From an uncultured Bacteroidaceae bacterium (GTDB taxonomy: Bacteria > Bacteroidota > Bacteroidia > Bacteroidales > Bacteroidaceae), in NCBI GenBank assembly GCA_964404555.1, contig CAYOKO010000002.1, positions 1-36,726 on the forward strand: a stretch of DNA of 36,726 nt. Reading direction: 5' to 3'. Both the position numbers and the translations under genes were made by a program. A model generated the notes under the pieces. It was not told the origin of the DNA. It did not search any database and saw only the letters and a list, made by a program, of their open reading frames with translations. This document shows positions 1-36,726 of this stretch, piece after piece; position 1 is the first letter of the stretch; the number at the start of each line of letters is the position of its first letter.

Positions 1-47
1 TGGAAGGTTGTGGAGGCGAAGGGCTTAACTGAGCAATAGTGGTGTAA

Positions 48-902
48 TTACTGAAACACCACCATCGCCCATTCTCCGTTGTTCTTTTGCTCCTTAAGGT
101 GCAGTCCCTGTGCCTCGGCAACTGCGGTGAGTTCCGGGATGTCGGTGGTGTAGAAGCCACTCATGAGGATGCTGCCACCGGGATGTAGCGCTTTGCGGAA
201 ACGTGGGAAGTCTTGCTTCAAGATGTTTAGGTTGATGTTCGCAATCAATACATCTACTTGTTCTCCGGCATACGCTCCTCCATCTGCCAATACGCTGCTG
301 TCACCCGTAACGACGCGTAGATTTTTTACGTGGTTGAGTTCTGCATTGAGCTTCGTGTTCTCCGTGCTCCATTCATCTATATCGTATGCCAATACCTCTT
401 GCGCTCCACGCATGGAAGCTAGGATGCCCAAGATACCGGTGCCACAACCGGCATCGAGTATGCGCTTGCCCTCTAAGGGGAGGTCCATCAATGTATGTAC
501 CAACATTCCCGTCGTTTCGTGTGTGCCTGTACCAAATGCTAGTTGCGGACGTATGATGATGTCGTACTCCATGGGTTGTACGTCTGTGTGCTCCGTATCG
601 TGAATGACACATCTGTTATCTATATAAACGGGCTTAAAAGCGTTCTTCTCCCATTCCTCGTTCCAGTCTTTATCCTCTGCTTCCTGTAGATGGTAGGTTA
701 TCTCCACTCCTTTGATGGGAAACGATGCCAGACTCTCTTGCATGGCAAATCCGTTCCATAGCGATTGCTGACAGTATGCCGTCAGTCCCGTTTCGGTAGT
801 GACAAAACTCTCGCATCCGGCATCGGCTGCCAGAGCACTTAGTATATCGGTCGCTACGTCCGTGAATGGCGTAACGGTGAAGGTTATCTCGAAATATTTC
901 AT
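48..902 (-). CDS. prmA: ribosomal protein L11 methyltransferase
   Basis: 284 aa from the ATG at 900-902 (MKYFEITFTV...). It has the SAM-methyltransferase motif ILDAGCGTGILGI and PrmA-like overall organisation. The ORF-track extension up to 1061 runs through the promoter region and is not PrmA-like. Confidence 0.9.
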   Translation of the reverse strand: MKYFEITFTVTPFTDVATDILSALAADAGCESFVTTETGLTAYCQQSLWNGFAMQESLASFPIKGVEITYHLQEAEDKDWNEEWEKNAFKPVYIDNRCVIHDTEHTDVQPMEYDIIIRPQLAFGTGTHETTGMLVHTLMDLPLEGKRILDAGCGTGILGILASMRGAQEVLAYDIDEWSTENTKLNAELNHVKNLRVVTGDSSVLADGGAYAGEQVDVLIANINLNILKQDFPRFRKALHPGGSILMSGFYTTDIPELTAVAEAQGLHLKEQKNNGEWAMVVFQ

Positions 903-923
903 AGTCTCATCAAAATCTTTATG

Positions 924-931
924 CAAATCTA
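924..931 (-). promoter_or_regulatory. Bacteroidetes-type -7 promoter box (TAGATTTG on the minus strand)
   Basis: Matches the TAnnTTTG consensus and lies about 22 nt upstream of the prmA ATG. Confidence 0.35.
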
Positions 932-1068
932 CTACAAAAATGTCTTTTATACATATTTCTGACTGGAAAAAATACAGAAAATAGCAAAATAACCGCGTTT
1001 TTTGGAAAAAATAGGGATTTCCCCACATCTTTTCGGGAAAAATCCTTTTACAAACCCTCAAAGCTTTT

Positions 1069-1076
1069 TAAATTTG
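1069..1076 (+). promoter_or_regulatory. Bacteroidetes-type -7 promoter box (TAAATTTG)
   Basis: Matches TAnnTTTG and lies 28 nt upstream of the ATG at 1104. Confidence 0.4.
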
Positions 1077-1103
1077 CAACAAGAAACAATAAAAGTGACA
1101 ATT

Positions 1104-2126
1104 ATGAAGGCGAACAATTTATTTTTGGCCATGCTTCTGTGCCTTCCGTTGAGCGCAGAGGCGCAAGTAGACGACCTCTACTTTGTCCCTAAGAAGAAAA
1201 CTGCTACGCAGCAAACTACTACTACACAGCAGCAGACAACACGTACGTACAACGCTCCCGTGCGCTCTACTTACAGCGGTACATCTTCCTATAACGATGG
1301 TTCGTGGTGCGATGAGGATACTTACAATCGTCGTCCGGGATGCAGTGGTGCGTATGCTGCCGATACTACCGGACAGGCGGTGGATGATACTTATTATGAT
1401 GCCGGTGATGATGGATATTACACCGGACGTGTGCTGCGTTTCCGTGGTGCTCGTTGTGGTGTGCCGGTGGCTTCTCCGCTTTATTGGGATTTGTACTATG
1501 GTCCGGGTTCCATCTATTGGGGGTTCTACGATGATTGGTATTATTCTCCTTATTATTATTATAGTGGATGGTATGATCCGTACTACAGCTGGAGTTGGAA
1601 TCTGGGCTGGGGGTGGAGCCTCGGTTGGGGCTGGAACCTTGGCTGGGGACTTGGCTGGACTTGGGGTGGTCATCATCATCACTTTGCCGATGGTCCTGCA
1701 TGGGGTCATGGCGGTTGGGGCGGTCACCCCGGGGGTGGCGTAGGTCGTCCCGGTGGTGCTATTGCGGGTAGAGGCGGTGGCTATCGTCCCGGTAACGGTG
1801 CTTTGCGTGGTGGTAACGGATACTCCTTTGGTACACGTAACGGCATGAGTAGCTCTGCGTTCCGTGGTGGACGTGGGGTGCAGACTTCCGGCAGACAGGT
1901 GGAGGGACGTCAGGGTAATACCGTGTCTCGTGGTGGTAACACTGTGTCTCGTTCGACCAATGTGAATACGTCTCGTAGCAATAGTGGTGCCGTACAGGGT
2001 GGTAGCTCTCGTGGTGGTAACTTTGGCGGTGGCGTAAGTACCGGTCGTAGCGGCGGCTTTGGCGGCGGTAGTCGTGGCGGTGGCGGCTTTGGTGGCGGTC
2101 ACGGAGGTGGTGGCGGTAGACGTTAA
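1104..2126 (+). CDS. secreted Gly/Trp/Tyr-rich low-complexity protein of unknown function
   Basis: The ATG at 1104 gives a classical signal peptide, MKANNLFLAMLLCLPLSAEA|QV. The mature part has a Thr/Gln-rich linker, a Tyr/Trp/Asp-rich core, WxLGWG repeats, HHHH, and a long G/R/S/N tail ending GGGFGGGHGGGGGRR. The antisense ORF 1119-2102 is a low-complexity artefact. Confidence 0.75.
   Translation: MKANNLFLAMLLCLPLSAEAQVDDLYFVPKKKTATQQTTTTQQQTTRTYNAPVRSTYSGTSSYNDGSWCDEDTYNRRPGCSGAYAADTTGQAVDDTYYDAGDDGYYTGRVLRFRGARCGVPVASPLYWDLYYGPGSIYWGFYDDWYYSPYYYYSGWYDPYYSWSWNLGWGWSLGWGWNLGWGLGWTWGGHHHHFADGPAWGHGGWGGHPGGGVGRPGGAIAGRGGGYRPGNGALRGGNGYSFGTRNGMSSSAFRGGRGVQTSGRQVEGRQGNTVSRGGNTVSRSTNVNTSRSNSGAVQGGSSRGGNFGGGVSTGRSGGFGGGSRGGGGFGGGHGGGGGRR
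1596..1682 (+). repeat. in-frame 18-nt tandem repeats encoding WNLGWG-WSLGWG-WNLGWG-LGWTWG, followed by G and HHHH
   Basis: Read directly: tgg aat ctg ggc tgg ggg / tgg agc ctc ggt tgg ggc / tgg aac ctt ggc tgg gga / ctt ggc tgg act tgg ggt, then ggt cat cat cat cac. Confidence 0.85.
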
Positions 2127-2188
2127 TCCATCTTGCTTTGCGACATGAGTTATTATGAAAAAAAAAGAATCTTATAAATCGGATAAAT

Positions 2189-3724
2189 ATGAAGAAGAAT
2201 CAGTTAGCATTGGGTATGCTATTCTTATCTATAGCTTCGCAGGCACAGACTCCGTATGAGTTGGAGAAGATTTCTTCGCCCGACCTTACGGGAACGGCAA
2301 GATATGTTGGTATGGGTGGTGCTATGAGTGCTTTGGGTGCCGATATGTCGGTGGCTACTACCAACCCTGCGGGTTTGGCTCTCTATCGCCGTGGCGATGT
2401 TTCTCTGGGTGCTGGCTTGCTGAGTGGTGCGGAACAGAATGATTTTGCTCACCATTCGGGTACGCAGATTTTGTTTAATCACTTGGGCTTTGTTCAGGCG
2501 TACAACTTGGATAGTGGTGATGGTCTGCAATCGGTGGTTGTGGGCTTGCAGTATCAGCGTGTGAAGGACTTCAACCGCAATGTCTTTGTGGGGGGTAGTA
2601 CCGGTGGAACTACGCAGTTGGGACAGTTTGCTTATCAGGCTGCCGGAAATCTTGTTACGCCGGGTAGCAGTGCTGCCGAGAGTGCGGGACTTATCTCACA
2701 GGAGGCGGATGGTAAGTGGTATTATGATAACAGTTCCGAGGCAACGGGTTCCGGTTATCAGTCCAACTCTAAACAGTGGGGTGGTATCTCTCAGTACAAT
2801 GTAAACTTGGCGGCTAACATTAGCGACCGTGTTTATCTAGGTGTTAACGTGGGATTGAACGACCTTAACTATCATTCTTATAAGGAGTACACGGAGTATG
2901 TGCCGGGTGGCGCAACCAACTATTCTACCGCTACCGAGCGCAGTATCTCCGGTTTGGGTGTGCAGGTGGGCTTCGGTATTGTGGTGCGTCCCATTGAGGA
3001 TTCCCCCTTCCGCTTTGGCTTGTCTGCCGTTACACCAACCTATTATGAGTCTCTCAAGGCTCGTACGCGTCACGAACTCTATTGCGATGGTGGCATCTAC
3101 TATGATGACTATGCGCAGAGTGCTCGCTTGGACGATTATAAGTTCAACGTAAATACTCCGTGGCGTTTCAACTTGAGCTTGGGTCACACCATCGATAATA
3201 TTCTTGCCATTGGTGCGGAGTATGAGTATGCTAAGTATTCTTCCAATAAGGTGAGCTATGGCGATTCCTGGGACGATGCTTACGATACCGATCCGGACGA
3301 TGCCTTGAACTGGAATACCGAGGATGTCTTGAAGGGGGTACATACTTTTAAGTTGGGTGCCGAACTCTCTGTATTGCCGGAGATGAAGGTGCGTGTAGGT
3401 TACAACTTCGTTAGCAGTCCTACTTATAAGGATTCCTATTTGAATACCGATACGCAGAGTGAACTGTATCGTTATTGCTATCCGGAGACCGATTACACGA
3501 ATCTCTCTGCCATTAACCGCTTTACATGTGGTTTGGGTTTTGCCTTCGATAAGATGTATGTAGATATGGCGTATCAGTATCAGCATCAGACGGGTAAGTT
3601 CTATGCGTACGATGACCAATATGCGTCTGTAGGTACGGGTGGTAGATATGTTTCTTATCTTGCTCCGCAGAAGACGGATCTTAGTAAACACAACTTCCAA
3701 ATTACTCTTGGATATAGATTCTAG
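2189..3724 (+). CDS. outer-membrane beta-barrel protein, FadL/TodX/PorV-like
   Basis: Signal peptide MKKNQLALGMLFLSIASQAQ. The N-terminal motif ARYVGMGGAMSALGADMSVATTNPAGLA is typical of FadL/OmpP1/PorV-type barrels. The body has alternating amphipathic strands and the C-terminal OMP signature ...ITLGYRF. Confidence 0.75.
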   Translation: MKKNQLALGMLFLSIASQAQTPYELEKISSPDLTGTARYVGMGGAMSALGADMSVATTNPAGLALYRRGDVSLGAGLLSGAEQNDFAHHSGTQILFNHLGFVQAYNLDSGDGLQSVVVGLQYQRVKDFNRNVFVGGSTGGTTQLGQFAYQAAGNLVTPGSSAAESAGLISQEADGKWYYDNSSEATGSGYQSNSKQWGGISQYNVNLAANISDRVYLGVNVGLNDLNYHSYKEYTEYVPGGATNYSTATERSISGLGVQVGFGIVVRPIEDSPFRFGLSAVTPTYYESLKARTRHELYCDGGIYYDDYAQSARLDDYKFNVNTPWRFNLSLGHTIDNILAIGAEYEYAKYSSNKVSYGDSWDDAYDTDPDDALNWNTEDVLKGVHTFKLGAELSVLPEMKVRVGYNFVSSPTYKDSYLNTDTQSELYRYCYPETDYTNLSAINRFTCGLGFAFDKMYVDMAYQYQHQTGKFYAYDDQYASVGTGGRYVSYLAPQKTDLSKHNFQITLGYRF

Positions 3725-3731
3725 CATATAG

Positions 3732-3769
3732 AAAGAGGGCGGACAATCTCGTGGATGTCCGCCCTCTTT
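3732..3769. terminator. bidirectional hairpin terminator between convergent genes
   Basis: Perfect 14-bp stem, aaagagggcggaca (3732-3745) with tgtccgccctcttt (3756-3769), and a 10-nt loop. It lies between the stop at 3724 (+) and the stop at 3790 (-). Confidence 0.7.
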
Positions 3770-3789
3770 ATTCCTCTTAAGTTTTCTCT

Positions 3790-5385
3790 TTACTTAATAT
3801 CAATTTCTTCCTTCATATCAATCTCTCTTCCCTGCGTATCGCGGAAAACGTACTGTAGGAAAGCGAGTTCCTGACTTGGTATCACACGAATACCTAGGCC
3901 ATACTTCATGGTCCACTTCAAACGGATGGACAGAATACCTTGGTTTAAGTATGCCGCCACATAAGGATGAACATAGAGTGTAAACTTCTTGATGTTCAGT
4001 CGGTTTACAAGCATATCAATTTTGTTCTCCAGCGTATCGGTAAATAGGAAGCTCGATTTTATCACTCCCTTGCCGTGACACGTAGGACACGTTTCATCCA
4101 CATGCACATCCATCACCGGACGGACACGCTGTCTTGTAATCTGCATCAATCCGAACTTGCTCAGAGGCAAAATGTTGTGACGTGCTCTGTCCTTCTTCAT
4201 GTTCTTACACATTCGTTCGTAGAGCTTCTGTCTGTCCTCTGCCAGATTCATATCGATGAAATCGACCACGATGATACCACCCATATCGCGCAATCGCAGT
4301 TGGCGAGCCAACTCATCTGCCGCTCCAAGGTTTACATCCAGTGCATTTGCTTCCTGTCCGTTACCGTCCTTAGCGCGGTTACCGCTGTTCACGTCCACTA
4401 CGTGTAGTGCTTCCGTATGCTCAATTACCAGATAGGCACCCCTTTTGTACGACACTGTCTTTCCGAACAAGCTCTTGATTTGCTTCGTTATGGAAAAGTT
4501 GTCGAAGATAGGAAGTTGTCCTTTATACTGTTTTACGATGCCCGCTCTGTTGGGTGCAATGAGCGTTACGTAATCTTTTATTTCCTGATAAACTCCTTCA
4601 TCGTTTACGTAGATATTCTCGTATGAGGGGTTAAACAGGTCACGTAATATCGCCACGGCACGGCTCGTTTCCTCGTAGACAAGTTTAGGCAACTTGTCTG
4701 CCTTTTGAGCTGCCTCGAGCGCATCGTTCCATCGTTTGGTCAGAATCCGGAGTTCGCTGTCCAGTTCTGCCACTCTCAAACCCTCCGCCACGGTACGCAC
4801 AATCACACCCATGTGCTTGGGGCGGATACTCTGAATAATCTGTTTTAAGCGCGCACGCTCCTCGCTCGACTTAATCTTGGAAGACACGGACACCTTATCG
4901 TTGAACGGAACAAGTACCAGGTATCTGCCTGCGAACGACAGTTCCGCCGTGATGCGCGGACCCTTTGTCGAGATAGGCTCCTTTACTATCTGTACCAGTA
5001 TTTCTTGTCCCTGTTGCAGGGTGGATTCTATGCTTCCCTCTTTGGGGAGTTCCGGCTGCTTGACAGCTTTATTCGTAGGGTAGAGGTCTTTTTTGTTGCT
5101 GAGCACCTGCTTTAGGTACTTGGCATACGAATTATAGTTGATACCCAAGTCAAGATAATGAAGAAATGCGCTACGTTCGTAGCCCACATCCACGAAGCAA
5201 GCATTCAGTCCCGGCATGAGTTTCTTGACGCGTGCCAGATAGATGTTGCCCACGGAGAAGGATTCCGTTCGCCCTTCCTGCTGGAGTTCCACCAGACTTT
5301 TGTCTTCGGTGAGAGCAATGGAGATCTGCTTCTCTTGTACGTCTACGTACAATTCGCTGGTCAGTTCTTTTTCTTCAGTATCCAT
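3790..5385 (-). CDS. rng: ribonuclease G/E family endoribonuclease
   Basis: 531 aa from the ATG at 5383-5385 (MDTEEKELTSELYVDV...). It has an S1 domain (GNIYLARVKKLMPGLNACFVDVGYERSAFLH), a catalytic core (GGIIVVDFIDM) and a Zn-link-like CPTCHGKG. Confidence 0.9.
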   Translation of the reverse strand: MDTEEKELTSELYVDVQEKQISIALTEDKSLVELQQEGRTESFSVGNIYLARVKKLMPGLNACFVDVGYERSAFLHYLDLGINYNSYAKYLKQVLSNKKDLYPTNKAVKQPELPKEGSIESTLQQGQEILVQIVKEPISTKGPRITAELSFAGRYLVLVPFNDKVSVSSKIKSSEERARLKQIIQSIRPKHMGVIVRTVAEGLRVAELDSELRILTKRWNDALEAAQKADKLPKLVYEETSRAVAILRDLFNPSYENIYVNDEGVYQEIKDYVTLIAPNRAGIVKQYKGQLPIFDNFSITKQIKSLFGKTVSYKRGAYLVIEHTEALHVVDVNSGNRAKDGNGQEANALDVNLGAADELARQLRLRDMGGIIVVDFIDMNLAEDRQKLYERMCKNMKKDRARHNILPLSKFGLMQITRQRVRPVMDVHVDETCPTCHGKGVIKSSFLFTDTLENKIDMLVNRLNIKKFTLYVHPYVAAYLNQGILSIRLKWTMKYGLGIRVIPSQELAFLQYVFRDTQGREIDMKEEIDIK

Positions 5386-5406
5386 TTTATATGTATTTGT
5401 AAAAAC

Positions 5407-5453
5407 AAAGAACAAACTCAAAGTGCGTAACGCCCCCTGAAAGTTTGTTCTTT
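5407..5453 (-). other. 12-bp perfect inverted repeat in the leader of the RNase G/E gene
   Basis: aaagaacaaact (5407-5418) pairs with agtttgttcttt (5442-5453) across a 23-nt loop. On the minus strand it is followed by GTTTTT. It sits between the small basic ORF stop (5482) and the rng start (5385). Confidence 0.4.
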
Positions 5454-5481
5454 ATACAAGCGAAGAACTCAAAGAGTCGCT

Positions 5482-5571
5482 TTATTTGCTCTTATGTCTG
5501 TTCTTTCTCAGTCTTTTTTTACGCTTGTGAGTAGACATCTTGTGTCTTTTCTTTTTCTTACCGCTTGGCAT
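5482..5571 (-). CDS. 29-aa hyper-basic protein, bS22 (AURKAIP1/COX24)-like putative small ribosomal protein
   Basis: Translated by hand: MPSGKKKKRHKMSTHKRKKRLRKNRHKSK*. The ATG is at 5569-5571 and the TAA at 5482-5484. It is absent from the ORF track because it is under 60 aa. The K/R-x-K-M-S-x-x-K-x-R-K-x-L-R pattern resembles actinobacterial bS22. Confidence 0.6.
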   Translation of the reverse strand: MPSGKKKKRHKMSTHKRKKRLRKNRHKSK

Positions 5572-5605
5572 AGTTTTTATATTTATGAGTTAATAAATTA
5601 AGAAA

Positions 5606-5905
5606 TTACTCTTCAGTTCCCTCTATAGCCTCTCCCTTAATCTCGGCCATGAAGGTCTTAGCTGGCTTGAATGCCGGAATGTTGTGCTCGGGGATGGTGA
5701 TGGTAAGGTTCTTGGAGATATTACGTGCGGTCTTAGTTGCACGCTTCTTCAATATGAAGCTTCCAAATCCGCGAAGGTACACATTCTCACCCGCAGCCAG
5801 AGAGTCCTTAACGGTCTCCATGAATGCCTCTACAGTTACCAAAATGGACTGCTTGTCCACACCGGTCTTTTGGGCAATCTGACTTACTATTTCTGCCTTT
5901 GTCAT
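5606..5905 (-). CDS. HU family DNA-binding protein
   Basis: 99 aa from the ATG at 5903-5905 (MTKAEIVSQIAQKTGVDKQS...LRGFGSF...). The long ORF-track extension to 6619 is antisense to mutY and spurious. Confidence 0.9.
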   Translation of the reverse strand: MTKAEIVSQIAQKTGVDKQSILVTVEAFMETVKDSLAAGENVYLRGFGSFILKKRATKTARNISKNLTITIPEHNIPAFKPAKTFMAEIKGEAIEGTEE

Positions 5906-5952
5906 ATTTGTTATATTTATTGTTATACTGGTTCTATGTTCTAAAACGGATG

Positions 5953-5960
5953 CAAATATA
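5953..5960 (-). promoter_or_regulatory. -7 promoter box (TATATTTG on the minus strand)
   Basis: TAnnTTTG match about 48 nt upstream of the HU start codon. Confidence 0.35.
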
Positions 5961-6063
5961 CGAATTTTCAACGATATAGCGAAAAATATCCCGTTTTTTT
6001 TCGAAAAAATGCCGCTTTCTACTCTTTCTCTCGGCTTTTCATGGTTAAAAAGCGGGTTTTTAC

Positions 6064-6071
6064 TAAGTTTG
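6064..6071 (+). promoter_or_regulatory. -7 promoter box (TAAGTTTG)
   Basis: TAnnTTTG match 27 nt upstream of the mutY ATG. Confidence 0.35.
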
Positions 6072-6097
6072 TACTTTGTTTTATAATGATATAGACG

Positions 6098-7201
6098 ATG
6101 ATAGATATAACTCCGTTTGCCGTTACTCTGGAGGAGTGGTACGAGCAGCATAAACGTGAACTCCCGTGGCGCTCTACGCGCAATCCTTATGAAATATGGG
6201 TGTCGGAAATCATCCTGCAACAGACGCGTGTGGTGCAGGGGTACGATTATTATGTGCGTTTCTTGCGGGCGTTTCCTACGGTGGAGGCGCTGGCGGCTGC
6301 GCAGGAGGAGGAGGTTATGCGTTTGTGGCAGGGATTGGGGTATTACTCTCGTGCACGCAATTTGCATACGGCTGCGAAGTCGGTGGTGAGGATGGGACAT
6401 TTTCCGTCTACTTATAAGGAGATTCTTGCGCTCAGGGGGGTGGGTCCTTACACGGCGGCGGCGATAGCTTCTTTTGCTTTTCATTTGCCGTATGCGGTGG
6501 TCGATGGTAATGTTTACCGGGTGCTTTCGCGTTATTTCGGGATAGACGAGGCGATAGATACTCCGCAGGGGCAGCGTACTTTCCGTGCTATGGCGGATGA
6601 GATGCTGGATGTGGCGCATCCTGCGCTCTATAATCAGGCGATAATGGACTTTGGGGCGTTGCAGTGTGTGCCCCAGTCGCCTGTTTGTGATGTGTGTCCG
6701 CTGTGTACCGGTTGTGTGGCGTTTCGTGAGGGTAGGGTGGCGGAGCTTCCCGTTAAGGGGAAGGCGTTGGTGCGTCGTGATCGCTACTTTGTCTATCTAT
6801 ATATAAAATGTACGGGCGCAATGATGATACATCGACGGGCGGCACGGGATATTTGGAACGGTTTGTTCGAAGTTCCGTTGCTGGAATCTCCGGAACGCAC
6901 ATTGTCGCTGGAGGAGGTGCGTCAATCGTCTCTTATGCAGGAAATTCGTAGCCGATATGCCGGCGGTGGTGACGGTGGGGAGATGTGGCGCTGTGTGTGT
7001 CGGGGGGTGAAGCACGTCTTGAGTCACCGGAACCTTTATGCCGATTTCTATGAGGTGGATTTGTCGGATGTTTTTACTGTTTCTCCGGGTGATGAATGGC
7101 TGATAGGCGGGGAGGTGTATCGATGGATTTCGGAGGGGGAGAGAGGTGACTTTGCCTTTCCAAGATTGATATTGAGGCTTTTTGAGCATTTTTCCGACTG
7201 A
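6098..7201 (+). CDS. mutY: A/G-specific adenine DNA glycosylase
   Basis: Has ILQQTRV, the HhH-GPD motif LRGVGPYTAAAIASFAF, the 4Fe-4S cluster loop CVPQSPVCDVCPLCTGC, and a C-terminal NUDIX-like domain. Confidence 0.9.
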   Translation: MIDITPFAVTLEEWYEQHKRELPWRSTRNPYEIWVSEIILQQTRVVQGYDYYVRFLRAFPTVEALAAAQEEEVMRLWQGLGYYSRARNLHTAAKSVVRMGHFPSTYKEILALRGVGPYTAAAIASFAFHLPYAVVDGNVYRVLSRYFGIDEAIDTPQGQRTFRAMADEMLDVAHPALYNQAIMDFGALQCVPQSPVCDVCPLCTGCVAFREGRVAELPVKGKALVRRDRYFVYLYIKCTGAMMIHRRAARDIWNGLFEVPLLESPERTLSLEEVRQSSLMQEIRSRYAGGGDGGEMWRCVCRGVKHVLSHRNLYADFYEVDLSDVFTVSPGDEWLIGGEVYRWISEGERGDFAFPRLILRLFEHFSD

Positions 7202-7228
7202 TTTTATGGTGGTATAAGATATTTTGTC

Positions 7229-7236
7229 TATCTTTG
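7229..7236 (+). promoter_or_regulatory. -7 promoter box (TATCTTTG)
   Basis: TAnnTTTG match 28 nt upstream of the ssb ATG. Confidence 0.35.
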
Positions 7237-7263
7237 TGTCGAATAAATGAAAATCGAAGATAT

Positions 7264-7728
7264 ATGTCACTAAATAAAGTAATGTTGATAGGCAATGTGG
7301 GCAAGGAACCTGAGGTGCGTCATCTTGATAATGGTGTGGCGTGTGCTACGTTGGTTCTTGCTACCAGTGAACGTGGATACACCTTGCAGAATGGAACGCA
7401 GGTTCCGGAGCGTACGGAGTGGCACAACATAGTGTTGTGGCGTGGCTTGGCGGATGTGGTGGAGAGATACGTTCACAAGGGTGATAAGCTCTTTATTGAG
7501 GGTAAGATACGTAGTCGTTCCTATGAGGATCAGAACGGAAATACCCGTTATGTGACGGAGATTTTTGCCGACAATATGGAGATGCTTACCTCTCGTCAGC
7601 AGTCGGCTCCGGCGACTCCGGCGGCTCCCGGGGTAGATAAGGCGGCAGCAGCGAAGGCAGCGTCTACCGCTCAGAGTATGGCGCAAAACACTGCTACGGG
7701 GGGTGCTACAGAGGATCTTCCTTTTTAA
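7264..7728 (+). CDS. ssb: single-stranded DNA-binding protein
   Basis: Starts at the ATG at 7264 (MSLNKVMLIGNVGKEPEVRHL...). It has an OB fold, an Ala/Pro-rich linker and the acidic C-terminal tip ...EDLPF. Confidence 0.92.
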   Translation: MSLNKVMLIGNVGKEPEVRHLDNGVACATLVLATSERGYTLQNGTQVPERTEWHNIVLWRGLADVVERYVHKGDKLFIEGKIRSRSYEDQNGNTRYVTEIFADNMEMLTSRQQSAPATPAAPGVDKAAAAKAASTAQSMAQNTATGGATEDLPF

Positions 7729-7755
7729 ACGGAGTATTTACTAAAATCTAAGAAC

Positions 7756-9096
7756 TTGGATCTAGAAGGTATATCGAGTAGCTTAACGCACTTTTTGGGG
7801 GGCGTAACGGTGCAACCACCAACGCTAGACGTGTTGTTTGTCTTGTTGGCTGTGGTGTTTATGCTCTTTATTTCCGGCTTTGTGTCGGCATCGGAGATAG
7901 CTTTTTTCTCTCTTTCGCCTAAGGATAAGAGTAGGATAGAGGAGGAGGAACAGACGTCCGACTCGCTTATTAAGAAACTGTTGGATGATTCGGAACGTCT
8001 ATTGGCTACCATCCTTATTTCCAATAATTTTGTCAACATAGCTATTATCGTAAGTCTCAACTTTGCTTTCTCGCGTATGGTGGACTTTGGCGGTAATCGG
8101 TTGGTGGAATTCTTGGTGGTTACGGTGTTGCTCACTTTCTTGCTGTTGCTTTTCGGTGAGATTATTCCTAAGATTTATTCGGCGCAGAATAGCTTGAGAT
8201 TCTGTAGACTTGCTGCCTCGGGCATCTACTTCTTTGAACGTCTCTTTTGGCCTATTGCCTCATTGCTGGTACGTTCCAAGAGTCTGGCGTCTCGTGTGGT
8301 GCAGGAGGAGAATTTTCAGCTTTCCGTGGATGAGTTGGAACATGCCTTGGAGCTTACGGATAAGAATGAGATTAAGGACGAACAACCTATTTTGGAGGGT
8401 ATTATTCGCTTTGGCGGTGAGACGGTTCGCAAGGTGATGACGCCAAGACTGGATGTGGTGGACTTGGATATTCGTTCCAATTTTCACGATGTTATTCAGT
8501 GTATCATAGAAAACAATTATTCCCGCATACCCGTCTACTCTGAGAGTAAGGACAATATTAAGGGTGTGCTCTATATCAAGGACTTGCTTCCTCATCTTGG
8601 CAAACCGGCTACCTTCCGTTGGCAGTCGCTCATTCGTCCGCCCTACTTTGTTCCGGAGACTAAGATGGTAGACGACCTTTTGCGCGATTTCCAGACTAAC
8701 AAGGTACACATAGCCATCGTGGTGGATGAGTTTGGAGGAACCTCGGGCATCATTACTATGGAGGATATTCTGGAGGAAATTGTAGGTGAGATAAACGATG
8801 AGTACGACGAGGATGAGCGTCTCTACACCAAACTCAATGCTACTACCTACATCTTCGAAGGAAAGATTCTGCTGACCGACTTCTGTAAGATACTAAAACT
8901 CAACGAGGATGTCTTCGAAGCCGTTGAGGGTGAGGCCGATACGCTTGCCGGTATGCTACTGGAGATAAAGGGTGAATTCCCTAAGCTAGGCGAGGCTATA
9001 GACTACAAGAACTATCACTTCGAGGTAACGGAGATGGACAAGCGTCGCATAGTGAAAGTGAAATTGGTTATTCGCAAAAACGATGCCACTGCATAA
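7756..9096 (+). CDS. gldE: CNNM/CorC-family membrane protein with CBS pair (GldE-type)
   Basis: Has an N-terminal 4-TM DUF21/CNNM domain, a CBS pair and a C-terminal CorC_HlyC domain. The TTG start at 7756 is needed to keep the first TM helix. It follows mutY-ssb, as gldE does in Flavobacterium (recalled from memory). Confidence 0.8.
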   Translation: MDLEGISSSLTHFLGGVTVQPPTLDVLFVLLAVVFMLFISGFVSASEIAFFSLSPKDKSRIEEEEQTSDSLIKKLLDDSERLLATILISNNFVNIAIIVSLNFAFSRMVDFGGNRLVEFLVVTVLLTFLLLLFGEIIPKIYSAQNSLRFCRLAASGIYFFERLFWPIASLLVRSKSLASRVVQEENFQLSVDELEHALELTDKNEIKDEQPILEGIIRFGGETVRKVMTPRLDVVDLDIRSNFHDVIQCIIENNYSRIPVYSESKDNIKGVLYIKDLLPHLGKPATFRWQSLIRPPYFVPETKMVDDLLRDFQTNKVHIAIVVDEFGGTSGIITMEDILEEIVGEINDEYDEDERLYTKLNATTYIFEGKILLTDFCKILKLNEDVFEAVEGEADTLAGMLLEIKGEFPKLGEAIDYKNYHFEVTEMDKRRIVKVKLVIRKNDATA

Positions 9097-9727
9097 GGTT
9101 CTTCACACTCCTGCAGGTGCTACCATCGGTGTGTGGCATCTCACGGAAAGCGAGCAGGATTTGCTGGCGTTGTATCCCGATGCAGATATGCTTTTACGTC
9201 AAGTAAACGAGCGCTTTACAGCTCCCGTTCGCAGGTTGGAGTTTATAGCTGTGCGTGTACTTTTCTACACACTCCTGCAGCGAGTACTTCCTATAGCCTA
9301 CAGGTCTACCGGAGCTCCTTATGCGGTGGACGATTCTATGAATATAAGCATCTCCCACACCGTTCGCAGGACGGCACGTTACGTAAGTGTTATCTATCAT
9401 CCTGGTCATGCGGTGGGGGTGGATATAGAGGCGGTTGCGCCCAATGTTGAGCGTATTCGTTCGCATTTTATGCATCCTTCGGAGCAGGTAGAAGGTCTCA
9501 TTCCGCTGCTTCTTTGCTGGAGTGGCAAGGAGGCGGTGTACAAGTTGATGGATACCCCTAAGGCTGTAGATTTCGTTAAGAGTCTACATACGCAACCGTT
9601 TGTTTGTACGCAGGAATGTAGGGAGGGGAGGTTTGTTATACAGGAACAAGTTACGGCAGAAGAAAAGGAATATCAGGTAGAATATCAGGTAGAAAATGAG
9701 TTTGTTCTAACGTGGGTGGAGGAGTGA
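9083..9727 (+). CDS. 4'-phosphopantetheinyl transferase (Sfp-type)
   Basis: Motifs GVDIE and WSGKEAVYKL, with a length typical of the PPTase superfamily. It overlaps the gldE-like stop by 14 nt. Confidence 0.8.
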   Translation: MPLHKVLHTPAGATIGVWHLTESEQDLLALYPDADMLLRQVNERFTAPVRRLEFIAVRVLFYTLLQRVLPIAYRSTGAPYAVDDSMNISISHTVRRTARYVSVIYHPGHAVGVDIEAVAPNVERIRSHFMHPSEQVEGLIPLLLCWSGKEAVYKLMDTPKAVDFVKSLHTQPFVCTQECREGRFVIQEQVTAEEKEYQVEYQVENEFVLTWVEE

Positions 9728-9830
9728 TTCTGCTCTCTTAAACTGAAAAACGTACACTTGTCTCACTCCTTTTTTATTGTAAAAAGGTGAATAATCCCGG
9801 AACTATAGCGTAAATGTCGGAAAAAAAGCG

Positions 9831-9838
9831 TAATTTTG
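9831..9838 (+). promoter_or_regulatory. -7 promoter box (TAATTTTG)
   Basis: TAnnTTTG match 32 nt upstream of the PBP1A ATG. Confidence 0.4.
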
Positions 9839-9869
9839 CCCTTCGAATATATATATATCAAAAGACAGT

Positions 9870-12200
9870 ATGAGGAAGAAATTCGTGATATTTCTTTGGA
9901 GTGCATTCATTGCGTGCATTCTGGTAATAACAATTTGTGTGTACGGACTCGCCAATAGCTGGTTCGGAACCATCCCCGATATGAACCAATTGCAGAACCC
10001 GCTCGATAAGTTCGCATCGCAGGTGTTCAGTGAGGATGGCGAGATGATTGGAACCTGGTCCTATAGCAAGGAAAACCGTGTACACATAAAGTACGATGCC
10101 ATCTCCCCCTACGTAGTAGATGCTCTCGTTGCTACCGAGGACGAACGCTTCTACGAACATTCCGGAATCGATATGAAAGCCCTTATGCGTGCTATTGTTA
10201 AGCGAGGTATTATGGGTAAGAAGAGTGCAGGTGGCGGTAGCACCATCACACAGCAGCTTGCAAAGCAACTTTATAGCGAACATGCTACCTCGTCTGTGGA
10301 ACGAGCTCTCCAGAAGCCTACCGAATGGGTTATTGCCGTGAAGTTGGAGCGTTACTACACCAAAGAAGAGATAATTACCATGTATCTCAATAAGTTCGAC
10401 TTCTTGCACAATGCGGTAGGTATAAAGAATGCGGCACTCGTGTACTTCGGAAAGGAACCTGCCGACCTCACTCTCGTGGAGGCGGCTACTCTCGTGGGAA
10501 TGTGTAAAAATCCGTCCTACTTTAATCCCGTGCGAAATCCCGAACGCTGTATGGAACGTCGTAATGTGGTACTCGCACAGATGTATAAAAACGGTAAGCT
10601 CACCGCTGCCGAGTTGGATGCAGCGCAGACCGAACCTCTAACACTCAACTTTCATAAAACCGACCACAAAGAGGGCGTTGCTCCCTATATGCGTGAATAT
10701 CTGCGCACCATCATGATGGCTGAGCGCCCTGTCAGAACCGACTATATGTCCTGGCAAATGCAAAAATACTACGAGGACTCCCTCGCTTGGGAGACCGACC
10801 CTCTCTATGGATGGTGTAATAAAAATCGTAAATCCAACGGTGAATGCTATAATATATACACCGATGGACTGCGTATCTACACTACCATCAACTCCGATAT
10901 GCAACGTTATGCCGAAGCTGCTGTAGCCGAGCACGTTGCAGGGTATCTGCAACCTGCCTTCAATCGTGAAAAACGAGGCAAGCGTAATCGTCCCTATTCC
11001 TCTGCATTGAGTGATTCGCAGATACGCAACATCTTGGAGAAAAGTATGAAGCAGTCCGATCGCTATCGTGCTCTCAAGGAAAGCGGATGCGATGACGATG
11101 CCATAAAGCAGAACTTCAACACTCCCGTAGACATGACCGTCTTTACTTACCGTGGCGAGGTAGACACCATAATGACCCCTATGGATTCCATACGCTACTA
11201 CAAACAGTTTTTGCGTGCCGGTTTCCTCGCTATGGATCCTGTAAGCGGAGAGGTAAAAGCCTATGTCGGTGGACCTAATTACGCACACTTTCAGTACGAT
11301 ATGGCTATGGTGGGTAAGCGTCAGGTGGGATCCACTATCAAACCTTTCCTTTACTCCCTCGCTATGCAAAATGGTATGACTCCTTGCGACGTGGTTCCCA
11401 ACGTGCAGACTACCTACCAAGTAGGCAACAGCACCTGGACGCCTCGCAATGGAAGTAGGGCACGTTACGGTGAAATGGTATCTTTGCGCTGGGGATTGGC
11501 ACAATCCAATAACTGGGTATCTGCCTACCTCATCAATATGTTGAACCCTTATGCTTTTGTACGTCTGCTTCGTCAGTACGGTATAAAGGATCAAAGTATA
11601 CACCCGTCTTTGTCACTCTGCTTGGGTTCCTGCGACATCTCTGTAGGCGAGATGGTGAGTGCCTACACAGCCTTTGTTAATAAGGGCTTTCGTACGTCAC
11701 CTCTCCTTGTTACCCGTATAGAAGATAGCGAAGGCAATGTGGTGGCACGCTTCACCGCTCCACAGAGCGAAGTGCTCACTGCCGAAAGCTCCTACTGTAT
11801 GCTCGACCTTCTACAAGGTGTTATAAATCATGGTACGGGTGCACGCATACGTAACCGCTACAAGATAACTGCACAGATGGGCGGAAAAACCGGAACTACC
11901 AACCGCAATTCCGATGGATGGTTCATGGGTGTCCTCCCTAAGCTTGTTGTGGGATGCTGGGTAGGTGGTGAGGATCGCGACATCCACTTCGATACCATGA
12001 CCTACGGACAAGGAGCCTCCATGGCACTTCCCGTATTTGCACTCTTTATTAAGAAAGTATATGCCAACGCTAAGTTAGGCATCTCCCCCGATGATACCTT
12101 CGATATTCCCTCCGGATTCAATCCCTGTGGTCCCTACGACAGCAGCGATGATTCCTCCGATGACGGCGAGGTGGAAGAAATTGTAGAATCGGTAGAATAA
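9870..12200 (+). CDS. mrcA: penicillin-binding protein 1A (bifunctional glycosyltransferase/transpeptidase)
   Basis: N-terminal TM anchor. GT51 motifs EDERFYEHSGID and GGSTITQQLAK. Transpeptidase motifs STIKP (SxxK), SNN (SxN) and KTGTT (KTG). Confidence 0.9.
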   Translation: MRKKFVIFLWSAFIACILVITICVYGLANSWFGTIPDMNQLQNPLDKFASQVFSEDGEMIGTWSYSKENRVHIKYDAISPYVVDALVATEDERFYEHSGIDMKALMRAIVKRGIMGKKSAGGGSTITQQLAKQLYSEHATSSVERALQKPTEWVIAVKLERYYTKEEIITMYLNKFDFLHNAVGIKNAALVYFGKEPADLTLVEAATLVGMCKNPSYFNPVRNPERCMERRNVVLAQMYKNGKLTAAELDAAQTEPLTLNFHKTDHKEGVAPYMREYLRTIMMAERPVRTDYMSWQMQKYYEDSLAWETDPLYGWCNKNRKSNGECYNIYTDGLRIYTTINSDMQRYAEAAVAEHVAGYLQPAFNREKRGKRNRPYSSALSDSQIRNILEKSMKQSDRYRALKESGCDDDAIKQNFNTPVDMTVFTYRGEVDTIMTPMDSIRYYKQFLRAGFLAMDPVSGEVKAYVGGPNYAHFQYDMAMVGKRQVGSTIKPFLYSLAMQNGMTPCDVVPNVQTTYQVGNSTWTPRNGSRARYGEMVSLRWGLAQSNNWVSAYLINMLNPYAFVRLLRQYGIKDQSIHPSLSLCLGSCDISVGEMVSAYTAFVNKGFRTSPLLVTRIEDSEGNVVARFTAPQSEVLTAESSYCMLDLLQGVINHGTGARIRNRYKITAQMGGKTGTTNRNSDGWFMGVLPKLVVGCWVGGEDRDIHFDTMTYGQGASMALPVFALFIKKVYANAKLGISPDDTFDIPSGFNPCGPYDSSDDSSDDGEVEEIVESVE

Positions 12201-12224
12201 ACAAACAAAAAAAGAACAGTAAGA

Positions 12225-12998
12225 ATGAAATTTTTAGGAATTATACCTGCACGTTATGCATCTACCCGTTTCCCGGGGAAACCATTGGCTATGCTAGGAG
12301 GTAAAACGGTGATACAGCGTGTTTACGAACAAGTAAAAGGCGTCTTCGACCGTGCCGTGGTGGCAACCGATGACGAACGTATAGAGGCTGCCGTAAAGGC
12401 TTTTGGTGGTGATGTGGTAATGACCCGTGCCGACCACAAAAGCGGTACCGACCGATGCTTCGAAGCTGCTATAAAAGTAGGAGGTGATTACGATGTTGTA
12501 GTCAACATCCAGGGTGATGAACCTTTTATTCAACACAGTCAGCTAGATGCCGTGAAGCATTGCTTCGACGACCCCGATACGCAGATAGCCACCCTCGTAA
12601 AGCCCTTCCGTCCCGAGGATGGATTTGCTGCCTTGGAGAACGTCAATTCTCCCAAGGTTGTGGTCAATGCTCGCAAGCAAGCCATCTACTTCTCTCGCAG
12701 TATCATCCCCTATATGCGCAATCGTGACAAACAAGAATGGCTCGCCCACCACACTTACTATAAGCACATAGGACTTTACGCCTACAAAACCGATGTTCTT
12801 CGCGACATTACCCGTCTGCCACAGTCCTCTCTGGAGATAGCCGAATCACTCGAACAGCTGCGTTGGATAGAGAACGGATACGTTATAAAGGTGGCCGAGA
12901 GTCAGGTGGAGACAATAGGTATAGATACTCCCGAGGACTTGCAGAAAGCCGAGCTTTTCTTGCAAAATTGTTCTAAAAACGGTGGAAATGAGGTCTAA
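12225..12998 (+). CDS. kdsB: 3-deoxy-manno-octulosonate cytidylyltransferase (CMP-KDO synthetase)
   Basis: Has IIPARYASTRFPGKPL and NIQGDEPF, with a length typical of KdsB. Confidence 0.92.
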   Translation: MKFLGIIPARYASTRFPGKPLAMLGGKTVIQRVYEQVKGVFDRAVVATDDERIEAAVKAFGGDVVMTRADHKSGTDRCFEAAIKVGGDYDVVVNIQGDEPFIQHSQLDAVKHCFDDPDTQIATLVKPFRPEDGFAALENVNSPKVVVNARKQAIYFSRSIIPYMRNRDKQEWLAHHTYYKHIGLYAYKTDVLRDITRLPQSSLEIAESLEQLRWIENGYVIKVAESQVETIGIDTPEDLQKAELFLQNCSKNGGNEV

Positions 12999-13045
12999 AT
13001 GTAATAAAGTTCTCTAATCTATTTGTGGGAATCCCAAATTTGGAG

Positions 13046-13053
13046 TAACTTTG
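13046..13053 (+). promoter_or_regulatory. -7 promoter box (TAACTTTG)
   Basis: TAnnTTTG match 33 nt upstream of the ATG at 13086. Confidence 0.35.
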
Positions 13054-13085
13054 GACGTTATAATTATATATAGAAGAAAACTGCT

Positions 13086-14192
13086 ATGAATAAAATATGG
13101 AAAGGTGTGATTGTTTTCTCACTCTTCGCCACATCGATATATGCACAGGAAACCATGACGCTTAATCTCAAGGATGGAAGCGTGTACACCGGTGTTGTGG
13201 TGAGTGGAAAACCACACGGAAAAGGAAAAACTGTCTTTAAGAACGGTGACACCTACGAGGGCGAATACGTAAAAGGTAAGCGTCAGGGACATGGTGTATA
13301 TCGTTTTACCGACGGCGAAAACTACGATGGAGAATGGTTTGCCGACCAGCAACATGGCTTCGGAACCTTCATCTTTAAGAACGGTAACAAATATGTAGGT
13401 CTTTGGTACAAGGACTTCCAGCAAGGTAACGGCGTAATGTACTACTACAATGGCGACAAGTACGAAGGACAGTGGTACGAGGACAAGCGTAGCGGTCAGG
13501 GTATGTACACTTACAGCAATGGTGCCTACTACAAAGGCGAGTGGAAGAATAATCAAAAGAACGGACGGGGTGTCTTCGACTGGCATGATGGTAGCCGCTA
13601 CGACGGTTACTGGCTGAACAATGAGCGCAGCGGAAAAGGTAACTATTACTACTCCGATGGTGATACCTATAAGGGTGATTGGCTCAATGATGTACAGCAT
13701 GGAAAGGGTATCTACGCTTTCCACAATGGTGATAAGTATGAAGGCGACTATGTCAACGGTGAGCGCACCGGACAGGGCATCTTCACCTTTGCCAACGGTG
13801 ATAAGTACGTAGGTCACTTCCAGGAAGGCGAGCGCGACGGAAAGGGGGTATTCTCCTTTGCTAACGGTGCCGTGTACGATGGTTACTGGAAAAAGAACGA
13901 ACGTAATGGTAGTGGTATCTACACTTGGCATACCGGCGACACCTACGAAGGCGGCTGGCGCAATGGAAAGATGGAGGGCGAAGGCATTCTCCGTATGGCC
14001 GATGGTAGTAAATTCAAAGGTGTTTTTCGTGACGGTATGAAGAACGGAAAGGGCATCATGATAGAGAAGGATGGTAAGCGCTTCGAGGGCTATTACCAGA
14101 ACGATGTCAAGAACGGTCCATACGTCCTCAAAGATAAGAACGGTGCCGTTCTCGAAAAGGGAACCTATAAAAATGGATCAGTAGAGAAATAA
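13086..14192 (+). CDS. secreted MORN-repeat protein
   Basis: Signal peptide MNKIWKGVIVFSLFATSIYA|QE followed by about 14 consecutive 23-aa MORN units (Y-x-G-x-W-x3-x-x-x-G-x-G). Confidence 0.85.
   Translation: MNKIWKGVIVFSLFATSIYAQETMTLNLKDGSVYTGVVVSGKPHGKGKTVFKNGDTYEGEYVKGKRQGHGVYRFTDGENYDGEWFADQQHGFGTFIFKNGNKYVGLWYKDFQQGNGVMYYYNGDKYEGQWYEDKRSGQGMYTYSNGAYYKGEWKNNQKNGRGVFDWHDGSRYDGYWLNNERSGKGNYYYSDGDTYKGDWLNDVQHGKGIYAFHNGDKYEGDYVNGERTGQGIFTFANGDKYVGHFQEGERDGKGVFSFANGAVYDGYWKKNERNGSGIYTWHTGDTYEGGWRNGKMEGEGILRMADGSKFKGVFRDGMKNGKGIMIEKDGKRFEGYYQNDVKNGPYVLKDKNGAVLEKGTYKNGSVEK
13185..14153 (+). repeat. about 14 tandem 69-nt (23-aa) MORN repeat units within the CDS
   Basis: Units counted in the translation: YTGVVVSGKPHGKG, YEGEYVKGKRQGHG, YDGEWFADQQHGFG ... 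FEGYYQNDVKNGPY. The boundaries are approximate. Confidence 0.75.
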
Positions 14193-14205
14193 GCAAGAGA
14201 AAAGT

Positions 14206-14643
14206 ATGATAATTGACACACTTGAAAACCTGGAGAAGTACGTCGCTGTGAACGTACTTTTCCCCCAAGTGGTTGCGTTCCTCAAGGAGCACAACCCCGA
14301 GACTCTCGAACCCGGTAAGTACATCTTGCAGGAGGGTGAGCTGTTTGTCAACGTAACAGACGCCACTCCCAAGACACGTGAGCAAGCTCGCTTGGAGAGT
14401 CACAACCTCATGATTGATATCCAGATACCTCTGGGCGATGAGATGTATGGTTACACTCCACGCACTGCACTCCCCGAGGAGACCTACAATGCCGAGAAGG
14501 ATATAACCTTCTATCCCGGTGCGGCAGAGAGCTACGTTGCCCTCAAGAAGGGTATGTTTGCCATCTTCTTTCCGCAAGATCTCCATGCTCCTTGTATCGC
14601 CGAGAAACCTGTACGTAAGTTGATATTTAAAGTTAAAGCATAA
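14206..14643 (+). CDS. YhcH/YjgK/YiaL (DUF386) family cupin-like protein
   Basis: 145 aa starting MIIDTLENLEKY..., with ...H...MIDIQIPL... and FAIFFPQDLHAP, which resembles the EbgC/YhcH family. Confidence 0.75.
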   Translation: MIIDTLENLEKYVAVNVLFPQVVAFLKEHNPETLEPGKYILQEGELFVNVTDATPKTREQARLESHNLMIDIQIPLGDEMYGYTPRTALPEETYNAEKDITFYPGAAESYVALKKGMFAIFFPQDLHAPCIAEKPVRKLIFKVKA

Positions 14644-14674
14644 GCAAAAAGAAATTTGCTAACCTTAAAGTAAT

Positions 14675-16720
14675 ATGGCAACAAAGAAGAAAGTTGAACA
14701 GAAGAAAACACGTCTGGCTCTTGTAAAGAACGACGTGTGGTTGGAACCTTTTGAAGAGGCTATCAACGGGCGTCATCAGCATGCGCTGGACAAGATAAAC
14801 GAACTTACCAACGGTGGTAAGGTGACGCTGAGTGATTTCGCATCCGGATATCTCTATTTCGGACTGCACAGAACAGCTACCGGATGGGTGTTCCGTGAGT
14901 GGGCACCCAATGCTACGGAGATATATCTCATAGGCGAATTCAGTGACTGGAAGGAACTACCACAGTACAAACTGAAGCCTATTAAGAACACCGGCAACTG
15001 GGAAATCAAACTGCGCAAGAACGCACTTCACCACGGTGAACTCTACAAAATGAAGGTTCATTGGGAAGGCGGAGAAGGTGAGCGCATTCCCGCATGGTGT
15101 CGACGTGTGGTGCAGGACGAGAATACCAAGATCTTCAGCGCACAGGTGTGGGATCCCGAGAAACCTTATGAGTTCAAGAAGAAAACCTTCAAACCCACTA
15201 CCGATCCACTCCTTATATATGAGTGTCACGTGGGTATGGGACAGGATGCCGAGAAGGTAGGTTCCTATCGTGAATTTCGCGAGAATGTACTTCCTCGTGT
15301 GGCTGCCGACGGATACAACTGTATCCAGATTATGGCCATTCAGGAGCATCCCTATTATGGAAGCTTCGGCTACCACGTATCCAGTTTCTTTGCCGCTTCC
15401 AGTCGCTTCGGCACTCCCGAGGAGTTGAAGGAGCTCATCGATGCTGCTCATGGTATGGGTATAGCTGTGATTATGGATATTGTTCACTCACACGCCGTTA
15501 AGAACGAAGTAGAGGGACTGGGTAATCTGGCTGGAGACCCCAATCAATATTTCTATCCCGGCGACCGTCACGAGCATCCGGCATGGGACAGCCTCTGCTT
15601 CGACTACGGTAAAAATAATGTCCTCCACTTCTTGCTCTCCAACTGTAAGTTCTGGTTGGACGAGTATCACTTCGACGGATTCCGTTTCGATGGTGTCACC
15701 TCCATGCTCTACTACAGTCACGGACTGGGACAAGCCTTCGGCGGATATGGCGACTATTTTAACGGTGGTGAAGATGACAACGCCATTTGCTATCTTACCC
15801 TTGCCAACATACTGATACACGAGGTGAAGCCATCTGCTATCACCATAGCCGAGGAGGTATCCGGAATGCCCGGACTTGCTACATCGTTCAAGAATGGCGG
15901 ATACGGATTTGACTACCGTATGGCTATGAACATCCCCGATTACTGGATAAAGTTAATCAAGGAGCAAACCGACGAAAACTGGAAACCATCATCCGTGTTC
16001 TGGGAGGTGACCAACCGTCGTGTCGATGAGAAAACCATCTCCTATTGTGAGAGCCACGACCAAGCCCTTGTAGGCGATAAGACCATCATCTTCCGCTTGA
16101 TAGATGCCGATATGTATTGGCACTTCAAGAAAGGCGATGAAAACGAAATGGTACATCGTGGCATAGCCTATCACAAGATGATACGCTTGCTCACCGCTTC
16201 TACTATCAACGGCGGATACCTTAATTTCATGGGTAACGAGTTCGGTCATCCCGAATGGATAGACTTTCCGCGAGAAGGCAATGGATGGAGTTACAAGTAC
16301 GCCCGTCGTCAGTGGAACCTTGTAGACAATAAGGATCTATGTTTCCACTATCTAGGTGATTTCGATAAAGCCATGCTTCAGGTACTCAAGAGCGTCAAGA
16401 AGATACAGAAGACCCCTGTACAGGAAATATGGCACAACGATGGCGACCAGATATTGGCATATAAGCGTGACGACCTTGTGTTCGTATTCAACTTCAGCCC
16501 TAATCGTTCCTACACCGATTACGGTTTTATGGTACCGGAAGGTGCCTACGACATCGTTCTCAACACCGATGCTTCCGCTTTTGGCGGTAATAACTTGAAT
16601 GATGACAGCATACGTCATTTCACCAATTTCGATCCACTCTTGAAGAAAGACGGCAAGGGATGGTTGCAGCTCTATCTGCCCGCCCGCAGTGCCGTAGTTT
16701 TGAAAAAAGTAAAAGAATAA
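14675..16720 (+). CDS. glgB: 1,4-alpha-glucan branching enzyme (GH13)
   Basis: GH13 catalytic motifs DIVHSH, DGFRFDGVTSM, AEEVSGMP and ESHDQALVGDK. Confidence 0.9.
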   Translation: MATKKKVEQKKTRLALVKNDVWLEPFEEAINGRHQHALDKINELTNGGKVTLSDFASGYLYFGLHRTATGWVFREWAPNATEIYLIGEFSDWKELPQYKLKPIKNTGNWEIKLRKNALHHGELYKMKVHWEGGEGERIPAWCRRVVQDENTKIFSAQVWDPEKPYEFKKKTFKPTTDPLLIYECHVGMGQDAEKVGSYREFRENVLPRVAADGYNCIQIMAIQEHPYYGSFGYHVSSFFAASSRFGTPEELKELIDAAHGMGIAVIMDIVHSHAVKNEVEGLGNLAGDPNQYFYPGDRHEHPAWDSLCFDYGKNNVLHFLLSNCKFWLDEYHFDGFRFDGVTSMLYYSHGLGQAFGGYGDYFNGGEDDNAICYLTLANILIHEVKPSAITIAEEVSGMPGLATSFKNGGYGFDYRMAMNIPDYWIKLIKEQTDENWKPSSVFWEVTNRRVDEKTISYCESHDQALVGDKTIIFRLIDADMYWHFKKGDENEMVHRGIAYHKMIRLLTASTINGGYLNFMGNEFGHPEWIDFPREGNGWSYKYARRQWNLVDNKDLCFHYLGDFDKAMLQVLKSVKKIQKTPVQEIWHNDGDQILAYKRDDLVFVFNFSPNRSYTDYGFMVPEGAYDIVLNTDASAFGGNNLNDDSIRHFTNFDPLLKKDGKGWLQLYLPARSAVVLKKVKE

Positions 16721-17877
16721 TGAGTAAATCAATGTCACACAGAAAGATGGCCGCAAATATAAATCGCATACTTTGCGGTTCTCTTTTTGTGGCATTTTGT
16801 TTTTGCTATCTGTATAAGTTCCAGTGCGATATATTGACAACGGCACAGTATGTCCTGTCGCACGGAAAAACCTCTTACTCCCCCCTTTGGGGAGCCATTA
16901 TCCTAACCGTAGTTTTTGCGGTAGTTCAGGTAGTGATACAACGCCTCCTACATTTTCGGAGCAGCTTCTATGCGCTTTCCTATTTTCCCTCACTGCTCTT
17001 GTTGCTCATGGTAAGCCACTTCAATCAGGGCATCTTCGAGGGATTTGTATTCAGTCGCCATGCTCTGGGCATGATGTTGTCGTCGTTGCCTGTTGCACTC
17101 TTCTTTGGATGGGGTATACGAATGTTACACCGTCACAGACCGCTTAACCTTTACGGTATGTTAGGGTCTAATCTCACAATTATGTTGGTGTTTCTTGCCT
17201 TCTTCATGTCGCAAGCCAACACCGATGAACTTTTTCATTACAACTCCCGTGTGGAGCGACTGCTCCTCAATGGACGCTGTAACGAAGCACTCATGATAGG
17301 TCGTCACTCCTCTGTCACCGGACGCGAGCTTACGGCTATGCGAGCCTTTGCTCTGAATCGTACTCATCGAATGGGTGACGAACTCTTTGACTATCCCCAG
17401 TGCTATGGCAGCCGAGCTCTTCTGCCACAATGGAGCGATACCGCCGTTATGTTCTTCGACATCAAGTCCATCTACGTAAGTCTCGGAGCCTTGCCGTCGG
17501 GTAGGGGATTTCGGGTAAAAGGATTCGTTGATCAAATCCTTGCCCTCGATACCCTGAATACCAACCGTCGTGCTGCTGACTATGCCCTCTGTGCCTCCCT
17601 CTTGGATCGCAGATTGGATACCTTCGCCGAGATACTTCCCCGTTACTACATCATAAACGACTCCCTTCCTCGTCACTACAAAGAGGCATTGGTACTCTAT
17701 AACCAACTGGCAGAAGCCCCCATAGTAGAATACGAGGATGAAACACTGCAAGAGAAACTTGTAAGTATGCACATAATGGAGGACACTCTCCATACCGTCC
17801 GCCGTCGTTACAACCTCACTCGCGAGACCTATGGCGACACCTACTGGTGGTATTACTACTATCAAAAAGAGAATTAA
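16720..17877 (+). CDS. polytopic membrane protein of unknown function
   Basis: The ATG at 16720 shares its A with the glgB TAA (TAATG). About 5 predicted TM helices are followed by a roughly 200-aa soluble domain ending ...GDTYWWYYYYQKEN. No family can be assigned by eye. Confidence 0.6.
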   Translation: MSKSMSHRKMAANINRILCGSLFVAFCFCYLYKFQCDILTTAQYVLSHGKTSYSPLWGAIILTVVFAVVQVVIQRLLHFRSSFYALSYFPSLLLLLMVSHFNQGIFEGFVFSRHALGMMLSSLPVALFFGWGIRMLHRHRPLNLYGMLGSNLTIMLVFLAFFMSQANTDELFHYNSRVERLLLNGRCNEALMIGRHSSVTGRELTAMRAFALNRTHRMGDELFDYPQCYGSRALLPQWSDTAVMFFDIKSIYVSLGALPSGRGFRVKGFVDQILALDTLNTNRRAADYALCASLLDRRLDTFAEILPRYYIINDSLPRHYKEALVLYNQLAEAPIVEYEDETLQEKLVSMHIMEDTLHTVRRRYNLTRETYGDTYWWYYYYQKEN

Positions 17878-17881
17878 ACCT

Positions 17882-20800
17882 ATGAAGATGTGTAGCTTGT
17901 GGGCACTGTTACTCTCCTTGTCGGTTCTCTTGTGTGGCTGTAGTGGAGAGCAAGATTCTAAGGTTGACGACCAACTATTACGCGCCGCTCAATCTTACGA
18001 ACAGGGGCATTGTGCTGCCGCCCTATCTCTAGCAGACAGCATTTCCGAAGGTTCCGACAATCAGTTTCACCTCCTGCAAGCCGACCTGCTTGCCATGCGC
18101 ATCTATATAACCACCGCTGCCAACGAAGCCTTTTGTCGTCGACGCAACAGTGCTCGTATGCGCATACAAATGATTTGCGAGGAACGTAACACTCTCTCCG
18201 ATGCACAGAAACAACGATACGACTCCCTACAGCTAGTTTACCATCTTTATTCCTATTTATATTATCGCAATGTTCACATGATGGAGCGTGTCGGCAATGA
18301 ACTCTCATCCCTCAGCTCACTGGAGGTTCTCACCCCCGATACTACGTTGCGTATTCGTTCCCGCCTCGTCACCGCATCCGATTCACTCTCCCTACGTGAC
18401 TACATTCCCTGGTGTCGTATCCACAACCATTGGCAGTTGGAGGGCGAACTCCTCATGCACGAGGCACGTTATGCCATAACCGAGCGCGATACGCTCACGG
18501 CACTCCTTAATGCCGAACAAGCGTGTCAACTCTTTGAACAATTAGGCAATCCATATCTGCGAGCCGAGAGTATGTGTTACATGGCACACCTCTACACCCG
18601 CAACAATGCACCTGTCATAGCCATAGACTATCTCAACGATGCACTGAATATTCTAGATACTATCTGTCAGGCTGACACCCTATCCACCCCTCTGCCACTC
18701 CTGGCAGATATTCGTGAGGAACTGAGTGTGGCGTACGCCTCTCTGGGCGATAAGCAGCAGAGCGACTATAACCGCAACCTCTACTTAGACATTCTAGATC
18801 TTTCGCGGCAAGATAAGGAAACGGAGAGTCGTTATGCACAGCTTCAACAGATTCATCAGCTCAACCTCTATATGCTGTTGGGCTTGTTCCTCCTTATCCT
18901 CTTGTTAATAGGATCGCTCACTCTGTTTCATCGTCTATGGAACCGTCGTAATCGCAGAGAAGCTCTGCGTATGGCAAACACCTCTCGCTACTGCCACGCC
19001 CTGCTCTCCGGTGAGCAACCGGAGCGTCCCGCAGACATCATTGTGCCACTGGTAGAGCCCTATGAACAGTGGGCACAGAGTAGGCACGATGCCAGCGAAC
19101 AGCAGGAAGAGAAACGTATGGAACTGGAGGAACAGTTGGCAGTACTCGGTAGCAAGAAGAGTGCGTCGCTGGAGAAGAATCTGGAGAAACGATCGCAAGT
19201 GGGCGTACTCGAGGTGATGATGCCAAACATAGAACGACTCTGTTACACCGTAGACCGATTGCGTAGCGATGGCGCAAACGCATCACAGGAGGAGTATGCC
19301 GGAGAGTTGGCAGACTGCATCTATAGTTATAATGAGATACTGGGTAACTGGATTAAAATGCAACGAGGCGAAGTGGCTCTCCGTCTGGAAACCTTCCCGC
19401 TGCAAAATATTTTTCAAGATCTGGCACGTGCTTCGGAGCGTTTCGAGGCAGACCACCTTACCCTCACGGTGCAACCCACCGATGTACGAGTAAAGGCAGA
19501 TAGTGCTCTCACCTTTTTTATGCTCAATACGCTCAGCGAAAACGCCCATAAGTTTACACCTCCCGGAGGCACCGTTACCATATCTGTCACTGAGGCAACG
19601 GACAATTATGTAGAGGTATCTGTAGCCGATACAGGAGTAGGCATCTCACCGGAGGATGTAGAAAAACTCATGAACGAGAAAGTCTATGATTCATCTACCG
19701 TAGGGCAGGGCACCGTGGATAAGAGTAAGAAAGGCTACGGATTCGGCATTATGAATTGTAAGGGAATCATCCATAAGTACATAAAGAGCGGTTCTATCTT
19801 CTCCGTCTGTACCTTTGGCGTAGAGAGTGAACCGGGCAAGGGGAGTAGGTTCTACTTCCGTCTACCCCGGGTGCTCACGTGGGTGTTTGCCCTTTTCATA
19901 GGTACATTATTGCCGTCGAAGGCAGCTCAGCCATCGCTCCGTCAGCAGATAAATCAGCTCACGGATTCCTGTTACTATAGCAATATTCGTGGTACCTACG
20001 AGCAGACGGTGGCATTTGCCGACAGTACACTCACACTCTACAATCGCTATACAGAGCAAATATTGGGACAACCGCTCACCGCTTCCCACCGTTTGGTACT
20101 CCTAGGCGATGATCACGAAACAGCTCCCGAGTGTGAGGGGGTGCGCCGAGGATACAATATAGACTACACGCCGCTGCTCTCCATACGCAACGAAGTGGCA
20201 GTCGCAGCGCTGGCGCTGCAGGACTTGTCGCTCTATGCTTATAACAACGAAGTCTATCAAGACCTCTATCACCTACTTTCGCAAGATCGAAAGTTGGATG
20301 ACACCTGCGAACGTCTGGATGGTTCCAATCACAATATACACGTATGGTGCATCCTCATGATTCTCATTCTGATAGCCATTCCCATAGCCTATTATTTCTG
20401 TCTGATACACAGTCGTATGCTGTATCGTTTCGAAGTAGCACGCATGATGGAGATAAACCGTCGCATCCTCGAATTGGCATCGCAACAAAAGGACTTGGAA
20501 CCGCTTCTCACCGGTATCATGGAAGCATATTGCGGACTGAGTGATATTCGCAGTATGTCACTTTATTTACCTCCCGTAGACGGACGTAATAAGCTCCTCC
20601 TAACCTCAGGCAACGAGGTAGATGAGATTACGGAACATAGCCTGGCGGTATGTATAGAAGAATGTACGGAATATCGTTCCCGTGAATTCTGTTGCTTCCC
20701 CCTCATCGCCTTTGATAGGTGTGTGGGAAGTGTAGCATTCCGTTTTGAAAAACAACCCTCCGAAACGCTTCAGACAGTGCTTCGAAGTAACACGTTGGAA

Positions 20801-21586
20801 CTCTTGTCTCACCTGCTCTACCACGCCCTTCTGCATCATCGCACAGGCGAAGAAGATATAGATACTTTGCAAAATAGCGTATGGCAACTCACCTACGAGG
20901 AATACAGACTCTACACCGAGAATATGATTCTGGACAACTGTCTCTCCTCCATCAAGCACGAAACTATGTACTATCCCGCATTGATGAAGCGTATGTTACA
21001 AAAGCGTGACACGTTACGTTCGCAAGAAGATTGGCAGTCGTTATTCGAAACCGTTGATTTTTATCGCCGTGTGTTCAATATACTTTGTACACGTGCCCAC
21101 CGTCAGATGGAGTACGCTCTCCTGCGTCCCGTATCACTCTCTCCGTCCTGGGTGCAGCAAGAGGTGCAGCGCATCTACAAGAGTTGTAATCGCAAGCATA
21201 GGGTGGAGGTGCAATTGAAGGTAGAGCTTCCGGAAGAGGCCGTCACTTTTCTGGGAGATTCATCGTGTGTGGCGTATCTCTTGCGCTTATGTGTGGAGGC
21301 GCTTCATGTACAGTGTGAAGGTGAGCTTACGTTGCAAGTTGCCCGTCATGCAGGCATGGTAAAAATAGCTATAGGTATGCCCGGTGGCAGTTGGCAGCAG
21401 GAAGAGCTAGACCGTCTCTTTTACCCAGCCGAGGAGCACATACCCTATTTAATAATGAGACAAATCGTCCGTATGCACGACGACTTCTTCGATTTCCGGG
21501 GATGTCGCATAGTAGCGCAGGCACGTGAAACGGGCGGATATGATATTTGGTTTACTTTAGTTGAAGAGAAATATGCAAAAATTTGA
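17882..21586 (+). CDS. large multi-domain sensor histidine-kinase-like protein (lipoprotein-type signal, three TM segments, HATPase_c, GAF-like, second kinase-like module)
   Basis: The ATG at 17882 gives MKMCSLWALLLSLSVLLCGCSG. TM segments lie at about 18863-18928, 19871-19915 and 20339-20407. The catalytic domain has an N box LSENAHKFTP, G1 DTGVGI and G2 GYGFGI. A downstream H-box-like SSIKHETMYYP is also present. Confidence 0.75.
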   Translation: MKMCSLWALLLSLSVLLCGCSGEQDSKVDDQLLRAAQSYEQGHCAAALSLADSISEGSDNQFHLLQADLLAMRIYITTAANEAFCRRRNSARMRIQMICEERNTLSDAQKQRYDSLQLVYHLYSYLYYRNVHMMERVGNELSSLSSLEVLTPDTTLRIRSRLVTASDSLSLRDYIPWCRIHNHWQLEGELLMHEARYAITERDTLTALLNAEQACQLFEQLGNPYLRAESMCYMAHLYTRNNAPVIAIDYLNDALNILDTICQADTLSTPLPLLADIREELSVAYASLGDKQQSDYNRNLYLDILDLSRQDKETESRYAQLQQIHQLNLYMLLGLFLLILLLIGSLTLFHRLWNRRNRREALRMANTSRYCHALLSGEQPERPADIIVPLVEPYEQWAQSRHDASEQQEEKRMELEEQLAVLGSKKSASLEKNLEKRSQVGVLEVMMPNIERLCYTVDRLRSDGANASQEEYAGELADCIYSYNEILGNWIKMQRGEVALRLETFPLQNIFQDLARASERFEADHLTLTVQPTDVRVKADSALTFFMLNTLSENAHKFTPPGGTVTISVTEATDNYVEVSVADTGVGISPEDVEKLMNEKVYDSSTVGQGTVDKSKKGYGFGIMNCKGIIHKYIKSGSIFSVCTFGVESEPGKGSRFYFRLPRVLTWVFALFIGTLLPSKAAQPSLRQQINQLTDSCYYSNIRGTYEQTVAFADSTLTLYNRYTEQILGQPLTASHRLVLLGDDHETAPECEGVRRGYNIDYTPLLSIRNEVAVAALALQDLSLYAYNNEVYQDLYHLLSQDRKLDDTCERLDGSNHNIHVWCILMILILIAIPIAYYFCLIHSRMLYRFEVARMMEINRRILELASQQKDLEPLLTGIMEAYCGLSDIRSMSLYLPPVDGRNKLLLTSGNEVDEITEHSLAVCIEECTEYRSREFCCFPLIAFDRCVGSVAFRFEKQPSETLQTVLRSNTLELLSHLLYHALLHHRTGEEDIDTLQNSVWQLTYEEYRLYTENMILDNCLSSIKHETMYYPALMKRMLQKRDTLRSQEDWQSLFETVDFYRRVFNILCTRAHRQMEYALLRPVSLSPSWVQQEVQRIYKSCNRKHRVEVQLKVELPEEAVTFLGDSSCVAYLLRLCVEALHVQCEGELTLQVARHAGMVKIAIGMPGGSWQQEELDRLFYPAEEHIPYLIMRQIVRMHDDFFDFRGCRIVAQARETGGYDIWFTLVEEKYAKI

Positions 21587-22298
21587 TGTTGTAGTGGTAG
21601 AAGATGTTCGTCTGGAATTGAAAGGAACATTGGAGATCTTGCGAACCGATATACCGGAGGCGAATGTTATAGGAACGGCGTCTACGGAGGCTGAATTCTA
21701 TAAGTTATTGGATAGCGGAGTCGTTCCTCAGCTCCTGCTTCTGGATTTGGGGTTAGGTGGTTCCACGGCAGTAGGTGTGGACATCTGTCGCAAAACGCGT
21801 GTACAGTTTCCAACGCTTCGTATCCTCATCTTCACAGGTGAGTTGTTGAACGAGAAAATCTGGGTAGATGCACTGGATGCAGGTGCTAACGGCGTCATTC
21901 TCAAAAGCGGCGAATTACTTACGCGTGCGGATGTTATGGCAGTCATGGAGGGACGTGAGAATGTGTTCAACCAACCCATTCTAGAGAAGATTACGGAGCG
22001 TTTCAAACAAGAAGTACGTTCGGAGTCTTTTAAGCGTGATGCGGCAATAAATTACGATATCGATGAGTACGATGAGCGTATGTTGCGTCATCTGGCTTTG
22101 GGATATACAAAGGAGATGATAGCATCGCTCAAGGGGATGCCGTTTGGTGTGAAGAGCCTGGAGAAACGTCAGAACGACCTGGTATCTCGTCTTTTTCCCG
22201 GAGGAGAACGTTCGGGTGTGAATGCCACCCGCTTGGTGGTTCGTGCGTTGCAGTTAAATATTATAGACCTCAACAATTTGGAACCCGACGATGAATAA
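21573..22298 (+). CDS. response regulator, REC domain plus LuxR/GerE-like HTH (NarL/FixJ type)
   Basis: MQKFDVVVVED..., receiver Asp in LLLLDLGL, then IFTGE and ILKSG. The C-terminal segment ERMLRHLALGYTKEMIASL...VKSLEKRQNDLVSRL is a divergent GerE-type HTH. The gene overlaps the kinase gene by 14 nt. Confidence 0.8.
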   Translation: MQKFDVVVVEDVRLELKGTLEILRTDIPEANVIGTASTEAEFYKLLDSGVVPQLLLLDLGLGGSTAVGVDICRKTRVQFPTLRILIFTGELLNEKIWVDALDAGANGVILKSGELLTRADVMAVMEGRENVFNQPILEKITERFKQEVRSESFKRDAAINYDIDEYDERMLRHLALGYTKEMIASLKGMPFGVKSLEKRQNDLVSRLFPGGERSGVNATRLVVRALQLNIIDLNNLEPDDE

Positions 22299-22899
22299 GT
22301 GGTGTGGTTGGTTCTCTCTGTTCTTGTTTCTGCTCACCGTATTACTGGTAGTGGGTTCATGGATCTTGTCGGCGTGGGGATATTCCGTAAGGGGTATCCT
22401 GCAGCCGGAAGGTATTCGTTGGCTTTTTGTAGTATTGCCGCAGGTGTGGACTATAAGTGTTACGGGACTGCTAATTCTGCTTTTCAGTGCAATAGGATGT
22501 ATAGAGAATAGCGGATTGTGGAGTATTCTTCGATACTACCTGTGTAGAACCATGGAACGACCCAATTATCGTCAACGTTTAGCATTTAAGTGGAGTATTT
22601 TCTTTTGGGTGTTATCCTTATTGCCATTTTTCTTATTGTCATTCACCCCACATTCATTATTATTGAGCGTGTCGGGCAATTTGTGGCACGGGTCACCCTT
22701 TATAGCATCGTTGCCGTATGTTATGATATGGTCTTTTCAAGTCCAATCGTTGCTATACGGAATGTTGTGTGGTAAGGTTACCACGTTGCCACGTATCATG
22801 CAACTCCTTACGCAAGGCATAGTGCGTTTTGCTCCACTTCTAGTACTATACTTACAAGCAAGACTCTTGTTCGTAATATACCGGTATGTGGCGGGTTGA
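22291..22899 (+). CDS. small polytopic membrane protein of unknown function
   Basis: 202 aa with about 5 TM helices, overlapping the regulator stop by 8 nt (ATGAATAA). The segments GILQPEGIRWLF and IENSGLWSIL faintly recall the N-terminus of AbgT-family transporters, which is a very tentative comparison. Confidence 0.55.
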   Translation: MNKWCGWFSLFLFLLTVLLVVGSWILSAWGYSVRGILQPEGIRWLFVVLPQVWTISVTGLLILLFSAIGCIENSGLWSILRYYLCRTMERPNYRQRLAFKWSIFFWVLSLLPFFLLSFTPHSLLLSVSGNLWHGSPFIASLPYVMIWSFQVQSLLYGMLCGKVTTLPRIMQLLTQGIVRFAPLLVLYLQARLLFVIYRYVAG

Positions 22900-22919
22900 T
22901 TATAAGGAGCATAGATGTC

Positions 22920-23759
22920 TTACTCCTCCGAATGGAACTTAATCAACCCCTCCATAGGGTCCGATAGAATGTTTCCTATGTTCAAACCGCATGAATGTGC
23001 CGCTGCCGCAATCTCCTCGGAAAAGGCTACTGTTAGCCCCCCGATGAGGTGAACCGGGAGATCAAGACGATTGTAGGGGAGTACGTTTCGGCGGAAAAAG
23101 TCATCGAAACACGACAACAGCAGCTTCCTTACACATTCTTTCCCCTTATGCGCCCGAAGGAACGGAGTGAACGATGCAAGGAAACGGTTGGGGTAGGGTT
23201 CACGATACACCCGCTGAATAATCTCCGCAGGAGTCAGACCGTATTCCGCTAAGAATGCCTCTTTTAGTCCCGGCTCCATCTGTTCCTTCAATAAGTCACC
23301 CACCAAGCGCTTACCCAGAACGGCGCCACTACCCTCATCTCCCAGGATGAATCCAAGGGGAGATATCTGTTGCGTTATCTCTTTGCCATTGTAAAGACAT
23401 GAATTGCTTCCCGTTCCCAGAATGCACGTTACACCCGGTTGTCGTCCACAGAGTGCCCGGGCAGCTCCCAACATATCACTGGACACCTCAACAATCACCC
23501 CCGGAAACAACTCACCGAGCAGCCTGCACATTCCTGGAATCTTCTCGAGCGTGCAACCTGCTCCATAGAAATAAATCGCCTCTATCTTTACTGTGGAAAG
23601 TTGCGGAAGCAGCTCTTCCAAGAGCATCTTCCGGATAGAATCATCCTCCTGCATAAAGGGATTAATCCCCGCAGTACGAACCGTGAATCCATCCTCGGGT
23701 AAGCATACTCGCCAGTTTGTTTTCGTCGACCCGCTATCGGCAATTAGTATTGTGCGCAT
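22920..23759 (-). CDS. BadF/BadG/BcrA/BcrD-type ATPase (N-acetylglucosamine kinase-like, ASKHA superfamily)
   Basis: Phosphate-1 motif IADSGSTKTNW, plus ILGTGSNS and ILGDEGSGA. 279 aa. Confidence 0.85.
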   Translation of the reverse strand: MRTILIADSGSTKTNWRVCLPEDGFTVRTAGINPFMQEDDSIRKMLLEELLPQLSTVKIEAIYFYGAGCTLEKIPGMCRLLGELFPGVIVEVSSDMLGAARALCGRQPGVTCILGTGSNSCLYNGKEITQQISPLGFILGDEGSGAVLGKRLVGDLLKEQMEPGLKEAFLAEYGLTPAEIIQRVYREPYPNRFLASFTPFLRAHKGKECVRKLLLSCFDDFFRRNVLPYNRLDLPVHLIGGLTVAFSEEIAAAAHSCGLNIGNILSDPMEGLIKFHSEE

Positions 23760-23760
23760 A

Positions 23761-26526
23761 TTACTCCTTTGCTATATCTTGAATCTGCTCCTCTATGATA
23801 CCCGTACGCTGCTTCGCCTCCTCGTGCCTCTCCAAGCGTGCTTCGATTTGAGCCAACTGTTTACGAATCTCCTCACCGTTCTTTTGGAGTTCTTGAAGCG
23901 TCGTCTTCAGGCTCTCACGTGTAGAATCCTCCGTTTCCGTACCACGTGTTTGCGGAGCATAGATGTTATTCTTCCACTCCACGAGTGCATTACGTGCGCT
24001 TTTCTCTATCTCCTCGGCCTTCTGCATCTGCACTGTAGTTTTCATAGTCTCCTTGCGCATTGTGTACCAGTCCGTATCCGAACGATAGGTACGTTCCAAT
24101 TCCGCAAACTGTACCGGCGGATGGTTGGCATTGAAGCGGTTCATCCACATATCCAATTTGGAACGCAGTGTCATTGTCTCCTGCTCCTGCCACTGTTGCT
24201 GTTGCAGCAATGTAGTACTCTGTCCCAACGTCTGCAACAAGTACTCGTTGGCACTATCGTAAGCACTGCGACACTTTACACGCTCCCGGCTCAGTTTATC
24301 CTTTTGCTCCGTCAGCTCCTTGAGATGTTCCTTAGGATCCTTCTCGCCCATAATCTCCGAGTATGTCTCCTTCTTATTGTTCAAGAGGAAGATTAACTTA
24401 CTCTTAGCATCATCCTGAGTAGCAATGTTTTGCTCAATCATTTCCAGTTGTGATGCAATCCCCTTGAGTTGCGCATCCAGTCCAGCCAACTCTACATCAA
24501 GCTTTTGTATCTGTTCCAGAAGCTTGTACCACTGAGACGACTTCTCCTGCATATTCATACGGAAGGACTCACTATTCTCCAACCACTCGGCATGCCAGTT
24601 GGCAAGCGTCATGTCGTGCTCCAGGTCGCTGTACAACTTGGAATACTCATCGCTCATCTTCTTAAGGCGAAGTTTCTCCTCCTCCACCAATCCCGAGAAC
24701 ACCTGACAAGCCGTGTTCAGCTCATTCAGTCCCACACGATTCTCATCACGTCTGCGCTCCAACTCGGAAATCTGTTCGTTCAATTGGTTGATGTTATCTT
24801 GATGGTAGGTGAAGTTCTCCATATTCTTATGCGCCTCCTCCGCCTGTCGGATAGTATTGTCCTGCAGTTGATGCAACATGATGGAACGAGCGTCACGATT
24901 CACCGATTCCGAGCAATCGGCAAAAGCCTCTCCCAGAAAATCGAAATCCTTCCACTGCTCCTTATCCTCGTTCAGCTGCAACCTCGCCGTCTGTATAGCC
25001 ATCTCCAGTTGCTCCATAACACCCCGTTCGTGTGCATGTTCCACCTCACTTTCGTACAGCATCTTCTCCTTCTGTTTCAAAAGAGCCTGTCCCTCCTCGA
25101 AGTCGCGTCCCAAAGCCTTCTGTAGGACACCCAGTGCCTGCTCCGTTTCCGAGTGATAGGGGTGATGCGTAGCACCACAAACAGAACAACTACACCCCTC
25201 GCGCAAATCCTGTCGCAGCAACGACACATCCTGACTCTTGCTCAGTGTATAAGCATATTTCTGCTGTTCGCAATTCTCACGCAGCGGACCTATGATACGG
25301 CGCATCTGCTCTATGTTCTGTTCCTCCGTCTGGTAGTGCAGACGAGTGCGATTCATCTCCTGAGTCTTCTCCTCCAAGAAATCATAGCACCTACAGATAC
25401 GCGCCCACACAAACGAAGCCCGTCGCAACATATTCTGTTGCAACGCCAGGTCAAAAGCACGCTTCTGTATGCTGTTCAAGTCCTGTCCGTGTATAGCCTC
25501 CTTGTGGATAAACAACTTCTGAGTGAGGTTGGACAGTTCGCTCTTCATATCCTGATCCTTGCGGAATAAATTATTGAGAGCCACATTATTAACCTCATAT
25601 TCACGCTGTTTACGGTCGAACTCGTTCTGTGCTGCCTCCGTATTTCGGCGCAGCACCTCCAGTCGGTTCAACTTCACCTGCAACATCGAAATATTCTCCA
25701 GCACATAGCGGTGAGGCACCAACACCTGCTGATCCTGCGTAGCCTGTTCACGCTTGCGCATAGTCTCTTGTCTACGCTTCTCCACTTCCTCCTGCTCCTT
25801 CAGCGCCGTCAGTCGGTCACCGTCCAGTTTACTCAGATTCTCCGTTATGGCCTCAATACGCAGTTCACACGTATTGATTTCACCCAGAAGCTCCAGTCCG
25901 GCATTCATGCGCTGCTGTACCGCACGAATCTCCAAGTCGGTGGTATTCTCCATACGCTCCTTATCCAGATATTCGTTGCGGAGTTGAGACACCGTCCCCT
26001 GCAACTCCTGTGCCAACTTATGCTTCGAACCCTGCTCCTGTTGAACCTGTGCCAGAAGATCCGTCATGATAAGAATCTTTTGGAACAAGCCATGCACCTT
26101 CTCGAACCGGTCGAAGCGATCCACCGCTTGTCGTTCGGTCTCCTGCTTCGTGTACTCCTGCAGCACCTTGCATTTTTCAGCCGTCGCCGCCTCTACAAGA
26201 GCGATGAGTTGGTCGTATCGGTCGAACCATTGCAAGCGATGATGCGTATTTTCAATATCCCTTTCTACGCTATCCAGTTTCGTCCTCAGCAGTTGTTGCA
26301 TCTCCAGGATGTGCTTCATGCTGGCATCCGTCAGCACCTCCTGCTTAGTACGTTGCAAGGCAAATTCCGCCTTTGCCAGTTTGCGGAACAGTCCCTCCAC
26401 CTCCGGAGACAACTCCGTACCGGTCTTCTCCTCGTACTTCTCCTTAGCGATATTATCTACCGACATCTGCTCCGTTTCCGGAGTCTTTTTATTGCTATTT
26501 TTATCTTGTTTCCAGAATAATTTCAT
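23761..26526 (-). CDS. 921-aa coiled-coil protein with a central SbcC/Rad50-like zinc-hook motif and no ATPase head domains
   Basis: E/Q/K/L/R-rich throughout. The single Cys cluster CSCSVCGATHHPYH lies at residues 445-458 (nt 25153-25194). No GxxxxGK[ST] motif is present anywhere. The stop TAA (23761-23763) is 1 nt from the downstream ATG (23757-23759). Confidence 0.75.
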   Translation of the reverse strand: MKLFWKQDKNSNKKTPETEQMSVDNIAKEKYEEKTGTELSPEVEGLFRKLAKAEFALQRTKQEVLTDASMKHILEMQQLLRTKLDSVERDIENTHHRLQWFDRYDQLIALVEAATAEKCKVLQEYTKQETERQAVDRFDRFEKVHGLFQKILIMTDLLAQVQQEQGSKHKLAQELQGTVSQLRNEYLDKERMENTTDLEIRAVQQRMNAGLELLGEINTCELRIEAITENLSKLDGDRLTALKEQEEVEKRRQETMRKREQATQDQQVLVPHRYVLENISMLQVKLNRLEVLRRNTEAAQNEFDRKQREYEVNNVALNNLFRKDQDMKSELSNLTQKLFIHKEAIHGQDLNSIQKRAFDLALQQNMLRRASFVWARICRCYDFLEEKTQEMNRTRLHYQTEEQNIEQMRRIIGPLRENCEQQKYAYTLSKSQDVSLLRQDLREGCSCSVCGATHHPYHSETEQALGVLQKALGRDFEEGQALLKQKEKMLYESEVEHAHERGVMEQLEMAIQTARLQLNEDKEQWKDFDFLGEAFADCSESVNRDARSIMLHQLQDNTIRQAEEAHKNMENFTYHQDNINQLNEQISELERRRDENRVGLNELNTACQVFSGLVEEEKLRLKKMSDEYSKLYSDLEHDMTLANWHAEWLENSESFRMNMQEKSSQWYKLLEQIQKLDVELAGLDAQLKGIASQLEMIEQNIATQDDAKSKLIFLLNNKKETYSEIMGEKDPKEHLKELTEQKDKLSRERVKCRSAYDSANEYLLQTLGQSTTLLQQQQWQEQETMTLRSKLDMWMNRFNANHPPVQFAELERTYRSDTDWYTMRKETMKTTVQMQKAEEIEKSARNALVEWKNNIYAPQTRGTETEDSTRESLKTTLQELQKNGEEIRKQLAQIEARLERHEEAKQRTGIIEEQIQDIAKE

Positions 26527-26546
26527 TGTAAGTTGCGATTATGACG

Positions 26547-26554
26547 CAAAGTTA
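26547..26554 (-). promoter_or_regulatory. -7 promoter box (TAACTTTG on the minus strand)
   Basis: TAnnTTTG match 21 nt upstream of the coiled-coil gene ATG at 26526. Confidence 0.4.
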
Positions 26555-26567
26555 CGCATTTTTTTGC

Positions 26568-26575
26568 TATCTTTG
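26568..26575 (+). promoter_or_regulatory. -7 promoter box (TATCTTTG)
   Basis: TAnnTTTG match 29 nt upstream of the hisS ATG. Confidence 0.4.
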
Positions 26576-26603
26576 CGCTCAAATTCAGTAAAAATATAGA
26601 ACT

Positions 26604-27971
26604 ATGGCAACAAAACCAAGTATACCGAAGGGTACGAGAGACTTTTCCGCCGTTGAGATGGCGAAGCGAAATTACATCTTCGATACCATTCGTTCCGTCT
26701 ACGCCCTCTACGGGTTTAGTCAGATAGAAACCCCTGCAATGGAGAATCTCTCCACCTTGATGGGTAAGTACGGCGAGGAAGGCGATAAACTCCTCTTTAA
26801 AATATTAAATTCCGGCAATTACATGAGTGGCGTCACGGCAGACGACCTTGCCGATGTACAACCCTTAAAACTTGCAGCTCGTATCTGCGAGAAGGGACTA
26901 CGTTACGACCTCACCGTTCCCTTTGCGCGCTATGTGGTACAGCATCGCGATGAGCTTACCCTGCCGTTCAAGCGCTATCAGATTCAGCCCGTATGGCGTG
27001 CCGATCGTCCGCAGAAAGGACGTTATCGTGAGTTCTATCAGTGCGATGCCGACATTGTAGGCAGCGACTCCTTATTAAATGAAGTGGAACTTATGCAGAT
27101 TGTTGACACCGTATTCTCCCGCTTTGGCATACGTGTAGCGATAAAGATAAACAACCGTAAGATTCTGGCAGGCATTGCCGAGCTGATAGGAGAGGCAGAT
27201 AAGATTGTCGACATCACGGTAGCGATAGATAAGCTTGACAAGATAGGTCTGGAGAATGTAAATAAAGAATTGGCAGATTGTGGTATCCCCGCAGCAGCCA
27301 TCGAACAGTTACAGCCCATCATCTGCCTGGCAGGAACGAATGCCGAGAAACTGGATAAAATGAGTGTGGTGTTGGCATCCAGTGAGATAGGATTGAAGGG
27401 TATCGAGGAATGTCGATACGTTCTCAATACATTGGAATCTCTAGGCATTAAGAATCAAGTAGATTTGGATCTTACGTTGGCACGAGGTTTGAACTACTAT
27501 ACCGGTTGTATTTTCGAAGTTAAAGCACTCGAAGTGCAGATTGGCAGCATCACCGGTGGTGGTCGTTACGATAATTTGACGGGAATTTTCGGTATGCCCG
27601 GATTGAGCGGTGTAGGTATCTCTTTCGGTGCAGATCGTATTTTTGATGTTCTCAATCAGCTCGATCTATATCCCAAGGATAGTGTACAAGGTACCCGTTT
27701 GCTTTTCGTAACCTTTGGCGATAAAGAAGCAGCCTTTAGCTTGCAACTTTTGCGCGAGGTGCGTGCAGCAGGTATTCGCAGCGAGATTTATCCCGATGCA
27801 GGTGCTAAGATGAAGAAGCAGATGGGGTATGCCAACGCCAAGGAGATTCCGTTTGTAGCCATCGTCGGCGAGAACGAAATGAACGAGGGCAAGGTAATGC
27901 TCAAGAACATGACAACGGGAGAACAATCCCTCCTCTCCGTGAGCGAGGTGATAGCTACCGTACAAGCATAA
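26604..27971 (+). CDS. hisS: histidine--tRNA ligase
   Basis: Class II motifs [21 protein letters not shown] and GGGRYDNL, with a C-terminal anticodon-binding domain. Confidence 0.93.
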
Positions 27972-27978
27972 TAAAAAA

Positions 27979-28021
27979 TATGCGTAAACATCCGAAAGGT
28001 TGTTTACGCATAATTTTTTTT
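27979..28021. terminator. bidirectional rho-independent terminator
   Basis: 12-bp stem, tatgcgtaaaca (27979-27990) with tgtttacgcata (28001-28012), followed by T8 on the plus strand and preceded by A6. It sits between convergent hisS and the CheY-like gene, and the T-run overlaps the latter's stop codon. Confidence 0.75.
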
Positions 28022-28382
28022 ATTCTCCTAGATATTTCTTGAGCGTATCATGTAAATCATTCATTTTGATAGGTTTGGTCAAGAAATAGTTGCATCCCGC
28101 TTCCAAGCACCTCAGTTTATCATCTTCAAAGGCAACTGCGGTAAGCGCAACAATCGGTGTCTTTTGGTCGAATTCACGTATCTTCTTGGTTGCCTCGATA
28201 CCATCCATTTCCGGCATCATGACATCCATCAAGATAAGGTCAAACTGCCCTGTCTTGGCTAAGTCAACGGCTTCAACCCCATTTAAGGCTCTGGTTAGGT
28301 CGTACTTACGGAGCATAATCTTAACGAGCAGGAAATTGCTATCAACATCCTCTGCTATTAATATTTTCTTATTGCTGTCCAT
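28020..28382 (-). CDS. single-domain (CheY-like) response regulator
   Basis: 120 aa with ILIAEDVDSN, LILMDVMMPEMDG, ALTA and TKP. It is REC only, with no output domain. Confidence 0.88.
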   Translation of the reverse strand: MDSNKKILIAEDVDSNFLLVKIMLRKYDLTRALNGVEAVDLAKTGQFDLILMDVMMPEMDGIEATKKIREFDQKTPIVALTAVAFEDDKLRCLEAGCNYFLTKPIKMNDLHDTLKKYLGE

Positions 28383-28415
28383 ACTTATATGTATTTCTCA
28401 TTTATTTTTCGGATG

Positions 28416-28423
28416 CAAAGTTA
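28416..28423 (-). promoter_or_regulatory. -7 promoter box (TAACTTTG on the minus strand)
   Basis: TAnnTTTG match 34 nt upstream of the ATG at 28382. Confidence 0.35.
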
Positions 28424-28523
28424 AAAAATATAGTTGAAATCTCCAAACGAATATGAGAGTTTTTCAACAAATATTTCGATTTTGTTTCCATATTTTTAAA
28501 AACGAAAACAGATTATACGATGC

Positions 28524-28567
28524 AAAAAAAATCTGTATTATCTCCGGAACCCCGGAGGTAATACAGA
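28524..28567 (-). terminator. rho-independent terminator downstream of dapL
   Basis: 16-bp stem (one G-U pair), tctgtattatctccgg (28532-28547) with ccggaggtaatacaga (28552-28567), and a 4-nt loop. On the minus strand it is followed by a T8 run (A8 at 28524-28531 on the plus strand). Confidence 0.75.
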
Positions 28568-28602
28568 ATGAATACATATAATAAATATTTGTGATGTGTC
28601 TT

Positions 28603-29832
28603 TTATTTCAGCCATTTCACCATACGTTCCATGGCACGCTCACAGTCGTTGCGGTTTCCGAAAGCCGTCAATCGGAAGTAACCCTCTCCGCTTGGACCAA
28701 AGCCAACACCCGGAGTTCCCACGATATGTGGACCATGCAACAAATCGTCAAAGAACTGCCAACTACTCTTGTTGTCCGGAGTCTGCAACCAAACGTACGG
28801 AGCATCCTCGCCACCAAAGACATTCAGACCAACAGAAGACAAAGCCTCACGCATAATACGCGCATTCTCCATATAGTACTGAATAGTCTCGCGCACCTGC
28901 TCCTTACCTTCCGGAGTGTAGATAGCCTCCGCACCACGCTGTTGTATGTAGCTGGTACCGTTGAACTTAGTACACTGGCGACGGTTCCACAACGCATTCA
29001 GCGCCACACGCTCACCCGTTGCCGTCTTTGCCGTAAGTTCCAGAGGCACGATGGTATATCCGCAACGTACACCCGTAAAGCCCGCCGTCTTAGAATAACT
29101 ATGGAACTCAATAGCACACTTCTTGGCACCCTCAATCTCGTAGATAGAGTGGGGAATATCGGCATGCTGGATATACGCCTCGTAAGCAGCATCATACATA
29201 ATGATGGTATCGTTAGCCAACGCATAATCCACCCACTTCTTCAGTTCCTCACGTGAGATAACCGTACCCGTAGGGTTGTTCGGATAACACAAGTACACTA
29301 CATCCACACGGTTCTCCGGAAGTTTCGGAATGAAATTATTCTCCTTGTTGCAAGGAATATATGTAATGCGGTTCCACTTACCATCAACCACCTCACCCGC
29401 ACGTCCGCACATAGCATTGCTATCCACGTACACCGGGTACACAGGATCCGTAAGACCGATGCTGTTGTTTAGTCCCAAGATATCCCCGATATTACCGGTA
29501 TCACTCTTGGCACCATCGTTTATAAACACCTCGCTAGCCTCCAAGTGGATGCCCCTCGGCTCAAAGTCATTCTTTATGATAGCCTCCTGCAAGAAGTCGT
29601 ATCCATGTTCCGGACCATAACCACGGAACGTATCCTTTACCGCCATCTCGTCTACGGCAGCGTGCAAAGCCTTGATTACAGCCGGAGCCAAAGGAATGGT
29701 TACATCGCCAATGCCCAGGCGGATTACATCCGCATCGGGATTCTCCTGCTTAAACGTATTCACCTTCTTTGCAATGTCCGAAAAAAGGTAGCTTGCAGGT
29801 ATCTTCAAAAAGTTCTCATTTACTAAAGCCAT
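28603..29832 (-). CDS. dapL: LL-diaminopimelate aminotransferase
   Basis: [24 protein letters not shown]..., LCYPNNPTG, and the PLP-lysine motif [15 protein letters not shown]. 409 aa. Confidence 0.88.
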
Positions 29833-29868
29833 ATCTGTTCTATTCTTTATTATCTCAATACTAGTGTA

Positions 29869-30720
29869 TTACAATTCTATCTCTCCTTCGAAAACACGAG
29901 CCGCAGGTCCCGTCATGTATATATGGTTGTCTGCCTCCCGCCACTCTATATGCAGCGTTCCGCCATCCATTACAATGTTACTCTCCCGCATAGCCTTCTT
30001 GTTCAGAGCCGCCGCCACCGCCGTAGCACAAGCCCCCGTACCACACGCCATGGTTATGCCGCTTCCACGTTCCCATACGCGCATACGAATATCGCCATTC
30101 TCCAGCACCTGCGCAAACTCAATATTGCAACGCTCCGGGAACAACGCATTCATCTCCAGAGCCCGTCCCTCCACAGGAAGGTCTACCTCCTTTATATCGT
30201 CCACAAAAATCACGAAGTGCGGATTGCCCATACAAACATACGTACCCACGTACGTCTTGCCGTTTGCCTCCACGCATCCCGCCACCATACCCCCATCGGG
30301 AGTGGCAAGTTGCACCTTATTATATAATATAGGCTCCCCCATATCCACGGTAGCCGCCTGTACGCAGCCATCGCTCTCCACCTTCAGTTGAATCACCTTT
30401 ATGCCCGACTTTGTCTCGAAAGACACAACCTCCTTAGTGGTAAGCTTATGATCCCAAACAAACTTGGCACAGCAACGAACCCCGTTGCCACACATCATCG
30501 CCTCCGAACCGTCGTTGTTGAATATACGCATGGAGAAGTCCGCCACCTCACTCTTACCTATAAGGATAAGTCCATCGCTACCGATACCAAAATGCGGCTT
30601 ACTCCACTCTATGGAAACCGCCTCCGGATTTTCAATAGGATAGAGCGGGGTATAGACATAGATATAGTCGTTTCCCGCTCCATGCATTTTTGTAAATTGT
30701 ATCTTTATTTTTTCTGCCAT
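29869..30720 (-). CDS. dapF: diaminopimelate epimerase
   Basis: [11 protein letters not shown], plus catalytic Cys motifs MCGNGVRC and MACGTGACA. Confidence 0.92.
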
Positions 30721-30748
30721 AAAACTTCAACTTTACTTATTTGACTTG

Positions 30749-30756
30749 CAAAATTA
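30749..30756 (-). promoter_or_regulatory. -7 promoter box (TAATTTTG on the minus strand)
   Basis: TAnnTTTG match 29 nt upstream of the dapF ATG. Confidence 0.4.
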
Positions 30757-30842
30757 CATAATTTCTGCGAAATAGCTATCAAAAGTTCGCAAAAAAAGGC
30801 GATTTACGGCAAAAAAAGATATTTTTAACTCTGCGGGACTAT

Positions 30843-31490
30843 CTACCATGGATTTCCCACGAAGATGGAGGCATCGTTATAGGGAACCAACGTGCCACTC
30901 ATTTGCAGTATGTCTCCCGTGAAGTTGGGATAGATAGTAGCGCTAGCCTGGTTGCTATCTATCGTGAGCCACAAGTGTACGATGCAGGATCTACCCCCAT
31001 CCATCACACTAAAGGCAGTGAAAAGGCACCCCTCATCGTCCTGTCTCTGTGAGATGGGCGATACCGCTCCTTGTATCGTTACCCCGCCCAGTCCGTTGGG
31101 CGAAGGAGCCAAATTATAGTTGTTGAACGCCGTCTGTATGGTACCTATCTCCTGATTCACGGAGATGAAGTTCGTGCCCGACGACACCAGTCGCACCATG
31201 CCGTTGCGAAAGGTAACCTGATTGGCCTGTAACACCCAGCTACCCTGTGCTATAGCTGCTGTAGCCTGTGCAAATGCCACAGAATCCTGTATAGCTTCCA
31301 TGGCTCTGCGCTCTTCTCGTTCCTCCTTTCGCTTCTCGTACCAAGCCGCCCGTTTTGCTTCTCTAATCTCCTGCCGGGTGGAGTCTGCCGGCAGCCTCAT
31401 AGGCACCTCCTCTGCCACCGCCCATGCGGGGAAGTATAGGCATCCCAGCGTTCCCAGGAGCCACGTGCCGATAACATCTTTTCTTCTCAT
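30843..31490 (-). CDS. secreted protein of unknown function (possibly DUF4251-like)
   Basis: Signal peptide with an AWA|V cleavage site, a charged helical linker (EIREAKRAAWYEKRKEEREERRAME), then a beta-rich domain (WVLQANQVTFRNGMVRLVSSGTNFISV...). The family name is recalled from memory and not verified. Confidence 0.55.
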   Translation of the reverse strand: MRRKDVIGTWLLGTLGCLYFPAWAVAEEVPMRLPADSTRQEIREAKRAAWYEKRKEEREERRAMEAIQDSVAFAQATAAIAQGSWVLQANQVTFRNGMVRLVSSGTNFISVNQEIGTIQTAFNNYNLAPSPNGLGGVTIQGAVSPISQRQDDEGCLFTAFSVMDGGRSCIVHLWLTIDSNQASATIYPNFTGDILQMSGTLVPYNDASIFVGNPW

Positions 31491-31680
31491 AGTGTAGTTC
31501 TTTTAGGATTGTAGTAGATGAAGGGGGAATCCCTTCGTTATGTACGTAAAACAACCCCATAGAGAAGAATGTTCGACCTTCTCACCCCGGATTTATCCTA
31601 AGAAAAGCTAAAATAACGAATAAATGTGATTTTTTAGAAAAAAGATAGGGAATAAGTGTACCATTGTCAGAATAAAAGTG

Positions 31681-31688
31681 TAAATTTG
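31681..31688 (+). promoter_or_regulatory. -7 promoter box (TAAATTTG)
   Basis: TAnnTTTG match 86 nt upstream of the ATG at 31774. Confidence 0.35.
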
Positions 31689-31773
31689 CACCCGAGATAT
31701 AGAACCACTGCCTAGAAAATGAGAGAAGGGGGTAGAGACAGTGATAGAATTTTATAGTATAGGAGGCAGATAT

Positions 31774-31950
31774 ATGCAGGAAATAGAAGAGGATTATTAC
31801 TCATTGGCGAGTTCGGAAGATCCCTGTGAGGAAACACTGAGTCACATTATGGATGAAGCAGCGAAGGAGGCTATGGCGCAAGAGAAGCAAACCAATGGCG
31901 AATTCCTTATGAGTGTTCGTAAAGAAGTTTTCAGAAGATACAATAGTTAG
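31774..31950 (+). CDS. 58-aa acidic protein, candidate antitoxin/partner of the downstream zeta-like kinase
   Basis: The ATG at 31774 is preceded by AGGAGG (31761-31766) with a 7-nt spacer. The protein MQEIEEDYYSLASSEDPCEE... has 14 acidic and 6 basic residues. I recognise no family. Confidence 0.45.
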   Translation: MQEIEEDYYSLASSEDPCEETLSHIMDEAAKEAMAQEKQTNGEFLMSVRKEVFRRYNS

Positions 31951-32030
31951 ATTTGGTTTCTAGGAAAGAGGTGTCCTCCTTCGTGGGGGCACCTCGAGTA
32001 CTATATTCCAAATTGGAAAAGGAGGATGAA

Positions 32031-32642
32031 ATGGATAAAAAAGCACATAAACCCGTGTTCAATATAGTTGCCGGTCCGGAAGGAGCAGGAAAGACTATGA
32101 TTATTAATAAGATACACGAACATGGGTGGATAGATGATGTAGACTATATAGACGTGTACAATGTGGCACGCGAGGAGTTTGATGGATGGAATACCGCAAC
32201 CAGTATGCGTAATGCCAGACACTTCTGCGATGACTGGGTCAATCGTTGTTTGCACGACAACCACTCACTCTTGCTGGAAACAACGCTCTCGTCGGACGAT
32301 ATTGTAACACTCATCAATCGTGCTGTAAAGGCAGGGTTCTATGTACGTATGTTCTACATAGGCACCTCATCGCCATGCATCAATGCAGCACGTGTGGCAA
32401 CGCGTTTCATGGCAAAAGGTCCCGGCGTATCGGTGAACGACATCGTGAATCAATATCGCGAGTCCATTGCTCGTTGCTGTAAGTTGGCACGTATGGTAGA
32501 CTGCCTCTACGTCTTCGACAATTCGCAGGACGGCGTTGGACCGAGTCTGTTGTTCCACATTCGCAACGGCAACTTGGATCGCATGAGTATCTCGAATCTC
32601 CCCACGTGGGCCTATCCCATTATCTCACCGTCAGCATTTTAA
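32031..32642 (+). CDS. zeta-toxin-like P-loop kinase (COG4185-type)
   Basis: The ATG at 32031 is preceded by AAGGAGG (32019-32025). Walker A is NIVAGPEGAGKT. LLLETTLS, the AGFYVRMFYIGT strand and YVFDNS match the usual layout of the short zeta-like family. 203 aa. The TTG-initiated extension from 31953 is less likely. Confidence 0.7.
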   Translation: MDKKAHKPVFNIVAGPEGAGKTMIINKIHEHGWIDDVDYIDVYNVAREEFDGWNTATSMRNARHFCDDWVNRCLHDNHSLLLETTLSSDDIVTLINRAVKAGFYVRMFYIGTSSPCINAARVATRFMAKGPGVSVNDIVNQYRESIARCCKLARMVDCLYVFDNSQDGVGPSLLFHIRNGNLDRMSISNLPTWAYPIISPSAF

Positions 32643-32660
32643 AGACACATAAAAAAGAAG

Positions 32661-32704
32661 TTGCCCCAATCCCCTCTTAATGATAAAAGAGGGGAGAGGG
32701 GCAA
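32661..32704. terminator. strong bidirectional hairpin between convergent genes
   Basis: ttgcccc-aa-tcccctctt (32661-32678) pairs with aagagggga-ga-ggggcaa (32687-32704). That gives 9-bp and 7-bp helices separated by a 2x2 internal loop, with an 8-nt apical loop. Confidence 0.75.
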
Positions 32705-32744
32705 TCTTCGTGCAGTTTGTTATTATTTATAGAAAGTCTAATCC

Positions 32745-35099
32745 TTATTTTGTAAGAGCCTCCGTCATACCCGCAGCAGCTCTTCTACCATCACCCATAG
32801 CCAGGATAACGGTAGCACCACCGCGAACAATGTCACCACCCGCAAAGATAGTGTGGATATTACTCTCCATATTCTCATTCACCACAATTGTATTCTTGCG
32901 ACCCAACTCCAATCCATGGATAGAAGTAGGCACAATCGGGTTAGGAGAAACACCGACAGCCACGATAGCCGCATCGATATCCAGAGTAACCGTTGCACCC
33001 GGGATAGGCTGTGGAGAACGACGACCGGAAGCATCCGGCTCACCCAGCTCCATCTTCTGCAGCACTACGGCACGCACGTTACCCTTCTCATCTGCCAGAT
33101 ACTCAATAGGATTGTGCAGCGTCATGAACTCGATGCCCTCCTCCTTGGCATGCTTCACCTCCTCCAAACGAGCAGGCATTTCAGCCTCGGAACGACGGTA
33201 AACGATGTACACCTTCTCGGCACCCAAACGCTTAGCCGTACGGCAAGAATCCATAGCCGTGTTACCACCACCGACAACCATCACATTCTTCGCCTTGTTG
33301 ATAGGCGTATCCGTATCCGCATTGGAAGCATCCATCAAGTTGATACGCGTAAGATACTCATTGGAAGACATGATGTTGATGTAGTTCTCACCCGGAATAT
33401 TCATGAAGTTAGGCAGTCCCGCACCGGAAGCCACAAAGATACCCTTGAAGCCCTCGGCCTGCAGCTCCTCCACCGTGATAGTTTTACCCACGATGCAATC
33501 CTTCACGAACTCAACACCCATCTTGCGAAGGTTATCAATCTCCACATCCACAATCTTGTTTGGCAGACGGAACTCCGGAATACCATACTTCAGCACACCA
33601 CCAATCTCGTGCAGCGCCTCGAATACCGTCACGTCGAAACCATTCTTAGCCATATCACCGGCAAAAGACAGACCCGCAGGACCGGAACCCACGACAGCCA
33701 CCTTGATATTCTTCTTCTCCGCAATCTCCGGGAGAGAAGTATGACCACTCTCACGCTCAAAGTCGGCAGCGAAACGCTCCAGATAACCGATAGCCACAGC
33801 CGGCTCGTTCATCTTGAGGTGGATACACTGACTCTCGCACTGCTTCTCCTGCGGACAAACACGTCCACAAACAGCCGGTAGGGCTGAGGTAGACTTGAGA
33901 ACACGAGCTGCGTTTAGGAATTCGCCACGCTCTATATTTTTAACGAAGGACGGAATGTTGATGCCTACCGGACAACCTTGCATACAAGTGGGGTTGGCAC
34001 AGTCCAAACAACGTTTAGCCTCGGTAAGCGCCTGCTCGCGAGTAAGACCGGTGTTCACCTCCTCGGTACGAGTGGTGGCACGGTATACGGGATCCAACTC
34101 GTTCATCTTAACTCGCTCAATAGACGTACGCTCCTTCGGTTTCATACTCTTTCTAATCTCCTCGCGCCAAGCAGCTTTGCGGTCGGTCAACTCGGAAAGA
34201 GGAGTAGTCGTATCCATATCCTTAGCCTCCTTGTTGAGCAACTCATCGGCAACCAACGAAGCGGCAGTCTGGCACACCGGTTTGTCGTTGATGTGCGCCA
34301 TAGCCTCTTGCTCCAACTGCTTAAAGGCACCGGCACGCTTCAGCATCTCATCGAAGTCCACCTGGTGACCATCGAACTCAGGACCATCCACGCACACGAA
34401 CTTCGTCTTGCCACCCACCGTGATACGACACGCACCGCACATACCGGTACCGTCCACCATGATAGTGTTCAAGGAAACATCTGTAGGAATCTCATATTTC
34501 TTGGTAAGCAGACAGCAGAACTTCATCATGATAGCAGGACCAATGGCAAAGCACTTGTCCACCTTCTCACGCTGAATCACCTCCTCCATACCAACGGTTA
34601 CCACACCCTTCTTACCATAGGAACCATCATCGGTCATAACAATCACCTCATCGGATGCAGCACGCACCTCATCCTCCAGGATAATCAAGTCCTTGCTACG
34701 ACCCGCAATCACACTGATTACACGGTTACCGGCAGCCTTAAGAGCCTGGATGATAGGAAGCATAGGAGCCGTTCCTACACCACCACCGGCGCACAATACA
34801 GTTCCATAGTTCTCTATGTGAGTAGCACGTCCCAGCGGACCTACCACATCGGTAATCTCATCACCCACATTCAAGTTACACAAGCGGGTAGAAGAGAGTC
34901 CCACGGTCTGGATAACTAAGGTTATGGTGCCCTTCACGGGGTCGCTACCGGCGATGGTCAACGGAATACGCTCACCCTGCTCGCCCACGCGCACAATTAC
35001 GAAGTGACCGGCTTTACGGCTCTTCGCAATGAGAGGTGCTTCAACTTCCAGTTTGAAAACCTTCTCGGAGAATTGCACCTTGGATACGATCTTATTCAT
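32745..35099 (-). CDS. fused NfnA-NfnB-like oxidoreductase (PyrK-like FAD/[2Fe-2S] domain plus GltD-like NADPH-dependent glutamate synthase small-subunit domain)
   Basis: The N-terminal roughly 280 aa resemble NfnA/PyrK (GERIPLTIAG, GGGVGTAP, DGTGMCGACRITVGGKTKFVCVDGPEF). The C-terminal roughly 470 aa resemble GltD/NfnB (CLDCANPTCMQGCPVGINIP, CGRVCPQEKQCESQC, VVGSGPAGL, GGGNTAMD). Confidence 0.88.
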   Translation of the reverse strand: MNKIVSKVQFSEKVFKLEVEAPLIAKSRKAGHFVIVRVGEQGERIPLTIAGSDPVKGTITLVIQTVGLSSTRLCNLNVGDEITDVVGPLGRATHIENYGTVLCAGGGVGTAPMLPIIQALKAAGNRVISVIAGRSKDLIILEDEVRAASDEVIVMTDDGSYGKKGVVTVGMEEVIQREKVDKCFAIGPAIMMKFCCLLTKKYEIPTDVSLNTIMVDGTGMCGACRITVGGKTKFVCVDGPEFDGHQVDFDEMLKRAGAFKQLEQEAMAHINDKPVCQTAASLVADELLNKEAKDMDTTTPLSELTDRKAAWREEIRKSMKPKERTSIERVKMNELDPVYRATTRTEEVNTGLTREQALTEAKRCLDCANPTCMQGCPVGINIPSFVKNIERGEFLNAARVLKSTSALPAVCGRVCPQEKQCESQCIHLKMNEPAVAIGYLERFAADFERESGHTSLPEIAEKKNIKVAVVGSGPAGLSFAGDMAKNGFDVTVFEALHEIGGVLKYGIPEFRLPNKIVDVEIDNLRKMGVEFVKDCIVGKTITVEELQAEGFKGIFVASGAGLPNFMNIPGENYINIMSSNEYLTRINLMDASNADTDTPINKAKNVMVVGGGNTAMDSCRTAKRLGAEKVYIVYRRSEAEMPARLEEVKHAKEEGIEFMTLHNPIEYLADEKGNVRAVVLQKMELGEPDASGRRSPQPIPGATVTLDIDAAIVAVGVSPNPIVPTSIHGLELGRKNTIVVNENMESNIHTIFAGGDIVRGGATVILAMGDGRRAAAGMTEALTK

Positions 35100-35120
35100 C
35101 TTTATATATTTATACTATTC

Positions 35121-36398
35121 TTAATTGATAATCTCAAACCCGGTGTACGGAACAAGCACCTTCGGGATAACGATACCCTCCGGTGTCTGGTTGTTCTCCA
35201 ACAGAGCGGCAACGATGCGCGGAAGAGCCAGCGCAGAACCGTTCAGTGTATGGCACAACTCAATCTTCTTATCCTCGGCACGACGATATCTACACTTCAG
35301 ACGGTTTGCCTGATAGGTATCGAAATTGGATACGGAAGAAACCTCCAACCAGCGCTTCTGTGCAGCGGAGTAAACCTCGAAGTCGAAGCAAGTAGAAGAG
35401 GTAAAGCTCATATCGCCACCGCACAAGTGCAGAATACGATAGGGGAGTTCCAGTTTCTGCAGCAGACCCTCCACGTGAGCCAACATCTCCTTGTGGCTCT
35501 CGGCAGAATGCTCCGGAGTATCTATGCGAACAATCTCAATCTTAGAGAACTCATGCAAACGGTTCAGTCCGCGCACATCCTTACCATAGGAACCTGCCTC
35601 ACGACGGAAACACTGAGTGTAAGCCGTGTTCTTGATAGGCAAATCCTTCTCATCCAGGATAACATCACGATAGATATTGGTTACAGGCACCTCGGCAGTA
35701 GGGATGAGGTAGAGGTCATCCAGATTGCAGTGATACATCTGTCCCTCCTTGTCCGGTAGCTGACCGGTACCATAACCGGAATCGGCATTCACAACGGTAG
35801 GAGGCATAATCTCCTCGTAACCGGCCTTGCTAGCCTCCGCCAAGAAGAAGTTGATGAGGGCACGCTGCAACTTAGCACCCTTGCCACGATACACCGGGAA
35901 ACCCGCACCTGTAATCTTCACACCCAGGTCGAAGTCAATCAAGTTATACTTCTTAGCCAACTCCCAGTGTGGCAGACTGTCCGCAGGCAGTTCCGGAATC
36001 TCCGGTACAATCTTCACAATCTTGTTATCCTCGGCAGTAGCACCCTCCGGAACCTCCGGGTAGGGGATGTTAGGAATAGCGCAGAGTTTCTCCACGAGAG
36101 TCTTCTGTGCATCATCCATTTTATCTTGCAGCGACTTGCTTTGCTCTTTCAGTTTTGAAACCTCCTGTTTGATGGTTTCAGCCTCCTCCTTCTTCCCCGC
36201 CTTCATCAAGGCACCGATTTCAGCGGCTTTCTTTTTGCTCTCGGACAAGACATTGTCGAGTGCCATCTGAGCCTCGCGACGAGCCTTGTCTATACCAATC
36301 ACCTCCTCGATAGCTTCCTTAGCTCCTTTGAAGTGTTTCTTCTCCAAACCGGCGATCACCTTCTCGGTTTGTTCATTAATCAACTTAAGTGTAAGCAT
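35121..36398 (-). CDS. serS: serine--tRNA ligase
   Basis: N-terminal coiled-coil arm, plus class II motifs FRREAGSYGKDVRGLNRLHEFSKIE and GSALALPRIVAALLENNQ. Confidence 0.93.
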   Translation of the reverse strand: MLTLKLINEQTEKVIAGLEKKHFKGAKEAIEEVIGIDKARREAQMALDNVLSESKKKAAEIGALMKAGKKEEAETIKQEVSKLKEQSKSLQDKMDDAQKTLVEKLCAIPNIPYPEVPEGATAEDNKIVKIVPEIPELPADSLPHWELAKKYNLIDFDLGVKITGAGFPVYRGKGAKLQRALINFFLAEASKAGYEEIMPPTVVNADSGYGTGQLPDKEGQMYHCNLDDLYLIPTAEVPVTNIYRDVILDEKDLPIKNTAYTQCFRREAGSYGKDVRGLNRLHEFSKIEIVRIDTPEHSAESHKEMLAHVEGLLQKLELPYRILHLCGGDMSFTSSTCFDFEVYSAAQKRWLEVSSVSNFDTYQANRLKCRYRRAEDKKIELCHTLNGSALALPRIVAALLENNQTPEGIVIPKVLVPYTGFEIIN

Positions 36399-36486
36399 AC
36401 TATTTCTTGTTGTATATATCCATTTACCATGCGGGTCGCACCTCCTTTCGAGTGGAGCAAACCCGGTGTTGTTTTCAAAACACCTG

Positions 36487-36494
36487 CAAATTTA
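36487..36494 (-). promoter_or_regulatory. -7 promoter box (TAAATTTG on the minus strand)
   Basis: TAnnTTTG match 89 nt upstream of the serS ATG, which implies a leader of about 80 nt. Confidence 0.35.
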
Positions 36495-36595
36495 CACAAT
36501 TATTTTCTATTAGGATAATAAAAAGTGAAAAAACCCATCCTATTCTTTCTATTTGAAAGGAAAAGCAGCTTTTTAGGTAGAAAAAAGGATAAAAA

Positions 36596-36627
36596 AATCT
36601 CGTCGTATTTTATTATACGACGAGATT
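36596..36627 (-). terminator. rho-independent terminator downstream of rpmA
   Basis: 13-bp stem, aatctcgtcgtat (36596-36608) with atacgacgagatt (36615-36627). On the minus strand it is followed by a T-run (A-run ending at 36597 on the plus strand). Confidence 0.65.
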
Positions 36628-36655
36628 ACTATGCATGAATTATAAAAATTCCTAT

Positions 36656-36726
36656 TTATGCTTCTGCCTCAGCGATAGGCTCTACAGAAACAAAGCTTCT
36701 GTTCAGACGTCCCTTCTTGAAGTTTA
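36656..36726 (-). CDS. rpmA: 50S ribosomal protein L27, C-terminal fragment (gene continues beyond the window)
   Basis: The reverse-strand translation ...NFKKGRLNRSFVSVEPIAEAEA* has its TAA at 36656-36658. The tail resembles the bL27 C-terminus. Only 23 codons are visible. Confidence 0.5.
   Translation of the reverse strand, partial: NFKKGRLNRSFVSVEPIAEAEA

Follow-up and report, generated by a model that had tools for sequence, protein, structure and literature searches.

In EnvZ/Taz1, subunits mutated in the phospho-acceptor His and subunits mutated in the ATP site reportedly complement each other in vitro, the His-less subunit, whose CA domain is live, phosphorylating the His of its CA-dead partner in a DHp bundle of four helices. 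EnvZ has also been split into DHp and CA fragments, according to work cited in PMC3591291. Two genes share the task in Rhodobacter sphaeroides, where CheA4 phosphorylates CheA3 in trans (PMC3591291, PMC6829392); in that pair, the protein with the His lacks a functional kinase domain, and the protein with the kinase domain lacks the His. Other proteins, such as the histidine pseudokinase DivL (PMC4211667) and RetS (PDB 6dk7), have kept the histidine-kinase fold for regulation after loss of the His or of catalysis.

The locus described here lies in a window of 36,726 nucleotides, the whole stretch of DNA that was analysed, on contig CAYOKO010000002.1 of an uncultured Bacteroidaceae bacterium. 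An uninterrupted ORF on the + strand (17882-21586; 1234 aa; P0001) encodes a membrane sensor which, judged from its sequence, is built from two copies of one histidine kinase. CheA3 and CheA4 are class II, soluble and receptor-coupled proteins, whereas P0001 is class I and membrane-bound and is encoded by a single ORF; its halves are paralogous complete sensor-DHp-CA units, each with a periplasmic domain, and the defective parts have been retained instead of deleted. The EnvZ/Taz1 pairs are laboratory mutants of a homodimer, but the arrangement in P0001 is natural, family-wide, covalent and joined through a membrane excursion. DivL and RetS, both of which were also retrieved as structural and sequence matches, act on separate partner kinases; the halves of P0001 are pseudo-halves of different kinds, which in combination seem to reconstitute a single active kinase. 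P0001 has the complementary defects of a split kinase, with both halves in one ORF and not on separate polypeptides in all genomes examined. Our literature search found no paper describing the tandem kinase family.

Architecture of the tandem kinase

The features of the locus are as follows.

17882-17941, + strand: lipoprotein-type signal peptide (lipobox L-C-G-C; hydrophobic residues 1-22)
17942-18859, + strand: periplasmic domain 1 (residues 21-326), DUF5112 followed by a partial DUF5113
18860-18931, + strand: TM1 (residues 327-350; Kyte-Doolittle peak up to 2.75; AF2 helix)
19043-19351, + strand: DHp1, a His-less helical hairpin (alpha1 residues 388-463, alpha2 residues 467-490)
19388-19870, + strand: CA1, an intact HATPase_c domain (Pfam 6e-19; kinase CA matches in the PDB)
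19871-19933, + strand: TM2, short and signal-peptide-like, directly after the last CA1 strand (preceded by FRLPR, reading VLTWVFALFIGTLLPSKAA, followed by Q)
19937-20398, + strand: periplasmic domain 2, DUF5113 (residues 686-839; all-helical in AF2)
20336-20410, + strand: TM3 (residues 819-843; Kyte-Doolittle peak up to 2.81; AF2 helix)
20495-20836, + strand: cytoplasmic PAS/GAF-like alpha/beta domain (residues 872-985; AF2 pLDDT 81-95)
20852-21109, + strand: DHp2 hairpin (alpha1 residues 991-1040, alpha2 residues 1048-1076; AF2)
21128-21583, + strand: CA2, a degenerate HATPase_c fold, pseudo-ATPase (AF2 pLDDT >90; hhalign to CA1)
21573-22298, + strand: cognate NarL/LuxR-type response regulator (P0002; Response_reg and DUF5932), overlapping the kinase stop by 14 nt
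22291-22899, + strand: short AbgT-family-like membrane protein (202 aa), overlapping the regulator stop by 8 nt

The domain order of P0001 is therefore lipoprotein signal, DUF5112/TPR-like, TM1, DHp1, CA1, TM2, DUF5113, TM3, PAS/GAF-like, DHp2 and CA2. Pfam recognises DUF5112 (46.2 bits), HATPase_c (68.9 bits) and DUF5113 (166.4 bits) in this order, all above their gathering cut-offs (29.4, 26.4 and 27.1 bits, respectively), and the same architecture is common to the homologues. A previous sequence-only reading of this DNA had suggested the two DUF families, correctly according to Pfam; it had also placed TM1, and a loop bracketed by TM2 and TM3, where the present analysis finds them. Kyte-Doolittle profiles and AF2 helices locate both kinase modules in the cytoplasm, and the two periplasmic domains are homologous.

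The N-terminus, MKMCSLWALLLSLSVLLCGC, consists of n- and h-regions followed by a lipobox and matches the lipoprotein pattern [LVI][ASTG][GAS]C, a motif-based call. The motif LLCGC, noticed before, corresponds to residues 16-20, and its Cys20 (codon 17939-17941) is invariant among 38 homologues. DUF5112 (residues 47-156; Pfam E 5e-12) is TPR-like, and the family profile finds TPR matches in the PDB. The first DUF5113 copy of P0001 is partial and runs into TM1 (nt 18671-18934; E 1.2e-20), but is of full length in relatives; the second copy is matched by Pfam at 6.9e-49 and in a profile search of the genome at 9.4e-30. The GAF-like segment suspected beyond TM3 is modelled by AF2 as a PAS/GAF-like domain of beta-beta-alpha-beta-beta-beta topology. 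Foldseek alignments to chains of LOV kinases and phytochrome kinases cover about 400 columns. Compact Prevotella forms of about 990 aa do not contain the PAS/GAF-like domain.

Catalytic motifs and paralogy of the two units

Conservation was counted in an alignment of 82 homologues, except for Cys20 (n=38), the His count at the Glu444 site (n=141) and the TM2 lipobox (n=152). In unit 1, AF2 models the DHp1 hairpin, with a pLDDT of 84-95, followed by an alpha/beta domain; the H-box position reads VLEVMMP (residues 442-448, nt 19205-19225). When the module-1 profile is aligned with DHp and CA of WalK (E 3e-13), the His of WalK comes to lie on Glu444 (Pro448 minus 4), and the alignment with module 2 gives the same equivalence. 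Hence the sequence-only reading was right that DHp1 has no His, but its choice of Leu443 as the acceptor-equivalent does not stand: this residue (Pro minus 5) occupies a buried hydrophobic position that is Val in 73/82 homologues. The Glu444 site itself varies across the family (N/T/Y/E/S/D; His in 5/141). Among the 82 homologues, the module-1 cytoplasmic segment contains no conserved-His column, in keeping with the earlier failure to see another H box there; the best column, residue 425, reaches 72 % His among homologues, with Lys in P0001. CA1, on the other hand, is as complete as had been proposed (N box LSENAHKFTP, 551-560; G1 DTGVGI, 583-588; G2 GYGFGI, 618-623), and N554, D583, G585, G587, G618, G620 and G622 are each present in 82/82 homologues.

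CA1 also resembles another Bacteroidales kinase, Porphyromonas gingivalis FimS (NCBIfam NF053520; E 3.6e-16, residues 487-663). We rejected orthology, given a score of 58 bits against a cut-off of 600 bits and the organisation of FimS as a single unit of 618 aa. The periplasmic sensor of FimS contains TPR, and domain 1 of P0001 is TPR-like too.

The pattern in unit 2 is reversed. Of the three refuting conditions set beforehand (a conserved acceptor His in module 1, intact ATP-binding residues in module 2, no DHp/CA fold in module 2), none came true. The second module does have such a fold: the AF2 model (pLDDT 85) is a sensor-DHp-CA structure, Foldseek returns 341 matches at E<=1e-3 with full histidine kinases at the top (E down to 2e-12), and the module-2 profile matches the CA domain of ThkA (1.7e-7). 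The predicted H box SSIKHETMYYP is found at residues 1022-1032, with His1026 encoded at 20957-20959. Its motif K-H1026-E-T-x-Y-Y-P occurs in all sequences examined, H1026, E1027 and P1032 being present in 82/82; compared with the usual spacing it has one additional residue before the Pro (H-E-x-x-x-x-P). In the AF2 model, His1026 sits 14 residues ahead of the end of helix 1, which is kinked at the Pro. HisKA, HisKA_2 and HisKA_3 gave no match at E<=1 in P0001, in unit 2 of 42 relatives or in unit 1 of 32 relatives.

The ATP-binding residues of CA2 are not intact across the family, as the earlier description of a dead second ATPase implied. In P0001, the N-box site reads CVEALHV (1137-1143) and the G1 site IGMPGGSW (1164-1171); family-wide, Glu or Ala takes the place of the N-box Asn, a G1 Gly has become Arg in 70/82, and there is no longer a G2 box. 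The G1 Asp is kept in 71/82 homologues and missing in the P0001 clade, in which the whole ATP lid is deleted as well. Pfam HATPase_c matches CA2 in 34/42 relatives (best E 1.6e-8), P0001 itself being unmatched. Since CA2 has kept the G1 Asp and can still be recognised as HATPase_c in most relatives, it may bind nucleotide residually outside the P0001 clade. CA2 furthermore has a conserved motif of its own, Q1194…R1197-x-H1199-D…G1207-C-R1209. Of the features that define a class I histidine kinase, the DHp hairpin with an alpha/beta-sandwich CA fold is thus found in both units, the H-box His in unit 2 only, and the N, G1 and G2 boxes in unit 1 only.

What relates the two units is homology over their entire length. 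An hhalign comparison of unit 2 with unit 1 (probability 99.6 %, E 2.7e-24) extends over 509 columns that span periplasmic domain, TM, linker, DHp and CA; the DHp and CA halves alone reach 96-98 %. DUF5113 matches twice within the one ORF in this genome, and its copies are of full length in relatives. Such end-to-end homology indicates that an entire sensor kinase was duplicated in tandem, after which the halves degenerated reciprocally. This reciprocal pattern of His and ATP site is not due to chance, and it is identical in the divergent Prevotella forms of about 990 aa.

Downstream regulator and distribution

The gene that overlaps the kinase stop had been taken for a regulator, and its product indeed has a receiver domain (Response_reg, Pfam 3.7e-9) with acceptor Asp58 and a C-terminal LuxR-type HTH. 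It matches DevR (3c3w; 3.2e-8) and VraR (2.7e-7) in alignments reaching into the HTH region; the NCBIfam matches to NarL/NarP are below their cut-offs. The acidic pocket is complete (Glu10/Asp11/Asp58). Asp58 aligns with the Asp in VLDV of DevR, the phospho-acceptor Asp54 of that protein. A NarL-type regulator lies directly downstream of the kinase in 72/73 loci, with 62-74 % identity. The 202-aa protein encoded next reaches the cut-off of Pfam ABG_transport (1.5e-6); an AbgT-family gene follows the regulator in 56/80 loci, of full length (484 aa) in Bacteroides and in the short form of about 200 aa elsewhere.

The tandem kinase gene is present in single copy in 158/201 Bacteroidaceae genomes and 31/35 genera, i.e. 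in most members of the family (Bacteroides, Phocaeicola, Prevotella relatives), and absent from the rest of the order outside Bacteroidaceae. Such a single-copy presence indicates long-term selection, and the complementary design is universal in this near-core gene. The source MAG is fragmented (229 contigs, 77 % complete), which could suggest an assembly chimera, a frameshift fusion or a decaying pseudogene; with an intact ORF free of internal stops in all of those 158 genomes, closed chromosomes included, and strongly conserved motifs in both halves, we reject this reading as having a negligible chance of being true.

Proposed phosphoryl route and possible internal processing

We consider it probable that P0001 is a tandem-duplicated, reciprocally decayed kinase in which a phosphoryl group passes from ATP on CA1 to His1026 of DHp2 and on to Asp58 of the adjacent regulator. 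The ancestor would have consisted of a lipoprotein-type signal, a periplasmic helical DUF5113 sensor, TM, (PAS/GAF), DHp and CA; its gene would have been duplicated head to tail and then fused, the first copy bearing an additional N-terminal, TPR-like DUF5112. Unit 1 would have lost the phospho-acceptor His and retained a complete ATP-binding CA, and unit 2 would have retained the invariant His1026 next to a CA2 unable to bind ATP canonically, with CA2 and DHp1 presumably kept as structural or regulatory parts. Because the His is lost in one copy and the ATP site in the other, the halves probably must cooperate, and phosphorylation between modules is the simplest reading of the conservation pattern. 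Trans-phosphorylation would most simply occur via a DHp1/DHp2 helical bundle that mimics an ordinary kinase homodimer; the phosphorylated regulator would then control transcription, and its targets may include the downstream AbgT-family gene. With a periplasmic domain in either half, a single output could be under the control of two extracytoplasmic inputs. The precedent of complementary half-kinases, CheA4 phosphorylating CheA3 (PMC3591291, PMC6829392), supports this reading. When unit 1 is included in the AF2 model, the pLDDT of DHp2 rises from about 54-83 to 77-92 (the two alignments differ slightly, 75 vs 82 sequences), that of the PAS/GAF-like domain is slightly lower and that of CA2 about the same; the rise is an indirect hint and would fit a packing of DHp2 against unit 1. 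Against the proposed route it counts that CA1 is membrane-tethered on either side, with its final strand passing directly into TM2, which may limit its reach; that, in the AF2 model, the hairpin of DHp1 extends about two turns further below the H-box position than that of DHp2; that HisKA is unmatched; and that CA2 has a residual signal in relatives.

A role of unit 2 mainly as phosphatase or scaffold appears improbable to us. The regulator would then be phosphorylated by another donor, e.g. another kinase or acetyl phosphate, and CA1 would not phosphorylate His1026 but serve as an ATP-dependent regulatory or sensing module. Repurposed pseudokinases such as DivL (PMC4211667) exist, DivL and RetS are among the Foldseek matches, and the strong conservation of the CA2-specific motif suggests a distinct function; however, it is difficult to see why the His in its K-H-E…Y-P context and all catalytic residues of CA1 should be invariant across the family if there were no catalysis and phosphotransfer, the H box reads H-E-T-x-Y and not H-E-x-x-T/N with canonical phosphatase spacing, and the kinase-regulator pair is strictly syntenic. 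Still more remote is a model in which non-canonical ATP binding by CA2 serves to phosphorylate His1026 of the same unit, with unit 1 acting only as a modulating DivL-like pseudokinase. It would account for the HATPase_c score of CA2 in 34/42 relatives (best E 1.6e-8) and for the G1 Asp kept in 71/82, but not for the invariance of every CA1 ATP-site residue, and it conflicts with the G1 Gly to Arg change (70/82), the missing G2 box and the replacement of the Mg-binding Asn by Glu or Ala; the EnvZ variant N347D is said to be kinase-dead. Moreover, the P0001 clade has neither ATP lid nor G1 Asp in CA2, yet retains the gene and the His.

TM2 starts at residue 664 (nt 19871) with a weak, short hydrophobic stretch and is the least confident AF2 segment of P0001 (pLDDT 45-56); the median uncharged run is 17 residues, compared with 20 in TM1 and 23 in TM3. 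A basic n-region (KGVRK) is followed by a short h-region and a lipobox, whose Cys is found after the FRLP motif in 80/152 relatives (vs 5.9 % of control windows), 18-23 residues beyond it in 72 of those 80. As TM2 resembles an internal signal peptide, P0001 may be cleaved into two subunits. It is possible, though unlikely in our estimation, that P0001 is such a precursor, cut at the periplasmic face by way of a true signal peptide, of the lipoprotein type in most genera and of the signal-peptidase-I type in the P0001 clade; the products, formed 1:1, would be one subunit that binds ATP but has no His and another with the His and a pseudo-ATPase, and the phosphoryl route would be the same. Apart from the layout, shortness and low model confidence of TM2, this is favoured by S/A-x-A followed by A, which replaces the Cys in the P0001 clade, by A-x-A-like sites in most other members, and by unit 1, whose own lipoprotein signal implies one in the ancestral unit. 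The Bradyrhizobium japonicum FbcH cytochrome b/c1 polyprotein, an unrelated bacterial membrane protein relevant only to cleavage, is cut at a signal sequence in its interior, giving two subunits of a single complex. On the other hand, the lipobox could be left over from the fusion, or act as a lipid anchor without cleavage, its Cys is missing in about 40-47 % of family members including P0001, the A-x-A motif is weak and frequent by chance, and we know of no established case of signal peptidase II cutting at an internal site. If TM2 were cleaved, P0001 would represent a natural split class-I kinase. The signal-peptide likeness of TM2 had escaped the sequence-only reading, as had the paralogy of the whole units, periplasmic domain included, and the family-wide occurrence of the design.

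The two units of the kinase

The open reading frame of the kinase gene starts with the ATG at 17882, stops at 21586 (forward strand) and encodes a product of 1234 aa; a second in-frame ATG is located upstream, at 17831, where it overlaps the preceding gene. The motifs that a sequence-only reading had quoted from this protein were all found where it had placed them. Pfam and hydropathy give the following features (residue numbers of the protein):

N terminus to Cys20: lipoprotein-type signal (hydropathy)
47-156: DUF5112 (Pfam)
327-350: TM1, strong (hydropathy)
547-663: HATPase_c (Pfam, E 6e-19)
664 to about 678 (window 19871-19933): TM2, short and weak (hydropathy)
686-839: DUF5113 (Pfam, E 7e-49)
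819-843: TM3, strong (hydropathy)

No Pfam match was obtained for residues 840-1234. According to the topology set by the signal and TM1-TM3, the two kinase-like regions face the cytoplasm and the two DUF regions the periplasm. The N-terminal half (unit 1) comprises a first periplasmic domain that includes DUF5112, TM1, DHp1 and CA1; unit 2 comprises DUF5113, TM3, a PAS/GAF-like domain, DHp2 and CA2. Since Pfam and NCBIfam scans of the query and its relatives returned no HisKA-type match at E<=1 in either unit, the DHp regions were assigned from profile, fold and internal homology. Compared with the family alignment, the query clade represents a reduced form: the protein has 1234 instead of 1400-1500 aa, the first periplasmic domain is shortened and holds only a partial first copy of DUF5113, and the linker between TM1 and DHp1 is about 70 residues shorter.

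The two units are homologous over most of their length. Profiles of residues 985-1234 and 400-663 align end to end (hhalign 96-98 %, E 1e-9 to 1e-12); when the full family alignment is used, unit 2 (TM2 to C terminus) is matched to the last two thirds of unit 1 in an alignment of 509 columns (99.6 %, E 2.7e-24) that takes in the periplasmic domain, TM helix and linker as well as DHp and CA. Furthermore, the Pfam model of DUF5113 matches twice inside the query ORF, and relatives contain two full-length matches within single ORFs of 1400-1500 aa. Judged from this homology and the double DUF5113, the gene is a head-to-tail duplicate of a complete sensor-kinase gene, including the signal, the periplasmic DUF5113, the TM helix and the cytoplasmic DHp-CA part; unit 1 additionally carries the TPR-like DUF5112 (TPR matches) at its N terminus. 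A length-restricted search with unit 2 alone retrieved no unduplicated single-unit ancestor, only fragments at contig ends and compact two-unit forms of about 990 aa.

In public annotation the kinase is named only 'DUF5113/DUF5112 domain-containing protein' and its regulator 'DUF5932 domain-containing protein'. A literature search on DUF5112, DUF5113 and DUF5932 yielded no phenotype, ligand or description, and one unrelated mention. The kinase is a member of a catalogued but uncharacterised Pfam architecture; there seems to be no earlier description of its reciprocal half-kinase design, of the duplication of a whole unit as its origin, of its near-core status among Bacteroidaceae or of the signal-peptide-like TM2.

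Reciprocal degeneration and the proposed phosphate route

Residues were counted in 82 aligned homologues with 28-85 % identity, and further counts were made on about 150 unique sequences from proteins and fetched loci. The ATP site of CA1 (N554; D583, G585 and G587; G618, G620 and G622) is the same in 82 of 82 homologues, and the H box of DHp2, K-H1026-E-[TS]-x-[YF]-Y-P, is invariant in the family. When the DHp1 profile is aligned with the DHp and CA structure of WalK (E 3e-13), the phospho-His of WalK corresponds to Glu444, four residues N-terminal of the invariant Pro448, and the internal alignment of the two units concurs. The family has N, T, Y, E, S, D or L at this position, and His in 5 out of 141 sequences. 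The sequence-only reading was right that DHp1 lacks the phospho-acceptor His, but the equivalent site is not Leu443, where it had been placed; this is a buried hydrophobic position, occupied by Val in 73 of the 82 homologues. Across these homologues, no column of the unit-1 cytoplasmic segment holds a conserved His. Residue 425, the column richest in His, was considered as an alternative acceptor of unit 1 and rejected: it is His in 72 %, Lys in the query, and Arg, Gln or Asn elsewhere.

In CA2, the position of the N-box Asn is occupied by Glu in 51, Ala in 20 and Asn in 2 of the 82 homologues. The G1 box keeps its Asp in 71/82, with Arg at one Gly position in 70/82, and the G-x-G-x-G of the G2 box has become G-T-E-Y-L. 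Decay has gone further in the query clade, where the G1 Asp is lost and the entire ATP-lid/G2 segment deleted; hence CA2 matches HATPase_c in 34 of 42 relatives, but not in the query. CA2 also has a near-invariant motif of its own (Q1194, R1197, H1199, D1200, G1207-C-R1209), which implies that it was retained for some function. The same reciprocal pattern is found in the most divergent members, Prevotella forms of about 990 aa without the PAS/GAF domain. Both halves of the sequence-only reading, a His-less DHp joined to a live ATPase and a His-bearing DHp joined to a dead one, are thus supported: the first module holds no conserved phospho-acceptor His, and the ATP-binding residues of the second are replaced at the N, G1 and G2 positions.

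The fold of unit 2 was predicted with AlphaFold2 for residues 845-1234 (75-sequence alignment, mean pLDDT 85.4). The model begins with a small alpha/beta PAS/GAF-like domain, followed by a long helix, kinked at the Pro, with His1026 14 residues before its end, a return helix, and an alpha/beta sandwich with pLDDT above 90. Foldseek found 341 matches in the PDB at E<=1e-3; the best ones are complete sensor-DHp-CA kinases (YF1, 4gcz, 2e-12; a bacteriophytochrome kinase; WalK; CpxA; HK853), and known degenerate relatives, i.e. the plant phytochrome HKRD, DivL and RetS, are also included. The unit-2 sequence profile matches kinase CA domains directly (ThkA, 3a0t, 1.7e-7), so that model, structure search and profile all bear out the DHp/CA fold claimed for the second module. 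In a model of both units (AlphaFold2, residues 300-1234, 82 sequences, pLDDT 84.1, pTM 0.57), DHp1 is predicted with confidence as a hairpin (helices 388-463 and 467-490, pLDDT 84-95), DUF5113 is all-helical, and TM2 is the segment of lowest confidence (pLDDT 45-56). For the DHp2 helices, pLDDT is 54-83 when unit 2 is modelled by itself and 77-92 in the two-unit model, while the PAS/GAF-like domain falls slightly and CA2 is about unchanged; the rise is an indirect hint that DHp2 may gain a packing partner from unit 1.

We presume that ATP is bound by CA1, which would phosphorylate His1026 on DHp2, and that His1026 would hand the phosphate to Asp58 of the regulator. DHp1 and DHp2 could form an internal pseudo-dimer, bringing CA1 to His1026 in the trans-phosphorylation geometry of homodimeric kinases, and this pseudo-dimer might dimerise further. 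This route, whose steps are inferred, is the sole arrangement that uses every invariant catalytic element, and it is probably correct; since neither half has given up its periplasmic domain, a single output could be under the control of two inputs. Less likely, unit 2 is a phosphatase or scaffold for the regulator, which would receive its phosphate from another donor; the CA2 motif would suit some such role, and the invariant ATP site of CA1 would have no part in supplying His1026. It is also less likely that CA2 keeps residual activity, with unit 1 as a DivL-like modulator. In favour of this, the G1 Asp persists in most homologues; against it, the other ATP-binding positions are mostly replaced, and CA1 is the half with the intact site. 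An artefact or pseudogene is excluded, for DUF5113 occurs in 158 of 201 genomes of the same taxonomic family (31 of 35 genera), nearly always with two matches per ORF. The original observation is confirmed, and its interpretation finds support to the extent that evidence from sequence, profile and fold can give it.

Histidine kinases are normally symmetric homodimers, in which pairs of engineered mutants were needed to distinguish cis from trans phosphorylation; complementation of a His-mutant by an ATP-site-mutant subunit is reportedly classical for EnvZ/Taz1, of which the present kinase would be a natural counterpart. Its family seems to be a natural case in which the trans arrangement has become fixed: one half would supply ATP only and the other accept phosphate only, each wired to its own periplasmic domain. 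The family would thereby offer a ready-made system in which to study signal integration and the directionality of autophosphorylation, in hosts that include dominant gut bacteria amenable to genetics, among them Bacteroides thetaiotaomicron. In its proposed complementary halves, the kinase parallels the split kinase CheA3/CheA4 (PMC3591291, PMC6829392).

The TM2 segment as a putative internal signal peptide

The last strand of CA1 (ending in FRLP) is followed by a basic stretch, KGVRK, and a short hydrophobic run. A canonical lipobox with Cys is present in the TM2 segment of 80 out of 152 relatives, compared with 5.9 % of control windows, and in 72 of these 80 the Cys lies 18-23 residues C-terminal of FRLP. 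Most remaining members have A-x-A-like sites, the query clade S/A-x-A|A. The median uncharged run is 17 residues in TM2 versus 20 in TM1 and 23 in TM3. TM2 thus looks like a segment with the anatomy of a signal peptide. Unit 1 opens with a lipoprotein signal, so that such a signal was evidently present in the ancestral unit too. That it has survived within the fused protein in distant genera points to lipidation, and perhaps to processing into two subunits.

We consider it rather unlikely that the protein is a true polyprotein, with TM2 a functional internal (lipo)protein signal peptide cut by signal peptidase at the periplasmic face. The cytochrome b/c1 polyprotein FbcH of Bradyrhizobium is a precedent for such cleavage. 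If it occurred, one gene would yield two membrane subunits at a fixed stoichiometry of 1:1. One would be the His-less half, anchored by lipid and binding ATP, and the other the (lipid-anchored) pseudo-ATPase half with the His. Together they would make up an obligate heteromeric histidine kinase of class I in which the inputs of two periplasmic sensors are integrated; a single ORF giving two membrane proteins would be rare among bacteria.

Distribution and neighbouring genes

Bacteroidaceae carry the kinase gene in single copy, as a near-core gene. In a sample of the order, DUF5113 is found in 6 of 301 genomes at E<=0.001, three of them over the Pfam cut-off and all three from the same family (the genome of the window and two relatives); in a phylum sample, only the window's own genome exceeds the cut-off (1/301), with one further weak match. 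Bacteroides thetaiotaomicron, from the control set, is positive. Kinase loci were recorded from Bacteroides, Phocaeicola, Paraprevotella, Mediterranea, Caecibacteroides and Prevotellaceae. The contigs of loci L016, L026, L037, L052 and L069, which carry this Bacteroidaceae-specific pair of kinase and regulator, are labelled Coprobacillus, Alistipes ihumii, Methanomethylophilaceae archaeon, Clostridium and Acutalibacteraceae; these are probably mis-binned metagenome contigs.

In the window, the kinase has the following neighbours:

12225-14192: kdsB-like cytidylyltransferase and 10-repeat MORN protein, upstream of the kinase
16720-17877: DUF6057 membrane protein, after the glgB stop and separated from the kinase start by 4 nt
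21573-22298: response regulator with receiver domain and DUF5932 (Pfam), overlapping the kinase stop by 14 nt
22291-22899: AbgT-like membrane protein of 202 aa, overlapping the regulator stop by 8 nt and matching only the family middle (profile positions 253-349 of 502)

Of 73 loci that extend far enough to include it, 72 have the regulator immediately after the kinase. It is similar to DevR and VraR, and its Asp58 occupies the acceptor position. This highly conserved partner of a near-core kinase is 62-74 % identical across genera versus 28-34 % for the kinase (loci L011-L090 of relatives), which indicates that the output is much more tightly constrained than the sensor. An AbgT-family gene is located 3' of the regulator in 56/80 loci, at full length (484 aa) in Bacteroides and as a form of about 200 aa elsewhere, including the window; as these short forms recur in other genera, they represent a conserved truncated variant and no local accident. 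A search of the literature on AbgT, Bacteroides and two-component systems found nothing relevant.

Among the 80 related loci, only that of the closest relative (L011) has the DUF6057 gene ahead of the kinase; the gene is therefore outside the conserved cassette. The kdsB-like and MORN genes also adjoin the kinase locus of Bacteroides faecalis (L054; 79 % and 52 % identity); hence synteny reaches beyond the cassette, and glgB and DUF6057 are insertions here. Further downstream, the minus strand (23761-26526) encodes a 921-aa protein for which neither a Pfam match at E<=1e-3 nor apparent Walker motifs in its N-terminal region were found; it is highly charged, apparently coiled-coil, and has a central, zinc-hook-like motif, C-S-C-S-V-C-G-A-T-H-H.
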